In this document: piece after piece, positions 1 through 64,000 of the stretch
Numbering within the stretch: position 1 is the first letter of the stretch
Layout of the letters: every line of letters starts with the position of its first letter
Assembly: GCA_963728405.1 (NCBI GenBank)
Contig: CAVSJV010000004.1
Location: 128,001-192,000 of the forward strand
DNA: 64,000 nucleotides
DNA from: Methanomassiliicoccaceae archaeon
GTDB taxonomy: Archaea; Thermoplasmatota; Thermoplasmata; Methanomassiliicoccales; Methanomassiliicoccaceae
Direction of reading: 5' to 3'
Notes under the pieces: generated by a model
Databases searched by the model: none
What the model was told of the DNA's origin: nothing
The model's input: only the letters and a program-made list of their open reading frames with translations
Position numbers and translations under genes: made by a program

Positions 1-1203
1 ACCGTGGAGGAAGCAGTCGAGCTTCTTGAACTGCAGGAAGTGATCGATCGTCCGCTGGACAAGTTGTCCGGCGGAGAGTTACAGCGGGTCGCCATCGCCG
101 CCTCATTGATGAAGGATGCCGATACCTACTTCTTTGATGAACCGTCATCCTATCTGGACATCTACCAGCGCATCAAGGTGGCGCGGCTGATCCAATCGCT
201 CGCGGAGACCAAGCAAGTGGTGGTCATCGAGCATGACCTAGCCATCCTCGATTTCCTCGCCGACAACGCCTACCTGGTCTATGGTTCGGAAGGAGCTTAT
301 GGTATCTTCGCCCAGCCCCGCCAGGTCCGCATTGCCATCAACACTTATTTGGACGGCTACATGCGCGAGGAGAACATCCGGTTCCGGGACACTCAGATAC
401 GGTTCGAATCGCATCCTCCCCGCGACCAACAGCTTACCGTGCCGTTGCTCGATTACGACCGGCTGGAGTGCGATTACAAGCAGTTCAAGCTGAAAGTGGA
501 ACCAGGGACCATAAGGATCGGTGAGTCGATCGGCGTGGTAGGTCCCAACGCTATCGGCAAGACCACCTTCGTCAAGATGCTGGCCGGAGTTCAGGAGCCG
601 ACCGCCGGCAAGATCGACAAGAGCGTGCGAGTGTCCTATAAACCGCAGTACATCACTCCCGATTTTGACGGTTCGGTCCTGGACTTATTCCGCATTACAA
701 ATAACGAGTTCTTTGAGTCGGGGTTCTTCGAGAGCGAGATCGCACATCCCCTGATGCTCAAGCGCCTGTACGAGAAGAACGTCAAAAACCTGTCGGGCGG
801 CGAGCTTCAGCGAGTTGCCATCGCCATCTGCCTGTCCAGGGACGCAGACATATATCTGCTGGACGAACCGTCCGCATATCTGGATTCGAACCAAAGGATG
901 GAGGCGGCCAAGACGGTGCGCAGGGTCATGGAGAAGCGGGGGCGCAGTGCGCTCATCGTCGACCATGATATCTATTTCCTAGATATGGTCTCTGACTCCA
1001 TGATGGTATTCTCCGGGAAGCCCGGCAGAGAGGGGCAGGCCAACGGGCCGTTCGACATGCGGGCGGGCATGAACATGTTCCTCAAGCAGGTTGATGTTAC
1101 CTTCCGACGGGATAACGATACCAATCGCCCCCGTATCAACAAGCCCGGTTCGAGGCTGGACCGGGAGCAGAAGGAGAAGGGCGAGTACTATTACAGTAGC
1201 TAG
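1..1203 (+). CDS. ABCE1: Ribosome recycling ATPase ABCE1/RLI (5'-truncated by window edge)
   Basis: Two LSGGELQR signatures, Walker A GPNAIGKTT, C-terminal FRRD...RPRINKPGSRLDREQK..GEYYY. Confidence 0.97.
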   Translation, partial: TVEEAVELLELQEVIDRPLDKLSGGELQRVAIAASLMKDADTYFFDEPSSYLDIYQRIKVARLIQSLAETKQVVVIEHDLAILDFLADNAYLVYGSEGAYGIFAQPRQVRIAINTYLDGYMREENIRFRDTQIRFESHPPRDQQLTVPLLDYDRLECDYKQFKLKVEPGTIRIGESIGVVGPNAIGKTTFVKMLAGVQEPTAGKIDKSVRVSYKPQYITPDFDGSVLDLFRITNNEFFESGFFESEIAHPLMLKRLYEKNVKNLSGGELQRVAIAICLSRDADIYLLDEPSAYLDSNQRMEAAKTVRRVMEKRGRSALIVDHDIYFLDMVSDSMMVFSGKPGREGQANGPFDMRAGMNMFLKQVDVTFRRDNDTNRPRINKPGSRLDREQKEKGEYYYSS

Positions 1204-1204
1204 A

Positions 1205-1220
1205 GGGGCAAGAAAGCCCC
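1205..1220 (+). terminator. Short GC hairpin after the ABCE1 stop
   Basis: GGGGC-AAGAAA-GCCCC directly after TAG; no strong U-tract. Confidence 0.3.
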
Positions 1221-1555
1221 CGATTTCGTTCAGGGTATGAATTGCCAAAATACCATAGGCAGAGTGATTTAGGTGACCCTCGCTCATTAGTTAGATGCCG
1301 TCATATCATCCTTTTTACCAGTGGACTGCCGCACTTCAATGTGCCTGCAAGCTCTGGCCTTATATGCCTCGGTCCGCTCCTTCGGGACGACCAGGCAGTT
1401 GACCACGCCAACCATCGTTCAACATCGCGCTGCATCCTTAGTTAGAGGAAGGCGCTGGTCGATTGCACCAAGACTGGGATTGGTGCAAGGGCCGCATTGA
1501 TACGCCCCAGGAGGCTCCGCCGTGAAGGCGGTGTCGTGGGAGCGTCACAATCGAC

Positions 1556-2215
1556 CTAAGAAGGCGGGCAGAACTTCTTCTCAGTTCTCCTTCTCCACAG
1601 GAAGTAGATGGCTAGTGCGACCACGCCAATGACCACAATATACTCCAGGGGGCGATAGAGCGATTCGACCGTCGTCCAGTTCTCCCCCAGGACTAAGCCG
1701 AGGTACGCCAGTGCCATACACCACGGAAGGGAACCGATGGCCGATAGGATCCAGAAGCGGTGGAAGTCCATCTTGGCCATTCCTGCGGGCAGAGAGATAA
1801 AGGTCCTCACCACCGGTAGGAGGCGTGAGCCGAACACGGCCCAGTCGCCATACTTGCGGAACCAGCATTCGGTGGTGTCCAGGTGCTTCTCATTGATATG
1901 GATCCACCGGCCATACTTCAGTATGAATGGTCTCCCGCCTTTCAGGCCGATGTAGTAGGCCAGAACGGACCCGATGGTGCACCCCAATGTACCGGCCAGG
2001 CCGACCAGGAAGGTGTCCAAGAGAGGGTCGCCGAAAAATACCAACTTTCCCTGAAAGACCAGCGCTCCGGCGAAGGTGAGCACGATCTCGCTGGGGACAG
2101 GTAAGCACATGCTCTCAAGTGCCATCAGTCCAACGATGCCGGGAAGGCCTCCTGCTTGGATTATGCTCATGATCAGCTGGACGACCCAAGCGATGATGCC
2201 TTCAATGAAACCCAT
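1556..2215 (-). CDS. DedA family membrane protein
   Basis: LESMCLPVPSEIVL, F.KYG.WAVFGSRLLPVVRTFISLPAG motifs. Confidence 0.93.
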   Translation of the reverse strand: MGFIEGIIAWVVQLIMSIIQAGGLPGIVGLMALESMCLPVPSEIVLTFAGALVFQGKLVFFGDPLLDTFLVGLAGTLGCTIGSVLAYYIGLKGGRPFILKYGRWIHINEKHLDTTECWFRKYGDWAVFGSRLLPVVRTFISLPAGMAKMDFHRFWILSAIGSLPWCMALAYLGLVLGENWTTVESLYRPLEYIVVIGVVALAIYFLWRRRTEKKFCPPS

Positions 2216-2326
2216 TGAGCGGATTCAATCAGGTTCATTTATAAAAACTGTTCTTCGGCGGCGCTCTCCCTCTCCTACGTAAAAGATACATAGGGCTAGG
2301 GGAAATACCATCGTCCAGGGCCAATA

Positions 2327-3513
2327 ATGGAAGCAGTTCGTATCACTGACGGCATATATTGGGTAGGGGCGATCGACTGGAACTGTGCGTAACTTCCATG
2401 GCTATACGACACCCCATGGATCGACCTACAATGCCTACCTTATCACCGGTGAAAAGAACATCCTCATCGACACGGTCAGGAAGCCGTTCCTGGAGGAGAT
2501 GCTGTCCAGGATACGAAGCGTCATCGACCCGAAGAAGATCGATCTCATCGTCTCCAACCATGTGGAGATGGACCATTCTGCTAACCTGCTGGCGATGCAG
2601 CAGCTGACCGGAGCGAAGGTGCTGGCGTCTAAGTTGGGGGTGGAAGGACTGCGTATGCACTACCCCGAGCTGAGGACCGAGCTGGTCGAAGACGGGAAGG
2701 TCATCACCTGCGGGGGCAAGACCTTGAAGTTCATCGACACCCCTATGCTCCACTGGCCCGACTCCATGTTCACCTATGTGGAGGAGGACAAGGTTCTGTT
2801 CAGCATGGACGGGTTCGGGCAGCACTACGCCAACTCCAAGCGTTTCGACGATGAGGTCGACCAGGACGTGCTGTTCCAGGAGGCAGCGAAGTACTATGCG
2901 AACATCATCCTCCCGTTCAATGCTCGCGTCCTCAAGACCGTAGAGAAGATCAAGGACCTGGACATCAAGGTACTAGCCACCTCCCACGGCGCCATCTGGC
3001 GGACGAACCTGGATAGGATCCTGAAATCCTACATCGATTGGGCCAGCTCCCGTACCAGGGAGAAGGCGGTGGTTGTGTATGATACGATGTGGGGCAGTAC
3101 CAAGATCATGGCCGAGGCGATCGCCGACGGTATCGCCTCGGAAGGCGTGGAGGTCCAGATATGGAAGCTGACCGACACCGACCGCAGCTGGGTGATGAAG
3201 GAGGTGCTCGACTCCCGCGCTGTGATCATGGGCTCACCGACACCTCAACAATACCATCTTCCCGACCGTGGCCGACATGATATACTACCTCAAGGGCCTC
3301 CGTCCCACTCACCGCATCGGGGCTGCGTTCGGCTCGTACGGCTGGAGCGGAGGAACGGCCAAGGCCGTGCACGACATTATGCATTCGGGCGGGCTGGAAA
3401 TGCCGTTCGAACCGCTACAGGTCCGCTATATTCCCAGCGAAGGAGATCGGCAGAAGTGCTGGGAGCATGGACAGGCCATTGGGCGGAAGATAAAAGAGAT
3501 GTCTTCTCGCTGA
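2327..3513 (+). CDS. fprA: Flavodiiron protein FprA (A-type flavoprotein); two +1 frameshifts (~2384, ~3242), probably assembly errors
   Basis: ATG 2327 MEAVRITDGIYWVGAIDWN joins RNFHGY..GSTYNAY, NHVEMDHS, PMLHWPDSM, YDTMWGST, GSPT/LNN, FGSYGWSG across three frames. Confidence 0.92.
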
Positions 3514-3633
3514 ACCACTTAGTTAGGACGACCCCGGCGGTGTGAACGGCCCATGTCATCGAAAGGCGCGCCCCCTAGGTAGTTCATAAAAGTAAAAAAG
3601 AGAAAATTATTCGAAAAGATTGGAAGTGTTTGC

Positions 3634-4040
3634 TCACTGCTGCTCCTTCCTCCGCATGGCTACCCGGAATGCTATCAAGAGGATAGCGATCGCCCCCATG
3701 GCGATGAACGACAGGAACATCTCCACACTGTTCGCTTTCGTCGACAAAGTGGCACCCGCGCTCATGGATGATTGGCTTCCCGTCGTGTCGCTATTCATGG
3801 CAGCCATCCGATAGTAGGCCGTTCCGTCCGGAGCGCTGGTATCGGTGAAGCTCCTCACCTCACTGCCGTTGACCATCTCCTCAGGACCTCCGAGCTCGGC
3901 GTCGGGCCACGACCGCTGGAAGTGTTACCAGATGGCATGGTCCAGTTGAGGAACACATTGTTGCCGTTCCGCACGATGTTCAGGTCGGTCGGACCAAAGG
4001 GGTCGGTGAAGGACGTGGCGTACCATGCGCGGGAGTAACC
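3634..4040 (-). pseudogene. C-terminal remnant of an Fn3-like surface protein with membrane anchor (5' boundary approximate)
   Basis: PFGPTDLNIVRNGNNVFLNWT, then frameshift to FTDT..GTAYYRMAAMNS, hydrophobic helix and RRK tail. Confidence 0.55.
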
Positions 4041-4240
4041 GTTTTAGCCGGCCCAGTTGTGGGCGATCACCTGGTATTACCGGGTGACGTCCTTGGCGAC
4101 CGAATCAACATACGAGGTGACGCTACAAAAGGTGGACCAGCAGGTCCATCCTTTCTTATGACGTGGCCGTTTAATGATAAAATAAAAGAGGGTTTTGGAA
4201 GAGTGCGGGCGCGATGGCCGCATTTTGCGGTGCTTCATGA

Positions 4241-5497
4241 TCAAGCGGGGGCCTTGGATCCGTTGGTCTTGACCTTGGACTTAGCGGCCACGGCGGGCTT
4301 CAGCCCGACGGCCTTGCGCAGGGCATCGGCCCGGTCCACCTTCTCCCAAGTGAACTCTGCGTCCTTGCGTCCAAAGTGTCCATAGGCGGCGGTCTTCTTG
4401 TAGATCGGCCGGCGGAGGTTCAGCACCTCCATGATGCTGTCGGGAGTGAGGTCGAACACCTCGGTCACGGCCTGGGCGATCTTGTCCTCGGGAACCAACG
4501 CGGTGCCCTTGGAGTCGACCATGACCGATACGGGCTCGGCCACACCGATGGCGTAGGCGACCTGTACCTCGACCTGCTTGGCGAGCCCGGCGGCCACGAT
4601 GTTCTTGGCTATATACCGGCACATGTAGGCGGCTGAGCGGTCGACCTTAGTGGGGTCCTTTCCGGAGAACGCCCCGCCACCGTGGCGGCCCATGCCACCG
4701 TAGCTGTCGACGATGATCTTGCGGCCCGTGACCCCGGAATCACCGCACGGCCCGCCGATGACGAACCGGCCGGTGGGGTTGATGAAGAACTTGGTCTTGG
4801 CGTCGACCCACTTGCCGCAGACCGGCTTGATGACCTTCTCCTTGAGGGCCTTCTCTATGATGTCGTGGACCTCGTTGTCGTTGGCCTTGCCGTCGATGAC
4901 GGGGTCATGCTGGGTGGAGACCACCACGGTGTCGATCCGCTTGGGGACATTACCCTCATACTCCACGGTGACCTGGGTCTTCCCGTCAGGGCGAAGCCAC
5001 GGCAGGGTGCTGTCCTTGCGGACCTTGGCCAGTTGCATCGCTAGCTTCTGAGCCATCAAGGCGGACAAGGGCATGAGCTCGGGGGTCTCGTCCGTCGCGT
5101 AGCCGAACATGAGGCCTTGGTCACCGGCACCGGTAGCCAGCTTCTTCCCCTTCTTCTTCCGGCACACGCCCATGTCGATATCGGCCGACTGGTCGTGGAT
5201 AGAGATCAGTACAGATACATGATCGGCATCGAAGCCGTACTCCGGCCGGCAGTAGCCGATATCCCGCACGGTCTGGCGGATGACCTTGTCAGCGTCGATG
5301 TGAACGTTCTTGCACGGGTCGGTCTTGACCTCACCGACCACGACGACCATGCCAGTAGTGGTCATGGTCTCGATGGCCACGTGGGCCTCGGGGTCCTGGG
5401 CCAAGTAGGCATCCAGGATGGCATCGGATACTTGATCGCATAGCTTGTCCGGATGACCTTCGGTCACGGACTCGGATGTGAACAGATGTCTTCCCAT
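4241..5497 (-). CDS. metK: S-adenosylmethionine synthetase, bacterial/eukaryotic type
   Basis: [44 protein letters not shown]. Confidence 0.97.
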
Positions 5498-5568
5498 CAA
5501 AATCACTCTTTTAGCTTAGAAGACACAAGAGACTATATATATTTTAACGCATCATTTACTGCATAAAG

Positions 5569-5587
5569 TTATAACTGCGGGTTATAA
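5569..5587. promoter_or_regulatory. Perfect inverted repeat TTATAAC-N5-GTTATAA, candidate operator
   Basis: Read directly; abuts the regulator ATG at 5588 in the 90-bp divergent metK intergenic region. Confidence 0.6.
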
Positions 5588-6109
5588 ATGGACCTATCCG
5601 AGATCAAGAGGCTGAGGCAGAAAGTAGGCATGTCCCAGACTGCCCTGGCTAAGAAGGCCGGGGTGTCCCAGGCACATATTGCAAAGATAGAGTGCGGTAA
5701 AGTGGACCCCCGCTTCTCGACGGTCGAAAAGATCCTCCGCTGCCTTAAGGAGGAAGAGAAGGACCATTGTGCGAAGTACATGACCGCCACCATCTATGGC
5801 GTCCAGGCCACCGACAGTGTAGGATCGGCGGCCCATCTGATGCGAGAGAAGGGCGTATCGCAGCTGGTGGTGTTCAAAGGAGAGGTCATCGTCGGACTGA
5901 TCACCGAGGAGGACCTGCTCCGGTTCCAAGGAGATACTCCGGGCACAGCGGCCGAACAGGTTATGAGCGACCCCCCGCCCACCGTTTCGAAGAATGCCAG
6001 CTCCGACACCGTCCGCGAGCTTCTACTAGAGTTCCCGGCCGTGGTAGTGATGGACCGAGAGAAAGCGGCGGGCATCCTGACCAAATCGGACCTCATTAAG
6101 AGAAGTTAG
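5588..6109 (+). CDS. XRE-type HTH + CBS-pair transcriptional regulator
   Basis: LRQKVGMSQTALAKKAGVSQAHIAKIE HTH; CBS motifs GLITEEDLL and GILTKSDLI. Confidence 0.92.
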   Translation: MDLSEIKRLRQKVGMSQTALAKKAGVSQAHIAKIECGKVDPRFSTVEKILRCLKEEEKDHCAKYMTATIYGVQATDSVGSAAHLMREKGVSQLVVFKGEVIVGLITEEDLLRFQGDTPGTAAEQVMSDPPPTVSKNASSDTVRELLLEFPAVVVMDREKAAGILTKSDLIKRS

Positions 6110-6165
6110 TGTGTAAAATTCGCACAACGAATCGCTTATATGTCTGGATCCTTTTAACATAGGCC

Positions 6166-7086
6166 GTGCAGGGAAAAGCGGACATCCACGTTCACACTAA
6201 GTATTCGGGCGTCCACAAGATGGGGCCGCTGAGATTCCCGGAATCCGTGTCCGACCCGGTGGACGTTATCAAGCGGGCGCGGTCCGCTGGTATGAACGTC
6301 GTCTGCATTACCGACCATAATTCCATCGCCGGGGCCAAGAAGGCTAGGGAGGCGGCCAAGACCATCGATGGCATCGATGTGGTCATGGGCGAGGAGGTCA
6401 GCTCTGCGGATGGCGAGATCCTGGGACTGTTCATCGAGGAGGAGATCCCCGCCGGGCTGTCCGCCGAGGAGACCATCGCCCGCATTCGCTCCCAGGGCGG
6501 TGTGGTCATCGCCCCTCATCCATTCAGTTTGCACTGCCCCTGCCTGGGCGAGAGGATCGAGGAGCTGGGGGTGGACGGGATCGAGGTGCTGAATGGCGGC
6601 CACATCGACGACTACGCCAACCCGCGCGCTGAGAAGGCCGCCGAATCGGGCAAGTTCGCCCGCATGGGCGGTTCCGATTCCCACTACTTGAAGACCATCG
6701 GCTCGGCCTACACGATGTTCGAGGGTACCACCGCCGAGGACTTCCGGCGGGAGGTCCTGGCCAAGCGGACCTCAGCAGGCGGAAAGGTCATTCCGCTGGA
6801 CAAGGCCGTCGCCTGGAGCGTAGGGGTGGTCCTGGCCTCGGACATCCTGATCTTGCGTTCCTTCGTCGGGTTGGACAAGGAACCGACAGACGACCCCATC
6901 CTATGGCGGGTCCAGAACATGAAGCTGGGACAGAAGGTCGGCGCACTGGTCGGCTCGCTGATCTACTTCCTGCCCCCCGTACCATTCATCATCGGGCTCA
7001 TGAGCCAGCGGCTCCTGGACCACAAGGCTGACGATGAACGTGAGGCCAATGGAAAGGGGCTCGGACGATTGGGGCCGTTCTACTGA
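6166..7086 (+). CDS. PHP-family metal-dependent phosphoesterase with hydrophobic C-terminus
   Basis: DIHVHT, ITDHN, PHP, GGSDSH motifs. Confidence 0.9.
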   Translation: MQGKADIHVHTKYSGVHKMGPLRFPESVSDPVDVIKRARSAGMNVVCITDHNSIAGAKKAREAAKTIDGIDVVMGEEVSSADGEILGLFIEEEIPAGLSAEETIARIRSQGGVVIAPHPFSLHCPCLGERIEELGVDGIEVLNGGHIDDYANPRAEKAAESGKFARMGGSDSHYLKTIGSAYTMFEGTTAEDFRREVLAKRTSAGGKVIPLDKAVAWSVGVVLASDILILRSFVGLDKEPTDDPILWRVQNMKLGQKVGALVGSLIYFLPPVPFIIGLMSQRLLDHKADDEREANGKGLGRLGPFY

Positions 7087-8494
7087 TCAGTGCTGGTGCA
7101 CATGCTCGGGGCCTATCGCTTCCGGGTCCATGAGCCGCCCTAACGCACCGATCAACACTTCGCTCAGGGCAGGATGGATCACCTGGCTGCGGGCCATCGG
7201 CAGGTAGCTCTGGTCGCCTGCGTTCATCAGGTACACAATCTGTTGGACCAGGAGGTCCGCTTCCTTGCCGACGATGTGCGCTCCCAGGATGCGTCGGGTG
7301 CCCTTCTCCACCACCACTTTGACCAGTCCATGATCGTCGCCCATGGCGTTGCCCTTGGCCACATTGGCATACCGGTTCACCCCGACCAAGTACTTGAGGC
7401 CGGAGGCCTTGGCCTCTTCTTCGATCATGCCCACGCTTCCAACCGTTGGGTAAGTATAGATGGCGTGAGGGATGGCATGCTCGTCCGTGGCCGCTTTGTT
7501 GGGAGCGGACATATTGTACCAGACGACCTGGCTCTCGTAGTTCGCGGTGTGGCGGAACATATGGCGGCCGGTGATGTCCCCCAGGGCCCAAATGCCGGCC
7601 ACAGTTGGTCTCTAGGAACGCATTGACCTCGATAAATCCGGCCGCGTTGGTACTGATCCCAGTGGCCTGGACGTTCAGAAGGTCGGCGTTGCTCTGCATC
7701 CCTGCCCCGATGAACAGCATCTCCGCCTGCTCCTCTTCGACCTTCCCGGACTCCCGATCGGTCCTGACCACCGTGAACCCGTCGGCGCCCTTACGCACCT
7801 GGTCCACCGCCTGGTTGGTGCTGATCCGCACATGCTCGCCCAGCTTCTTCTTCACAACAAAGCTGATCTCCGGCTCTTCGTCAGGCACCAACCGGACATT
7901 TCTCTGTATTATCGATACATCTACTCCCAATGCGGAGAAGAAGTGCCCGAACTCGCAGGACTTGTAGCCGCCGCCGATCATGATCATGCTCTTCGGCAGT
8001 TTGGTGATGTCGAAGATGGTCTCCGAGGTGGTGTAGGGGACATCCGCCAACCCGGGTATCGACGGAATGGACGATCTGGCGCCGGAGGAGATGACGATCT
8101 TGGGGGCGCTGATCGTCCGATCGCCCACCTGGAGCGCCCGTACGCCGACGAACTTGCCAGTGGTAGGATAGAATTTCAACCGGGGGTCCTCTTTCACGGC
8201 CTCTTCCATGTGGCCGCGGTCCCCCAGCACCAGGTCCCAGGTCCGCCGCCTGATGAGGTCAAAATCGATGTTCTCCACCTTGGCCGTGATGCCGATCCTG
8301 GCGGCGTCGCCGATCTCTCGTATCACGTCCGCAGGGTAGATCCACATCTTGGAGGGGATACATCCGCGGTTGAGGCAGGTGCCTCCCAGGGGTCCGTTCT
8401 CGACCAAAGCCACCTTCTGGCCCGCATTGACCGCCTGGTCCACGATGTTCATCCCTGCCCCGGAACCGATGATTATAAGGTCGTACTCTTCCAC
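7087..8494 (-). CDS. Dihydrolipoamide dehydrogenase/mycothione reductase-like disulfide oxidoreductase; +1 frameshift ~7603
   Basis: GSGAG, GGTCLNRGCIPSK, IWALGD, C-terminal IHPALSE. Confidence 0.9.
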
Positions 8495-8812
8495 CTTAAC
8501 CCCGTTTCATCAAATGCACTGGGGGTTAATATTGCCTCTTATGGATGTAAGACTGTTTTTCCACATTATGTTCAAACGGATTCTCAGCCGGTCCGGAGGG
8601 CAGGGACGAGCGTGATTCTTAAACGAATAATCATTCCTTCGCCAGTGCCACCTAAAAATATCCTCCCTCTTGACATATGGCTCTACCTCCCGTTCTTCTG
8701 AAAATAGACGAATATCTAGCATTTTCAGGAATCGCCCACGTTTTGTGCGAGTCCATCTATACATATGACTAGCCCTATCATACAAACTAATCAATTGTAT
8801 ATGATAGAATGC

Positions 8813-8954
8813 TTTATCTAGTGATTTGTCTATGCAAAAAATGCCGGAGCACACAAACAACGAATGAATAAACTTCGAATAAGTCTCGTTCGGGGTGGGT
8901 TTGTCCGGCGACCCGGGACGACCGAGGATCTCGGGATAATGAGGTGACAGAAAG
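8813..8954 (+). promoter_or_regulatory. Probable amtB promoter and long structured leader
   Basis: TTTATCTA TATA-like 8813-8820; GCCGGA/TCCGGC and ACAAAC/GTTTGT complementary arms; SD GAGGTGA before ATG 8955. Confidence 0.5.
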
Positions 8955-10205
8955 ATGGCCTATGACAGTGGATCGATCGCGTGGATACTGATCTCCACGG
9001 CGCTGGTGATGATCATGACCCCCGCAGTGGGGTTCTTTTACGGAGGCATGCTAAAGAAGAACAGCATGCTTTCCATGCTGGGACAGACCCTGATAATCCT
9101 GGGCGTGGTCACCATCACCTGGGTGGTGGTGGGGTTCTCGTTAGCCTTCGGCCCGGACACGGCGGGGCTGATCGGCAACTTTGACTATGTGCTCATGAAC
9201 GGGATCGGCGTGTACTCCGAACCGCCCGCCTCGCTTGTGGCGATCGGTGCGACCACCGTTCCGCCATTACTATACATGATGTTCCAAGGCATGTTCGCGA
9301 TCATTACTGTCGCCCTGATCATCGGTGGCATCGCTGAGAGGATGAAGCTCGCGGCGGTCGCGATCTTCCTGACCATATGGACGGTCGTCATCTACTTCCC
9401 GGTCGCTCACTGGGTGTGGGGCGGTGGGTGGATATTCGACATGGGTGCCCTGGATTTCGCCGGCGGTACGGTCGTTCACATAACTGCCGGTGCGACGGTG
9501 CTTGCCGCCACGCTGGTCATCGGCAAGAGGCTGGTCAAACAGAACAACATGGAAGACCAGGCCCACAACATCCCCTTCGTGGTCCTGGGCGGTGCGCTCC
9601 TGTGGTTAGGCTGGTTCGGTTTCAACGGCGGCAGCGCCCTGGCATCCAACGAGCTGGCCGTTAGCGCCTTCGTGGTCACCCAGATCGCAGCGGCCACGGC
9701 CGGTGTGGTGTGGGGCCTGATATCCTACCTCCACCTGGGCAGGACGAGCGTTCTCGGTATGATCACCGGTGCGGTGGTCGGCATGGTCGCTATCACTCCC
9801 GCATCCGGCTATGTGGACGTCACCGGCGCCCTGCTCATCGGCATCATCGCTCCGTTCTTCAGCTACGGTGCGATCCAGCTCCGCAAGAGGCTTGGCTTCG
9901 ATGATGCTCTAGACGTGTGGGGCTGCCACGGCATCGGTGGCACCGTCGGTGCGATCGCGGTCGGTTTCCTGGCCACCTCGGCGGTCAACCCCGCTGTGGT
10001 CAACAACGGCCTGCTGTACGGGGGCGGGTTCGAACTGCTCACCAAGCAGCTCATAGCGGTCGGGGCGGTGTGGGCCTTCGTGCTAGTGGTGGTCTTTGTC
10101 ATGATGAAGATCATGGTCAAGGTTTGGCCTAACTGGCGCATGACCAAGGAAGAGGAGAGGATCGGCGTTGACATCGTTCAGCACGGCGAGAACGCCTACG
10201 CCTAA
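8955..10205 (+). CDS. amtB: Ammonium transporter
   Basis: FFYGGM, FQGMFAIIT, DFAGGTVVH, LWLGWFGFNGGS, DDALDVWGCHG. Confidence 0.97.
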   Translation: MAYDSGSIAWILISTALVMIMTPAVGFFYGGMLKKNSMLSMLGQTLIILGVVTITWVVVGFSLAFGPDTAGLIGNFDYVLMNGIGVYSEPPASLVAIGATTVPPLLYMMFQGMFAIITVALIIGGIAERMKLAAVAIFLTIWTVVIYFPVAHWVWGGGWIFDMGALDFAGGTVVHITAGATVLAATLVIGKRLVKQNNMEDQAHNIPFVVLGGALLWLGWFGFNGGSALASNELAVSAFVVTQIAAATAGVVWGLISYLHLGRTSVLGMITGAVVGMVAITPASGYVDVTGALLIGIIAPFFSYGAIQLRKRLGFDDALDVWGCHGIGGTVGAIAVGFLATSAVNPAVVNNGLLYGGGFELLTKQLIAVGAVWAFVLVVVFVMMKIMVKVWPNWRMTKEEERIGVDIVQHGENAYA

Positions 10206-10218
10206 GGAGGGATGAACA

Positions 10219-10557
10219 ATGAAGAAGATCGAAGCGATAATCAGGCCAGAAAAGCTGAACCAGGTGAAGGCAGCGCTCGAGGCGGTGGATGCCCTAGGCA
10301 TGACCATCTACGATGTGCACGGTCGTGGTGAGCAGAAGGGGCTGGAGTTCATCAACCGGGCTGGAAAGTACCGGGTGGACCTGCTGCCCAAGACGGTCAT
10401 CGAGCTCGTGGTCCCGGACAAGGAAGTGGACATGGTCATCAAGACCATCATCGAAAGTGCCCGATCTGGTGAGATGGGCGACGGCAAGATCTTCGTCACC
10501 GAAGTCGAGCGGTGCATCCGCATCCGCACCGGCGAGGAGAACGACAAAGCACTCTGA
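10219..10557 (+). CDS. glnK: PII nitrogen regulatory protein
   Basis: MKKIEAIIRPEKL, GRGEQKG, GDGKIFV, RIRTGE; directly after amtB. Confidence 0.96.
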   Translation: MKKIEAIIRPEKLNQVKAALEAVDALGMTIYDVHGRGEQKGLEFINRAGKYRVDLLPKTVIELVVPDKEVDMVIKTIIESARSGEMGDGKIFVTEVERCIRIRTGEENDKAL

Positions 10558-10580
10558 AACTTATTCCTCCTAAAAACCAC

Positions 10581-10600
10581 TTCAATTTTTTCCTTTTTTT
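10581..10600 (+). terminator. Oligo-T archaeal terminator after glnK
   Basis: TTCAATTTTTTCCTTTTTTT. Confidence 0.6.
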
Positions 10601-10842
10601 ATAAATTTCATTTATCATGATCTCGGACCTCCGTTTGACAATATGGTCGGGATGAAGGTCAAGTGCACCGTGGAAACTTCTGCAGAGAGATGCGGGGGGC
10701 CTGCACGGTCCGTCCCTAATGTTCCACTTGAGTCCTAAACTGAATCTTGAAACCGGAGACCGCGGATCGAGACCGCATAGTGCTCGAAGAGGGACATCCC
10801 AATTGCACGAGATTAAATAATCGAGGTGCTCCAGCACTATTC

Positions 10843-11214
10843 ATGGCAGCCATAGACATCATGGACATTGCTGATCAGAGAAAAGCGCAGCTCGAAAAGG
10901 ATGATGCCGATGTTCGTGCCGAGGAGACCTATTTCTCGGGGGAGAACGGCGTCTGGGGTCTGCTCACAGTATATGACGATGCCGCCGGGGAATTGTTAGG
11001 ATACGAGTTCGTTGAAACAACAGATAGCTGGAAACGGCCCGATGCCATCCTGGAGTATAATGAAGCAGCCATGGAAAGCGATGAGGTCGTGGTCATTGTC
11101 CCCGATGATTCGTTCTTGGAGGCAGCCGAGCTAATAACCAGAGCCGGGGATCTGGCGATCATCATCTCCGATTATAGCGCTATGGAGCTCGTTCCAAGAG
11201 TGCTGGTGTCGTAA
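10843..11214 (+). CDS. Acidic hypothetical protein, possible degenerate PD-(D/E)XK-like fold
   Basis: TATA-like GATTAAATA ~25 nt upstream; YEFVET and VVVIVP strands. Confidence 0.6.
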   Translation: MAAIDIMDIADQRKAQLEKDDADVRAEETYFSGENGVWGLLTVYDDAAGELLGYEFVETTDSWKRPDAILEYNEAAMESDEVVVIVPDDSFLEAAELITRAGDLAIIISDYSAMELVPRVLVS

Positions 11215-11284
11215 TAAAAAGCTCCTTGCCCGAAGAAGATTGGCATGATATGAAATACCTAGAAGGCCGAACCCGCTTACATAG

Positions 11285-11470
11285 GTGTTACCGGTGACCA
11301 ATGTCAAGGCCTTTCGGGAGAAAGAGCCACCACCTGGAACGAAGTAAACATTAGCCTACATAGGACGCACAGTCATTATCGCCAATGTGGATGGCAGATC
11401 CTACGCCGTGGATGGCCCCTGCACGGATCGGAGAGGCAATCTGGCGGACGGGTCGTTGAAAGGCAGCGAT
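11285..11470 (+). pseudogene. Rieske-type ferredoxin remnant
   Basis: PPGTK*TL..GRTVIIANVDGRSYAVDGPCTDRRGNLADGSLKG; in-frame TAA, CxH changed to CTD, second motif missing. Confidence 0.65.
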
Positions 11471-11771
11471 CATGATCTCAATCGTGAGGTACTTGGCAAT
11501 CAGGAAATCTGGTCAGGAAAATATCCCGGAGAGTGTTCGGATCGTTCCTGATGATACGGGAAAGGATGCCGAGGGTGCATAACCACCGAAGACGAAAAAA
11601 TGAGCAGCAAAACAGGTTCTCAGACCCTTTACTTAATTTTTTCAACAATTTCTTAGGTCACCTGTCGGGATAATGGGCACATTTAAATACATAAATCGCA
11701 AACACCATTTGAAATCAAATTCGTCTGTGAGTATTACAGATCGTTTTTATTTTCCTCATAGAGTTGATATC

Positions 11772-13220
11772 GTGACAACTTTCACAGATCTACAGATCTC
11801 AAAGGAGATCATCAGGGCAATGAACGACATGGGATGGGAAGAACCTACGCCCGTGCAGATAGCAGCAATACCCGCAGGCCTCAAGGGTGGCGACATGTTC
11901 GCCCAGGCACAGACCGGGACGGGAAAGACCGGCACATACGGAACCATAATACTGGAAAGGATCAAACCCGGGATGAGGGCCGCATCCGCATTGGTCCTCG
12001 TTCCCACAAGGGAATTGGCCAATCAGGTCTCCGAGGAGTTAACCAAGCTCGCCAAGTTCACCGGCCACACATGCATCCCCATCTACGGGGGAGTGGGCAT
12101 CGGGCCTCAGGCAGCGAAGCTCAGGAAAGGCACGGACATCGTGGTGGCCACGCCTGGCAGGACCAAGGATCTCATAAACAGGAATGACCTGGATCTTTCG
12201 AAGATATCGGTCGTAATACTGGACGAGGCCGACCGCATGCTGGACATGGGCTTCGCCAAGGACCTCAATTTTATATTATCGAAGGTGCCCAAGAAGAGGC
12301 AGTCGCTGCTGTTCTCCGCGACCATGTCGCCGGACATTAAACATCTGGCGATGCGTCAGATGGTCAATCCCCAGGAGATACAAGTCTCTAAGGACGAGCC
12401 CGTCCTGGACCTGACCAAACAATATTATATCATGGCCAACAAGGACGAGAAGCGCGACGCACTCTGTACGATCCTAGATATCAACAATCCCAAGGCCATC
12501 GTGTTCTGCCACACCAAGCGCAAGGTCGATCAGCTGACGAAGAAGCTGCTGGCCTATAATTATCGCGTGGGTGCGATACACGGCGACGTCGCCCAGAACA
12601 AGAGGGAAAGGGTCATCAAGAGCTTCAAGGACGGTTCCATCAACGTCCTGGTGGCCACCGACGTGGCGGCCAGGGGATTGGATATCGACGCCGTGGACTA
12701 CGTTATAAATTTCGACGCGCCGAACGATCCGGACACCTACGTCCACCGCATAGGGAGGACCGGAAGAGCGGGGATGGAAGGCACCGCGGTATCGTTCTTC
12801 ATGGCAGAGGAGCGCCGGATGATCAAGGACATCGAGTCCAGGACTGGCAAGCCCATTGATCCGTTGGACATAAAGGTCGTGCACAGGCCCGAACCCGACA
12901 TCAAGAAGGTCATCGCGGTCCAGAACGTTCCTCAGGGAAGAGGAGTAGTGAGCCCGCCCACAAGGACGAACATGAACGGGCCTGCGGAGAATAGGGCATT
13001 CATCGAGATCAACTTCGGGAACGCGAACGGACTGAGCAAGGCCGAGATCGCAAAGCTGGTGAAGCTCGGCACCGACTTGTTACCCCAGGACATAGGAAAG
13101 ATCATCATGGGCGAAAGATACACCCACGTGGAAATAGTCGGGAAGGACGTGGGCAGGGTCACCACGGACCTCTGTGGTTACACCTTCAGAGGCAAGGCCG
13201 TACAAGCACGGGCGATCTAG
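11772..13220 (+). CDS. DEAD-box RNA helicase with DbpA-type C-terminal RNA-binding domain
   Basis: AQTGTGKT, PTRELA, DEADRMLDMGF, SAT, ARGLD, HRIGRTGRAG; GTG start. Confidence 0.95.
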   Translation: MTTFTDLQISKEIIRAMNDMGWEEPTPVQIAAIPAGLKGGDMFAQAQTGTGKTGTYGTIILERIKPGMRAASALVLVPTRELANQVSEELTKLAKFTGHTCIPIYGGVGIGPQAAKLRKGTDIVVATPGRTKDLINRNDLDLSKISVVILDEADRMLDMGFAKDLNFILSKVPKKRQSLLFSATMSPDIKHLAMRQMVNPQEIQVSKDEPVLDLTKQYYIMANKDEKRDALCTILDINNPKAIVFCHTKRKVDQLTKKLLAYNYRVGAIHGDVAQNKRERVIKSFKDGSINVLVATDVAARGLDIDAVDYVINFDAPNDPDTYVHRIGRTGRAGMEGTAVSFFMAEERRMIKDIESRTGKPIDPLDIKVVHRPEPDIKKVIAVQNVPQGRGVVSPPTRTNMNGPAENRAFIEINFGNANGLSKAEIAKLVKLGTDLLPQDIGKIIMGERYTHVEIVGKDVGRVTTDLCGYTFRGKAVQARAI

Positions 13221-14226
13221 ATCAATGCATCGAAAGTCTCCCAAGAGTCCCTGGGCGGGTTCGTCATGAGATAACATCCAGCTGTGGATGTTCTTCTCGA
13301 GAGGTCCCACCGAACCATGTAAGGCAAGAAACGAGCATCAGGGCGACAAAAGCAAGTGGAAATCAATACACAACAGCCCGCATGCATATTCCCCCAGATC
13401 GAATTCAAAGATGAGGTGACTGGATATGCATAATGGTGCGGGCGCCGGCATTCATCATGCCATAATCTCTTAAGTTTTCTATTAGTAGGAACTTTGGGCA
13501 AACCACTTTGTATGCCCACATCGGAAAAGGAGTGTTCATTATAAAGAAATGGACCCCTAGGTTTGCCTGATCCATCATTCGGCGTTATTGATACATTCTT
13601 AGGTGAGAGGGCTGGCGTTGACTGTGCCATCCCCCATTATCTGATTCGCGTTAGCATATCATTCCGTATGTGCTGATATTTGTGTTCAAACCACAAACCA
13701 AGTACCACGACGAAAGCTAGAATCGCCGGGAGAGACTGGACCATATTTGTAGACGCATCATCCATGCCTAGATAGTATCCGCCAACTTAGAGAAGGGCAG
13801 CCGCCACTATGCACTCCGAGAATGAACGGAAAGTATCCTGGGGATTCTTGATCTCATTGCTAATTGGTCTTGGAGATTGCTTTGGATCCTTCCATTGTTC
13901 AAGAAGGGCCGGTGGATTTCTCAACCATGCCTTCGGATATTTGGCAGATACGGGGCCGCCTTCGCTCAGAACAAGAAAGATAAATATTCTCTCTCGGAAA
14001 ACTATGAGAATCAGAATAATCTCCGATAGAGCGCGAACAATTAGGGAGAGAGAGGCAGGCTGGAGAATCGGCACTGACACGTGCATGAATCTCTCCCCTT
14101 CGCGGCTCTGAAAGCATCAGTTAGGTCATCGATATGGCTAGCCTAAAAATATCTATTACCTATGCTCCGCTCCTCAAGTACTACTTTTTGATTTAACGCA
14201 AACGATTAATGTCTGGATGAGAAGGG

Positions 14227-14304
14227 TGGCGCACACGGGGGGATTCGAACCCCCGACTTGCAGCTTAGGAGGCTGCCGCCATATCCAAGCTAGGCCACGT
14301 GTGC
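14227..14304 (-). tRNA. tRNA-Arg(CCU), CCA encoded
   Basis: GCACACG acceptor, GCAGC-CTCCTAA-GCTGC anticodon arm, GTTCGAATC T-loop. Confidence 0.97.
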
Positions 14305-14358
14305 ATTAGTGTGTCGAAAGAAGATGGGATAGAAAAGGTTTGGGTTAGAGGTTTGGAC

Positions 14359-15126
14359 TTACTTGTCCTGGGGGATCTCTTCCGGAGCGATCTCCTCGGG
14401 AGCGGCCTCTTCCTTGGGGGCCTCGGCCTTGACGTACTCCTCGATGAAGCGCACGTTCTCGGCCTTCATGGCCTCGCGGAGGTCGGCGACCACACGGTAT
14501 TTTGCAAGCAGCCACTTCTGGTCATACTTGCAGACGTCCGGCAGGACCAGGCTGATGACCTTGCCCTCGACGGTGATGCCGAAGCCTTCGGAGGTCCCAT
14601 AGTCCATCTCCAGTACGGCCTTGACCATCTCGTCGTCGTTCTGGGCCTTGGACAGCACCTTGAAGTGGTACTTCAGGTTCTTGCCCGCCAGGCGGCGGTT
14701 GAAGTCGACGCGGACGCGACCAGCAGTAACAGCGGTTACGGTGCCCATGCGGTTCTTGATGTTGATCTCCATGCCGATGTGCGGCTCGACTTCCTGTCTC
14801 AGGAACTCCCTCAGGGGGATCATCTCGACCAGCTTGGGGTCCCGAGGACCGGCGGCCTTCTCGGAAGGGATCACGAGGTCGTATTCCTTTCCGATCTCTG
14901 CGTTCTCCAAGGCCTCCTCGAGGCCCGGGAAGATCCTGCCACCGCCGACCAATACGGGGATGGCACTGTATACGATCTTCTCGTTGTATACGCCGGCGTC
15001 CTTGGCGGTCTGAGCGTTGGTGGTATCGAACAGCTCGTTCGAATCCTCGACCCAGCCGTCAAAGTCCATGCGTACGATATCTCCCTTGGCGACCTTGTCG
15101 GCGTGGTTGTGTTTTGCGTTGGACAT
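14359..15126 (-). CDS. Long-type archaeal FKBP peptidyl-prolyl isomerase (SlyD-like)
   Basis: ELFDTT, GLEEAL, PSEKAAGPRDP, VDFNRRLAGKNLKY. Confidence 0.93.
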   Translation of the reverse strand: MSNAKHNHADKVAKGDIVRMDFDGWVEDSNELFDTTNAQTAKDAGVYNEKIVYSAIPVLVGGGRIFPGLEEALENAEIGKEYDLVIPSEKAAGPRDPKLVEMIPLREFLRQEVEPHIGMEINIKNRMGTVTAVTAGRVRVDFNRRLAGKNLKYHFKVLSKAQNDDEMVKAVLEMDYGTSEGFGITVEGKVISLVLPDVCKYDQKWLLAKYRVVADLREAMKAENVRFIEEYVKAEAPKEEAAPEEIAPEEIPQDK

Positions 15127-15334
15127 TAAATCACCTGAATCAATAGCTGAATATGAGTTGGTGTCATTAATTCGTTGATTTTATACTTTTTGGTATTGTG
15201 AGATCGAAATATTGACTTGAATGGCTAGTGTGCTGTCTCATCAAAAATTGAATATGTCATTTGACAGTTTAATGAATAAAAATATAAAAGGTTAGGAAAA
15301 GGTTTCTTTCCATTGCATCAGCTCACTAAGCTGC

Positions 15335-16012
15335 TTAGGCGTTTGAGCCATCCTGGCTGACTACTTCCCAGCTGATGGTGTACTCGCCAGATACGGCGAA
15401 GGTCACAACATAGTAGAGATCAAAGGTGAATGGGGTAGCGGCATCTGCGGGACTGACATCGAACCCGTTGATATTGTTCTCCACATATCCGAGGAGATAA
15501 TCACCATATGTCTCTAGGTGGATCGGAACCCAATGGACCAATGGGGCATTAGGGTTAGGTGAGATCGTACCCACATCATCCTCGCCGTTGGTCGAAGCCG
15601 TGATATCGGTGACGAAGCACTCCTTTAATGAAACATCAGTGCTTCTGACGGCCGTTCCGTCAGCATTCGTAATCTTGATGGCGATGACCATATTATCATA
15701 GCTGGATTCACAAGTCACCGTTGTCATCGTATCGTAGATTGTTCCTTCAGCGGTGTTTATGTTGTCAGCGTAGTCTTCTATTCCGGGATAGTCATTGCCA
15801 AGGTCAGCAGTCGGGTGGGCTACTCCAAGAGCAGCGAGGTCTGCGTCTGCTGGGTCCGTGAACAAAACCGAATTCGGGTTGCCAATCACCACTTCATTGG
15901 TCGACGTGCCAGAGCTTACGATAACTGAGATGGCAGCGCCCATCATCGAGCATCCGATCATAACGGCAACGAGACCGAACAGTATCGGGCTCATCTTTCT
16001 GGTAATTTTCAT
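15335..16012 (-). CDS. Secreted or membrane-anchored acidic beta-rich protein
   Basis: Basic N-terminus plus hydrophobic helix, then D/T/N-rich beta-strand pattern. Confidence 0.75.
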   Translation of the reverse strand: MKITRKMSPILFGLVAVMIGCSMMGAAISVIVSSGTSTNEVVIGNPNSVLFTDPADADLAALGVAHPTADLGNDYPGIEDYADNINTAEGTIYDTMTTVTCESSYDNMVIAIKITNADGTAVRSTDVSLKECFVTDITASTNGEDDVGTISPNPNAPLVHWVPIHLETYGDYLLGYVENNINGFDVSPADAATPFTFDLYYVVTFAVSGEYTISWEVVSQDGSNA

Positions 16013-16158
16013 TGTGCATCAACTCCTTCCATGCCCTCGTCGGTCGAGAGCCCACCTAGGCGCATCTGCCTCCGGAAGTTGTAGATGGAGCGGGCCCCTA
16101 GGATCACCATGGCCGCCCCAACTAGGAGGGCGATGTACCATACAGTCATGTCTGCCAT
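16009..16158 (-). CDS. 49-aa single-TM small protein (below ORF-track cutoff)
   Basis: MADMTVWYIALLVGAAMVILGARSIYNFRRQMRLGGLSTDEGMEGVDAQ; stop overlaps next start (ATGA). Confidence 0.7.
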   Translation of the reverse strand: MADMTVWYIALLVGAAMVILGARSIYNFRRQMRLGGLSTDEGMEGVDAQ

Positions 16159-16388
16159 ATTTTACACCAGTTTTCGGGGCACTAGCCCTTTATTTATGTA
16201 AAAAACAATATTTTGCAATATAAAGGGCCGCCACCTCGGAATCAGCTCTGATAAATACAATTCTGAATATCTATTACACTACATTTTTTTACTAAATCCC
16301 ACCATGTGGGTGGAGCAGGACTTCTCATCCACAGGATGTGGTCATCGACCCATCCAGAGCACCTGTCGCCAAAACGGCTAGGACGAGC

Positions 16389-16739
16389 ATGAAGAACAAG
16401 AGCAAGCTGCGCGAGACGGGTATCGAGAACCTGAAGATCATGCCCGATCCCAACGACACCATCCTCTACCTTGAGGGAGGGAAATGGTACAGCTGGGTTT
16501 GCATCATTCAGCTCACCGATGATGAGCGCGATCAGCTCGTGGAAGTGCTTCAGGGCCTCAAGGCTAAAAAGGAGGCTCGGAAGGCCAAGCTCAAGAAAGC
16601 TGCCACTGAGCCCGAGCATGAAGAACCCAAATTCAATGCGGCCAAGGTACTGAAGCAGGCCCAGGACAAGGCAGGGGAGGGTTTGGCCGAGAACATGGTG
16701 GTCAAGGGTCTTCCTGCGGAGAAAGGAAAAGCCGTTTGA
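16389..16739 (+). CDS. Lys-rich hypothetical protein
   Basis: Host-like codon usage, coiled-coil-like KAKKEARKAKLKK; start could be 16338. Confidence 0.65.
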   Translation: MKNKSKLRETGIENLKIMPDPNDTILYLEGGKWYSWVCIIQLTDDERDQLVEVLQGLKAKKEARKAKLKKAATEPEHEEPKFNAAKVLKQAQDKAGEGLAENMVVKGLPAEKGKAV

Positions 16740-16786
16740 CCGTCTTTATTAGCCCTGGGCAGCATCGGTACGGCGATCTTGCCTGA

Positions 16787-17510
16787 TCATCCGAGGCCGC
16801 ATTTCAGCCCGCCAATAGGGGTCAGCGATTCGACCGTTCTACTATCGAGGACCTTGACAAGCTCAACTAGCAGCCGGAGAGACGATTCTATGTCGGCCAG
16901 GGTCCGCATCAGCTCGGCGGCCAGGAACGCGCCGATGCGATTATCGAGCGCTTTACCGAACGCCAACGCCCTTTCCCCCTCCCTGATGCCGTCACGGAGC
17001 CGGGGCTTGACGGCGATGAAGAACTTAGAGTCGGGCACCACGGCATCACCGGGCCGTACGCCCATCACCACTACCTCATCCTTGTTGGAGGCCCCGATGT
17101 CGATCTGCATGTTCTGCATGGCGGGTTTCTCCCCGTTCTTGTCGCTCACGTGCGGAGGCGAGGGGGACACGATGACGCCGTGGACCAGGCCCTTGCGGGT
17201 CATCAGCTGCACCCTCTTGTCCAGCTAGGGTGTATTCCGACCAGTAACTGAGGTTGTTGAACGAGATGCACCCATCGGCATTGATCGAGGTGATGACGAA
17301 CCCGATCTCGTCGATGGGGCCAGGGGAGCGGGATGGTAGGAGAATCGGCCGAACCCCCCTAGTATAGACCGGGCTGCCCATCTAGTCCGTGGCCATCCCG
17401 CCGACATGCAACTGGACATAGCTCCCTGATGGCCAGAGCGACCTCCCGCTCGAATCCTGAAGGGCCGGAGAGATCGGAGAGATGCTCAAGGAAATGAAGA
17501 GGGGTCGGAT
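16787..17510 (-). pseudogene. M42 family aminopeptidase remnant
   Basis: Fragments LSGPSGFEREV, DEIGFVIT.I, IDIGAS.K.EV..MGVRPGD, GKALDNRIG in different frames; C-terminal half absent. Confidence 0.85.
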
Positions 17511-17791
17511 TAATGATCCGATATGCCTCGAGTCCAACAAATGATATTCCGTTAGCCTGACAAACTGGGGTAGAAATCGGGGACCTGATCTCAGCCCTGC
17601 ATTTCAGGTCACTAAGATCGAAGAGACCTACTAATGCCGACCTCCTATTCCGGCCGGCGACGGCTCAGACCTTCAACGATGGCCCGAAGAGATGCACATT
17701 GTGCACGAAGCGGTGCGGCCTAACCGTTCGTATAAAAAATAATGAAAAGCAGCAGTATATAAATTGACCATAAGTTAGCAAATACGATAAA

Positions 17792-18709
17792 ATGTTGAAT
17801 TATGGTGAGAAAGAGAGATTGTACAATGATCTAGTTAAGAAACGAAGGGACTGCAACCCAGAAGATAATTTAAGCTGTTCCAATAAGGTGAAATGCCCAG
17901 ACAAGGACGACCTCCCCGCAGGTCGCTACATGTCACTCGTAAATGTAGCAGAGGCAGCCAGACAGATCGGCGGGGATGACCTTCAGATCGGCCCAAGGAG
18001 TGCCCTTCACAATAACCTAGATGCGCCTGTTCTGATCGTCCTACAGGATTTTGGGACGGTCGGCTATTATCAGGACCAGTACAGCATGCAGATACGGACC
18101 CATGGGGAGTTCAAAGGCCACATGATGCCCGAGAACAAGAAGGATGGGTGGGATGGAAAAGAAGGTAGGACCCCCACAACGAATCACTTGGAAGAATCTG
18201 TTAAAAAGCTTGTAGGGAGTGACTTTACATTTAACGCGATCGATCCAAAAAATCGAGTTTTTATCACGGACTCATGTCTATGTTTAAAGAACGAGGTCAT
18301 TAAGAATGAAGAGGGGGCCTGGGTGACCGATCGCTCACAGGGATATAGGTCTGGCTCATTCGGTAAAAAATGGTCTACAGAATGCTGCCAGCGCTTCATG
18401 CACAATGATGACCACACCGGTCTCATTGACATAATCTCCCCAAAGGTGGTCCTGGGGATCGGTAAGCATGCGACAGAAGGCGTTCTGAGCAGCTATGGGA
18501 AGAAGGTTACAGGGGACTACTACTCCGTTGTAAAGAATGGCCAGAATGGCATCAAGCTAGAGGGCCGAACCCGGCTCTTTCCAGTATTCCATACGAGCGA
18601 TCTGGCAACAGACCAAAGAAGTAGGCTGTCGATGGATATACACGGAAACAACGATGATGAAATGGCCGACTGGAGGGGCGTTAAAAGATATTATAAAAAG
18701 GCTCGGTGA
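17792..18709 (+). CDS. Divergent uracil-DNA glycosylase superfamily protein
   Basis: VLIVLQDFG, FITDSCLCLK, IISPKVVLGIGKHAT, LFPVFHTS in UDG motif order; more AT-rich than host genes. Confidence 0.7.
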   Translation: MLNYGEKERLYNDLVKKRRDCNPEDNLSCSNKVKCPDKDDLPAGRYMSLVNVAEAARQIGGDDLQIGPRSALHNNLDAPVLIVLQDFGTVGYYQDQYSMQIRTHGEFKGHMMPENKKDGWDGKEGRTPTTNHLEESVKKLVGSDFTFNAIDPKNRVFITDSCLCLKNEVIKNEEGAWVTDRSQGYRSGSFGKKWSTECCQRFMHNDDHTGLIDIISPKVVLGIGKHATEGVLSSYGKKVTGDYYSVVKNGQNGIKLEGRTRLFPVFHTSDLATDQRSRLSMDIHGNNDDEMADWRGVKRYYKKAR

Positions 18710-18713
18710 AGGG

Positions 18714-18741
18714 AAGGGGCAGATCAGAGGTGCCCTTTTTT
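18714..18741 (+). terminator. Hairpin plus T-tract after the UDG-like gene
   Basis: GGGGCA...TGCCCT followed by a T-run. Confidence 0.5.
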
Positions 18742-19185
18742 AATGGCGCTTCCCTGCCACATTTGGATCCCCATTGTTATTTGGGAAGTGGAGAACCTTG
18801 GCCATTGAGAACCATGACCGAGTTTGGATGATCGTCATGTTCCCATTCCCCCCGACCGAGAATGAGCCGAGGGGGCGATCGCTAGGTTCAAGCGCGACGG
18901 TCTCGCGCCACTGGCCACCGCAGGTCATCACTGCGGATCCATCCGGGGGTTGGCGAGGAACTGGACAAGAACAGGATGATCGCCGACGCCACTGAACCGA
19001 CCTACATCGAGTGGCCTGGCACCGACCATGAAGAGGATTGGCCGAGGCCCCGTCCCTCGGAGTTTGACCGGCCATGGTGGGTGATGGAAATAGTTATTTC
19101 TAGCGACCGGACAAGATTGGACCGGACCTCCGAATAAGGTCCGTTCGCAAAAAGTTAAATGGTCGGGCCATATTCGAGGACTCAA

Positions 19186-19262
19186 GCCACCATAGCCCAG
19201 CCCGGTAGAGCGGCTGACTTGTAATCAGCAGGCCGCGTGTTCGAATCACGCTGGTGGCTCCA
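19186..19262 (+). tRNA. tRNA-Thr(UGU), CCA encoded
   Basis: GCCACCA acceptor, CTGA-CTTGTAA-TCAG anticodon arm, TTCGAATC; AAAAGTTAAAT promoter upstream. Confidence 0.97.
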
Positions 19263-19275
19263 CATCCATATTCAA

Positions 19276-20074
19276 TGATGAGAGAAAAACTAACAAGAAG
19301 TGCTGGGATGCGGTCGTGTCCATTCACGCCCGCTCCCGCTTTTACGACCTTATCTCGTTCAAGGCCGGTCGGTCCTCCTTATTGCCGATCGAAGAAGAGG
19401 GAACTTAGGAGCGTCTCGGGTCAGAGTCTCTTGCACTTCCAGTGTCACTTCGGCATAGACACCCTTTCATGGGCGAGGAAAGGAGCGAGGGTCAACCGAT
19501 GTTGACGTCTAGGGGGAAGCCATCGCCCTAAGCCCGCTCCCAGTCCCCGGAGTTGAAGATCGAGGCACACTTCATCGAGAGTGACATCAGCGAGCTGCGG
19601 CCCAAGCTCGATGAAAAGTTAGACATCGCCTTTACGGCCTGCGGCGCCATCTGCTGGCTCCCTGACCTGACCGCTTGGGCGAGGTTTGTGGCCTCCTACC
19701 TCAAGGAAGGAGGGGAGTTCTGCGTGACAGAGGGGCACCCCTTCTCGGAGATGCTGGACGACCACAGCGAGACCTTCATGCTCAGCACCCCCTACTTCCA
19801 TAACGGCCAGCCGATCCGGTACGACAACACGGAGACCTATACCGACGCGGACGGCCCGGTAGAGGTCATCCCCAGCTACGCGTAGTTGCATATCATGGCC
19901 GACATTATCTCCTCGCCCACGGCGGTGGGACTTCGGATCGAGTTCGTCCATGAGTTCGATTTCTGCTTCTTTCCGAGGCTGCCCGGGATGGTCGGAAGCG
20001 AGGACGGGCTGTGGTGCACCCAGGGCGACGGGGGGTCGTTCCCGCTCACCTTCTCGCTGAAAGCAGCGCGTTAG
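19276..20074 (+). pseudogene. Class I SAM-dependent methyltransferase remnant
   Basis: NKKCWD..FYD, LLHFQCHFGIDTLSWARKGA, GAICWLPDLTAWA, EGHPF, FPLTFSLKA; several frameshifts and a TAG at 19883-19885. Confidence 0.85.
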
Positions 20075-20418
20075 AGCCAGATGGTGTCGTCGTCACGGTA
20101 GTTGACCTTCATCACCAGAAAGCCGAAGTCCTCTTCTACTAGGGGCATGCCGTGGACCTCTCCAGGTTCGCACACGATGACGTCCCCTGCCTCAGCATCG
20201 ACCTTTTGACCGTCGATGGTTATCGAACCTTTGCCGAGCACAAAGAAGACCTCCGTCTGAACCTTATGATAATGCGGCGGGATGGTGGCGCCCCTTATGA
20301 ACCGGACCTCCTGTAACCGGTCGATCTCTCGCGGCAGGAACTCGTCGGCCAGTAGTTTCCTCTTGCTGTATCCTTTCCCCTGTTCCCAGGAGCGGCTCGC
20401 GGCCCTCAGGTGCTTCAT
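20071..20418 (-). CDS. Cupin domain protein
   Basis: PPHYH..QTEVFFVL..G and GDVIVCEPGEVHG. Confidence 0.88.
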   Translation of the reverse strand: MKHLRAASRSWEQGKGYSKRKLLADEFLPREIDRLQEVRFIRGATIPPHYHKVQTEVFFVLGKGSITIDGQKVDAEAGDVIVCEPGEVHGMPLVEEDFGFLVMKVNYRDDDTIWL

Positions 20419-20422
20419 CCGA

Positions 20423-21748
20423 TCACTTTGCCGCATCCCGGAACGCTGAATCCAGGATGTCCATGGCCTCGTCGATGAAGGCCTCATCCACTATCAGGGG
20501 CGGGATATAACGAATGGCCGAGCGACCGGCGGGCAGCAGCATGAGGCCGCGCTTGTACGAAAGCTCGACGACCTTGTTCCTCGCCTCGATGGCATACTCC
20601 TTGGTCTGGCGGTCCTTGACCAGCTCGGTCGCCTGCATCAACCCGAGGCCGCGGACGTCGCCGATGATCTGGTGCTTCTCCTGCAGTTCCCGAAGCCGCC
20701 TGTTCAGATAGTGCCCCATCTTCTCGGAATTCTCAATGAGCCGGTCCTCCTTAATCACCTCAAATGTGGCGAGGGAGGACGCACAGGCCAGCAGATTCCC
20801 GCCGAAGGTATTGGAATGAGCGGATGGGCCGAAGTCCATGTACCGCGGAAATATGGTCGCGGCGATAGGCACGCCGGAACCGAGCGACTTGGCCGAGCAG
20901 ATGATATCCGGGACGACGTCGAAATGCTCAATCGCCCACATCTTGCCGGTGCGTCCCATTCCCGCCTGCACCTCGTCATCGACCAGCAGGATGCTGTGGC
21001 GCTTGCATATCTTCGAAAGCTCCTGGACGAAATCCTTGGGTGGTACTATATAACCGCCCTCACCCTGGACCGGCTCCAAGAAGACGGCCGCGACCTCCTC
21101 GGCGGGGATGTACGATTCGAAATATGTTTCCTCGATCATCTTGGCACACTGGGTACCACAGCTTCCTTTCTCCAGCTTGTATGGGCAGCGGTAGCAGTTC
21201 GCATAGGGGACGTGTTCGACCCCGGGGACGGTGGGAAAGAACCTCTCCTGCTGTATCGATTTGGACGACGTCAGGGAGAGCGAGCCCATGGTCCGGCCGT
21301 GGAAGCAGCCGATGAACGCCAGATACCTCTTCCGTTGGGTATACCATCGGGCTAGCTTCATGGCCGCCTCGACGGACTCGCTACCGCTATTGGAAAAGAA
21401 CACCTTCTTCTCGATCTTGCCTGGTGTCACCTCATCGAGCTTCTTCGCCAGCTTCACCTGCGCATCATAATAGAAGTCCGTGCCAGCGAAGTGAAAGAGC
21501 TTCTCTGCCTGCTCCTGCACCGCCTTGATGATGCGAGGGTCGGAATGCCCTACGTTCATGACCGAAATGCCGCAGACGAAGTCCAGGAAGGTGTTGCCAT
21601 CGACGTCCGTGACCACGCCCCCCTTAGCATGAGCGACCGCCACCGGAGAGGTCTTGGTACTGGTCGCGATGTACCGGTGGTCCGCTTCCACGATCTCCCT
21701 GGCCTTCGGGCCTGGCGGTTCTGTCACGATGTTAGCGATCCGTCCCAT
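20423..21748 (-). CDS. Class III PLP aminotransferase (ornithine/lysine/4-aminobutyrate type)
   Basis: HFAGTDFY, FHGRTMG, EPVQGEGGY, DEVQAGMGRTG, SAKSLG, HSNTFGGN. Confidence 0.92.
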   Translation of the reverse strand: MGRIANIVTEPPGPKAREIVEADHRYIATSTKTSPVAVAHAKGGVVTDVDGNTFLDFVCGISVMNVGHSDPRIIKAVQEQAEKLFHFAGTDFYYDAQVKLAKKLDEVTPGKIEKKVFFSNSGSESVEAAMKLARWYTQRKRYLAFIGCFHGRTMGSLSLTSSKSIQQERFFPTVPGVEHVPYANCYRCPYKLEKGSCGTQCAKMIEETYFESYIPAEEVAAVFLEPVQGEGGYIVPPKDFVQELSKICKRHSILLVDDEVQAGMGRTGKMWAIEHFDVVPDIICSAKSLGSGVPIAATIFPRYMDFGPSAHSNTFGGNLLACASSLATFEVIKEDRLIENSEKMGHYLNRRLRELQEKHQIIGDVRGLGLMQATELVKDRQTKEYAIEARNKVVELSYKRGLMLLPAGRSAIRYIPPLIVDEAFIDEAMDILDSAFRDAAK

Positions 21749-21886
21749 TTTATCTTAGCTCCAATATGCGACCGATGGCCTTCCGCCCTATTTGCCGTTT
21801 TCCGGTCCGCGATGGTAGTTGTTCGCTCTCGGAACTTTTTCCCCAAATACTAATACTGGTAGCTCCAAACAAGTTACTGGTAGGTC

Positions 21887-23062
21887 ATGAAAGGTCAGGG
21901 CTCGAGCGGCCTATGGTTATTGGTGATCGGACTGATCGCGTTGTTCATGGTAGCTACGATGGTCGCCCCGGCCTTGATCGACCAGACCAAGGGGGTGACG
22001 AGCAACGGTGCCGATGATAGCGACAATGGCTCGCAGGTGCTCAAGTTCAACTCACCCATCATTGTCCTTGAGAAGAGCACGCTAGAGCAGGGGGGAAGTA
22101 CCCGTCTCACTATTCGCGCTACTCCGGAGACCCCCACCACTGAGGGCGGTGGCTCCTTCGCTTGGATTATCTCGATCGATGGGTCAAAGGGGCAGGGAGG
22201 CGATTTTTTCGTCTATTATGGCGAACAGATGGTACAGTGGTTCGCCGGTCAGAATGGGGCGATCGTGGGGATCGGTCCCCGTTTCACTCAGGGGCCGGGA
22301 GCTGCATCGGTGGAGATCTCCACCTCATTATCGGTCGTGGCCAATGCGGCCGGTAGCTTCGCCCTAAATGCCTGGGTTGCCGAGGCCAAGGACCTGGTCT
22401 CCCTAGATCCAACGATCCTACAGGCACGCAGCCCGGTGCAGTCACAGAGCTTCCAGGTTGCCGAGAAGGTCGCTATCGGTGCGACGGTGGTACAGACCCT
22501 GAGCGGACCTACCAGCGCGAAAGAGGACAGCTACGTGAAATTTACGCTCACATCTCAGGCCCATGCCACCGGGAAGTGGAAGTCCACCATAACGGACTTT
22601 ATCGCCATCACCAAGAGCGGCATCCGCTCCTCGGATGTGCTGGCCCGGGTAACGACCGACCGAGCGTCCCGGTCCATCAGCTGGACCGATTCTGGTGACC
22701 GGCTGGTGGGAACGCTTGCGTCCTCGTCGCCGTTCAAGGGCACCGAGAACTCCGAATCGGCCCAATGGACGACATCGTTCGAGCTGGAGTTCACCACTTC
22801 GGCCAATTACAAGATCGAATGTTGGTCGGTCGAATCCGGGACGGAGAAGGTGATGTCATCCACGATCTCGCACGATGTAGAGGTCAAGAAGACCATTACG
22901 ACGACCCCGGTGATCAACACAACGACACCGAGCACCAGCAATGCAACGGTCACGCCTACGGCGCCCGTGGTGAACACACCAACCCCGGCCGCCAGTAATA
23001 TGACCCCTGCCACGCCGGCGCCCACCAACGGCTCAGCAACGAACGCGACCAACAGAACCTGA
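21887..23062 (+). CDS. Exported protein with two beta-sandwich-like domains and a Thr/Pro-rich tail
   Basis: N-terminal hydrophobic helix; tail TTTPVINTTTPSTSNAT...NGSATNATNRT with several N-x-S/T sequons. Confidence 0.8.
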   Translation: MKGQGSSGLWLLVIGLIALFMVATMVAPALIDQTKGVTSNGADDSDNGSQVLKFNSPIIVLEKSTLEQGGSTRLTIRATPETPTTEGGGSFAWIISIDGSKGQGGDFFVYYGEQMVQWFAGQNGAIVGIGPRFTQGPGAASVEISTSLSVVANAAGSFALNAWVAEAKDLVSLDPTILQARSPVQSQSFQVAEKVAIGATVVQTLSGPTSAKEDSYVKFTLTSQAHATGKWKSTITDFIAITKSGIRSSDVLARVTTDRASRSISWTDSGDRLVGTLASSSPFKGTENSESAQWTTSFELEFTTSANYKIECWSVESGTEKVMSSTISHDVEVKKTITTTPVINTTTPSTSNATVTPTAPVVNTPTPAASNMTPATPAPTNGSATNATNRT

Positions 23063-23079
23063 TGCTCGCTTGACGCGGC

Positions 23080-23763
23080 CTAGTCCTCGGACTGCATCTT
23101 CTCAGCCGATTCGATACACTTCGACAATATCGAGTACGCCTGCATCATGTCGTCCTCGCTGACGATGAAGATGGTGTCGGTGAACACGCTGACCGACTCG
23201 AGCACATTGATGCCGCCGTCGGCGAGGTTGTTGGCTAGGTAGGCGAAAACCCCGCTTGTTTCGGCAATGCGTTCGGGGGAACGGACCGATATCTCCACCA
23301 GGTCCATGCGGATCTTGACCACATTCTCCTGGCCGACCGCGTTCACCACCTCGTTCTTCAACTTCTCGTCGGCGATGATGGTTATGGCATGGGTCCCCTG
23401 GATGACCTGCATAATGGACTTGTCGTTGAACAGCTTCTTGAGAATGCTTTCCAGGCGATGAAGCACGGTCCAGTCGTTCTTGGCAGTGATGATGGCGATC
23501 TTGGTCTTGAGCTCTAGACGGGAATTGCGCAGGACCCTCAGAATGTCATTCTCGTGATCCTGGCGGCCCAGCTTGACGGCGTAGCGCCGGCAGGCGATCA
23601 TGACCGCTTCCTCGTTGCCGATGGACAGGTCCTTCATGATCAGCCTGGCCAGCGAGGAGTAGTTGATGAGGTCTTTGGAAATGCAATCCTTGACACTTGG
23701 ATGAGCATCGATATATAAGCGGGTTCGTTCTGCGATGCTCTCCTTCTGCACTTCCTTCTTCAT
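23080..23763 (-). CDS. ACT-domain regulatory protein (archaeal type)
   Basis: SIAERTR.YID.HPS..DLINYSSLAR N-domain; ACT motif SGVFAYLANNLADGGINVLE. Confidence 0.88.
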   Translation of the reverse strand: MKKEVQKESIAERTRLYIDAHPSVKDCISKDLINYSSLARLIMKDLSIGNEEAVMIACRRYAVKLGRQDHENDILRVLRNSRLELKTKIAIITAKNDWTVLHRLESILKKLFNDKSIMQVIQGTHAITIIADEKLKNEVVNAVGQENVVKIRMDLVEISVRSPERIAETSGVFAYLANNLADGGINVLESVSVFTDTIFIVSEDDMMQAYSILSKCIESAEKMQSED

Positions 23764-24395
23764 GGGTTCGGACGAATAACGGGGTGCATTATTAAAGTTG
23801 TTACGGTGAGCGGGCCATCTGGGGAATGTAGGACGATCTGACGAGAATGTGGTCACGGTGTCGGTCGACCACCAGGCAAGGTGAGGGAGAAGCCCGAAAA
23901 AGGCGTCCGTCCTCGGCAGGGTTTGCAGAATGGTGAATGACGTCTTGGCCCCGGTCAGGCGGTCGAAAGCAGAGTGATCTCTGAATCGCAATCCTGTCAA
24001 GGCATCAGAGGGGGCGGGGTCTGAACGCTTACCACGGCCAATATGGGGGTGGGAATAATGGTCCGAGCTACCGATCGAAGAGATTATTCGCTTCTTCGGG
24101 CATGAGGACGACGAATTGGTTCTTAAGTCTCGATCTAGAGGACATGGGCAGTGCTAAGGGAAGGCTTGCGTCATACCAAGCCAGCACCAATTCTTCGAGA
24201 CGGGGAACTTTTTCGCATACCCTTAACAAATGGACAGAGCGGCATTTCTGCCCGTGAATCGTCCCTGTCTGAAAGAGCATGGGCTCGTTCATCATCCTAT
24301 GGGAATTTTCCAGCGTACCCACCGCTCGATCTCGTTCTCCAAAAATAACATTGTCCTGAACAATTTTATCTACATTCACTGATTATCGATCTTAC

Positions 24396-24839
24396 GTGGT
24401 GGCAAGGAAGATATTACTGGTGGAGGATGAGCTCCCTTACGCCAAGTTCATCATCGAGACGTTCGGCGAATATGAGCCGACCTTTGACATATTCCATGTC
24501 AACAGCGGTCGGGCAGCCGTAGCCCTGCTCAACAGCGGATACAAGCCTGAACTTATCCTCTCGGACATGAGGATGCCCAAGATGGGGGGGCATGAGCTTG
24601 CGACCAAGGTGAGGGCGAACCCCGCGTTCCAGGCCATCCCGTTTTACATTCTTTCGGGATCGTCCTGCGAAGAGGACGCTGGAAAAGGCCTGGAGTGCCA
24701 TGCCGACCTCCATCTTATAAAACCGAACAGCTACGCACAGGTCTTGGGCCTGGTCGAACAGATCAGAGCGGTGTTCGCTTCCGAGAGCCCGGATTGCCAA
24801 GCGGACGCTTCTATGATCGATGCATATTATTCACCCTAG
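24396..24839 (+). CDS. Stand-alone response regulator receiver
   Basis: ILLVEDE, LSDMRMPKMGG, ILSGS, LIKP. Confidence 0.9.
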   Translation: MVARKILLVEDELPYAKFIIETFGEYEPTFDIFHVNSGRAAVALLNSGYKPELILSDMRMPKMGGHELATKVRANPAFQAIPFYILSGSSCEEDAGKGLECHADLHLIKPNSYAQVLGLVEQIRAVFASESPDCQADASMIDAYYSP

Positions 24840-24951
24840 TTGGATCGGCCGTTCGGACAGGTCCCCGACGCCCTTTCCCCCACGCACTCATTCGACCTCA
24901 TCCACATTCAACCCATCATGTGTGCTGGAGGGCAGACCATTTCCCATATCT

Positions 24952-25635
24952 TTACCAGCCAGCCAGGAACGCTAGCGTGAACACGCTGAAGCTAAGTGTC
25001 CCTAGGAACAGCGCCGCCAGCCACTTCCTCCGGTTCAGGTTACGAGCATAGGCCGCGCCGAGGATGGCAAAGAGTATCGTGGCGACCAAACGAGAAGCGT
25101 AGAGGGCCTGGGCCGGATCGGTCAAGATCAATAATGGGGCTACAAGGGGGATGACCAGAGTTGTATCGATGGCGAAGATGCCCAGAGCATAGTACCAGTC
25201 CTCACGGCCCGGATAGTATCGTTGCTTTATCGGATCATTACCGGGGGGCCCCGCAGCGATCAGGTCGAGAACTTTCTTCCGGTCCTCCACATCCAAACCC
25301 GAGGTCACCGTATCATCGAGAGCGCTAAAGGCAGCCTCACGGGAATCCTTGTCGTTCCTGCTCCTCAGGTCAAAGACCATCCGCTCGGTCCTGGCTCTCT
25401 CGATGATGTTAGTGTGCATCACCGAGATCCCGTCAATGAGCCCCCAGGCTATATTGACCACGAAGGCGACCAAGATGGCATAGGCGATTGCTCCCCGGTC
25501 CAATTCTGTGGAGCCCAGAATGCCCAATGAAACGACGACCATCCACACCGCATAGAACATCTCTCCTAGACGGTCCCCTATGGGCAGATACTTACCATAG
25601 AAGGCTCTAATTCTGGGAACCAATCTCTCGACCAT
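24952..25635 (-). CDS. VIT1/CCC1-like membrane protein
   Basis: RLGEMFY, NIAWGLIDG, 2+3 TM arrangement around a soluble loop. Confidence 0.65.
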   Translation of the reverse strand: MVERLVPRIRAFYGKYLPIGDRLGEMFYAVWMVVVSLGILGSTELDRGAIAYAILVAFVVNIAWGLIDGISVMHTNIIERARTERMVFDLRSRNDKDSREAAFSALDDTVTSGLDVEDRKKVLDLIAAGPPGNDPIKQRYYPGREDWYYALGIFAIDTTLVIPLVAPLLILTDPAQALYASRLVATILFAILGAAYARNLNRRKWLAALFLGTLSFSVFTLAFLAGW

Positions 25636-26071
25636 GGAGTCCTCAGATTATGGATGAACTTTGGAATTGGAAGGATATACATCTTTAGTAGGCAGCGTGC
25701 CCTGCCAAGGCGGACCAAAATACGCTGAGCGAGCAGGATATGGATCTATCGAGACAGTTCGGTTGACCGATCAAGCTTCGGATGGTAGGGGAATGTCCGA
25801 AGGTGTTCTCCGGAACCAAGTGCCTCCCTCATCTGAGCCAGCGCCCATTTTCCGGGAGGATGAGGCAGAGCGATGGTAAATGGTGGGCCTCATGGGCATC
25901 TGATTTCCTTCCCCGCGTTAACCTCGATGGTCGACGTCCGGGACAAGCCATTAGGTTCCATCGGGCATCAGGCCTTGGCAGGTCTAACCATTCTCATCAC
26001 AACATAGCGGCAGAGGGGCGGCCATGATGAAGATCGTAAGCTCAACCTTAGTAGCAGGAATGGCAATCCGC

Positions 26072-26287
26072 ATGAGTCTGCTGGCGATCACCATGTCTTT
26101 CCTTGCAGGAGGGCTTGTGGGGGCCGCGATCGTTCATCATGAGAAGGACAAAATGAAAGAGAAAGATAAAAACAGAAAGGAAAAAGGAAAGTGGCCATCA
26201 ACCAGAGCTAATGATGGCTATGATTCCTCCGATCATGCCCAGGGTCGAACCGATGATGTATCCTCCGCCCAGGAACAGGGCCAGTAA
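26072..26287 (+). CDS. Possible small single-TM protein; 3' end uncertain
   Basis: MSLLAITMSFLAGGLVGAAIVHHEKDKMKEK; frame runs into the convergent gene. Confidence 0.4.
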   Translation: MSLLAITMSFLAGGLVGAAIVHHEKDKMKEKDKNRKEKGKWPSTRANDGYDSSDHAQGRTDDVSSAQEQGQ

Positions 26288-26573
26288 TGAGAAGATGATG
26301 ATCGATGCACCGATAACGACATGTTGGTCCGGACTTCTGGTCAGCGCATAGGCCGATGAGTAGACGATCAGGCCCAGGATGACCAGCATGATCCCCAGGA
26401 ACAGGACGGATATGCCCACTCCCAGGCTTAACACGACAGCATAATAGATCGAGCTGAAGAATATCGCGATCAGACCCTGGAGGATGATTATGCTCCCCCC
26501 GATCACCGATAAGGTAAAACCCGCTCGCGAATAGGTCCCATGTTGCTTGATATGTTACCTTTTCCGTAGTCAT
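26198..26573 (-). CDS. Small 4-TM membrane protein; +1 frameshift ~26540
   Basis: GGAGG SD before ATG 26573; joins GFTLSVIGG...GGGYIIGSTLGMIGGII. Confidence 0.7.
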
Positions 26574-26764
26574 TCTTTATACCCTCCATTTTTGTTTGTG
26601 ACTGGACATGCCAGCAATCCAAGGTCAAATTGTTAGGGGCGATGATAAATAGATAATCTAATGGAAAATCGCGATGGGGACCATTTCATTGCAGAATGTG
26701 TCGCAATGGATTCCCCGGCGGTTGATAATGCGGTTTTGAGCCCGGGGGCCCTATTTGCTCCAGA

Positions 26765-27061
26765 TCAGATAGGTCCGTTGCCGATGAACAATCCGTAGAA
26801 TATGTAAAGGACGATCGCCAGATGGATCAGTAAAAAGGCCGGTACCAGGAGGAACATGCTCTTGTGGGTCTTGTGATGGAACAGCCTCATGGCCGCAAAA
26901 GCCCCGAACGGTCCGAATAACGAGAGCACCAGCAGGCTTCTTTCTGAGGCTCTTTCCTTGCGCCTCCCCGCACTCCTCTTGTCTAAGAAGAAAGCGACGA
27001 ACGCGATGAGGTTCAGGATCAAGTAGGCGCCGATGATGAGCTCAGGCCAGGCTACCATCAT
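26765..27061 (-). CDS. DUF1294 family membrane protein
   Basis: NLIAF..F.LDKRSA....R.SE..L, GPFGA..AM.LFHHKT.K. Confidence 0.9.
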   Translation of the reverse strand: MMVAWPELIIGAYLILNLIAFVAFFLDKRSAGRRKERASERSLLVLSLFGPFGAFAAMRLFHHKTHKSMFLLVPAFLLIHLAIVLYIFYGLFIGNGPI

Positions 27062-27104
27062 CGATCCTCCTTGTCTTCGAGCATAGGGCCCATGGCGGTC
27101 CGGC

Positions 27105-28285
27105 TCATTGACCGAGGAAGCGCTTCAAGACCCCATTCAGCTCGCGGACAGATGCTTCGCTGACGATGAGCGGCGGGACCATCCTCACGACCTTTCCGCC
27201 AGATACGTTGACCAGTATGCCGTTCTTCAAGGCGAACTCCTGGAACTGCTTGGCCCGTTCGCCCATCTCCAGCCCGATCATCAGGCCCTTGCCTCGAACG
27301 TCGGTGATCTTCCCACCTTGAACTGCGATGCCCCTCAGTTCCTGGGCCCAGGAAGCGCCCAGCTCGGCCGAACGCTCCACCAGTCGCTCCTGCTTCATGG
27401 TGTCGATGACCGCCTTGGCCACCGCGCAGGCGAGAGGGTTGCCCCCGAACATGTCGTACCGTGCATGCCCGGCTTGAACGCCGAGGCAATGTCCCGCGAC
27501 GTCAAGCAAGCTCCCATGGGGAAACCGTTGCCCAGCGCCTTGGCCAGGGTCACGATGTCCGGCACGACCCGGTAGTGTTGGAACCCGAACCACTTACCGG
27601 TTCGTCCCATGCCGGTCTGGACCTCGTCAACGATGAACAATGCGCCCCGTTCGTCACATACGTCCCGAGCGGTACGGAAGAATTCGTCGCCAGCGGGGAT
27701 TATGCCCCCCTCGCCCTGGATCGGTTCACAGATCATGGCGGCGGTGTCCTTGGTGACCGCGGCCTTGAGCTGCTCCACGCTTCCGTAATCGATGAAATCA
27801 AAGGCCTTGGAGAGCAGGGGCTCGAAGCCAGCCTGGTACTTCAGCTGCCCTGTTGCGGACAGTGTCATAGAGGTCCGCCCATGGAAGGAGTTGTGAGTAG
27901 AGACGATGCGAGACCGTCCCGTCGCCTTCACCGCTAGCTTGAGGGCCGCCTCGTTCGCTTCCGCGCCGCTGTTGACGAACATGGTAGCGCTGAGAGGCGG
28001 GGGAGCCACGCTGGCCAAGGCTTCAGCGGCCTCGGCCTGCTCCTTGATGAGATATAGATTGGAAACGTGCATGAGGCGCTGCGATTGCTCGCAGATGGCC
28101 TTAGTTATCGCCGGGTGCGAATAACCGAGCGAGTTTACCGCAATGCCGGCCACCAGGTCGATGTACCGCTTCCCGTCCAGATCGTATAGGAACTCCCTCT
28201 CCCCGTGATCAAAGCAAATGTCCTGGCGTGCATAGTTCTGGAACAGGAACCTCTGGTCCAGCTCCTTTACCTTGTCCTTGTTCAT
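27105..28285 (-). CDS. argD: Acetylornithine aminotransferase; +2 frameshift ~27451
   Basis: GIAVNSLG, NSGAEANE, FHGRT, DEVQTG, LAKALGNG, HGTT/FGGNPLA; in arg operon. Confidence 0.93.
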
Positions 28286-29136
28286 TTTAATCCCTTAGTG
28301 ATCTTGGTGCCACAATCCTCGCTCTTAACCAATTTGCGGACGATGGAATGAGGCTCCTTTCCGTTCAACATATATACGACCTTGACACCGCTGTGCAGGG
28401 CGGTCCTCGCTGCCTCGACCTTGGGGACCATGCCACCGGTGATCACACCGGAGGCGATGAGGGCGTCGATCTCTTGGAGGGTCGTGGAGTGGACGACCTC
28501 CTTGCTCCCCTCGCCGCCTTTCAATATCCCCGGGACGTCGCTGACCAGCACCATCTCCTCCGCTCCCGCCGCCCGGGCAACATGGGCGGCCACTGTATCG
28601 GCATTGACGTTGAACTTCCTACCGCTCTCGTCGGCGCAGATCGGATAGATGACCGGCACCACCCCTGCGGACATGATATCCTCGAGCTTGATCGGATTGA
28701 CTTGGGAGATATCGCCGACATTGCCCAGATCGACCAGCACCTCGTGGCCGTTATCGTCCCTGACCTTGATCGGCGCAATCTTGATGGCGATGATCGTGCC
28801 GTTGGCGGCGCCCGCCATCCCCCGGGCGTTGACGCCGGCGCGGACCAGCGCGTCCACGACCGTCGAGTTGATGCGGCGGAGCACTTCCTCCGCTATGGCC
28901 AGCGAGGCGTCGTCGGTGACACGCAGCCCTGCTACTTTCTTGACATTTAGGCCGCGCTTCTCCATTTCCAGTGAGATCTCCGGCCCACCGCCATGGACCA
29001 ACACCGGATCGAAGCCGGCGGCGATCAGGGAGGCGATGTCCTGGCCGAAGCGCTCCAGGTCCTCCTCGCCGCTCAGTGCGTTACCGCCGAACTTGACCAG
29101 GATGCGCTTACCCTTGAGAACCGGGACTGGAGCCAT
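28282..29136 (-). CDS. argB: Acetylglutamate kinase
   Basis: VKFGGNA, VHGGGPEI, GLRVTD, NVNADT, GGMVPK. Confidence 0.96.
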   Translation of the reverse strand: MAPVPVLKGKRILVKFGGNALSGEEDLERFGQDIASLIAAGFDPVLVHGGGPEISLEMEKRGLNVKKVAGLRVTDDASLAIAEEVLRRINSTVVDALVRAGVNARGMAGAANGTIIAIKIAPIKVRDDNGHEVLVDLGNVGDISQVNPIKLEDIMSAGVVPVIYPICADESGRKFNVNADTVAAHVARAAGAEEMVLVSDVPGILKGGEGSKEVVHSTTLQEIDALIASGVITGGMVPKVEAARTALHSGVKVVYMLNGKEPHSIVRKLVKSEDCGTKITKGLK

Positions 29137-29143
29137 GCGTCAC

Positions 29144-30370
29144 CTAGGTGGTGTACTCGGCATTGATCTTCACATACTCGTAGGTGAGATCGCAGCCCCA
29201 TGCTTCGGCCTGGCCGGCGCCCACGCCAAGATCAAGGTTCATTATGATGTGGTGCTCGGACAACATCTTTCGGGCCTTTATCTCGGACTCGGAGCAGGGT
29301 TTGACCTGAGGTACGCCGCCCTCGAACAGGATGACCTCGTTGCCATTGCCACCGATGGTCAGGCGGACCTTGGAGATATCGAACTCGCTTCCTGAGTTAC
29401 CCATCGCCGCCAGCACCCGTCCGAAGTTGGGGTCGGCCCCGAAGATCGCCGTCTTGACCAGGCTGGAGGAGATAATCCATCGCCCGGTGGTCCTGGCCTC
29501 CTTATCGGTCTTCGCTCCCGATACTTTGAGCTCGATGAGCTTAGTGGCGCCTTCGCCGTCCAAAACGACCTGCTTAGCTAAGGACTGAAGTACATACAGT
29601 ACGCCGTTCCAGAATTCCTGGTTCTCGTCCGCGGGCCTTCCCCCGGCCGCACCATTGGCCATGAATACCGAGATGTCGTTGGTGCTCTGATCCCCATCAA
29701 CATTGATCATGTTAAAGCTCTTGTTGATGCAGTCTTGCCACTTCCATTCTGGGGACTTGGTCAGTACGGCGTCGGTGGTGATGAAGCTCAGCGTCGTAGC
29801 GTGGAGCGTCCTCATCGACGGAGAGATCATCCCGGAGCCCTTGGCCATGCCGGCGATGGTGACCACCGTTCCGTCCTTTAAGGTCACCTGGCAGGCGGCC
29901 TCTTTGATCGTTTTGTCGGTAGTAAGAATGGCCATGTTGGCCTTGTGATCATAATCGCGGCCGGAACCCAGTTGCTTGGCGATACTGTCGATGCCCGGAA
30001 GAAGCTTGTCCATAGGCAGGAAGCGACCGATGACGCCGGTCGATGCTACGCCGACCAGGGCGGGGCCTATACCTAAAGCCTTGGCCGCCGTTTCCGACAT
30101 CGCTACCGAGTCCTTCATTCCCTGGGGGCCGGTGATGGCATTGGCGTTGCCGCTGTTCATGACGAACGCCTGCAGCTTCTCGCTGTGGCGATGGATCATA
30201 AGCTCGATGGGGGCGGCCCGCATCTTGTTCTGAGTATAGGCGCAGGCGGCCACGGCCGGGCGGTCCGAGTATATCATGGACAGATCCAGCCGTTCCTTCT
30301 TGATGCCGCAATGAATGCCAGACGCCTTGAAACCCTTGGGGGTGGTTACCCCACCATCTATGATGTTCAT
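29144..30370 (-). CDS. argJ: Ornithine acetyltransferase
   Basis: NSGNANA, STGVIG, ILTTD, KGSGMI, DGEGATK, YVKINAEYTT. Confidence 0.96.
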   Translation of the reverse strand: MNIIDGGVTTPKGFKASGIHCGIKKERLDLSMIYSDRPAVAACAYTQNKMRAAPIELMIHRHSEKLQAFVMNSGNANAITGPQGMKDSVAMSETAAKALGIGPALVGVASTGVIGRFLPMDKLLPGIDSIAKQLGSGRDYDHKANMAILTTDKTIKEAACQVTLKDGTVVTIAGMAKGSGMISPSMRTLHATTLSFITTDAVLTKSPEWKWQDCINKSFNMINVDGDQSTNDISVFMANGAAGGRPADENQEFWNGVLYVLQSLAKQVVLDGEGATKLIELKVSGAKTDKEARTTGRWIISSSLVKTAIFGADPNFGRVLAAMGNSGSEFDISKVRLTIGGNGNEVILFEGGVPQVKPCSESEIKARKMLSEHHIIMNLDLGVGAGQAEAWGCDLTYEYVKINAEYTT

Positions 30371-30373
30371 CTC

Positions 30374-31393
30374 TTACACTCCTAATCCCGGGAAATCGAG
30401 ACCCACGGTCTCGTCCAATCCGAACATGATGTTCGCGTTCTGTACCGCCTGTCCTGCCGCGCCCTTGACCAGGTTGTCGAGCGCACCCATGACGACGACG
30501 GTGCTCATATCGGCCATCTCCAGCCCGACCTCGACGAAGTTTGATCCGATGGTCGAGGGGATGGAAGGGACAGACACCCGTCGGACGAACCTCCGCCCGG
30601 CGTAATATGAATCGTAGACCTGCGCCAATTCGTCCTTGCTCTTATCTTTTTTGAGAGTTACATAGCTCGTAGTGAGCATACCTCGGACGATGGGCAATAG
30701 GTGAGGCGTAAAGATTATACCCGTTGCAGTGTTGGCCACCGACTCCAGCGCCATCCTGATCTCCGGCGTATGCCGGTGCCCGACGATCTTGTACGGGGTG
30801 ATGGACGCGCCGCAGGACGGGTGATGGGTCTGCTTGCTTAGCTCCATCCCTGCACCGGAGGTGCCGCTCTTGGCGTCGATGATCACCTTGTCCTCGACGA
30901 GCTTTTTCGCCAATAAGGGGGCGAGGGACAGGACTGCGCAGGTCGGGTAGCAACCTGGGTTGGCGACCAGGTCGGCATGTGCGATAGCGTCACGGTTCAG
31001 CTCCGACATCCCGTAGACTGCCTTGGACAAGCCATCCAGGTCGGTATGGGGATGACCGTACCACTTCTCGTACATCTGAGGATCGGAAAGCCGGTAATCG
31101 CCGCTCAGGTCGATGACCTTCAGACCCCTGGCCAGCAACTCGGGAGCGAGGGCCATGGACGCCCCGTGAGGCGTGGCAAGAAAGACCAGATCATAGTCGG
31201 CGTCCTCATTCAGCTGGGCATTGAATGCCAGATCGGTAAAGCCCTTCAGAGAAGGGAGCACCTTGGACACCGGAACTCCGGCATTCTGCCTCGAGGTCAT
31301 CGCTTCCAGACGTATCTCTGGGTGACGGCACAGGATGCGCGCCAGTTCGCTGCCGGTATAGCCCGAACCTCCAATGACTGCGGCCTTGATCAT
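30374..31393 (-). CDS. argC: N-acetyl-gamma-glutamyl-phosphate reductase
   Basis: GGSGYTG, DLSGDYRL, ANPGCYPT, SGTSGAG, DNLVKGAAGQAVQN. Confidence 0.96.
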   Translation of the reverse strand: MIKAAVIGGSGYTGSELARILCRHPEIRLEAMTSRQNAGVPVSKVLPSLKGFTDLAFNAQLNEDADYDLVFLATPHGASMALAPELLARGLKVIDLSGDYRLSDPQMYEKWYGHPHTDLDGLSKAVYGMSELNRDAIAHADLVANPGCYPTCAVLSLAPLLAKKLVEDKVIIDAKSGTSGAGMELSKQTHHPSCGASITPYKIVGHRHTPEIRMALESVANTATGIIFTPHLLPIVRGMLTTSYVTLKKDKSKDELAQVYDSYYAGRRFVRRVSVPSIPSTIGSNFVEVGLEMADMSTVVVMGALDNLVKGAAGQAVQNANIMFGLDETVGLDFPGLGV

Positions 31394-31615
31394 TCCAGCT
31401 ATCCTCGTTCTTCTGTTTGAGGTCCGTTGATAAAAAGCTACCAATATTAAGGATGATGACCCAAATGGGACAATCGAGTCCCTAGCTGTTGCAGAAGGGA
31501 CTATCTGGCCTAACGACTTTCCTAGGTGTCCCGGGGGAGACGAGAGGGGTGCTGTTTGTCGGAGTTCGCTCATCAATCCTTTATAATACGGTCTTAGTGA
31601 ACAGGACCGATCTCA

Positions 31616-32935
31616 ATGGTATCCAGTAAGAACAAGGAAAGCACTTCCAAGTCAACCAAGGAGAAAGTGGTCCTGGCATACTCCGGCGGTCTGGACACCT
31701 CGGTGGCCATTCGCTGGCTCCAGGAGAAGTACGACCTAGACGTAATCGCCGTCTCCATCGACGTGGGCCAGCCTGGCGACATGAAGAAGAACATCGAAAG
31801 GGCCAAGACCATTGGCGCAGTGGCCGCCTACGCCCTCGACGCCCGCGTTGTATTCGCCGAGGACTATGTCTGGCCGTCCCTGAAGGCCAACGCTCTCTAC
31901 CAGGGCATCTATCCGCTTTCCACCTCCATTGCCCGCCCCCTCATCGCCAAGCTGCTGGTGGACGTGGCCCGGAAGGAGAGGGCATCGTACATCGCACACG
32001 GTTGCACAGCCAAGGGCAACGATCAGGTGCGCTTCGACGTCAGCATCGGCGCGCTGGCCCCAGACCTCAAGATCATCGCCCCCATGAGGGAGTGGGTCAT
32101 GACCCGGGAAGAGGAGATCGATTATGCGAAGAAGAACGATATCCCCATTCCCGTGAAGAAGGCCTGCCCATACTCCACTGACGAGAACCTATGGGGCCGC
32201 AGCTGTGAATGCGGTATCATCGAGGATGCCTCCAAGGAGCCGCCCGAGGACTCCCATGAGTGGACCGTTTCCCCGCTCAAGGCGCCCAACAAGCCAACTT
32301 ATGTCGAGATCGGGTTCGAGCAGGGCGTGCCGGTCTCCATCGATGGTCGCAAGCTCCCGCCGGTCGAACTGATCATGAAGCTCAACAAGGTCGCCGGCGA
32401 GAACGGCGTCGGTCGGATCGACCATGTCGAGGACCGGCTAGTAGGCATCAAGTCTCGCGAGACCTACGAATGTCCCGCCGCCATCACTCTCATCAAGGCA
32501 CACCAGGCACTGGAGGGTATGGTTCTGATCAAGGATGTCCTCTCGTACAAGAAGGGCATCGAGCAGCGGTTCTCCGAGCTCGCCTACGACGGCTTGTGGT
32601 TCTCTCCGCTCAAGGACGCCCTGGACGCATTCGTGGACACCACCCAGAGATATGTTACTGGCATGGTCCGGATCAAACTGTACAAGGGCAACGTCGAGGT
32701 CGTGGGCCGCGAATCGCCGTACTCACTGTACAACGAGGGGCTGGCCACCTACGCCAAGGGCGATGAGTTCGACCACACCTCGGCCAAGGGCTTCATCTAT
32801 GTGTGGGGCCTGCCACTGAGGACGGTGGCCGCCGCTCACAAGGCCAAGATGAAGGTGGTGGAGCATGAGGCGGAGAAGGCCAAGCCCGCGGCCAAGAAGC
32901 CCCGTGAGGCAACCCGCAAAAAGGCCGCCAACTAG
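31616..32935 (+). CDS. argG: Argininosuccinate synthase
   Basis: LAYSGGLDTS, HGCTAKGNDQVRF, DENLWGRS, GIKSRE. Confidence 0.97.
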   Translation: MVSSKNKESTSKSTKEKVVLAYSGGLDTSVAIRWLQEKYDLDVIAVSIDVGQPGDMKKNIERAKTIGAVAAYALDARVVFAEDYVWPSLKANALYQGIYPLSTSIARPLIAKLLVDVARKERASYIAHGCTAKGNDQVRFDVSIGALAPDLKIIAPMREWVMTREEEIDYAKKNDIPIPVKKACPYSTDENLWGRSCECGIIEDASKEPPEDSHEWTVSPLKAPNKPTYVEIGFEQGVPVSIDGRKLPPVELIMKLNKVAGENGVGRIDHVEDRLVGIKSRETYECPAAITLIKAHQALEGMVLIKDVLSYKKGIEQRFSELAYDGLWFSPLKDALDAFVDTTQRYVTGMVRIKLYKGNVEVVGRESPYSLYNEGLATYAKGDEFDHTSAKGFIYVWGLPLRTVAAAHKAKMKVVEHEAEKAKPAAKKPREATRKKAAN

Positions 32936-33030
32936 GCGACCGACCCCCAAATCTCTTCAACACATTTCCTTTTTATCAGAAACGCAGTTCTGGACGTGAG
33001 AACGGTGACATTCATCGAAGGTGAACGGCA

Positions 33031-34482
33031 ATGAGCGATGACAAGAAGACGCTGTGGTCAGGAAGGTTCAGCCAGGGCGTGGCCGAGAGCACCCTTGCCT
33101 TCACTTCCTCGCTGGCGGTCGATCAGAGATTGGCCCGCTATGACGTGCTTGGTTCCCTCGCGCACGCCAAGATGCTAGCACGCCAAGGGATCATCTCCGC
33201 CGAGGACGGCCGGAAGATCGAGCTCGGATTGAAGGACATCATGGCGCAGGTGAACGACGGGACGTTGCCGATCCAACCGCAGCTGGAGGATATCCACTCC
33301 AACATCGAGTTCCTGCTGACCGACCGGGTCAAGGATGCGGGGGCGCGGCTGCATACGGCGCGAAGCCGGAACGACCAGGTCATCACCGACGTCCGCATGT
33401 TCCTGAGGGACGCGACGCTCGACACGATCGATGCCATCCGGACCGCGGAGAGGGCGCTGATGGAGCGGGCGAGCGAGAACCTGGACACCATCCTTCCCGG
33501 CTTCACCCACGTCCAGCATGCCCAGCCCGTGACGGTAGGACACTGGCTCATGGCCCATTTCTTCCGGCTGCACCGGGATGCCGAGCGGCTGATGGATTCG
33601 TACAAGCGGGTGAACATCTCGCCGCTGGGCTCGGCGGCACTGGCCGGCACCACTTACAACATTGACCGCATGTTCACCGCCCACCTGCTGGGCTTCGAGG
33701 CACCGTGCCCCAACTCCATCGATGGGGTCTCCGACCGCGACTTTGTGGCCGAGTACCTGTTCGATGCCGCCCTGACCGCGGTCCACCTATCCTCCATGTG
33801 CGAGGAGCTGGTGTACTGGTCATCACCGGAGTTCGGGTTCATCGAGATGGCCGATGCCTACTCGACCGGTTCGAGCATCATGCCTCAGAAGAAGAACCCT
33901 GACGTCGCCGAGCTGACCCGTGGCCGGGCCGGCGCGGCCCTCGGGGACCTGGTCAACATACTCACCACGATGAAGGGGCTGCCCACCGCTTACAATCGCG
34001 ACCTGCAAGAGGATAAGCCTGCCCTATTCGCCTCGTACGACCGCCTGGTACCTTGCCTGCGGATGACCGCGGCCATGATATCCACGATGCAGTTGAACAA
34101 AGAGCGGATGCTGGCGGCCTGCCAGGACGGATACTTGAACGCGACTGACCTCGCCGATTACCTTGCCATGAGGGGGCTGCCGTTCCGCAAGGCCCACGAG
34201 GTGGTTGGCGCGATCGTCCGCCACGCCATCGATCGCCGGAAGCGCCTGGAGGACCTGAGCCTCGATGAGCTTCGCGGCTTCTGCGACCTCATCGACCAGG
34301 ACGTGTTCTCAGTGCTGCCGATCGAGCGCTGCGTCGCTCGCAGGACCTCCATCGGGGGGACGTCCCCTGAGGTCACGCCAATGCAGCTGAGCCAGGCCAT
34401 GTCGGTCCTGCGTCGGCAGGGCGATTTCGTTGAAAAGGAGAGGGGACGGATCGAGAGGGCGTTCAATGGTCTGACCACCTAG
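33031..34482 (+). CDS. argH: Argininosuccinate lyase
   Basis: LWSGRF, LHTARSRNDQ, GSSIMPQKKNPD, YNRDLQEDK. Confidence 0.97.
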   Translation: MSDDKKTLWSGRFSQGVAESTLAFTSSLAVDQRLARYDVLGSLAHAKMLARQGIISAEDGRKIELGLKDIMAQVNDGTLPIQPQLEDIHSNIEFLLTDRVKDAGARLHTARSRNDQVITDVRMFLRDATLDTIDAIRTAERALMERASENLDTILPGFTHVQHAQPVTVGHWLMAHFFRLHRDAERLMDSYKRVNISPLGSAALAGTTYNIDRMFTAHLLGFEAPCPNSIDGVSDRDFVAEYLFDAALTAVHLSSMCEELVYWSSPEFGFIEMADAYSTGSSIMPQKKNPDVAELTRGRAGAALGDLVNILTTMKGLPTAYNRDLQEDKPALFASYDRLVPCLRMTAAMISTMQLNKERMLAACQDGYLNATDLADYLAMRGLPFRKAHEVVGAIVRHAIDRRKRLEDLSLDELRGFCDLIDQDVFSVLPIERCVARRTSIGGTSPEVTPMQLSQAMSVLRRQGDFVEKERGRIERAFNGLTT

Positions 34483-34565
34483 AGCGATCCTCGGTCGATC
34501 GATAGCAATATCGCTCGGCTGGTCAGTAAGGATGTGGGGAGAACGTGTCATTCTTAGAACTGATC

Positions 34566-34685
34566 ATGGCCGATGCACCCGTCATCAAAGTGAAAGCCGT
34601 CAAGGAGCAAAGGGGCCGGAAGAAGAACAGTGGGAACCGGAAAAGAATGACCAATGTCCAGGCTAGGAACCCTAGAAAACGGTGA
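34566..34685 (+). CDS. Putative 39-aa highly basic small protein
   Basis: MADAPVIKVKAVKEQRGRKKNSGNRKRMTNVQARNPRKR; fills the intergenic gap; alternative GTG at 34545. Confidence 0.45.
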   Translation: MADAPVIKVKAVKEQRGRKKNSGNRKRMTNVQARNPRKR

Positions 34686-34725
34686 TCCCACAATCCGTTA
34701 CTAAAATGGTATAGAATTGTAACGC

Positions 34726-35097
34726 CTAGTTGGCGTCCTTGCCGCCCAGGGCATTCCATTGCAAGGTGTGCTTGATGCCGTCCTTCGAGAGCATCTTGCT
34801 GATCTTTTCGCTGAGGCGAACGACCTCGCTGCCGGCAGTGTTGGACTTCAGGTAGAACTGCTTGCTGCCGATGGGGAACACCATCCGCATGCGACCCTTG
34901 CGGTTGTATCCCTCGGGCTTCTCGTTCTTCTGAAGGGCCTGCTGGTTGATGAAAATGAACATCTGGAGGACATCCTCGTCGTCAGGCATCTGGTCTGTCT
35001 CTTCCAGGAACATCTTCAAGATCTCCGGGAATGCCTCCTCGAGGTCCTTGTACTGGAAATCTTCTTCAAAGATGAAATGCCCACTGGTCGCCTTCAT
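34726..35097 (-). CDS. Hypothetical protein
   Basis: 123-aa ORF with strongly host-like codon usage and upstream TATA. Confidence 0.75.
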   Translation of the reverse strand: MKATSGHFIFEEDFQYKDLEEAFPEILKMFLEETDQMPDDEDVLQMFIFINQQALQKNEKPEGYNRKGRMRMVFPIGSKQFYLKSNTAGSEVVRLSEKISKMLSKDGIKHTLQWNALGGKDAN

Positions 35098-35212
35098 TAG
35101 CTTTTTGAAGGGCTGGTGTGTATTTATAATTTATTCCCTCGCTTCCACCGGGTAACGGGGAATTGAAAGGCAACGTAGGTGAATATTAATTAGACCTATC
35201 AAATACAAGGGC

Positions 35213-36526
35213 ATGCTTGTTGCGCTGACCATTGCTGGCTCCGACTCAGTGGGCGGGGCGGGGATCGAGGCAGACATCAAGGCCTTCGCATCGCAGGGCG
35301 TCCACGGGGCCGTCGCTATAACAGCGGTCACCGCCCAGAACACCCAAAGGGTCGCCGCCATCTACCCGATGTCGGCCGATGCGGTGATGGCCCAGATTGA
35401 TGCGGTCCTCGGCGATGTCCATGTCTCGGCGGCCAAGACTGGCATGCTGTACTCTCAGGAGATCATTTCGGCGGTCGCCGGGCGACTTTCCGGAAAGGGC
35501 ATCCCGCTGGTGGTCGATCCAGTCATGGTGGCCGGCACCGGCAACCTGCTGGCCACGGAGACCCACCTCATCTCCATGCGGGAGGACCTCATCCCGATCG
35601 CCACCATCGTCACCCCCAATGTCCCGGAGGCCGAGGCCCTGGTGGAATACAAGATCACCGACGATCAGAAGGTCCGCCAGGCCTGCCGAGATATTGCCAA
35701 AATGGGCGCCGAGGCCGTCCTGCTCAAGGGCGGGCACATGTGTGGTAACTCGTGCGTGGATACCTTCTATTACAATGGTAAGGTCCTGCAGCTGGAGACG
35801 CCACGGATCGAAGGCCGCGGCCATGGTGGAGGATGCATCTTGTCCTCGTATCTCGCCGCCAACCTGGCTAAGGGCATGGGACTATGGGAAGCGTCCCTGG
35901 CCGCCAAGGCGTCCATCAACGACGCGATCGCCCATCAGTATACCGTGGGTGTGGGAATGCCAGTCGTGGAGCCGCTGGGCCGCCAGCTCAGGGATGGGCA
36001 AAGGCACCAGGTTGCCACCCGGCTGAGGGCGGCCATGCTCGACTTGATCGATGTCCTGCCCCGGGAATGGATCCCCGAAGTGGGGACGAACATGGTGTTC
36101 GCCCTTCCCGGAGCGAGGAACGCTGACGAGGTCTGCGCGCTGGAATCGAGGATCGTTGGTCTTAGGGGCAGGGCCGTATCGGCCGGTTGCGTCTCCTTCG
36201 GCGCTTCGGTCCACGTGGCGACAATAGCCCTAACGGCCATGAAGTACGACGGCGGCATGCGCTCGGCCATGAACCTACGATTCTCTGATGAGCATGTCGC
36301 GGCGTTGCGGAGGGCCGGACTGAGCATCGGCTCGTTCGAGCGGAAGGGGGGACCGAAGCATTACTGTCAGGATACAGATCATGGGACGGAAGATGCTATA
36401 AGGGCCCTTGGATTTGTACCCGATGTGATATATGACCGCGGTGCTCCTGGAAAGGAGTCGATGGTCCGGCTTCTCGCTTCCTCTCCCGAGGAAATGGTGA
36501 GCAAATTAAAGAAGGTCCTGGTCTGA
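35213..36526 (+). CDS. thiD: Bifunctional HMP/HMP-P kinase and thiamine-phosphate synthase (ThiD-ThiN)
   Basis: [34 protein letters not shown]; Thi[27 protein letters not shown]. Confidence 0.93.
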
Positions 36527-36528
36527 GT

Positions 36529-37704
36529 ATGGAAAAATTGCGCATCGCCATGTTCACTGACAGTTACCTCCCGGCGCGAGACGGGGTGGTCAACTCCATA
36601 ATACTGACCAAGAGACAACTAGAGCTCATGGGCCATGAGGTCATCGTGTTCGCTCCCGAACCATGGGACGGGCACCGTGAAAGTGGGATCTATTATTTCC
36701 GATCGGTGAATTTCAAGAAATACCCCGGTTACAGCATTCCGATGTTCCCGACCAACAAATGCGAGATACTTCGGGAGCTGGACGTGGACGTCATTCACAC
36801 TCATGGCCTCTTGTTCATGGGCGTCCGCAGCATGTTCGCCGCCAGGACGCTGGGAAAACCAGTGGTCGTCTCCTTCCATACCATGGTCACCGACGCGGCG
36901 AAGTATTACGCTCGAATTCCCATTCCCGACTGGATGACCACGAGGCTGTTCTGGATCTACCTGCGGGAGCTCCTGGAACGCGCCGACGCGGTGGTCGCGC
37001 CGACGCTGGCGATAAAGAACGAGCTGCTGACCTATGCCCCCGACATGAATCGAATCGACGTCATCCCTACCGGCGTCGATTGCACCAGGTTCTGCCCGGA
37101 GAACGACGGCTCATCCATCCGGCACCGGTACGGCCTGGATGGCGAGAAAGTGCTCCTGCATGTAGGCCGTATCGCCTGGGAGAAGAACCTCGATCTGGTC
37201 ATCGACGGATTCGTAAGCCTGGCCAAGGGCGACCCCCGGGTCCGGCTGCTGATCGTCGGCGAGGGACCGGCCAAGAAGCATTACCAGCAGCTCGTGGCCG
37301 ACAAAGGCATAGCCGACAAGACCATCTTTACCGGGTTCATCCCGGACGAGGAGCTACCTCAGGTCTATGCGGCCTGCGATGCCTTCACCATCGCATCCAA
37401 GTTCGAGACCCAGGGCCTGGTGGCGCTGGAGGCGATGGCCACCGGGAAGCCGGTGGCCGGTATTAACTTCCGAGCGATAGCCGAGATCGTACGCCCAGGA
37501 GTGAACGGCTTCCTTTTCGAAGATGATCCTGCCTCGTGCGCCCTGGCCATGAGGGACGCGTTGAACAATACTAACGGCATACGGACGAGGGCGAGGGAGT
37601 ACGCTAAGGGATACGCGGTCGAGGAGAGCGTGCTCAAGCTGGTCAATCTGTATAAGTTCGCCATAGAGAACAAAAAGGCCACCCTGAACGGAAAGATTTT
37701 CTAA
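36529..37704 (+). CDS. GT4 glycosyltransferase (monoglucosyl-DAG synthase-like)
   Basis: FTDSYLP..DGV, VGRIAWEKN, SKFETQGLVALEAMATG. Confidence 0.9.
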   Translation: MEKLRIAMFTDSYLPARDGVVNSIILTKRQLELMGHEVIVFAPEPWDGHRESGIYYFRSVNFKKYPGYSIPMFPTNKCEILRELDVDVIHTHGLLFMGVRSMFAARTLGKPVVVSFHTMVTDAAKYYARIPIPDWMTTRLFWIYLRELLERADAVVAPTLAIKNELLTYAPDMNRIDVIPTGVDCTRFCPENDGSSIRHRYGLDGEKVLLHVGRIAWEKNLDLVIDGFVSLAKGDPRVRLLIVGEGPAKKHYQQLVADKGIADKTIFTGFIPDEELPQVYAACDAFTIASKFETQGLVALEAMATGKPVAGINFRAIAEIVRPGVNGFLFEDDPASCALAMRDALNNTNGIRTRAREYAKGYAVEESVLKLVNLYKFAIENKKATLNGKIF

Positions 37705-37727
37705 GGGGGAGGCGTCTACCTGCCAAA

Positions 37728-38333
37728 ATGACCGACATAGGCACTTTCTTTACCGAACTGTTCACCCCGCTCGGCCTATGGGGCGGTCTGATCTGTATCT
37801 TTGTCCTGTTCTACATCGACGCGATCATCTTCCCGACCTTGCCGGAACTGTTCACCGTGCTCATCTTTACCAACGCCTCGGACTACGGTGTCGACACCCT
37901 GACATTTGGCGTCAGCATCTTGGCGACCATCGTGGTGGCGGAGATCGTCGGGGTCATGACCCTTTACTACATCGTCAAGAGCGCCAAGCTGCCACATCGG
38001 GTCCAAAAGATCGTGAAACGGTACCAGGGCTTCTTAATATGTCCAGACGAACGCATGATCCTCGTCAACCGGTTAGCACCAATCCTCCCGTTCCTGGGAG
38101 CGTTCGTCGCCCTGGCCGGGTGGGAGCTGAAAAAATCGCTCTACTACGTGGTCCTGGGCGGCATCATCAAGTACGGGATAATCCTGGCCCTTAGCGGCCT
38201 GTTCCTCACCTACTTCAGCAAGGGTACCGCTACGACCGTGACGGTGGTCATGGTCATAATCATAATCATCTTGAGCATGATGGTGTCCTACTACCGCAAA
38301 CGGAGGCTGAACAATGCGCATAGTGCAACTTAA
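37728..38333 (+). CDS. DedA/VTT-like membrane protein
   Basis: IDAIIFPTLPELF, NRLAPILPFLG, multiple TM helices. Confidence 0.65.
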   Translation: MTDIGTFFTELFTPLGLWGGLICIFVLFYIDAIIFPTLPELFTVLIFTNASDYGVDTLTFGVSILATIVVAEIVGVMTLYYIVKSAKLPHRVQKIVKRYQGFLICPDERMILVNRLAPILPFLGAFVALAGWELKKSLYYVVLGGIIKYGIILALSGLFLTYFSKGTATTVTVVMVIIIIILSMMVSYYRKRRLNNAHSAT

Positions 38334-39378
38334 CCCCTATCACTATCCTTACATGGGCGGCATAGAGCACCGCGTCCATGAGGTCTCCAAGCGACTCTCC
38401 TCGAAGCACGAGATGATCGTGCTGACCGGTCACCTGCCAGGGACCGAGGCGGAGGAGGAAAGGGACGGCTATCGGATCATTAGGCTCCCATCTCGCCTGG
38501 TGGACTTCTACAATCCGCCGTTCATCTCAACGCCGGGTGTCCTCAAGGCCCTCGAGAAGCTCGACCCGGACGTGGTCGACTTTCACTATCGTTGGGCACC
38601 ATCATACACTAAGGCCATGAACCAATACTGCGGCAAGTGGACGTTTACGTTCCACAACACCTACGGAGAAGGTCATGGGCTGAACCGGGCGGTGAGCCTC
38701 ATCAATGATGCCATGTTCTGCCGCCGCATCAGGGAGCAGCGGGTGATCTGCATCACCGAGTTCATCAAGGGCGATCTGATCAAGAGGTCATTCTCCCCGG
38801 ACAAGCTGGAAGTGATCCCTCCTGGTATCGACCTGGCGGAAGCCGACGGGACCGAAGGCGATTACATACTGTTCATCGGCCGCCTCGTCGGAACGAAGGG
38901 GTTGCCGTACCTGATCCGAGCCATGGACCTAGTGGACGGTAAGCTCCTGATCGTGGGCGAGGGACCGGACCGCAGACGCCTGGAGGCCCTGGTCCGCAGA
39001 ACCGGCTTGGCGGATAAAGTGGGGTTCACCGGCCGGGTATCCGAAGACGAGAAGGTTCGGCTGCTGTCCAACTGCAAGGTTTTCGCCATGCCCTCGCTCT
39101 TCGAGTCGTACGGCCTGGCCGTTGCCGAGGCCATGTCCTGGGGCAAGCCGGTCATCGCGTCGAGGGTGGGCGGACTGCCCGAGGTCGTCGGGGACGGAGG
39201 CATCCTGTGCCCTCCCCGCGATCCCATGGCCATCGCCATCGCTCTGAACCGCCTGCTCAAGGACGACGCGGTTCGTAGGGAATACGCCCGCAACGCCAGG
39301 GTACACATCCAACGGTTCGCATGGACCAACGTGGTTAGGGATCTCGAGGCCACCTATCACAAGGTGGCCGAGGAATAG
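38314..39378 (+). CDS. GT4 glycosyltransferase
   Basis: YPYMGGIE, FIGRLVGTKG, PSLFESYGLAVAEAM..GKPVIAS.VGG. Confidence 0.92.
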   Translation: MRIVQLNPYHYPYMGGIEHRVHEVSKRLSSKHEMIVLTGHLPGTEAEEERDGYRIIRLPSRLVDFYNPPFISTPGVLKALEKLDPDVVDFHYRWAPSYTKAMNQYCGKWTFTFHNTYGEGHGLNRAVSLINDAMFCRRIREQRVICITEFIKGDLIKRSFSPDKLEVIPPGIDLAEADGTEGDYILFIGRLVGTKGLPYLIRAMDLVDGKLLIVGEGPDRRRLEALVRRTGLADKVGFTGRVSEDEKVRLLSNCKVFAMPSLFESYGLAVAEAMSWGKPVIASRVGGLPEVVGDGGILCPPRDPMAIAIALNRLLKDDAVRREYARNARVHIQRFAWTNVVRDLEATYHKVAEE

Positions 39379-39385
39379 GCCGCTC

Positions 39386-40177
39386 ATGGCCGCGGCGTCC
39401 CTGCTGTTATTGATCCTGACCATCATCACCAGCGCGCTGCTTCTCATCACCACGGTCGGGAACAACGTCCTGCACCGCACGCTGGCCGGAATGAGAAGGA
39501 ACCTGCCCTGGCTGGTCCTGCTTCTAGTGGCCACGGCGCTGGAGAGGAGCTTTGGTCAGCTGCCACCAGACCACCCCTATTTACTTGAGATGTCAGCGCA
39601 CACAGAGATACTGGCTGGCCTCTCAACCTGGCTCCAGAGCGCCATCCCCACCTTATTGGGGCCATCTATCTTTGGCACGATCTACATCATAGCCTTCCTG
39701 ATCTGCCTGATCGTCCTGCCCCTTTACCTGCTGGCTTCGGGTGAGGACATTATCTTCAAGAGATACTGCTTGAGCCTGGGCCTGGCATATTTCTTTCTGA
39801 TCATCTTCCACCTGGCCATCCTTTCGGTCCGGCCTGGCCTGGACCCTGCCTCGGGCATTGCCGGGATCCTTTATCTCGATCCGTTCTGGGGCCCCATCTC
39901 GGTTGACCTGATATCACGGGGGAACAGCTTACCCAGCGGCCATACCATCTCCCTCATGGCCACTGCCGTGGCCATATGGCCATTGAGACGTCTCCGGACA
40001 GCGGTCCTGGCGCTGCTCGGCCTGACCATGGTGGCCATCCTCTACCTGGGGATCCACTGGCCTATCGATGTTATCATTGGCATCGCCCTGGGAGCGGCGA
40101 GCGGCCTGGTGGCGATCAAGATCGTAGAAAAGTGGGAAAGGAAGAAGTTTATGCTATCGACACCACGGTCACCGTGA
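39386..40177 (+). CDS. PAP2/AUR1-like membrane phosphatase or phosphotransferase
   Basis: VRP, LPSGH, LYLGIHWPIDVIIG. Confidence 0.85.
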   Translation: MAAASLLLLILTIITSALLLITTVGNNVLHRTLAGMRRNLPWLVLLLVATALERSFGQLPPDHPYLLEMSAHTEILAGLSTWLQSAIPTLLGPSIFGTIYIIAFLICLIVLPLYLLASGEDIIFKRYCLSLGLAYFFLIIFHLAILSVRPGLDPASGIAGILYLDPFWGPISVDLISRGNSLPSGHTISLMATAVAIWPLRRLRTAVLALLGLTMVAILYLGIHWPIDVIIGIALGAASGLVAIKIVEKWERKKFMLSTPRSP

Positions 40178-41039
40178 AGGATAGGACCACACTTTTTTGC
40201 TCGGTACGGTTGTTGTCCTTATAGACAGTATATTTCCCGGCAGACGGATCAACAGTGATGACCAGTGTCTTGACCGAGTTCTCATCTAAACATCCCACAT
40301 TTCGGACGCTAGATGCATCAAGGTTGTGATGAACTGTTATGTTGTATGAATCTATATTCGTGACCGTTGCGGTCCACCCATAGGTCGGATGGTCTGCCGA
40401 TGAGTAGATCCCATAGGTGGAACCATCTGACGGACCGTTCATCACAAGAACATGGGCTGAATCTGAGGCAGATAGAACGGTGACCTGCCAACCGTATTTG
40501 GGATCGACGACAGTGAGATGGGTGCTGGCATCCTGCTTGTACATGGTCTTAAAAGCCTGGGCGGTCATCGTTTTCAAGATGGGTATTGTTTCGTTAATAT
40601 CGTAAGTAAATATTTTCGTTGGATCCATGTTCCCATACCCTTGAGACGGCTCCACGGTGATGGTCTTGGTCTCTCCGGCCGCCATGCCCAGCACGCCGCG
40701 GTCGAAACCAGTGATCATGCTGCCGGCGCCGACGGTGAAGTTAAGGGTGCCGTACATCGTCTCGCTACCGCGGTAGGTGTAGAACAGTGACTTTGGATAG
40801 GTGGTGTTGTCGCTAGCCACGGTGAACAACGAGGTATCGAAGACCCGGCCATCGGGCAGCTGGCCGATGTAGTTGACCTTTATCACGCTGCCGGATACGA
40901 CCTTCTTTTCAGCAGCCCCCAGGCCCGTTGCGAAAATGAACACACCGATGGTCGAGACGATCAAGATGGCCACGATGGCGATGGCAGCCAGTGCTGCCTT
41001 GGCGTCCCGTGAACCTGACAAGGAAGACTTGAACCTCAT
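40149..41039 (-). CDS. Exported FKBP-type PPIase with large insertion
   Basis: N-terminal TM, VNYIGQLPDGRVFDTS, VGAGSMITGFDRGVLGM, PSQGYG. Confidence 0.85.
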   Translation of the reverse strand: MRFKSSLSGSRDAKAALAAIAIVAILIVSTIGVFIFATGLGAAEKKVVSGSVIKVNYIGQLPDGRVFDTSLFTVASDNTTYPKSLFYTYRGSETMYGTLNFTVGAGSMITGFDRGVLGMAAGETKTITVEPSQGYGNMDPTKIFTYDINETIPILKTMTAQAFKTMYKQDASTHLTVVDPKYGWQVTVLSASDSAHVLVMNGPSDGSTYGIYSSADHPTYGWTATVTNIDSYNITVHHNLDASSVRNVGCLDENSVKTLVITVDPSAGKYTVYKDNNRTEQKSVVLSFTVTVVSIA

Positions 41040-41179
41040 TAGAACCCTGCCAGGGATTCGGCTAGACCGATTTATAGTTTGGGTGGGCCACATTCTAATT
41101 GGTGACCGACGCCAGTTCGCTGGCCTTCATCTATTTTCAAAAAAGGGTTTATACTCTTCAGATATTATCTGCCGATTTG

Positions 41180-42886
41180 ATGAGGACCCTTTACATTCAC
41201 GCGGATTACCTGGAATACAACGTCAAGAAACCTACTCCGGTCGCCGACCAGATCACCGATCAGGAGAAGCAGGGGCGCTATGAAGAGGTCCTTGTCGCCT
41301 TCCTAACCGTTGAGAAGCAGGACGAGGAATGTTTGGAGGATGTGGCCAAGAAGGTGGTCGATGACCTCCTCCAAATATTCAAGAAGGTGGGGGCGGAGAG
41401 GATCGCCCTCTACCCCTACGCTCATCTGTCCTCCTCGCTCTCTTCTCCTGACGTTGGCAAGAAGATGCTCCGGACCATGGAGACCCTGATCCAGCAGCAA
41501 GGGATCGAGGTCCATCGGGCTCCCTTCGGATGGTACAAGGCATTCAACATTTCCTGCAAGGGCCACCCCCTGTCCGAGCTGTCGAGAGAGATAAGGATAA
41601 TCGGAAAGAAAACAGAGGTCGGACAATACGACCCCGCCGTTCTGCTCAGGCAGATATCTAAAGCAAGATTGAGCAGGGATGCCTTGAAGGAGAACGACCA
41701 CCGGATAATCGGGCAGAAACTTGACCTGTTCAGCTTTTATGACGTGGCGCCCGGGATGGTCTTCTGGCACCCGAAGGGCCTGGTCATCAGGAACGCGCTG
41801 ATCGATCTCTGGCGGCAGGAACACCGGAAAGCGGGGTACAGTGAGATCAAGACCCCACAGGTCATGAGCGACATCCTGTGGAAGGTCTCCGGCCACTGGG
41901 AGCATTATAAGGACAGCATCTTCCTCACTAACTATGATGACCGGCAATTCGTGGTCAAGCCGATGAACTGCCCGGGAGGGATCCTGGTCTTCAACAGCAG
42001 GGAGAGGAGCTACCGGGAACTGCCATTGAGGATGTCGGAGCTTGGCGAGGTCCACCGGGTCGAGCTTTCCGGGGTGTTGTCCGGCCTGTTCCGGGTCATC
42101 CAGTTCACCCAGGATGATGCCCACATCTACTGTATGGAAGAACAAATGGGGTCGGAGATCAATGGGGTCATCGACCTGGTCGACAGATTCTACAAGTTAT
42201 TTGGATTCCAGTACCGCATGGAGCTGTCCACAAAGCCGGAGAATTCCATGGGGGACCCCTTACTATGGGAAAAGGCAGAGAGCACCCTCAAGAAGGTGCT
42301 GGACGACCGGAATGTCAAGTATGAGATCAACGAGGGGGACGGCGCCTTCTACGGGCCGAAGATCGACTTCAAGATAAAGGACTCGTTGGGACGGGAGTGG
42401 CAGACCGCCACCATCCAGCTGGACTTCCAGATGCCGGAAAGATTCCAGATCAAGTACGTGGGTGATGACGGAAAGGACCATGCTCCGATCATGCTCCACA
42501 GGACAATATATGGCTCGCTAGAGCGGTTCCTCGGCATATTGCTGGAACATCTGAACGGCAATCTACCCCTATGGCTGGCTCCGGTCCAGATCCGGGTGAT
42601 CTCGTTCAAGGACAATAACGCCAAGGCGGCCGAGGCGGTCTACCAGAAGCTCTTCGACCTGGGCTACCGTGTCGAGCTGGACCTGAGCTATGGGACCGTG
42701 GAGTACAAGATCAGGGACGCGGAGATACAGAAGATACCCTACATCATCATGATAGGGGACAAAGAAGAGGTGGCCAACACCCTGGCGGTCAGGCGCCATG
42801 GGGAGAAGGCACCGAAGTTCGGGGTACTGTTCGAGGACTTCGAGAAGCAGCTGAACGAAGAATCCCGGCCGAAACTTCTTCCCTAA
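41180..42886 (+). CDS. thrS: Threonine--tRNA ligase
   Basis: Editing domain YPYAHLSS..APFGWYKAF..CKGHPLSELSR; KPMNCPG, FTQDDAHI, GAFYGPKID, MLHR..GSLERF. Confidence 0.97.
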   Translation: MRTLYIHADYLEYNVKKPTPVADQITDQEKQGRYEEVLVAFLTVEKQDEECLEDVAKKVVDDLLQIFKKVGAERIALYPYAHLSSSLSSPDVGKKMLRTMETLIQQQGIEVHRAPFGWYKAFNISCKGHPLSELSREIRIIGKKTEVGQYDPAVLLRQISKARLSRDALKENDHRIIGQKLDLFSFYDVAPGMVFWHPKGLVIRNALIDLWRQEHRKAGYSEIKTPQVMSDILWKVSGHWEHYKDSIFLTNYDDRQFVVKPMNCPGGILVFNSRERSYRELPLRMSELGEVHRVELSGVLSGLFRVIQFTQDDAHIYCMEEQMGSEINGVIDLVDRFYKLFGFQYRMELSTKPENSMGDPLLWEKAESTLKKVLDDRNVKYEINEGDGAFYGPKIDFKIKDSLGREWQTATIQLDFQMPERFQIKYVGDDGKDHAPIMLHRTIYGSLERFLGILLEHLNGNLPLWLAPVQIRVISFKDNNAKAAEAVYQKLFDLGYRVELDLSYGTVEYKIRDAEIQKIPYIIMIGDKEEVANTLAVRRHGEKAPKFGVLFEDFEKQLNEESRPKLLP

Positions 42887-43056
42887 TCCCTTCCATCACG
42901 CTTGCTCACCAACGGAGAGACGGAAGAACTGGCGCGGAAGGACCCAAGGAAGTGCCCTTCACGTCCGATGTACAAGTCGCAGGGTGAGCCGCCGGGTCGC
43001 CGAGGCCGTCCTGGTGTAAGCAATCGTCTTCCCACTTACCCTACTCATTAAAATAA

Positions 43057-43495
43057 TCACTGAGGGGCGTGGCCTTGCTCCATAGAGGCAATTATTTGCT
43101 TTAATGTCGCCACCAACCCATCGAACTCATCCATGCCGATCGGCTTGATGAGGAAGTGATCGACCGAGAGCTCCATCGCCCGGGTCCGGTCGAGGGGGTG
43201 CTGGGAACCGGCAAGGATAACGACCTTCAGGGCATCTTTCGAGCACGAGCTCCTGATGAACTTGAGGACCTCCAGGCCGTCCCGCTTGGGGAGCTTCAGG
43301 TCGAGCACCACGAGCATCGGTGTGAAGGACATGTCCTTCAGCCGGTCCTGTATGATTTCGATTGCTCTCTCGCCATCCCCAGCGACCTTAACTCGGACGT
43401 CGCATTCCAGTTTCTGCGATGATCTCCTGGGTCAGAGCGGCATCGGCCGGATTATCCTCCACCAGGATCATTTCCACGATCGGCAGATCAATCAC
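43057..43495 (-). CDS. Receiver protein, frameshifted ~43402
   Basis: LVEDNPADA / [24 protein letters not shown]. Confidence 0.8.
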
Positions 43496-45148
43496 TCCCC
43501 CCCTTCGGCAGAGTGAACAGGAAGTTCGCTCCCTTTCCTTCCACCGATTCGACCCAGAATCCGACCCCCCTGCTGCTCGACGATCTTCTTGCAGATGGCC
43601 AGCCCAATGCCCGTTCCGGGGAACTCGTCCACCGTATGCAGACGTTGGAACACCTCGAAGATCCTCTCGGAATACTTTGGATTTCAATCCCGATGCCGTT
43701 GTCCCGAACGCTGAAGACCCACTCCTTGCCTTCTTCCCGGACCGAGATATCAACGCGAGGCGGCTGGGACCCATGGAACTTTATGGCGTTGCCGATGAGG
43801 TTCTGCAGGAGCTGGACCATCTGGCGCCGGTCGGCCATTACTAGTGGTGAGGTACCCGAAGACGATCATCGCCTTGTTCTCGTCAATGGAAGCTTTGAGG
43901 ACTAGTTTTACTTCATTTACCAATTGGCCCATATCCAGCGGGGCGAGCCTGGTCCCTCGGCTGTTGACCCTCGAGTATTCCAGGAGACCATTGATCAACT
44001 CCCTCATCCGGTCGGAGCCTTGTATGGCGAAGCCTATGTACTCTTTGGCTTTCGGGTCGAGCTGGCCACCACACCTCTTCTCCAGTAGACCTAGGTAGGC
44101 GGAGACCATTCTCAAGGGCTCCTGCAGGTCATGCGACGCAACGTAGGCGAACTGTTGCAGCTCGGCGTTCGAACGCGTCAGCTCCTTGGCGTTCTGAACT
44201 AGTTCCTTCTCCGCCTCTTTGATGGAGGTTATGTCCTGCAGGACCATCACGCCACCGAGCACCCGCCACTGCGGGTCGATGATCGGCGCCGAAGAGACCG
44301 TAAGGGTGATGCTGACCCCTCCGGGCTGCACCAGGTCGATGATGTCTCCGATGATGGTCTTGCCCAGGGCGATGGTCCGATGAAGGGGCCAATCTTCCCT
44401 CAGTAGGGGATCCCCGGTCTGATGGTCCCACGCTGGTACTTTCTCCAGCTTCGCGGGCTGGAACAACTGTGGAGCTCTTACCCGAACAACATCAAACGGG
44501 CCATCAGATTGGTCTCGGTCACCCGCGCCTCCTGATCCGCCAGGACCACACCTACGGGCAGCGAGTCCAATATGGTCGAGAAAAGGAGATGCTCTTGGTC
44601 AGTGCTCTTCTTGACCCGAGAGAAACTGACCTCCAGGTCCCGGTTCCGTTCCCATACCGACCGATACATCATTGCCAGGGAGAGTATGCCGGCGAACCCT
44701 TCCAGGGTCCTCAGTTCATGTTCCAAAGGTTCTTCGGCCCTGGGCTTCAGCAACCCCAGGATCCCGTTCTTCTGACCTCTGCTCCGAACCTGGACCAGCA
44801 CTTACCTCAGCCCTCCGTCCCCTTCCTCCAAGTGGCCGGCATGGGAGGGTTCCTTCACAAAAAGGTGGCAGATCTCTTCGAGCCGTCGATGGCTTCCGAC
44901 ATAGCTTCCCGGAGGTATCTGACCACATATTCCCCCTCCTCGATGGGCGCGAGGAAAACGGCACTCCCAGCCAGCTCGTCGATTATGCTTTCCAGGACCG
45001 AAGAAATGACTTGTTCAGGGCCGTCGGCATTAGAGAGACCTGTGGCCATCCGTATGCAGCCCTTATGCTGATGATATCGGCCATCCCCACCGGACGGAGC
45101 GTCAGAAATTCTCAACAATCCCCCATCTTTGTCTTCCACCGGCCCCAT
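43488..45148 (-). pseudogene. GAF-PAS-HisKA-HATPase sensor kinase, multiply disrupted
   Basis: [56 protein letters not shown] spread over several frames with in-frame stops. Confidence 0.85.
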
Positions 45149-45370
45149 CTTCCCCTAGCAGACCTTAGCAGCTCATAGCGCCCGTTCCTAACTTCCTATC
45201 GCCCTCATGAGAACGGTCGCAGGAGCAGATTGGGCCCATTGACCATTAAATCATCCCTGATGTAGGCCTCGTCCTCGGGGAAGTGCTATGCAAGGGAGGC
45301 GCTATTGAGGATCCCGATCTCCCACCTGGTCATCGAACAAAGGCTGGTCCTTTCTCGCCGAGCCATACGC

Positions 45371-47072
45371 TCAGTCCATCCTTTTTGGCCGCTGAAACTC
45401 CATGACGAACGATGCGGGGTCATCGATCTCCCACATATCCACACCGGCCAGCTCGAACCGCCGTTTGTGAGCCCTCTCCCTTTCTGGCCTCAGCACCTTT
45501 CTCCCGACATCACCAGCAACGGTCAAGAACGGCCTGATGCCTCCGCGGACCGTCAACGATATTCTTCTGGTCTCCACACCGACAAACTCCTCCAGGAGGC
45601 CGCACAAGGCATCTATGAAGCGACCTTCATCGACTAGGACCAGTTCTCCTTCGTCCGTCCCTTGGACATCGAAGGTCATTTCATCATAGACGGGGAGATG
45701 GGCGATCCGCCTGGCAAGCGCGGCCAGATAGGCCTGATCATCTCCCAAGGCATCAAATATCTCATCCTCGGAAGGCGGTGCCGATGCCAGGGTCTCTATC
45801 GTCCGATCCACCAGCCCGTCGAGCCGGCTGGGCACCAACTCGATGGAGAACTCCAAGCCCTTTATAGCATTGGTAAAATCTCCAAGGAGACGGGAGGTCC
45901 GTCGGAGAATTGAGGCATCCATTAGCTCTTCGAGTTGGGTGCCGGAGAACAGACGTTCGATCGACTGGATGGTCTGGATCGCTTTGAGGACGACCTGAAT
46001 CTGGACCTTATGACCTCCCCTGAACTCCTCGACGAATCGGTGGAAGCTTGCCAGAAGTTCATCGATCCGGTCGACCTGTACACATTCCATGCACCGACGA
46101 GCCTCTTCGGACTCCTCCAGCTCTTCCAGGAAGAAGGAGAGATAGTATAGTCGGCCGGCCAGAATGGAGAACGCTTCGTTCGCCTCCAATAGGATGTCCA
46201 GAGCATAGTCTGAGGTGAAACGCACACGGTCCATGTCGTAAGTGTGTATCGAACCCAGTTCGCCAACCCTCTGCAACATGCCCTCCAGTATCGCCTGGGC
46301 CGTAGTATCTGTCGACCGGTCGACCGTGACCGGGGCAGCATATTTCGATGTCCCTGGTCCTGAGCAGCCAGAGGACGTTCTTGATCGAAGTGACGAGATG
46401 ATCGCGGTTCCAGCCCACCTGACCCGCTATCCCGGGGTCTGCAGCGAACAGCAGGTCACCAGTGAAAAGAAGGCCTCCAACTAGATAGCAGACGCTGTCC
46501 GGACTGTGACCAGGGGTGTGGAATACCTCCATCGTTCCGCCGTTCAGCGGGATCACCTGCCGTTCCACGGTCAGACCGCCCTCTGTCGCGATCACTTCCA
46601 TCTTCGTACCCAACGACACCTCCCCGGTGAGGTCGCTCTCTCCTTCGGGCAACAGAGGAGAGTAATGGACCTCCAAGAACGAAGGCGGAAAGGTCCATCC
46701 CATGATCCGGGCCTGGGTGAGGTCAGCATCGAGGCTTTTCAGTGCGTTGGCCCCCACCTGCTGGACGACGAGCCTTACCGGCCCCTGTCCGCTCTCTCGG
46801 TAGGCAGAAGCTATCTGGAAAGAATGGTCCACATGGCAATGGGTCAGGTAGAAGGTCGTTTCCAAGCCCATCGCCGACCCTTCCCGCACCAACTGAAGGA
46901 TGCGGGCCATTTGGTCAGCGTCTGCGCCTGGATCGATTATTACTTGGTCTGATCGAGTGCGGAGGACATAGGCATTGCAGGACATGATGTCCGGTTTCCT
47001 GATAAAAGGAAAGATCTCACCCGCTTCGAGACCGGTGATCGGCTGCCACTTGGCATTGTCCAGGCTTGCCAT
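45371..47072 (-). CDS. MBL-fold metallohydrolase fused to a degenerate histidine-kinase-like C-terminal region; frameshift ~46305
   Basis: IIDPG, THCHVDH, HTPGHSPDS, LFTGD, CPGHG; continues in 45371..46279 frame. Confidence 0.8.
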
Positions 47073-47075
47073 GGA

Positions 47076-47405
47076 TCAGCCCGCCAATGCTTCCTGCTCT
47101 GTCCCGTAGATATTGAAGATGCTCGTGAAACCGGCCAGCTTGAACACCTTGAGCACGCCGGGCGAGAGGCAACAAAGCTTGAGGGACCCGCCATCCTTAC
47201 GCAGTTCCTTCAACGTGCCCAGGAAGACCCTTAACCCCCCGCTGCTGATGTAATCGGTATCCTTTAGATTGATCAGTATATTGCGGTGACCTTCGCCGAT
47301 AGCCTTCTTGAGACAGTCCTCCAGGGTCTTGGCCGAGTAGGCGTCAATCCGGCCTACGGTGTTAACTAATCTTGTCCCATTGCTCATGCTTTCATTGATA
47401 TCCAA
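47076..47405 (-). CDS. STAS anti-anti-sigma-factor-like protein (RsbV/SpoIIAA)
   Basis: GRIDAYSA, DYISSGGLRVFL, VFKLAGF; SD GAGGTGA before TTG 47405. Confidence 0.93.
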   Translation of the reverse strand: MDINESMSNGTRLVNTVGRIDAYSAKTLEDCLKKAIGEGHRNILINLKDTDYISSGGLRVFLGTLKELRKDGGSLKLCCLSPGVLKVFKLAGFTSIFNIYGTEQEALAG

Positions 47406-47406
47406 T

Positions 47407-47856
47407 TCAGTCACCTCTAATCTCTGGCTTCTCAGGGCCACCCTGGCCATGGGTGCTCATGATCAATGTGAGCACATTCTTTCCTTCCTCGCGCCGGTAG
47501 CGGACCTCATCCACTAGGTTCATCATAAGATGAACGCCCAGGCCGCCCACTTCCCGGTCCTTCGATTCAGCCTCCAGGTCCGGCGGGGGCACGCTTCGCG
47601 GGTCGAACGGCCGCCCCTCATCCACCATGGTCAAATAGATCAGGCCAGGCTCGATATTGACACTCACCCCGACCGTGCCTCTGCGCTCGTAGGCGTGCTT
47701 GAGGATATTGGTGAAGGCTTCCTCTGCCGCTACCAGGAGGTCCGTCTTCGTTTCCTCATTCATGAAGGAGCCCATGACCGAACCCTCGACAAATTCAAGG
47801 AACTCAGCGAGCCGGCTGAGGTCGGCCTCGAAGCAGTCTTGGCTAAAAGAGCTCAA
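47407..47856 (-). CDS. RsbW/SpoIIAB-like Ser/Thr kinase
   Basis: EEAFTNILKHAY, DEGRPFDP, GGLGVHLM..LVDEV.Y. Confidence 0.93.
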   Translation of the reverse strand: MSSFSQDCFEADLSRLAEFLEFVEGSVMGSFMNEETKTDLLVAAEEAFTNILKHAYERRGTVGVSVNIEPGLIYLTMVDEGRPFDPRSVPPPDLEAESKDREVGGLGVHLMMNLVDEVRYRREEGKNVLTLIMSTHGQGGPEKPEIRGD

Positions 47857-49223
47857 GGGCTGACCCCCACCTTGAGCGCCATGAGGGTGATGTCGTCATA
47901 TTGGGCGGCCCCTTTGGCAAAGTCGAGGACGTCCTCTTTTATTCCCTCCACGATGCCCTGGGCCGGTGAGGTCGAGAGCCTGGCCAGCGCAGCCCTGAGC
48001 CTATCCTCGCCGTACAGCTCCCCGGACGGATCGTTGGCCTCGGTGACGCCATCGGTGTAGAATAGTATGATGTCCCCGGCGCTCAGTGAGAGAGCCTTTT
48101 CTTCCGAGACAGCATCGTCCGTCGCCCCCAGGGCGATCCCTTCTCCCTCCAACTCAGTGAACGCCTCCTTCCTCAGAAGCAGAGGAGGGTTGTGTCCGGC
48201 ATTGGCATAGGTGAAGCGGCCGCTGGAGTGGTCGAGGATCGCATAGAACAGGGTAACGAACATGCCCGATTCCGAGGTCTCGGCGATAAGGCGGTTGGCA
48301 TCGGCCACCGCTCGAGCGGGACCGGAGGCCTGGGAGGAGGTCGCCCGGAGCACAGTGCGGGACAGGGCCATGTAGATCGCGCCAGGAACCCCTTTTCCTG
48401 GACGTCGGCGATGACCAGGCCAGACCGCCCGTCCCCCAGGTCTATGAAGTCATAGAAGTCCCCACCGACCTCCTTGGCCGGAACATTGAGAGCAAAGAGA
48501 TCGAACCCGTCGACGGATGGCCCCTTCTTCGGCAGGAAGCTCTGCTGGATGCCCTTAGCGATCTCCAGCTCGAACTTCTCCTTCTCCAGAGTATCGTGGA
48601 AGCGGTCACGCTCCTCCTTGGTGGAGCGCTCCATGATGAGGTTGTTGATTATGTACGCGAAGATGAGCATACCTATGGCATTGACCATGATCATGGGCGG
48701 TCCGACCCGCTCCACTACTGCCGCCGCGTATGGATAGGGACTTACGATCATCAAGGTCAGACCCATGTGGAGGGCTTCCTGCAATGTAGCAAAGGCTACG
48801 GCCACCAGGACGCCTGCGAACTTCTTACCGGCCAGGTACCAGATTAGGCTGCCGAACAGTCCAGACAGCATTGTGGCCAGGGAACAGGACACCGTGGTCT
48901 CTCCACCCACGAAGATGAGACGATGAAGGCCCCCCATCAGGCCTGCGCCGATACCGACCACAGGGCCGCCGACCAGCCCGCCGATCATCGGGCCGAGGTC
49001 CCGGACAGTTGACCTTGACCCCCAGCATGTCGATGCCTGCGTAGGTGCCGAATATCGAGAGAAGGCCGAAGGCTACCAGCAGGAACGCCTGGTTCTTCCA
49101 ATAGAGCTTACCCTCGAGAGCATCGTTGAACAACCTGGTCCGGGTTATCACATAGGCCACCACGATGACCACGCACATTATCTCGGTCAACGAGATCAGC
49201 AGATCGATAGTTATCGTGTCCAT
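47853..49223 (-). CDS. LytS/YhcK 5TM sensor fused to PP2C (RsbU/SpoIIE) phosphatase; frameshifts ~49007 and ~48400
   Basis: GLVGGPVVG..GGLHR; ELEIAKGIQQSFLP, EVGGDFYD, IADV(S)GKG, NAGHNPP, YTDGVTEA, DDITL. Confidence 0.9.
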
Positions 49224-49254
49224 GTGGTCCAGCTCCAGGATGTATGGCGTAGGT

Positions 49255-49887
49255 TCAAGTGGGGAGCCCGTCGTGCTCCTTCTTGGCGGTGCGTTCCTTA
49301 CTCGATCTCTTGATGATGTATGCGAAAACGAACATGCCCACCGAGTTGAACACGATCATAGAGGGACCGACGCTCTCGACCACCGAAACAGCATAAGAGA
49401 ATGGCTGGGCGATCAGTAGGATCAGGGCCATGTGGAAAACTTCTTGCAGCGCCGCAAAGGCCACCGCCACCGGAATGCCAATGAACCTCTTCCCAGCAAG
49501 ATACCAGATGACGCCGCCGAAGAGACCGGCCAATACGGTCGCCAATGAACAGGAGACGGTCGTATCTCCACCCACGAAGAGGAGCCTGTGCAGCCCTCCT
49601 ATCAAACCCGCCCCGATGCCCGCCACCGGGCCGCCCACCAGGCCAGCGATCATCGGGCCCAGGTCGCGAAAATTGATCTTGGCGTCCATGGCATCGACGC
49701 TTGCGTAAGTGCCAAGAATCGAAACGAGGCCGAAGGTGAGGATCAGGAATGCCTGGCTTTTCCAGTTCAGCTTGCCTTCCAGGGCGTCGTTGAACAACTT
49801 GGTTCGGGTGACCAGATATGCTACCACAATAATGGCCAGGACGACTACAGTAAGCGATATCAGTAGATTGATAATATTATTGTCCAT
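49255..49887 (-). CDS. Stand-alone LytS/YhcK 5TM receptor domain, paralog of the downstream sensor
   Basis: Colinear with the N-terminal ~195 aa of the next gene; stops after the last TM. Confidence 0.85.
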   Translation of the reverse strand: MDNNIINLLISLTVVVLAIIVVAYLVTRTKLFNDALEGKLNWKSQAFLILTFGLVSILGTYASVDAMDAKINFRDLGPMIAGLVGGPVAGIGAGLIGGLHRLLFVGGDTTVSCSLATVLAGLFGGVIWYLAGKRFIGIPVAVAFAALQEVFHMALILLIAQPFSYAVSVVESVGPSMIVFNSVGMFVFAYIIKRSSKERTAKKEHDGLPT

Positions 49888-49943
49888 TCTTCAGGCTCCC
49901 AGGATAATAATTGATCTTCGAACGAGCGAAGCAGCCACAACGG

Positions 49944-50804
49944 TCACCCTAGCTCCAGACTGGTTACTCCGAACACTTTATTCAAAGGTGTCGGTGGCGC
50001 TTGCTTGGTGTAGATACGGGCGGTCCGGAAGACCTCGATCATGCGTAGATCCTGTACGAGGACCATCCCCTCCGCGTTGGGCTGGGGCACGTCCAGGAAG
50101 TACGGCTCCCCAGGGACCGTTGCTATGAGGCCACGGAGCACTTTTTCAGCGGTCCGGCGGTCCTCGGCGAACAACGGGCCCACCTTATGGCCGGTCCGGC
50201 AGCGTCGTATCGTCCCATAGCCAGAGATCTCTCCATCCTTCAACACCGACAGAGAGGTCTGGTCGGGCTGGGCTAGAAAGGCCTTCAGGAAGACGTTGCG
50301 AGGGGCCCGGAAGATCGTACGGTCGTAATGGACCAGATCCTCGAACGGCAGCTCGGAAGCGCCTACGAGATCGTTAGGCGCCTCTCCCCCTCCCCAGCCC
50401 TGGAAACGATGATTCCAGTATGTGAAATGGAACCCATTCTTCTCGTACGTCGGTACCATGGCCACCACGCCGTCCGCGCCGATGTTTCGACATCGACCTT
50501 GGGAGAGCAAGTGCTCGATCATCCGTGCCCCTATACCCTGCCCCCTCAGGTCCTTGCGGACGATGAGAAGCCCGGCGAAGCTCAGATCGCCTGGATACTT
50601 TACCAGGGACGCGGATGCTACCATCTCTCCCGCGATCTCGCCGGTGAAGAAGCCGCCGGGGTCGGAAGTGAAGAAAGCTTCGGCATCATGGAGGCCAGGG
50701 TTCCATCCCTCGCGGTCGGCCCAATCCATGGTCAGGTCGACCTCTTCCCTGGTCATGTTCCTAATGGTCAACGGCGCATTGGGATGGTACATCATTTTCG
50801 ACAA
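49944..50804 (-). CDS. Tandem GNAT acetyltransferase (YitH-like)
   Basis: WADREGWNPGLHDA, RGQGIG, GHKVGPLFAED, FGVTSLELG. Confidence 0.9.
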   Translation of the reverse strand: MSKMMYHPNAPLTIRNMTREEVDLTMDWADREGWNPGLHDAEAFFTSDPGGFFTGEIAGEMVASASLVKYPGDLSFAGLLIVRKDLRGQGIGARMIEHLLSQGRCRNIGADGVVAMVPTYEKNGFHFTYWNHRFQGWGGGEAPNDLVGASELPFEDLVHYDRTIFRAPRNVFLKAFLAQPDQTSLSVLKDGEISGYGTIRRCRTGHKVGPLFAEDRRTAEKVLRGLIATVPGEPYFLDVPQPNAEGMVLVQDLRMIEVFRTARIYTKQAPPTPLNKVFGVTSLELG

Positions 50805-50904
50805 TTATCAACGGATTGAGATTAAGAAGGTTGTTCTTTGAATGGAGGTCTGTGATAATCAGCACTTTTTTATCTGATGGCCTGAGCATTACTCCTTGCA
50901 GATC

Positions 50905-52188
50905 ATGAGGCGGACCCTCGAGGAAATCAATGGTCGGATCGCCCAAGGCGAGGCGGTCGTTCTGACCGCAGCAGAGATAGAGGTATTGTTGTCCGAGGGC
51001 CGGGAACGAGAAGTGAATGAAGTGGACGTGGTGACCACTGGCACCATGGGACTTATGAGCGGCACCTATGCCGTCATATCATTCCCCCTCTCCCCGCCAG
51101 GAGAGCATCGACGATTTGTACACGCCTCGATCAACGGAATACCTCTGGTGATCGGCCCATGCCCGAACGAGGGGCTGGGGGTGATCGACGCAATGGTGTT
51201 CGGCACCGCCAAGAGCACCACCTGTCCAGCCTATGGGGCTGGCCATCTGTTCCGGGAGTTGTTGGAGGGGAGGCCAACCGATGTCGAGGCCATCTCGGAA
51301 CATGGTGTCACAGTACGCTCCACCATCCGCTTGGACGATATGCCAACGGCCAAATTGATGAGCACTAGGAACCTGTTCCGCAACTACCGGGCCATGGTCA
51401 ATCCGTCAGATATGGCGATGCCATCGATCTTCCATAGCCGGCCCTTCCCTCCCCGATTCGCCGGTCTGACCTTTTCAGGCTGTGGCCACATAAGCCCCCT
51501 TCAGAATGACCCCCAGCTTCGGACGGTAGGGATCGGCACGAAGGTCCTGTTCAATGGCGGAGAAGGCTATGTCATCGGGGCGGGCACGAGAAGCTCGCCC
51601 TCTGACCCGAACCTGATGACCATCGCTGACATGAAGAGCATGGACCCCTATTTGACCGGCGGGTTCATGACCGGCGCGGGGCCGGAATGCATCTGCTCCT
51701 ATGCCGTCCCCATCCCCGTGCTGGACAGCTCCCTCCTGGCGAGCGTCCAGACCAGGGACCGAGATATCCCCCTTCCTGTGGTGGACGTGAGAGACCGCAC
51801 CATGATCACCATGGCCGATTATGGCCAGGTCTGGTCAGGAAGGAGTACAGAGGTAGAGACCAGAACGATCGACTGCCTGGGTTGTGATCCCTGTTCTGCA
51901 GCTGTCGCCTGCCCAGCAGGGGCGATCTCCCCGACCCCGGATGGACCGCGTATCGACAGGATAAGATGTTTCAACTGCGGCACCTGCTCGACCTCCTGTC
52001 AAGGCGCATGCTTCTCCGCAGATTTGGGTCGAGTCATGATCGAGGTGCGCGGAAAGAGATTCGATGTGCCAGTGGTTTGCCGGCAATCGAACCGTAAGGC
52101 CGCGATCAGGACTGCCGAGGACCTTAAACGCCGGGTGCTCGACGGCAGCTTTGTCATCACCGGGAAGGTTGCCGACATTCGGCCATGA
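50905..52188 (+). CDS. comF: Methanogenesis marker 16 metalloprotein / CoM synthase ComF (DUF39 + ferredoxin)
   Basis: DVVTTGT..MSGT, GPCPNE, FSGCG..SPLQNDP, GF.T.AGPEC, CxxCxxC...CP and CFNCGTC; next to comDE. Confidence 0.85.
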   Translation: MRRTLEEINGRIAQGEAVVLTAAEIEVLLSEGREREVNEVDVVTTGTMGLMSGTYAVISFPLSPPGEHRRFVHASINGIPLVIGPCPNEGLGVIDAMVFGTAKSTTCPAYGAGHLFRELLEGRPTDVEAISEHGVTVRSTIRLDDMPTAKLMSTRNLFRNYRAMVNPSDMAMPSIFHSRPFPPRFAGLTFSGCGHISPLQNDPQLRTVGIGTKVLFNGGEGYVIGAGTRSSPSDPNLMTIADMKSMDPYLTGGFMTGAGPECICSYAVPIPVLDSSLLASVQTRDRDIPLPVVDVRDRTMITMADYGQVWSGRSTEVETRTIDCLGCDPCSAAVACPAGAISPTPDGPRIDRIRCFNCGTCSTSCQGACFSADLGRVMIEVRGKRFDVPVVCRQSNRKAAIRTAEDLKRRVLDGSFVITGKVADIRP

Positions 52189-52714
52189 ACCGGTCGATAA
52201 TCTGCCGCGGGGCCATATCTATTATCGGACCATCGATCGATTCGGGCGAGACCTTCACCACCAGTACGCCGGAGCTGACCGACCTTAACGCGCCCCTGAA
52301 CCCCTCCCGATCGCTGGCCGTGCCCACCTCACATATGCCGGCCCCCCTCGCTATTGAGGCCAGATCGGCATGGCGGGAGGTGCAGGTGGGCTGACCGCCG
52401 GTCGAGCCATAGACCCCATTGTCGATGATTACCAGGACATAATTGGCCGGGCACTGATCGGCGATCGTGGCAAAAGTGCCCAGATTCATAAGGACCGCCC
52501 CATCACCGTCGATGGCCAGGACCCGCCGGTCCGGCCGGGCGAGAGCCAGGCCGAGGCCGATCGAGGACGCCATGCCCATCGAGCCGAGCATGTAGAACTG
52601 GTTTGGCGAGTCCCTGATGGCATGCAGCTCCCTGGACGGGTCGCCGATGTTGCAGATGATGAGCGAATCGCCGCTCTCCTGGGCGATGATCTCCAGAGCG
52701 TCGGCCCTGCGCAT
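52157..52714 (-). CDS. comE: Sulfopyruvate decarboxylase beta subunit
   Basis: MRRADAL, CNIGDPSREL, FYMLGSMGMASSIGLG, DGDGAVLMN, DNGVYGSTGGQ. Confidence 0.93.
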   Translation of the reverse strand: MRRADALEIIAQESGDSLIICNIGDPSRELHAIRDSPNQFYMLGSMGMASSIGLGLALARPDRRVLAIDGDGAVLMNLGTFATIADQCPANYVLVIIDNGVYGSTGGQPTCTSRHADLASIARGAGICEVGTASDREGFRGALRSVSSGVLVVKVSPESIDGPIIDMAPRQIIDRFMAECRQPSR

Positions 52715-52715
52715 C

Positions 52716-53234
52716 TCAGGCCCTCCAGAAGTCCAAGTTCAGTAGTACCGCCACTGGTCGGCGGGAGGCGAATGCTCGGTTTGCCGCCCAAATTATCTTT
52801 TCCTCGCCCTGGACCGAGGACGGGCAACAATGCTCGATCCTCAAGGTGTCCAGCAAGGGAACGGTGGCCTGGCCCATGGGGACCTGGGCCGCGATCTTCT
52901 CCCCCTCGGTGCCGCGATGGGACACCACGAGCAACAGGGGTATCTCATAGAGGATATCGAGCGAGACCAGAGCATTGATGCAATTGCCCAATCCGGAGTT
53001 CTGCATCAACAGCGCTGGGCGTTTCCCCCCCATGTACGCTCCCGCGCAAACGCCGACCCCTTCCTCTTCCCGGGTCACTGGCACATGACGGACCTGAGGA
53101 TCGCTGCATATGAGGTCCATGAGGGGGCCCAGCTTGATGCATGGAACACTGGCCACCAGATCGATACGACCTCTTTTTAGACCCCGATACACCACATCGC
53201 CATTGACAGGAGTTCCCAGCGTTCTATGGCCCAT
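52716..53234 (-). CDS. comD: Sulfopyruvate decarboxylase alpha subunit
   Basis: SVPC, VTREEEGVGVCAGA, MQNSGLGN, SHRG..GEKI.AQVPMG. Confidence 0.93.
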   Translation of the reverse strand: MGHRTLGTPVNGDVVYRGLKRGRIDLVASVPCIKLGPLMDLICSDPQVRHVPVTREEEGVGVCAGAYMGGKRPALLMQNSGLGNCINALVSLDILYEIPLLLVVSHRGTEGEKIAAQVPMGQATVPLLDTLRIEHCCPSSVQGEEKIIWAANRAFASRRPVAVLLNLDFWRA

Positions 53235-53857
53235 CAGTAAACCTTCAGATCGATGCCTTCGATTCGTACCTGGTCGCCCTCGGAGCGGACCACTACTCCG
53301 GAATGGACCTTCTGCATCATGCATTGATGAGGTATGAACCTCACGGTCTCCCCTATCTCCAGTATCCTATCATTGAGGATCACCCCCTCGAACGCCGCAA
53401 CCATGCATATCCCTAGTTCGAGGGGGCGATAGTCGGCGTCTCCCAGTCGGCCCAACGGGCCGGTCAGATGAACTGTGAGGACGGAATGCTCTACCTTAAG
53501 GACCCTAGCATAGTGAACGACGGGGCAGCCCAGGGGACGATAGGTGATGAGGTCTCCGGCCGTCACATCGACCTCGCGATCGAAGGGATAGAGGTCCTCT
53601 CGGCAGGTCGGTTCTCCGGGCAAGGGGGCAAGGAGGACATCTCCGCTCATACCTCCTACCAAGCCAGGGAACGATACGGGAGGCCCACTGAACACTGCTT
53701 CCTGGAGCTCTGCCCGATTGGCAGCATAGCGTTCTTGGCCCATCAAGGGGCATTCATCGACATCTCCACCTTCTCTGAGGTGGGCGGCAAAAGCGCGGCA
53801 GGTGGGCCGACCGCACCGCCCACAGTTGTATCCAGGTAACAGCTTGAGAACGTCCAA
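53234..53857 (-). CDS. Fe-S-binding protein (RnfB-like N-terminal 4Fe-4S domain + uncharacterised Cys/His domain)
   Basis: LPGYNCGRCGRPTC...CP; CRE, RPLGCPVVH, PHQCMMQKVH. Confidence 0.85.
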   Translation of the reverse strand: MDVLKLLPGYNCGRCGRPTCRAFAAHLREGGDVDECPLMGQERYAANRAELQEAVFSGPPVSFPGLVGGMSGDVLLAPLPGEPTCREDLYPFDREVDVTAGDLITYRPLGCPVVHYARVLKVEHSVLTVHLTGPLGRLGDADYRPLELGICMVAAFEGVILNDRILEIGETVRFIPHQCMMQKVHSGVVVRSEGDQVRIEGIDLKVY

Positions 53858-53860
53858 GGC

Positions 53861-54559
53861 TCATTCCCCCGTGTAGAACACGGAACCCTCGATGTGCCGG
53901 AGGACGCCGCGATGATGTCTCCGGGCCACCCGGGTCTCCCCACCGCACAAGGTGCACACCGCAAGTGGGGGCGTGTGTCGCAGGTGCATGTCCTCATTGA
54001 CCTCAATAGATGATGAGATAACGTTGGCCAGTTCTGCTGAACCTTTGCCAGTGAGCCCATTGGCCTCGATCAACGCACAGGATGGGTTCACCTCGAGGAC
54101 TCGTTCCCTGAACACCTCCCTTTCAGCCTGAGAGACCATATCGCCCTTGGTGACCACGACGACATCCGCCGTCGTGATCATCGGCCCGATCTTCAGCGGC
54201 GTATTAGGTCCGGTGGTGACATCTATCACGCAAGTGGCCAAACAACGGTCGGGATAGGGAGCGCATCGAAGGCATAACCCGGCGGTCTCTACCAGGAGCA
54301 GATCCGAATCAACGGACCGAGCCCAATCCATCATCCCCTCTGTGTTGTAGATGGCGAAGTGGTCGGGACACATGTCCCGAGCGAGGGCGATCTTGACCGG
54401 TACTCCCAGTTTGTCCAGCCTTCTCTCATCGTCCGTCCAAAGGCAATCGACCTTGACCAGGGCCGGCCGTTGCCCCTTCTCCTTTAATATGCTGGCCACT
54501 GCGCTCAGGACCGAGGTCTTTCCTGAACCGGGTGTCCCAGCAAAGATCACCATCCTCAT
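53861..54559 (-). CDS. HypB/UreG-like (G3E) GTPase
   Basis: [26 protein letters not shown]-terminal CTLC. Confidence 0.88.
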
Positions 54560-55315
54560 GCTGGGTTCACCACACCGCCATCACGGATCGTTTCTCGTAA
54601 GGAGAGCAGCCAATCATCGATAGTGGCCAATCGTGAACAGACCTCTGCCTCCTCGGCAGTTCGCCTGACCACGCGGCGCATGCCTCCTCCGGCCATTATC
54701 ACCCGCCGTGTAGCCAGTAGCGCCAGGAGGGGGTCGTGGGTCACGACCACTACGATCTTGCCACTGCCGGCAAGCAGCCCGAGCGCCTCCCTCTTACGGA
54801 TACCCGCATTCTCGATCTCATCGATCAATACGATGGGGGAATCGGAGATAATGGCAATGTCCGCGGCCATGAGCGCCCTGGACTGCCCTCCGCTTAGGGC
54901 GGTGAGATGACAGCCCATGGCGACCTCCTCGCCGGTCAGCATGTTTGCTGCCTCCACGACCTTAGGTACGAGGGATGCATCCTTTCCCCTGCTCTTCGCA
55001 TGCATGATCAGGAACTCCTGGACGTTCATGTCGGCAAGGAAGTGCATGTTCTGAGACAGCTGGGCCACTGGCTTGTTCCGTGGATCGAAGCGGACAGTCC
55101 AAGCTCTGGAGCTGGCCGTTAAGCATGATCCTGCGGCGAGTGGGCGTATCGCCTATGCTCATCTGCTCGATGTCGCTGATGAGGGTGGTCTTGCCAGAGC
55201 CGGTCGGACCGACTATGCTCACGACCTCCCCCGATCGCAGGATCAATCGGTCCACTTCTTCCTTTTCGCCCTTCCGATCAACGCCACCCTGTACGATCAG
55301 CTCCATACTCGTCAT
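54556..55315 (-). CDS. Soluble ABC-type ATPase; +1 frameshift ~55096
   Basis: GPTGSGKT, Q-loop LSQN, LSGGQ, LIDEIE, VTHD; no adjacent permease. Confidence 0.88.
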
Positions 55316-56553
55316 GCTATCACCAAAAGTTCGCGAATCTGTCCTAATAGCTCCTCTGATCCTTGGTCCGGAGCTATCACCAGGTCTTTCTTGACCTGGT
55401 TGATGATGTGCTCTTCCCCTAACCGGGCCATTCCGCCTCCGGTGATGTTTAGGACACAGCGGTCCAGGGCTCCCACACGACCATCGTCAACAGCCTTGAG
55501 CAGAGCGGCCACCGCCACCGCTGGAGCAGGAAGAATGTCGATGTCTTCCGAACCCTCGAACAACTTTTTGGCCTCCTCGGCCTCCCCATTGGTCACGCCC
55601 ACTACCTCCCCACTGGTCGCATCAAGGGCCTCACCCACCCCCCCTTGCACACCATAGGGGGGCCGGCGGTTGAACAGCACATCGTCGTAGACCCCCTTGG
55701 GACAGCTTATGGGATAGTTACCTCCGACCCTGGCGTGATAGAGGGGGGCACAGGGGATGCTCTGGGCCAGGTGAAGGATCGGCAGGACCGTACCGAAACG
55801 ACCGTCGGCCAATAGGCGGATGGAGGCCTCATAGGCACTAATTCCCCCCGTACCGCTTCCCACGGCCTGGAAATAATGTCTCGGGAGGGCACCCTGGGCC
55901 AGGGTTGCATCGAGCATGACCGTCCCCATGCCGTCCCGACGGGCGACGTTCCTCGCTCCGCCCTCAGGAACAAAGCCTGGATGACCTGCAAGCGCATCGG
56001 CGACCCGGATCGCATCGTAGTAATCGCCCTCGACGGCGATGACCAGCACACCTTTGCGCTCGATGTCGGGGATCCAGATACGGTCCTGGGAACTTGTCGG
56101 AATGACGATGACGGCCTTAGCCCCTACAAGGGAGGAGACGTAGGCGAATGCTCTGCCAGTGTTCCCGGCCGAGGCCACTACGATCGCCTCCTTGCTCCCC
56201 CTTTCCCTCATCCTCCGCATCGTGGGCAGGGCCTCGAGCTCCTTGAAGCTACAGGTCAGCATATCTGCCCGTCGCTCCGGCCAGTAACCATTGAATGTGA
56301 TATACAGCTCCTTGAGCCCGATCTCCCTGGACAAGCCTTCGCTCTTGTAGGTCATGGGTCCGCTGCTGACCTCCTGCAGAGCGCCGGTCACAGGAAGCCA
56401 ATCGAGGAATCGCCAAATCCCCGGAAGGGGCTGAAGTACCAATCTTCTCTCTGAGTATTCGGTCCGGAGCAGGGAATCATCCTGGGAGCAAGCCAGAGCG
56501 TAAGGGTCTTGGAGATGACCGCACTTGGAGCAAATGACACGATATTCACCCAT
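55312..56553 (-). CDS. Cysteate synthase (threonine-synthase homolog, CoM pathway)
   Basis: FNGYWPER.A...CSFKELEA, ASAGNTGRAF, EGGARNVARRDGMGTVM, YFQAVGSGTGGI, LNITGGG. Confidence 0.92.
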   Translation of the reverse strand: MGEYRVICSKCGHLQDPYALACSQDDSLLRTEYSERRLVLQPLPGIWRFLDWLPVTGALQEVSSGPMTYKSEGLSREIGLKELYITFNGYWPERRADMLTCSFKELEALPTMRRMRERGSKEAIVVASAGNTGRAFAYVSSLVGAKAVIVIPTSSQDRIWIPDIERKGVLVIAVEGDYYDAIRVADALAGHPGFVPEGGARNVARRDGMGTVMLDATLAQGALPRHYFQAVGSGTGGISAYEASIRLLADGRFGTVLPILHLAQSIPCAPLYHARVGGNYPISCPKGVYDDVLFNRRPPYGVQGGVGEALDATSGEVVGVTNGEAEEAKKLFEGSEDIDILPAPAVAVAALLKAVDDGRVGALDRCVLNITGGGMARLGEEHIINQVKKDLVIAPDQGSEELLGQIRELLVIA

Positions 56554-56773
56554 TTTCCTTCCCTCACAAAGGCACGGGAAGTTCATCTATTTATACCGTC
56601 ATTAACCCATTTAGGTAAATTTTCCTGCTAATTGATGCATTATTCCAAATAATCGGAAAGATGTGCCAGATAGCTGTAAAAGTAGCCTGGAAAGGGAGAG
56701 GCCCGGAAATGATGGATCTCCGGGGGTGGGACGACTCGCCGGATCGTGGTTCGGACACCCACCTGATGCAGGC

Positions 56774-57889
56774 TCATCCGGCCGAGCGTACGAGTTCGGC
56801 TATGGCATCCCCGGCCTGCTGGGTGTTGAGGCTCCCACCCATGTCCGCGGTGACCTGCTTCTGGTGCATGGCGCGCTTGACCGCGAACTCGATCTGTTTG
56901 CCAAGGTCCGGCCTGCCCAGCTGGTCGATCATCATCTTGGCCGCGAGGATCGCCGCGATGGGGTTGGCCTTCCCCTGCCCGGCGATGTCGGGCGCGGAGC
57001 CGTGCACCGGCTCGAACATCGAGACGCCCTGGGGGTTGATGTTGCCTGAGGCCGCCACACCCAGCCCGCCCATGATCTCCGCGCCGATGTCGGTCAGGAT
57101 GTCCCCGAACATGTTGGGGCACGCCACGATGCCAAAACGCTCTGGAGCGCGGACCAGGGCCATGGCCATGGCGTCGACATACATGTACTCCACCGGGATG
57201 CCGTGCTGCTTGGACCGGGCATTGAACACTTCTCTCCACAGGCCGTAAAGGGAGGTGCAGACGTTGGCCTTGTCCACCGCGGTCACCTTCTCCTTGCCCA
57301 TCCTCCTAGCCAGTTCGAAAGAGTAATCGGCGAACCGCTCGATGCCTTTGCGGGACATCATGCCCACCTCGAACGCGAAATCGTCGGAGGAGGTGGACCG
57401 CTCCGATACCGTGAGATCCATGGTATAAAGCTCCCTCGTCAGCTGGAGCGATACCTCGGCGTTGGTACCCTTGAGCACGCCGCCGGCACCCATGTAGAAG
57501 TCCTCGGTATTCTCCCTCAGGAAGACGATGTCGAAATTCTTCTCCGACTTGAGCGGAGTGTAGGGATGCCAGGCCTTGGACGGCCGCAGATTGATGTACT
57601 GATCGAAGGTCGTCCGCATCTTGATCAGGATACCTTTCTCCAGCACTCCCGGGGCCACCCGGGGGTCGCCGATCGCACCGAAGTATACCGCCTGGTGCTT
57701 TCCAATGAAGGCGATGTCCTCATCGGTGAGCAGCTCGCCGGTCCTCAGATAGCGGTCCGAGCCCAGGCCCATGTAGTCTAGTTCAAGGTCGACATGTTCT
57801 ACCTCGGCCAGGGCGCGCAGGACCTTGACGCCTTCCGCGATCACCTCCTTGCCGATGCCATCCCCTGGGGCCACGGCTATTTTGTACAT
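56774..57889 (-). CDS. leuB: 3-isopropylmalate/methylmalate dehydrogenase
   Basis: PGDGIGKEV, RENTEDFY, NMFGDILTD, EPVHGSAPDIAG. Confidence 0.85.
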   Translation of the reverse strand: MYKIAVAPGDGIGKEVIAEGVKVLRALAEVEHVDLELDYMGLGSDRYLRTGELLTDEDIAFIGKHQAVYFGAIGDPRVAPGVLEKGILIKMRTTFDQYINLRPSKAWHPYTPLKSEKNFDIVFLRENTEDFYMGAGGVLKGTNAEVSLQLTRELYTMDLTVSERSTSSDDFAFEVGMMSRKGIERFADYSFELARRMGKEKVTAVDKANVCTSLYGLWREVFNARSKQHGIPVEYMYVDAMAMALVRAPERFGIVACPNMFGDILTDIGAEIMGGLGVAASGNINPQGVSMFEPVHGSAPDIAGQGKANPIAAILAAKMMIDQLGRPDLGKQIEFAVKRAMHQKQVTADMGGSLNTQQAGDAIAELVRSAG

Positions 57890-58371
57890 TTCTTGGCCTC
57901 CTTGATGCGGGCCATCAGGCCGCCCGACCGGATAAGGTCCTTGACGTACTGAGGATATTGCGGGAAGGTCCAGGACATCCCGGAGGTCTCGTTCTTGACC
58001 AGGCCCTGGTCCACATCCACCGAGAGAATGTCACCTTCGTTGGCCTCGACCTTGCATTCAACGAGAACGAGGCCGATGTTGATCGAATTGCGGTAGAAGA
58101 TTCGGGCGAAGCTCTCCGCGATCACGCAGTCCACCCCCGCTTGCCGTATCGAACGGGGAGCATGTTCGCGAGAGGATCCACACCCGAAGTTCTTGCCGGC
58201 GATGATGATATCGCCTTTCTTTACAGATCTGGCCATTTCCGGGCGTACCCGCTCGAAGAGGAAATCCCCCAGGCAGTTGTTGTTCTGGCTGATGAGCCGG
58301 TCCGCCGGTATGATCTGATCGGTGTCCACATGGTCACCGAACTTCCATGCCTTTCCCTTGAAATTGTCCAT
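57877..58371 (-). CDS. leuD: Isopropylmalate isomerase small subunit
   Basis: DTDQIIP, NFGCGSSREHA, SFARIFYRN. Confidence 0.88.
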   Translation of the reverse strand: MDNFKGKAWKFGDHVDTDQIIPADRLISQNNNCLGDFLFERVRPEMARSVKKGDIIIAGKNFGCGSSREHAPRSIRQAGVDCVIAESFARIFYRNSINIGLVLVECKVEANEGDILSVDVDQGLVKNETSGMSWTFPQYPQYVKDLIRSGGLMARIKEAKKCTK

Positions 58372-58380
58372 GTGATCACC

Positions 58381-59628
58381 TCACTCCGGAGCGACGATAC
58401 GACCGGCGATGGCGCTCGCCGCCACTACTGCCGGGCCAGCCAGGTACACCTCAGAGTCCTTGTGCCCCATGCGGCCTATGAAGTTGCGGTTGGTGCTCGA
58501 TATGCATCTCTCCCCCTTGGCCAGCACGCCCATGTGCCCGCCCAGGCAGGCCGCGCAGGTCGGCCCCGATACGAAGGCGCCGGCCCTCACGAATTCGGCC
58601 AGGAGGCCTTCGCTCATCGCCTGCTCGTACACCTGGGTGGAAGCTGGAACGACGATCATACGCACGTCCTTGTGCACCTTCTTTCCCCTGATCACTTGCA
58701 CCGCGACCCGAAGGTCCTCGATGCGGCCGTTGGTGCATGAGCCCAGGAAGGCCTGGTCGATGGTTACATCGACCTCGCTCGCCACCTTCCCGTTGCTGGG
58801 CAGATGGGGCATCGCCACCATGTAGTCGATCTTCCCAAGATCGTAGTCCAGGGTCTTCCAGTAATGAGCACTCATATCGGCGGCCACCGGCTGGTAGGCG
58901 CCGCGCACCCGGCCCTTGAGGAAAGCCTCCGTTGCCGAGTCACACGGGAAGATGCCGGCCTTTCCACCGGCCTCGATGGCCATATTGCTGACCGTCAGGC
59001 GGTCGGAGACCGTCACGTTCGATACTCCCGCACCGGAGAACTCGAATGCCTTGTAGTTCGCCCCGTCCACGCCAATGTCGGTGATGATCTTGACGATGAG
59101 GTCCTTCCCGGACACCATCTTGTTGAACTTTCCGGTTAGACGAACGTTGATCGCCTCCGGCACCTTGAACCACAGCTTGCCTTCCGCGAAGCAGGCCGCC
59201 GCCTCGGTGCTCCCGATGCCGGTGGAGAACGCATTGATACCTCCGTAGGTGCATGTATGCGAATCGGCGCCGACGATCAGGCGGCCAGGGGCCGCGTACC
59301 CTTCGTCGACCATGACCTGGTGGCAGACCCCGCCGCGTCCGACCTCAAAATAGTTGGGGATCTTGTACTTCTGGACGAACCGGCGCATCTCTGCGGCCTG
59401 CTCGGCCGAGGCGACGTCCTTGTTGGGAACGAAATGGTCCGGTATGAGGACGATCTTCTCCCGCACCGGTTCACAGCCCAGGGCCTCGAACTCCTGGAAC
59501 GCCAGGGGCGCCGTCACATCGTTGGCCATGACATAGTCGATCTCCGCCTCGACGATCTGGCCAGCATGGGCGTCCGTGCCGGAGTGGGAGGACATGATCT
59601 TCTCTGAGATTGTCTTCGCGTTTGACAT
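58381..59628 (-). CDS. leuC: Isopropylmalate isomerase large subunit
   Basis: DHFVP, GADSHTCT, GSCTNGR, CAACLG, STNRNF.GRMG. Confidence 0.9.
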   Translation of the reverse strand: MSNAKTISEKIMSSHSGTDAHAGQIVEAEIDYVMANDVTAPLAFQEFEALGCEPVREKIVLIPDHFVPNKDVASAEQAAEMRRFVQKYKIPNYFEVGRGGVCHQVMVDEGYAAPGRLIVGADSHTCTYGGINAFSTGIGSTEAAACFAEGKLWFKVPEAINVRLTGKFNKMVSGKDLIVKIITDIGVDGANYKAFEFSGAGVSNVTVSDRLTVSNMAIEAGGKAGIFPCDSATEAFLKGRVRGAYQPVAADMSAHYWKTLDYDLGKIDYMVAMPHLPSNGKVASEVDVTIDQAFLGSCTNGRIEDLRVAVQVIRGKKVHKDVRMIVVPASTQVYEQAMSEGLLAEFVRAGAFVSGPTCAACLGGHMGVLAKGERCISSTNRNFIGRMGHKDSEVYLAGPAVVAASAIAGRIVAPE

Positions 59629-59633
59629 CGAAA

Positions 59634-61229
59634 TTACTCCTTCTTGCGGCAGTACAGACGGTCCAGCGCCTCCATGGTGGCGTCCACGCTGGTCTGGACG
59701 ATGTCCGTTCCGACCGCCTTGCCGATGGACATGGTCCTCTTGCCGCCGTTCCTGGCCACCCGGACGGTCACCTCGCACAGCGAATCGCTCCCACCAGTGA
59801 TGGCACTGAGGCGATATTCATCCAGGGATATGTCATTACCCATCACCGACTTGATGGCGTTGATGGCCGCGTCCACCGGCCCTATGCCCGTGGATGTCCC
59901 GGTCTTCTTCTCCCCGTTCACCTCTATGGAGACCACCGCGGTCGGAGTGGTGTGAATGCCAGTGAACACCGCGAACTCCTTCAGCTTGACATTGCGGGCC
60001 TCACGCTGCCCGACGATATGGGAAGCCAGCGCCACGAGCTCGGCGTCGTCGACGTCCTTGCCACTGTCGGCGAGCTTCTTGATCTTGTCTACGACGGTGG
60101 CGATCTGCGCGTCGGTCAGCTCTACGCCATACTCATCCAGCTTGTCCTTTACCGAGTGGGTCCCAGAATGCTTGCCGATGATGATGTTTCTCTGAACGCC
60201 CACGAGCTCGGGGCCGAACGCCTCGTACGTGGAGGGATCGCCAAGAACCCCGTGGACATGGATCCCCGACTCGTGAGCGAAAGCATTGTTGCCGACTATG
60301 GCCTTGTTGGCCGGAATGACCACGCCAGTCAGGCGGCTCACCAGGCGAGAGGTCGGTCCGATCTTACGGGTGTCTATGGATGTCTGTATGTTGTAGAACG
60401 CCATCAGCGCCAGGACCGTTTCCTCCAGCGCGGCGTTCCCGGCCCGCTCCCCCAGCCCGTTGATGGTGACATGCACCTGCTGCGCTCCCTGCCGCACCGC
60501 GGCCATGGAGTTGGCGACCGCCAGTCCGAAATCATCGTGGCAGTGCACCGCGATGGGTACCTTGGTCACGGTCATCAGTTCCCCGATTAGATATTCCATG
60601 GCCGGCGGGGAGATGGTCCCTACCGTGTCGGGGACATTGATCTTGTCCACCTTGGCCTCCTGTACTGCCAGATGCATCTCCTTGAGGAACCCGAGATCGG
60701 TCCTCGTGGCGTCCTCGCAGGAAAACTCAACCGTTACGCCTCGGGACTTGGCGTATTCGATGGACTCGATGGCGCGGGCCTTCACCTCGGGCCGGGTCAT
60801 CTTCAGCTTATGTTGGAGATGGATGTCCGATGTTGCTATGAACATGTGTATGTAGTCTAGGCCGCAATCGACCGAAGCGTCGATGTCCTTCTTGCTGCAG
60901 CGGGCCAGTCCGCAGATGCGGGACTGGAGGCCAAGGGCGACGATCTTCTTGATGGCATCCATCTCTCCGTGTGATGATGCGGGGAAGCCGGCCTCGATGA
61001 CGTCCACTCCTAGATCGTCCAGGGCCTGCGCTATCCTGATCTTGTCATCTACCGACAGCGCGATACCCGGCGTCTGCTCTCCGTCGCGGAGGGTCGTGTC
61101 GAATATCATGACCTTCGCGGGGATCGTATCGATTAACGCGTAGGAATTGAACTGGCTGGTGTACACTCTCTTTCGGTCCAGCGGGGGACGGGTTGATATG
61201 GATTGCTCTGTAGCACTTCGGTCGACCAT
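59634..61229 (-). CDS. leuA: 2-isopropylmalate synthase with C-terminal regulatory domain
   Basis: DTTLRDGEQ, IHMFIATS, VEFSCED, INVPDTVG, HCHDDFG, GIGPVDAA; LeuA-type rather than AksA-type residues. Confidence 0.85.
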   Translation of the reverse strand: MVDRSATEQSISTRPPLDRKRVYTSQFNSYALIDTIPAKVMIFDTTLRDGEQTPGIALSVDDKIRIAQALDDLGVDVIEAGFPASSHGEMDAIKKIVALGLQSRICGLARCSKKDIDASVDCGLDYIHMFIATSDIHLQHKLKMTRPEVKARAIESIEYAKSRGVTVEFSCEDATRTDLGFLKEMHLAVQEAKVDKINVPDTVGTISPPAMEYLIGELMTVTKVPIAVHCHDDFGLAVANSMAAVRQGAQQVHVTINGLGERAGNAALEETVLALMAFYNIQTSIDTRKIGPTSRLVSRLTGVVIPANKAIVGNNAFAHESGIHVHGVLGDPSTYEAFGPELVGVQRNIIIGKHSGTHSVKDKLDEYGVELTDAQIATVVDKIKKLADSGKDVDDAELVALASHIVGQREARNVKLKEFAVFTGIHTTPTAVVSIEVNGEKKTGTSTGIGPVDAAINAIKSVMGNDISLDEYRLSAITGGSDSLCEVTVRVARNGGKRTMSIGKAVGTDIVQTSVDATMEALDRLYCRKKE

Positions 61230-61267
61230 AAGAATCGCCTCGGGTAGCCCAGGATAAAGCAATGCGT

Positions 61268-61315
61268 CTAATACTCACGCAAAATCAATGCCACTTTTAT
61301 GGCTATGATGCACAT
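61268..61315 (-). promoter_or_regulatory. Candidate leader peptide MCIIAIKVALILREY upstream of leuA
   Basis: GAGG 8 nt before ATG; 7 of 15 codons Ile/Leu/Val; TATA-like AAAGATTAAATA at 61370-61359. Confidence 0.5.
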
Positions 61316-61462
61316 TGCTTGGGCCTCGATCACGGCAGTTGTGTAAAATGGTTCGCAATATTTAATCTTTCCATTTGTCGCGAACCCTCCATCGGGCCAT
61401 CTCCCATGAACCCTGGCCCATCAGCACAACAACTGGCGAGCATATGGTGGCAAGGCCGCATC

Positions 61463-62092
61463 TCAGACCCCACGCTTCTCTCCCCAGATCAACTTGTGAA
61501 GCTGGGGAAGCACCCGGACGAACATCTTGTCGTGGAGCACCCAATCTGCCAGCTCTTTGAGGTCGGCCCCCCCCACCGGGGTCATGATGATCGGCGCGTT
61601 GATCTCGTGCTCCCTCAGCATCTTGATGGCGAAGAGATAGTCCACCCGGTCAGCTATGATGAACTTCAGCTGATCACGGGGGGACAGGAACTCCAGATTG
61701 TCGTATACGATCTTATCGCTCATGCCCGAGCTGGGGCACTTGACATCCATGGAGATCAGAACATCTTCCGAATTTGGAATGCGGTCCAGGGGGATCGAGC
61801 CATTGGTCTCGATGGTGACATGGTAACTGTTGTCCAGCAGGGTCTCGATCAGCTTGTAGATGTCTGCCTGTAGCAAAGGTTCTCCGCCAGTCAGACAGAT
61901 GAAGGGCGTGTCGAAGCTCTCGACCTTGTCGAAGATCTGATCGATGGACATTTCGATCCCGCCCTCACGCGCATACTTGGTGTCGCACCACGAGCAATCG
62001 AGGTTGCAGCCCACGAAGCGGACGAAGGTGGTCGGCGTGCCCATGAGCACGCCCTCGCCCTGCAGCGAGAAGAAGATCTCCGAGACCATCAT
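61463..62092 (-). CDS. queE: 7-carboxy-7-deazaguanine synthase (radical SAM)
   Basis: EIFFSLQGEG, GCNLDCSWCDT, TGGEP, ETNG, PQLHK. Confidence 0.95.
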   Translation of the reverse strand: MMVSEIFFSLQGEGVLMGTPTTFVRFVGCNLDCSWCDTKYAREGGIEMSIDQIFDKVESFDTPFICLTGGEPLLQADIYKLIETLLDNSYHVTIETNGSIPLDRIPNSEDVLISMDVKCPSSGMSDKIVYDNLEFLSPRDQLKFIIADRVDYLFAIKMLREHEINAPIIMTPVGGADLKELADWVLHDKMFVRVLPQLHKLIWGEKRGV

Positions 62093-62777
62093 CGGCGACC
62101 CTCGTAGGGAACGGGGTCGGAGCATCCAGCGTCCTGGAAGCCCTTCAGGCGCAGGAGGCAAGAATCACACTGCCCACAGGCCTTATCGCCGCCGTTGTAG
62201 CAGGACCAGGTCAGGTGGAGCGGGGCATCGAGCTGCTTGCCCAGCTTGACGATCTCGGCCTTGCTCATCCTTAGGATGGGGGCCTCGACCCTGATCGGCT
62301 TTCCCTCAACTCCGGCCTTGGTCCCTACTCTCAGCACTTCTTGGAAGGCCTCGAAGAACTCCGGGCGGCAATCTGGGTATCCGGAATAATCGATGGCATT
62401 GGCACCTATGAAGATGGAATCCGCACCCTCCGTCTCTGCCAGCCCGGCCGCAAGGCTGAGCATTATGATGTTCCTCGCTGGAACATGCACGTCACCGGGA
62501 TCTTGTCGCCGATGCCTTCGACCGACGTATGCTGTGGCACTGACACGTCCCATGAGGTCAGGGCGCTCTTACGAAGGAAGCTGAGGTCCAGGTCCAAGGT
62601 GACGTGCTTCCTGAGACGGTAGTGCTCGGCCACGGCCCTGGCGGAGCGCAGCTCGCGGGAATGCCGCTGCCCGTAACCGATGGTCAGCGGTATCACCTTA
62701 TAACCCTTGGAGAGTGCGTAGGCCAAGGTGGTGGTCGAGTCCAGACCGCCCGATAATAGCACGACGGCCTTGCTCAT
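62089..62777 (-). CDS. queC: 7-cyano-7-deazaguanine synthase; +2 frameshift ~62486
   Basis: LLSGGLDS, YGQRH, VPARN, GYPDCR, WSCY..CGQCDSCLLR. Confidence 0.94.
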
Positions 62778-63249
62778 ACCCCTACCTCCCGCTTGGCCCA
62801 GGCGGTCTGGCCTCTTTCCTCGTCCAGCCCGGCCTCGACGATGGTGACATTGGAGGAAGGTCCAGCTCTTTCAGCAGGCGCTCCAGGACAAGTTCCGCCA
62901 ACTCTTCGGCACTGGTCTGAGCGACATCGAGAATCACTACATCATCGTTCGGGAACACATACCTGTTTGCCCCGACCAGGACCTCGACCTCCCGGCCCTT
63001 CTTGATCTTGACCGTCGGCGATCTACCAGGGAGCAGCACCCGGTGGTCCAGCTCGTCGACGATCTTGCGAAGCGCCTTCTTTAAATCGACGAAGTCCATG
63101 ACCATGCCGTCGTCGGCCTTCTCGCCGTAGAGTGCCAGGTGCAGGATGTATGAATGGCCGTGCAACCGGCCGCATTTGTCATGGCCAGGTATGAAATGGG
63201 AAGCTGAAAACTTGATACCCGAGTATTCGCCGTCGATCTCGATCCTCAT
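62774..63249 (-). CDS. queD: 6-carboxytetrahydropterin synthase; -1 frameshift ~62852
   Basis: FSASHF, CGRLHGHSY, MDF, LDH, TSAEELA; restored C-terminus ends in ATGA overlap with queC. Confidence 0.92.
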
Positions 63250-63406
63250 CGAGCATCGGACAGGATATACGATATTAACTTTTTTGCTGAGAGATCACCT
63301 GAACAATTCCTAATGGATGTGGACGGGATCAAAACCTCTTGCTTGGGAGGTTGAAAAGGAACCCGGTCCAGCATATGCGTTACAATGAATGCAGGAACGG
63401 ATTACC

Positions 63407-64000
63407 TTAGGTCTTGCTCGCTTGGTCGCTCCGAGAGGGCGCCAGCGCCGCGGCCAGTAGGATGGGAGTCAAGGTAATTCTCCTTCGCCCTCGACGTGTC
63501 GATGTAAATGCGGTCGATGTTCAGTATCGGCGCGCCCAGGGCTTTCCCCCACCTAGGAAGTGCAGGGTGCGGAACATCAGGTTGCCGGAGATGCCATCGG
63601 GGGCGATGAGCATGTCGCATTCCTGGACCGCGTTCTCGATCAGGATCTGGAAGTCCCGGGCGTCGATGCCCTCCCGCCTCAGGATATCCACGACCGTCTG
63701 GGCATCGTCGATGGTCCGGTCCACTTCCTTCATACGCCCCTTGTCCGAGGAGCGCCCTCCGGACATGATGCCGATGATCGGTCCGACGCTCAATTTGCTC
63801 AGAGCCACGTGGCCCAGACGGGCGAACTCAAGCTTCTCCTCGACGCTCCATCCCTCGTCGATCCCACCGGCGCAAGAAGGAACATCCTTCCTCCTCGCGG
63901 CTCCATGAACGCCGCCCGGAGGACCTTGTTCACGCCGAACGTCTCGCGCACTGCGGCCATGGCCTTGTTGGAGTCCACATCCCCCCTGACCGCCGCGTCG
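63407..64000 (-). CDS. mtxX: Methanogenesis marker Mmp4/MtxX (5'-truncated; three homopolymer frameshifts)
   Basis: LAPVG(I)[38 protein letters not shown]. Confidence 0.85.

Follow-up and report, generated by a model that had tools for sequence, protein, structure and literature searches.

Partner switching is a textbook means of sigma factor control in bacteria. Archaea, to our knowledge, have no sigma factors, and we know of no archaeal partner-switch homologue to which any target has been assigned. In the Pseudomonas aeruginosa SiaABCD system, a membrane-linked PP2C phosphatase and a kinase set the phosphorylation of a small protein, the unphosphorylated form of which binds and activates a co-encoded enzyme. 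Its components are the PP2C SiaA, the kinase SiaB, the switch protein SiaC, and the diguanylate cyclase SiaD (see PMC8457831; 10.1101/674879). Archaeal homologues are mentioned in genome papers, for example, in a passage of one of them, near NRPS genes in Methanobrevibacter ruminantium (PMC2812497). A search of open-access full texts and bioRxiv found no prior description of the system considered here.

The window (the whole stretch of DNA analysed, 64,000 nt) carries five adjacent genes between positions 45371 and 49887, all on the minus strand: a stand-alone 5TMR-LYT (LytS-type) five-helix membrane module of 210 aa (49255..49887; PF07694, E 1.5e-42); a 5TMR-LYT membrane sensor joined to a PP2C/SpoIIE-type serine phosphatase, ~457 aa in all (47853..49223; PF07694 and PF07228); an RsbW/SpoIIAB-like GHKL serine kinase of 149 aa (47407..47856; PF13581, 86.9 bits against a cut-off of 27.4); a single-domain STAS protein of 109 aa (47076..47405; PF01740, 76 bits); and an MBL fusion (45371..47072; PF00753, above its cut-off). 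The tight operon described in an earlier note on this DNA, with gaps of 31, -4, 1, and 3 nt, was borne out on reading the sequence. The TTG start of the kinase gene overlaps the phosphatase stop by 4 nt, and the 1-nt gap between the kinase and STAS genes depends on a TTG start at 47405, the same start as in the orthologues. The core of PP2C, kinase, STAS, and MBL-fusion genes is intact and in the same order in three other genomes of the same taxonomic order (here G001, G015, and G027). The stand-alone 5TMR-LYT protein, sharing 64% identity with the N-terminal half of the phosphatase in G001, is also encoded in the G027 operon and is missing from those of G001 and G015.

In its make-up the locus is like RsbU-RsbV-RsbW and SpoIIE-SpoIIAA-SpoIIAB, with the same three families and an equally tight operon, genes overlapping or nearly touching. 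Judged by these families (PP2C, GHKL kinase, single-domain STAS), it appears to be a complete module of the partner-switching type. The PP2C domain (PF07228) scores 144.9 bits on the last piece of the window's interrupted ORF and 166.4 bits on the intact G001 orthologue. For the kinase, the closest solved relatives are SpoIIAB (1th8_A, E 2.9e-8) and RsbW (6m36_A, E 4.8e-8), with the N-box and GGLG motifs aligned; at 49.8 bits against an RsbW equivalog cut-off of 145 it was rejected as an RsbW orthologue, while still a member of the kinase family. The STAS orthologue scores 80.4 bits against TIGR00377 (cut-off 53.45). Ser54 and Ser55 of the STAS protein are invariant in 31 sequences, and an ungapped alignment pairs Ser55, of the YISSGG loop, with the serine following the aspartate in SpoIIAA and RsbV; the same position is alanine in the trapped SpoIIAA of 1tid_B. 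The catalytic and phospho-acceptor motifs, given in the earlier note as intact, were all found in the MBL protein (HxHxDH-type, with the later His, Asp, and His), the kinase (N-box and GGLG), and the STAS protein (YISSGG). Those of the phosphatase, GGDFYD, YTDG, and DDIT, are present too; a further one, ADVSGKG, is interrupted by a 1-base deletion in the assembly. Each component of the switch occurs once in the genome: a search with the STAS of the window gave one STAS copy, and profile searches gave one SpoIIE phosphatase and one strong HATPase_c_2 match (86.8 bits), the other 13 being weak (≤33 bits) and inside frames of 269-1248 aa.

The differences from RsbU/V/W and SpoIIE/AA/AB lie at either end of the switch. 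The input is a LytS-type 5TM module; no sigma factor was found in the genome; the conserved fourth partner is instead an enzyme fusion; and contact with this target is predicted to be made by the STAS protein, not the kinase. The genome is that of a Methanomassiliicoccus-like methanogen, with mcrA and three TBP genes. At 93.75% completeness, it yielded no Sigma70_r2 (PF04542) match at E ≤ 0.01, in a search where 10 of 14 control genomes were matched. The organism is thus without detectable sigma factors, as had been supposed, and the regulated partner here would be something else. The contig belongs to an archaeon and is no chimera, being syntenic with a same-genus genome across the window and carrying archaeal-type ThrRS, coenzyme M, and HcyBio genes. 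SiaABCD is resembled in logic only, the outputs being without sequence relation: here the output would be an MBL hydrolase with an apparently dead kinase module rather than a GGDEF cyclase (no GGDEF domain was found among the five operon genes), the switch protein is a canonical STAS that would accept phosphate on serine, and the host is an archaeon.

Some of these genes are broken in the assembly. The phosphatase gene lies in three frames (ORF pieces 48825-49223, 48173-48988, and 47853-48371, minus strand), with single-base indels near 49007 (+1) and 48400 (-1), the latter within the ADVSGKG motif; the MBL gene lies in two, with a 1-base insertion near 46309, at the C-terminal edge of the MBL domain. 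The three frameshifts are most likely assembly errors, because some 18% of sampled genes are broken likewise and three relatives have intact copies. Compared with a same-genus genome, 42 of 231 sampled genes are frameshifted, with 54 frame changes, or about one per 4.8 kb. The phosphatase orthologues are intact at 457-481 aa. It is unlikely that this copy of the operon is instead a decaying relic, with real frameshifts, of a family that works elsewhere. Three single-base indels in 4.5 kb would fit decay, and so would the dispensability of the operon, which was not found in eight of 10 same-genus genomes searched. Next to the operon, moreover, histidine kinase and receiver genes (43057-45148) are split into at least five pieces, and the 43-50 kb signalling stretch, with at least seven frame breaks in 7 kb, exceeds the genome-wide rate. 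On the other hand, breaks of the same type occur in essential genes, including those for DNA polymerase D (PolD DP2), topoisomerase I, and enolase; the operon by itself has three breaks against 0.94 expected, within chance (P ~0.07, a Poisson estimate from the sampled rate); identity to G001 stays level over the breakpoints (68-74%); and when the phosphatase and MBL genes were aligned by MAFFT with their orthologues in G001 and G015, no further out-of-frame gaps were seen. Consensus errors might also be expected to gather in accessory regions of lower read depth. The frameshifts, not being specific to the operon, do not mark it as a dead relic, a concern raised beforehand.

The last gene had been called an MBL-hydrolase fusion. 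The MBL part of this description stands; more exactly, the family, of ~570 residues, joins an MBL domain (roughly residues 1-270; 46262..47072, minus strand) to a histidine-kinase-like DHp-CA module of ~296 aa (45371..46261, minus strand) that is without a Pfam match. In all 53 sequences compared, the metal ligands H78, H80, D82, H83, H187, D204, and H247 do not vary. The MBL core fold and the invariant HxHxDH, His, Asp, and His ligands are shared with S. aureus GloB (7l0b), BLEG-1 (7ev5), and TTHA1623 (2zwr); the match to GloB (Z 20.7, rmsd 2.6 Å, 198 residues aligned) is a generic one, with class B lactamases within ~1-2 Z of it. Unlike the small glyoxalase-II-like MBLs, the fusion has an insertion of ~45 residues, poorly predicted (141-154 at pLDDT <50), and a C-terminal pseudokinase. 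It was rejected as a glyoxalase II (GloB), scoring 30.4 bits against the TIGR03413 cut-off of 200.8.

The structure of the fusion was predicted with a pLDDT of 88.1 overall and 89.6 for the C-terminal module, which consists of a DHp-type helical bundle and a CA (Bergerat-fold) domain. In this it is like the sensor histidine kinase cores of HK853, ThkA, and PrrB, and the degenerate DivL and RetS also matched. The best agreement is with the ThkA CA domain (Z 14.2, rmsd 2.7 Å, 126 aligned) and the HK853 DHp-CA core (Z 13.8, 199 aligned; 4jav_A by Foldseek, E 3.7e-6). It differs from these cores in sitting behind an MBL domain, in an extra helical pair in the CA domain, and in lacking the conserved His and Asn: across the 53 family sequences no His or Asn is conserved (≥50%) in residues 270-565. 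No HisKA or HATPase_c match to the module was obtained at E ≤ 0.1, and no G1/G2 glycine box was seen by eye in the family alignment. As far as its sequence goes, the kinase module looks dead. The inserted helical pair, of ~35 residues, carries most of the predicted STAS contacts, and together with an acidic LEELEESEE loop forms the predicted STAS-docking site. A search with the C-terminal module returned 201 cluster representatives at E ≤ 0.001; among the 150 matches listed, it is usually at ~270-565 of ~570-aa proteins.

The fusion is present in four of 41 genomes of the order, all four of which also have a stand-alone STAS protein. A further 47 loci from other lineages were compared, with flanks of up to 7 kb: 35 archaeal, from other methanogen orders, and 12 bacterial. 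Of the archaeal loci, 29 have a STAS gene in the flank, vs. one of the bacterial ones, and in 15 of the 47 it is on the same strand and within 75 nt of the fusion. Not every member of the family shows the link, because in 11 of the 12 bacterial loci no STAS gene was found beside the fusion gene. RsbW-like genes are near the fusion in 21 of the 35 archaeal loci. In eight loci STAS flanks the fusion and no kinase is encoded within 7 kb; the STAS gene is 46-273 nt from the fusion in four of these and 3.2-5.5 kb away in the other four. Only STAS and LytS-PP2C form neighbour clusters common to more than six of 50 loci, and the five genomes where STAS alone adjoins the fusion all have a SpoIIE phosphatase gene at another place. 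The MBL gene is therefore co-conserved with the switch, as the core in three genomes of the order and as the STAS association in most archaeal loci.

Prediction of the fusion and STAS proteins as a complex gave a score of 0.69, against 0.00 for the best of three controls. This score is the model's own confidence; the mark was attained by 116 of 157 solved complexes and two of 215 mismatched pairs, a rough guide, since our own alignments were used. Three runs agreed in at least 97% of contacts, with partner pLDDT of at least 88, one of them scoring only 0.41. The predicted interface includes STAS residues 53-56, Ser55 among them, and four of the 14 most conserved positions of the C-terminal module (hypergeometric P 0.0066). 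The models, whose controls were passed, support binding and place the STAS phospho-serine loop against conserved residues in the dead kinase module, where STAS most likely docks. STAS-GHKL complexes have been solved (1th8, 1tid, 6m36), and on the STAS side the pose may in part reproduce them.

The reading we favor, with a probability of about 0.55, is that the phosphatase and kinase set STAS phosphorylation, and that unphosphorylated STAS binds the fusion and regulates its hydrolase, making the target an enzyme and not a sigma factor. The LytS-type membrane domain of the phosphatase would sense an envelope or membrane signal. From family membership and intact motifs, the RsbW-like kinase would phosphorylate STAS Ser55, and the phosphatase would take the phosphate off. 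The unphosphorylated form is predicted, with the controls above, to dock on the dead histidine kinase module by way of the phospho-serine loop and the two helices following it, and to sit on an invariant acidic and hydrophobic patch (L313, L316, E318, and L450). A phosphate on Ser55, beside the invariant Glu318, should break this contact, and occupancy of the pseudokinase module by STAS could switch di-metal hydrolase activity either up or down. Co-conservation and complex prediction, both computational, thus lend support to the serine-phosphorylation switch proposed earlier, with the co-encoded hydrolase as its output. More tentatively, and at somewhat less than even odds, such switches may control a di-metal hydrolase post-translationally in methanogens of the Methanomassiliicoccales, Methanomicrobiales, and Methanotrichales, through a new kind of STAS receptor made of a non-catalytic histidine-kinase core and an inserted docking helix pair.

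The wiring might conceivably be the canonical one, with the RsbW-like kinase holding the MBL-pseudokinase and unphosphorylated STAS freeing it by drawing the kinase off. RsbW/RsbV and SpoIIAB/SpoIIAA are wired in this way in textbook accounts, the kinase's closest solved relatives are anti-sigma kinases, and its gene does accompany the fusion in 21 of the 35 archaeal loci. STAS linkage, however, is both commoner (29 of 35) and tighter, eight loci have a flanking STAS gene and no kinase gene within 7 kb, and the STAS-fusion prediction, in which the phospho-serine lies at the interface, passed its controls; we consider this wiring improbable. Also improbable is that the MBL-pseudokinase is an input, its di-metal MBL domain sensing metal, oxygen, redox state, or a metabolite and, by way of the dead kinase module, sequestering or releasing STAS, with the real output elsewhere: an N-terminal ligand domain followed by DHp-CA is, by the fold matches, sensor-kinase order, MBL-fold di-iron sensor proteins do exist (the ODP family), and the bacterial fusion gene is mostly without STAS, but there is no conserved candidate output near the module (only STAS and LytS-PP2C in more than six of 50 loci), the genome, in which a single STAS was found alongside a single stand-alone kinase and a single PP2C, offers no other obvious partner, and all the catalytic-type metal ligands are invariant, though this would equally fit a sensor. 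Also in favor of an input role, PF19583 was seen on a different gene among the G001 orthologues of the window.

With its predicted interface residues and phospho-site, the MBL-pseudokinase fusion is a specific, testable target candidate. Should STAS control of the hydrolase prove true, the fusion would supply the output so far missing from archaeal switches of this sort, and membrane state would be able to act on metabolism without passing through transcription. Were the substrate of the hydrolase a signalling nucleotide or a thiol-cofactor ester, no pathway of this kind from signal to enzyme would have been defined in Archaea before. Reuse of a histidine-kinase core for protein docking, as the models suggest, would bear on the origin of pseudokinases in prokaryotes. 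By their source names, the carriers of these genes include the cultured Methanomassiliicoccus luminyensis and Methanofollis liminatans.

Domain searches and a reading of the DNA bear out the tight five-gene operon of the earlier note, which lies on the minus strand (45371-49887). Its genes encode a stand-alone LytS-type five-helix membrane module (49255-49887; PF07694, E 1.5e-42); a PP2C/SpoIIE phosphatase joined to a second LytS-type module (47853-49223); a small RsbW/SpoIIAB-like GHKL kinase (47407-47856; PF13581, 86.9 bits); a single-domain STAS protein (47076-47405; PF01740, 76 bits); and, in a gene of ~566 codons, a protein beginning with a metallo-beta-lactamase (MBL) domain (45371-47072; PF00753), here called the fusion. 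Intergenic gaps read from the DNA are 31, -4, 1, and 3 nt, as claimed, the 1-nt gap requiring a STAS start at the TTG at 47405; orthologues begin at the same point. At gathering thresholds, Rfam matches only two tRNAs in the whole window and nothing in the operon. Scans with bacterial models gave 4 sigma-70-type promoter-like sites (1.7 expected) and 6 intrinsic-terminator-like sites (4.0 expected), numbers which are not meaningful for an archaeon.

Members of the fusion family are roughly 570 aa long (542-565 aa in the intact orthologues), and are found in Methanomassiliicoccales, Methanomicrobiales, and Methanothrix, as well as in Syntrophales, Omnitrophota, and other anaerobic bacteria; the closest named relative is from Methanomassiliicoccus luminyensis, which, like Methanofollis liminatans, is a carrier available in culture. 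The N-terminal 270 residues are the MBL domain, in which H78, H80, D82, H83, H187, D204, and H247 are invariant among 53 sequences. This part of the “MBL-hydrolase fusion” of the earlier note stands, with its metal ligands intact; its partner is newly read, as described below. In fold it matches small glyoxalase-II-like or class B enzymes (7l0b: Z 20.7, rmsd 2.6 Å, 198 residues aligned). The match falls below the glyoxalase II family cut-off, and the NCBIfam substrate leads (SolJ, GloB, class B lactamases, SoxH-like) are all sub-threshold; with Foldseek and VIA-align, generic small MBLs are tied within ~2 Z, and no substrate is singled out. In a protein atlas, 13-91% of the members of the nearest named clusters also carry the Anti-Pycsar Apyc1 family, a cyclic-nucleotide phosphodiesterase. 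Since that family has no Pfam match on the fusion at E <= 0.1, it remains a lead only.

Pfam matches nothing in the C-terminal 296 residues. As a query they retrieve 201 cluster representatives at E <= 0.001, and among the 150 matches listed the module lies mostly at ~270-565 of ~570-aa proteins. Folded alone (pLDDT 89.6), it is by predicted fold a histidine-kinase transmitter core: the last 155 residues match CA domains (ThkA 3a0t: Z 14.2, rmsd 2.7 Å, 126 aligned), and the whole module matches the DHp-CA portion of HK853 (Z 13.8, 199 aligned), with which Foldseek agrees (E 3.7e-6). Nowhere in the module does a His or Asn reach 50% conservation, and neither HisKA nor HATPase_c matches the fusion at E <= 0.1; judging from these sequence features, the module appears to be catalytically dead. 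Two features are specific to the family: an acidic loop closing the first long helix, with L313, L316, and an invariant E318, and a pair of helices inserted in the CA domain (~35 residues, around 430-456), with a conserved L450.

The interaction with the STAS protein on which the earlier note's choice of output depended is supported by complex prediction. With the fusion (53-sequence alignment) and STAS (31-sequence alignment) proteins of the same-genus relative G001 as input, the two are predicted to bind, with a score of 0.69 (runs 0.41, 0.70, and 0.69), the best of three controls scoring 0.00. For comparison, 116 of the 157 solved complexes attain this mark, as do 2 of the 215 mismatched pairs, counts that are rough here, our own alignments having been used. 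The runs share at least 97% of contacts, with partner pLDDT of at least 88. On the STAS side, the predicted interface (21-22, 53-56, 58-59, 62-66, and 87-96) comprises the phospho-serine loop with its following helices; on the fusion side (312-318 and 430-456), it is formed by the acidic loop and the two inserted helices, leaving the degenerate nucleotide pocket outside. The interface takes in four of the 14 most conserved positions of the 296-residue module (P 0.0066). Ser55, in the YISSGG loop of STAS, is predicted to contact L313, L316, E318, Y446, L447, and L450. It aligns gap-free with the serine that follows an Asp in SpoIIAA and RsbV, the phospho-acceptor in both; chain 1tid_B has Ala there. 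Because solved STAS-GHKL complexes exist, the choice of STAS face may in part be the model's memory of them; the predicted docking surface on the fusion side is specific to the fusion family.

A switch of the following kind can be proposed. The LytS-type membrane domain would control the PP2C phosphatase, and kinase and phosphatase together would determine whether Ser55 is phosphorylated. Unphosphorylated STAS, according to the predicted complex, would dock onto the dead kinase module of the hydrolase and alter the activity of the MBL domain; a phosphate next to the invariant Glu318 should expel it.

Of 41 genomes of the order that were searched, four contain the fusion: the host and the relatives G001, G015, and G027. 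Gene order is identical in all four, the genes of the three relatives are unbroken, and G027 shares the additional stand-alone LytS module. In 11 of the 41, all four fusion carriers among them, a STAS was found. Four genomes of another genus of the family (g3: G012, G016, G018, and G020) have a stand-alone STAS ORF of 110-123 aa, and a search with the C-terminal query gave no MBL fusion there, so STAS proteins in the order may have other partners too. For other lineages, one genome per species was scanned for the fusion, giving 80 loci. Thirty-three of these (L061, L062, and L064-L094) were dropped, their matches being MBL-only or shorter than 270 residues, and flanks of up to 7 kb around the remaining 47 (35 archaeal, 12 bacterial) were searched with profiles from the operon's own proteins. 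A STAS gene is in the flank at 29 of the 35 archaeal loci; the other six are five short or end-cut contigs and one further locus (L018). The MBL gene is thus co-conserved with the switch genes, a point on which the earlier note had made its proposal depend. Among the bacterial loci one of 12 has STAS, and one more has a SpoIIAA-like ORF downstream. At the Syntrophales locus L053, a PF11964 gene follows the fusion gene 318 nt downstream. STAS is on the same strand and within 75 nt of the fusion gene at 15 of the 47 loci.

The RsbW-like kinase is in 21 of the 35 archaeal loci, and it may be the kinase, not STAS, that holds the fusion. PP2C is in 14 of the 35 by profile, and a PP2C gene cluster is in 22 of 50 loci by neighbor clustering; the only neighbor clusters common to more than six of these 50 are STAS and LytS-PP2C. 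Five genomes were examined in which STAS alone stands beside the fusion gene (Methanoculleus and Methanolinea types), and all five have a gene for a SpoIIE phosphatase elsewhere. From the flank survey and these distant phosphatases, the conserved core is the STAS-fusion pair, to which kinase and phosphatase genes may be adjacent or remote. The MBL domain may also be a sensor, with the output elsewhere; no other conserved neighbor that could serve as switch output was found among the 50 loci.

Some neighborhoods of the fusion gene have features of their own. A Na/sulfate-type (DASS) symporter is encoded directly upstream in just six of 50 loci, all of Methanoculleus or Methanolinea types (L015:5299-6807, L034:5271-6809, and four more). 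A gene for a PLP-dependent enzyme lies downstream in Methanolinea types, and the Syntrophales locus L053 has an MBL-rhodanese protein and a sulfur-transport protein as neighbors. Such neighborhoods hint, weakly, at sulfur metabolism. Methanoregula-type loci (L027:3390-4694, L030:4776-6083, L042:4420-5724, L055:3753-5057) have a second STAS gene 2-3 kb upstream of the STAS/fusion pair; its ~435-aa product, a STAS domain followed by ~320 residues without a known family, may represent a further arm of this switch.

The switch logic proposed for STAS and the hydrolase is that of SiaABCD of Pseudomonas, where a diguanylate cyclase is reported to be bound and activated by the switch protein in its unphosphorylated form (PMC8457831, 10.1101/674879); the archaeal operon differs in its output and its receptor module. 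A literature search over open-access full texts and bioRxiv turned up no account of an archaeal partner switch whose target is assigned, or of an MBL-kinase-like fusion linked to STAS. A methanogen genome paper describes genes for a phosphatase, an antagonist, and a kinase close to NRPS genes (PMC2812497), and an archaeal two-component census mentions only REC-PP2C fusions (PMC5847659). The operon has known switch parts in a new host domain, with a putative new output and a predicted new docking module.

The host genome (2.73 Mb in 18 contigs, 93.75% complete) carries mcrA and three TBP genes. There is also a short TBP-like fragment (G000:C18:52989-53102; it covers 38 of the 85 profile positions, and the 53-codon frame around it contains one TAG), which may be a gene remnant. 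Sigma-70 region 2 has no match in this 93.75% complete genome, as expected from the claim that the organism has no sigma factors; the same search matched 10 of 14 control genomes. The genome has one STAS (with the window's own as query), one SpoIIE phosphatase, and one strong stand-alone HATPase_c_2 kinase, 13 other matches being weak (<=33 bits) and inside long frames; the operon is the sole such switch module found. Nor is the contig bacterial or chimeric at this point, a concern of the earlier note: G001 is syntenic on either flank (ThrRS, operon, GNAT acetyltransferase), GC is unremarkable, and the gene content is archaeal. By eye from the translation, the window has an archaeal-type ThrRS and sulfopyruvate decarboxylase genes; it also has an HcyBio gene. 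Composition gives no sign of recent horizontal transfer, GC in the operon (0.574-0.577) lying within the range across the window (0.515-0.614).

In the host assembly, the phosphatase gene is spread over three frames and the MBL gene over two. Alignment with the orthologous genes of G001 and G015 accounts for this by exactly three single-base indels: an extra base at phosphatase gene offset 216 (~49007), a missing base at offset 823 (~48400), within the ADVSGKG motif, and an extra base at MBL gene offset 763 (~46309). Protein identity to G001 is 68-74%, even on either side of each break. Six further window genes are frameshifted relative to G001, including those for a flavodiiron-type protein, a class III aminotransferase, and QueC (breaks in the window lie, for example, near 2384, 3250, 7605, 10200, 27440, 62495, 63545, and 63862). 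In a wider sample of 231 orthologue pairs (259 kb, same-genus reference), there are 54 frame changes in 42 genes, or ~1 per 4.8 kb, and the broken genes include those for the DNA polymerase D large subunit (PolD DP2), topoisomerase I, and enolase. Three breaks in the 4.5 kb of the operon, where 0.94 would be expected, are within chance (P ~0.07, Poisson estimate). Because such breaks are common throughout the assembly and their number in the operon is within chance, those in the operon are most likely assembly errors, and not the mark of a dead relic of horizontal transfer that the earlier note had considered. This copy may nevertheless be decaying: breaks are denser between 43 and 50 kb than in the genome on average, once the neighboring histidine kinase and receiver genes are counted in, an excess that low read depth in accessory DNA could explain, as could real decay. 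With single-base breaks throughout, any pseudogene call in this assembly needs read-level support.

The genes just mentioned, for a PAS-HisKA-HATPase_c histidine kinase and then a receiver, lie between ThrRS and the operon (43057-45148, minus strand) and are split into at least five ORF pieces. In G001 the syntenic position lacks them, and ThrRS is the immediate neighbor of the fusion gene. They may represent inserted accessory DNA for which the consensus is poor, or a true pseudogene.

Follow-up and report, generated by a model that had tools for sequence, protein, structure and literature searches.

An ABC ATPase, a G3E GTPase and an iron-sulfur protein encoded among the CoM genes of a Methanomassiliicoccaceae archaeon: a candidate module for the supply or handling of sulfite

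Sulfite is required by every methanogen that makes CoM, yet it is a poison for methyl-coenzyme M reductase, and for most methanogens sulfide alone suffices for growth. Sulfite is consumed by cysteate synthase, a PLP enzyme that converts O-phosphoserine and sulfite to cysteate, or by the non-homologous ComA, which adds sulfite to PEP. The source of sulfite for CoM synthesis has been stated to be unclear (PMC6286981), and homologues of Fsr and Dsr were absent from 86 of 125 genomes of type I methanogens (PMC8351635). Genes for an ATPase, a Ni2+-binding GTPase and an Fe-S protein named 'COG2000' have been reported beside CoM genes with the remark that their 'putative role remains unknown' (PMC12068725, Fig 2 legend), and this PLoS Genet 2025 work is the only literature on the trio that we found. 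The parts of the paper available to us describe MMP16 as the CoM synthase, give no function for the trio and do not analyse which of the CoM genes it follows, the pattern that is analysed here.

The window studied here, a stretch of 64,000 nucleotides from a Methanomassiliicoccaceae archaeon, contains the same three gene types together with cysteate synthase, comDE and MMP16, and by gene types and CoM neighbours it belongs with the clusters of PMC12068725. It is a further instance, from a Methanomassiliicoccales-like archaeon, of a gene set that is already in print. An earlier note on this DNA had considered the step to be without assigned genes; as far as that source goes, this is right for function but not for the co-localisation of the trio with CoM genes.

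In the ORF list and the window sequence, the trio lies on the minus strand between cysteate synthase (55312-56586, minus strand; TIGR03844 at 2.8e-163, 543 bits against a cut-off of 325; PALP domain) and comD (52716-53234, minus strand; sulfopyruvate decarboxylase alpha subunit; TIGR03845, 200 bits against 148), in the order ABC ATPase (54556-55315), G3E GTPase (53861-54559) and Fe-S protein (53234-53857, TTG start). comE follows (52157-52714, minus strand; beta subunit; TIGR03846, 224.1 bits against 221.5). The gene of MMP16, the methanogenesis marker 16 metalloprotein or ComF (50896-52188, plus strand; TIGR03287, 469.8 bits against 364; PF01837), is convergent with comE, with a 32-nt overlap of the 3' ends, and stands at the cluster end. 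Read from the window sequence, the junctions are ATGA between cysteate synthase and the ABC gene and again between the ABC and GTPase genes, TGA, 3 nt and TTG between the GTPase and Fe-S genes, and TGATG between the Fe-S gene and comD, whose start overlaps the Fe-S stop; the re-read coordinates and junctions agree with the placement given in the earlier note. The TIGR03844 alignment begins at residue 15 of the cysteate synthase ORF, and the start is probably the ATG 11 codons inside it. Just upstream, the DNA is AT-rich and includes a TATAAATA-like box, a putative promoter judging from its letters. We infer that the trio forms an operon with the CoM genes, and its three proteins may form a complex.

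The ABC gene encodes a soluble protein consisting of an NBD only, and one extra base at 55096 interrupts its frame in the window. It is read as two ORFs in different frames, one of 117 aa (54962-55315) with Walker A, and one of 170 aa (54556-55068) with the Q-loop, LSGGQ, Walker B and H-loop. Its earlier description as an ABC ATPase stands for the motifs, all readable across both ORFs and in keeping with PF00005 (26.3 bits against 25 on the N part, ABC ATPase models matching the C part), but not for a single open frame. This frameshift is one of the observations that would fit general redox or metal housekeeping, a reading that we consider quite unlikely, in which the trio has no CoM-specific role, is perhaps decaying here, and is adjacent to CoM genes through co-regulation or inherited synteny. 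However, an alignment with three intact orthologues (L001, L002 and L006) places a single surplus base in the window gene, and a public short-read contig (151 nt, run X1, depth 2) equals 55001-55152 minus one base at 55096 and is otherwise identical; the frameshift is therefore probably an assembly error. Similar split matches were found in other genes of MAG loci of relatives (L003 and L005), a pattern to be expected where assemblies are prone to indels. From runs X2 and X3 came short pieces only, 90-95% alike, that belong to other organisms. Programmed frameshifting was also considered and rejected, as the site has no slippery run, the orthologues are single-frame and the public contig does not have the base.

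Over residues 24-213, the intact orthologue L001:6544-7302 aligns with solved NBDs, all of them generic ABC NBD matches. No NCBIfam model exceeded its cut-off on the ABC ATPase, the intact orthologue included, and no SufC model was present among the best 25 of 36 and the best 25 of 56 families matching the two proteins. With no SufB or SufD in the operon either, the SufC likeness proposed earlier is not supported. The lack of a permease, on the other hand, was confirmed: by family matches the flanking genes are cysteate synthase and the GTPase, likewise in 69 of 80 related loci.

The GTPase belongs to the G3E superfamily (PF02492, CobW/HypB/UreG; 47.1 bits against 20.7) by score and by its P-loop, ExxG, TKxD and Cys/His site. 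In a 13-sequence alignment, C64-P-D-H67, C96, C99 and C110 are invariant; the CPDH, CLRC and CTLC motifs noticed before are all three present. Invariant, too, are the motifs G8..K14-T15, E91-x-x-G94 and T137-K-x-D140 besides C64/H67, and the C-terminal tail carries C202-x-x-C205 and H216. The COG0523/CobW metal motif is GCxCC, in place of which 13 of 13 aligned sequences have M-C-P-D-H. The scores for HypB (TIGR00073, 55.4 bits against a cut-off of 121.2) and UreG (TIGR00101, 32.9 bits against 204.2) place the protein outside both families. A profile search matched HypB (2wsm/2hf8) and UreG, with the CH motif of HypB aligning with C64..H67 and the HypB cysteine after ExxG aligning with C99, and the AF2 model (pLDDT 80.1, tail below 50) had HypB and UreG as its best fold matches (E about 1e-11, TM 0.61-0.77).

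These retained HypB metal-site residues and fold matches are what one reading, the maturation of a metallocentre or Fe-S cluster, can draw on. In this dedicated system, the GTPase and an ABC ATPase that is SufC-like in role would insert metal or a cluster into MMP16 or ComDE, and the Fe-S protein would be a scaffold or carrier. The His/Asp-rich C-terminal tails of some family members (L103, L105 and P0244), typical of metal chaperones, point in the same direction, whereas neither the SufC nor the HypB model was above its cut-off; we consider this reading unlikely.

The Fe-S protein starts with an RnfB/CdhE-type 4Fe-4S domain of PF04060 (44.6 bits against 23) with the pattern Cx2Cx4Cx15C, whose cysteines C12, C15, C20 and C36 are invariant in an alignment of 25 diverse members. 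By motif and score it is a PF04060 member, and it is predicted to bind a cluster. The C-terminal domain is beta-rich and has invariant C111, H115, C179, H185 and R107 (alignments A1, A3 and A5), so that the extra Cys/His of the earlier description were also found. PF04060 was the sole Pfam family detected in the protein, with no sulfite reductase family, and the full-length models for rnfB (26.7 against 68.7 bits) and ACDS gamma (CdhE; 42 against 306 bits) stayed below their cut-offs, the match being confined to residues 1-55. Compared with the PDB by Foldseek, the AF2 model (pLDDT 84.7) gave no match at E <= 1e-3. In a wide VIA structure search, residues 1-57 matched best the RnfB N-terminus (Z 4.5), and the C-terminal domain gave no meaningful match, with phage baseplate and PilZ-like barrels as best rows (Z 3.5-3.9), a result that does not show a new fold. 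The ESM Atlas look-up returned unnamed Fe-S clusters only.

We examined 184 loci, consisting of 80 loci from genomes of close relatives, 25 loci of a second subfamily and 79 metagenome loci. The order ABC-GTPase-FeS was observed in 77 of the 80 genome loci (the remaining 3 being truncated by contig ends), in 25/25 second-subfamily loci and, as far as the contigs extend, in 79/79 metagenome loci, an arrangement that is far beyond chance. Cysteate synthase lies at most 400 nt upstream of the trio in 69 of the 80 genome loci and directly downstream in 2 more. ComA (TIGR03849, 334 bits against a cut-off of 280) is directly upstream in 33 of the 79 metagenome loci, with a median gap of 12 nt and Methanobacteriales-type flanks, although related genomes are not independent observations and the 33 ComA loci, being syntenic, may go back to a single event. 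None of these 33 has cysteate synthase, ComDE or MMP16 within 7 kb of the trio, which argues against a role tied to ComF. Methanobacterium and Methanothermobacter are among the source-given names in the homologue list. In a quick GTPase tree, the modules linked to cysteate synthase and to ComA form one clade, with the second subfamily apart (100% SH-aLRT).

The trio neighbour thus tracks the sulfite-adding enzyme and not the whole CoM pathway, and the neighbourhoods favour the sulfite branch. Of the two roles that the earlier note had offered, maturation of ComF or supply of sulfite, sulfide or electrons for CoM synthesis, the sulfite part gains from cysteate synthase in 69/80 loci and ComA in 33/79, and the ComF part is weakened by the ComA loci. 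The same loci count against metallocentre maturation in general: the most constant neighbours are cysteate synthase and ComA, which are mutually unrelated, and no MMP16 or ComDE is near the trio in ComA-type loci. To our knowledge, neither cysteate synthase nor ComA needs a redox metal centre.

Loci of the second subfamily show another arrangement, with the trio first in trio-MMP16-CS-ComDE clusters (CS, cysteate synthase). MMP16 follows the trio directly in the 14 complete clusters and in L089 and L097, whose contigs end after MMP16, and this position next to a metalloprotein would suit maturation. It also underlies a different proposal, namely that the trio relays reduced sulfur, from sulfide or persulfide sulfur (by a cysteine desulfurase or as free sulfide), to MMP16, which would receive electrons along with it for the last step, from aldehyde to thiol. 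L088, where the trio and a convergent MMP16 occur without cysteate synthase nearby, is consistent with such a relay, as is the window, where MMP16 closes the cluster. L106, however, has trio-CS-ComDE without MMP16, the window's own subfamily has MMP16 in only 22 of 80 loci compared with an adjacent cysteate synthase in 71, and in loci of the ComA type no MMP16 was seen within 7 kb; we hold the relay to be very unlikely.

A class-V aminotransferase gene lies between the GTPase and Fe-S genes in L096, L098 and L104, and the one in L098 scores as an IscS-subfamily cysteine desulfurase. L099 is syntenic with these three and does not have the insert. Genes for ThiF, a second class-V aminotransferase, SufBD/SufC-like proteins and NifU_N flank the module across L096, L098, L099 and L104. 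The desulfurase insert and the ThiF, Suf and NifU_N flanks tie the module to sulfur mobilisation. A module with a desulfurase among SufBD, SufC-like and NifU_N genes again fits maturation, and an inserted cysteine desulfurase with an adjoining ThiF is typical of persulfide relays.

Outside the archaea, the trio stands immediately downstream of genes for a histidine kinase and a regulator of LuxR type in 24 bacterial metagenome loci, which contain no enzyme that uses sulfite within about 5-7 kb. Bacteroidales are among the relatives named in the homologue list, with Mangrovibacterium, Maribellus and Draconibacterium as carriers. A bacterial trio under a two-component system would be in line with general housekeeping, and so would the second, unlinked trio copy in two genomes (G427 and G432). 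Yet the trio is found in three different arrangements in three archaeal lineages, all inside CoM clusters, and the GTPase of the window archaeon is 55-62% identical to those of Methanobacteriales-type and bacterial loci, and therefore under strong selection.

Among Halobacteriota, 67 of 69 genomes with the Fe-S protein also have cysteate synthase, and of the other two, G410 carries ComA in its place; 80 of 147 genomes with cysteate synthase have no Fe-S homologue (E <= 1e-15). The cs, comDE and MMP16 loci of M. acetivorans are numbered consecutively in print, MA3297-MA3299 (PMC12068725), so that the trio has no space within this CoM cluster. Because of this cluster and the 80 genomes, the trio is not generally required for the CoM pathway. 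As a control, M. acetivorans MMP16 scored over the TIGR03287 cut-off, and the occurrence of MMP16 in genomes without the trio is a further point against maturation. The single-contig methanogen genome G407, with two McrA genes, has the trio and lacks cysteate synthase (E <= 1e-60), ComA and an MMP16 over cut-off; a trio without any CoM pathway would again speak for housekeeping.

In the window's genome (93.75% complete) we detected no siroheme sulfite reductase domain (PF01077) and no Sat-type ATP sulfurylase, thus no recognised sulfite route for its cysteate synthase was found. A complementary distribution of the trio and siroheme sulfite reductases was rejected, as 63 of the 69 trio genomes also have PF01077.

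Considering these results, we tentatively favour, at less than even probability, that the trio is one self-contained, NTP-driven module for the supply or handling of sulfite for the sulfite-consuming first step of CoM synthesis. From the observed genes, families, conserved residues and neighbourhood pattern of the trio, we infer its substrate and chemistry as follows. The trio would make, capture or pass on the sulfite that cysteate synthase uses, or else an oxidised sulfur species equivalent to it. The Fe-S protein would be the redox-active core, its RnfB-type [4Fe-4S] domain moving electrons to or from a second, putative site in the C-terminal domain. This site would be made up of the invariant Cys2His2 together with one or more invariant arginines, to which an oxyanion could bind. 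Loading or gating of the metal site may fall to the GTPase of HypB/UreG type, in line with what G3E GTPases do for client proteins, and the ABC ATPase dimer may drive conformational changes with ATP, a function that soluble ABC modules have in other enzyme complexes. Against sulfite supply or handling, the MMP16 directly after the second-subfamily trio fits a thiol-forming role equally well, and the CoM-less G407, the 80 cysteate synthase genomes without the trio and the Bacteroidales loci without a sulfonate neighbour also stand against it. A further proposal, which we regard as doubtful, is an Fe-S machine of a new kind driven by ATP and GTP. It would need neither oxygen nor siroheme to oxidise sulfide, or persulfide derived from cysteine, to sulfite, and would pass the product directly to cysteate synthase or ComA, with nucleotide hydrolysis paying for uphill electrons in a very reduced cell. 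Also against sulfite supply or handling by the trio, we know of no precedent for a 130-residue non-siroheme domain that forms sulfite, and of no sulfite-forming enzyme like the trio proteins.

Overall, the trio is the best current candidate for the way in which methanogens obtain or handle sulfite. A module behind both unrelated sulfite-adding enzymes makes the question of the sulfite source open to direct knockout and rescue, with relevance for methane biology, for the design of inhibitors of CoM synthesis, and for the way anaerobic bacteria make sulfonates and sulfonolipids.

Among known systems, CysDN with APS/PAPS reductase combines a GTPase, an ATP-consuming subunit and a [4Fe-4S] reductase to yield sulfite; no sequence relationship to the trio was found, the analogy is one of function only, and adenylylation of sulfate is not known for ABC domains. 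RnfB and CdhE/AcsC share the PF04060 cluster domain with the Fe-S protein (42% identity over 53 residues to A. woodii RnfB), but only its first ~57 residues match and the rest is beta-rich, with a best row at Z 3.9. The HypB-HypA and UreG-UreE/F/D systems include the closest sequence and fold matches of the GTPase, which shares with them the P-loop, ExxG, TKxD and a Cys/His site at the HypB CH position, yet it scores far below their cut-offs, carries additional invariant cysteines as well as a CxxC tail, has no hydrogenase or urease genes near it, and is partnered by an ABC ATPase and an Fe-S protein instead of HypA or UreE. As for SufBCD, the window's operon is without SufB, SufD or SufS, but SufC is likewise an ABC NBD without a membrane partner that works with sulfur and iron-sulfur proteins, and true SufBD/SufC-like genes stand beside one variant of the module.

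Six minus-strand genes form one run in the window, namely cysteate synthase (CS; 55312-56586; TIGR03844, 543 bits, above cut-off), an ABC-type ATPase split over two ORFs (54556-55315), a G3E GTPase of the CobW/HypB/UreG superfamily (53861-54559; PF02492, 47 bits), an Fe-S protein with an N-terminal PF04060 domain (53234-53857), and the sulfopyruvate decarboxylase subunits ComD (52716-53234; TIGR03845, 200 bits) and ComE (52157-52714; TIGR03846, 224 bits), both above cut-off. The plus-strand gene for the metalloprotein MMP16 (50896-52188; TIGR03287, 470 bits, above cut-off) converges on comE, and their 3' ends overlap by 32 nt (52157-52188). The earlier note had described close junctions linking the trio of ATPase, GTPase and Fe-S genes with CS and comD, and every one was read in the sequence: ATGA at CS/ATPase and ATPase/GTPase, TGA plus three bases plus TTG at GTPase/Fe-S, and TGATG at Fe-S/comD. 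Its genes and positions also stood, except that the ATPase reading frame is interrupted. Since a TATA-like box lies within an AT-rich stretch just 5' of CS, a single transcript is plausible. Among named relatives, Methanomassiliicoccus and other Methanomassiliicoccales are the closest. Only one trio copy was found in the window's own genome, which carries a second full-length MMP16 outside the window (G000:C17:177226-178425, 474 bits, above cut-off). Directly upstream of CS, LeuB/AksF-, LeuD/HacB-, LeuC/HacA- and LeuA-like genes (56774-61262, minus strand) score between the leucine and coenzyme B model sets and could serve either synthesis.

We take the frameshift in the ATPase gene for a rare variant or an error of assembly rather than for gene decay. 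The first ORF (117 aa) holds Walker A and the second (170 aa, other frame) the Q-loop, LSGGQ, Walker B and H-loop. Compared with three intact orthologues in an alignment, the gene has one base too many, and by codon reading, dropping base 55096 joins both ORFs exactly where the orthologues continue. A 151-nt contig of only depth 2 from a public soil-metagenome run, which may be the window's own source, is identical to 55001-55152 except for one base missing at 55096. Split tblastn matches in the ATPase, GTPase, ComE and MMP16 genes of related MAG loci (L003 6793-7994, L005 9144-10948) suggest indel errors in such assemblies. The protein is a plain nucleotide-binding domain: an intact orthologue gives many matches of 40-60 bits to curated ABC ATPase family models, none reaching its cut-off, and the nearest solved structures are ABCA4 and LolD domains.

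The legend of Fig. 2 in PMC12068725 describes genes for an ATPase, a Ni-binding GTPase and a COG2000 Fe-S protein as often co-localised with coenzyme M (CoM) biosynthesis, their role being unknown. The window's trio is one more instance of this already printed, uncharacterised gene set, on which our search found no further paper. Among 80 close-relative loci from species genomes (Methanomassiliicoccales, Methanotrichaceae, Methanococcoides, Methanolobus and ANME-2), the trio is complete in 77. CS lies upstream, no more than 400 nt away, in 69 loci, and in two it lies directly downstream; four have 1.4 kb or more of upstream sequence from which CS is absent, and five are too short for judging adjacency. 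ComDE occurs in 28 of the 80 and MMP16 in 22. In one Methanothrix locus (L075 about 9348-13956; G152:C1:2900841-2909039), several broken Fe-S C-terminal fragments with internal stops, downstream of the intact gene, look like decayed duplicates.

Scanning metagenomes with more distant members of the window's subfamily as seeds yielded 79 loci, each of which has the trio. The sulfite-adding enzyme ComA (TIGR03849, 334 bits against a cut-off of 280) lies directly upstream in 33, separated from the trio by a median of 12 nt; these have archaeal flanks, and CS, ComDE and MMP16 were not found within 7 kb of their trio. Six further loci are syntenic with them, but cut off or without ComA. In 24 loci, genes for a histidine kinase and a LuxR-type regulator lie upstream. 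Homologues are named by their sources Methanobacterium and Methanothermobacter, or Bacteroidales (Maribellus, Mariniphaga, Mangrovibacterium, Draconibacterium); from flank type and GC content we infer that the former belong to the ComA loci and the latter to the kinase/LuxR loci. One ComA-type contig carries the entire trio twice in tandem (L152 4791-12446). A 294-aa CofE-family (F420 ligase-like) gene, scoring far under the CofE cut-off, lies about 100 nt downstream on the same strand in 37 Methanobacteriales-type loci (L142-L186). The trio is most constant beside CS and ComA, which are unrelated and share only the substrate sulfite; on this ground a role in sulfite supply or handling is the best single explanation, if a tentative one. 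The earlier note's proposal of ComF metal-centre building or supply of sulfite, sulfide or electrons was partly right, with sulfite ranked best and the metallocentre and reduced sulfur left as rivals.

A second subfamily is distant from the window's (Fe-S about 30%, GTPase about 40% identical). Of 16 genomes from another family of the same order, 5 carry it, as do 46 of the 301 Halobacteriota genomes sampled. All 25 loci fetched hold the trio: 14 in the order trio-MMP16-CS-ComDE, one as trio-CS-ComDE, one with convergent MMP16, two cut off after MMP16 and seven without CoM genes. The direct adjacency of MMP16 counts against the sulfite reading and would suit a relay of reduced sulfur to MMP16, the least probable of the explanations weighed. 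In three of the seven (L096, L098, L104), a class-V aminotransferase gene sits between the GTPase and Fe-S genes, that of L098 scoring as an IscS-subfamily cysteine desulfurase; L099 is syntenic but without the insert, and flanks across the four include ThiF, a second class-V aminotransferase, SufBD, SufC-like and NifU_N genes. The remaining three are orphans, two with His/Asp-rich Fe-S tails. Such His/Asp/Gly-rich tails, of 60-80 residues on orphan copies (L103:7846-8673, L105:7989-8849, P0244), are frequent in metal chaperones. A quick GTPase tree with 78 rows, in which each context was limited to 14 sequences out of 175 usable loci and the GTPase of the window was added, set the second subfamily, including desulfurase and orphan forms, apart from the CS-linked, ComA-linked and bacterial clade with 100% SH-aLRT.

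Phylogenetic profiling against CS, proposed in the earlier note, detected the Fe-S protein in 69 of the 301 genomes (E <= 1e-15) and CS in 147 (E <= 1e-60); 67 of the 69 have CS, but 80 CS genomes are without the trio. In M. acetivorans, cs, comDE and MMP16 are consecutive loci according to PMC12068725, so the trio is absent from that cluster. Of the two CS-less exceptions, one, an incomplete genome of 1.1 Mb, carries both ComA and MMP16; the other is a single contig with two McrA genes, in which CS, ComA and true MMP16 were not found. Dispensability in many CS genomes, one methanogen with the trio but without the CoM pathway, and bacterial loci in which no sulfonate-gene linkage was seen count against the sulfite reading. 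General housekeeping would accommodate the last two, and is quite improbable. Of the 301 genomes, 207 contain siroheme reductase domains, and so do 63 of the 69 with the trio, which rules out trio and siroheme reductase as alternatives. Neither this domain nor ATP sulfurylase was found in the window's own genome (93.75% complete). Two ORFs there, each about 640 aa long and bearing a PAPS-reductase domain (G000:C4:119991-120512, G000:C7:108472-108987), might be another sulfite route; the first, about 8 kb before the window start, also gave a match to the ferredoxin portion of the MMP16 model.

The Fe-S family is small, with 43 cluster representatives at E <= 1e-30 among 1.84 billion. Over 25 diverse members, the four cluster cysteines, R107, C111, P112, H115, C179 and H185 are invariant and R86 nearly so; C85 and C151 are extra cysteines confined to the window's subfamily. 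Under the sulfite reading, a cysteine desulfurase could be the sulfur source, as hinted by the desulfurase-bearing module variant, the conserved Cys2His2-Arg site and electron-relay domain of the Fe-S protein could carry out the chemistry, and the two NTPases could load that site and drive the work. In 13 aligned GTPases, C64-P-D-H67, C96, C99, C110, C202, C205 and H216 are invariant; by profile alignment, C64..H67 corresponds to the HypB CH motif, and C99 to the cysteine that follows ExxG in HypB. This likeness would favour maturation of a metallocentre, which we nevertheless consider rather unlikely, the trio being most constant beside CS and ComA.

The Fe-S protein resembles RnfB in its N-terminal PF04060 domain (Z 4.5, 42% identity), whereas structure searches gave no clear match for its beta-rich C-terminal domain. 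Although the GTPase scores far beneath the cut-offs of the curated HypB and UreG models, these two are nearest in fold to its AF2 model (pLDDT 80, final ~35 residues <50), at E about 1e-11 and TM 0.61-0.77.
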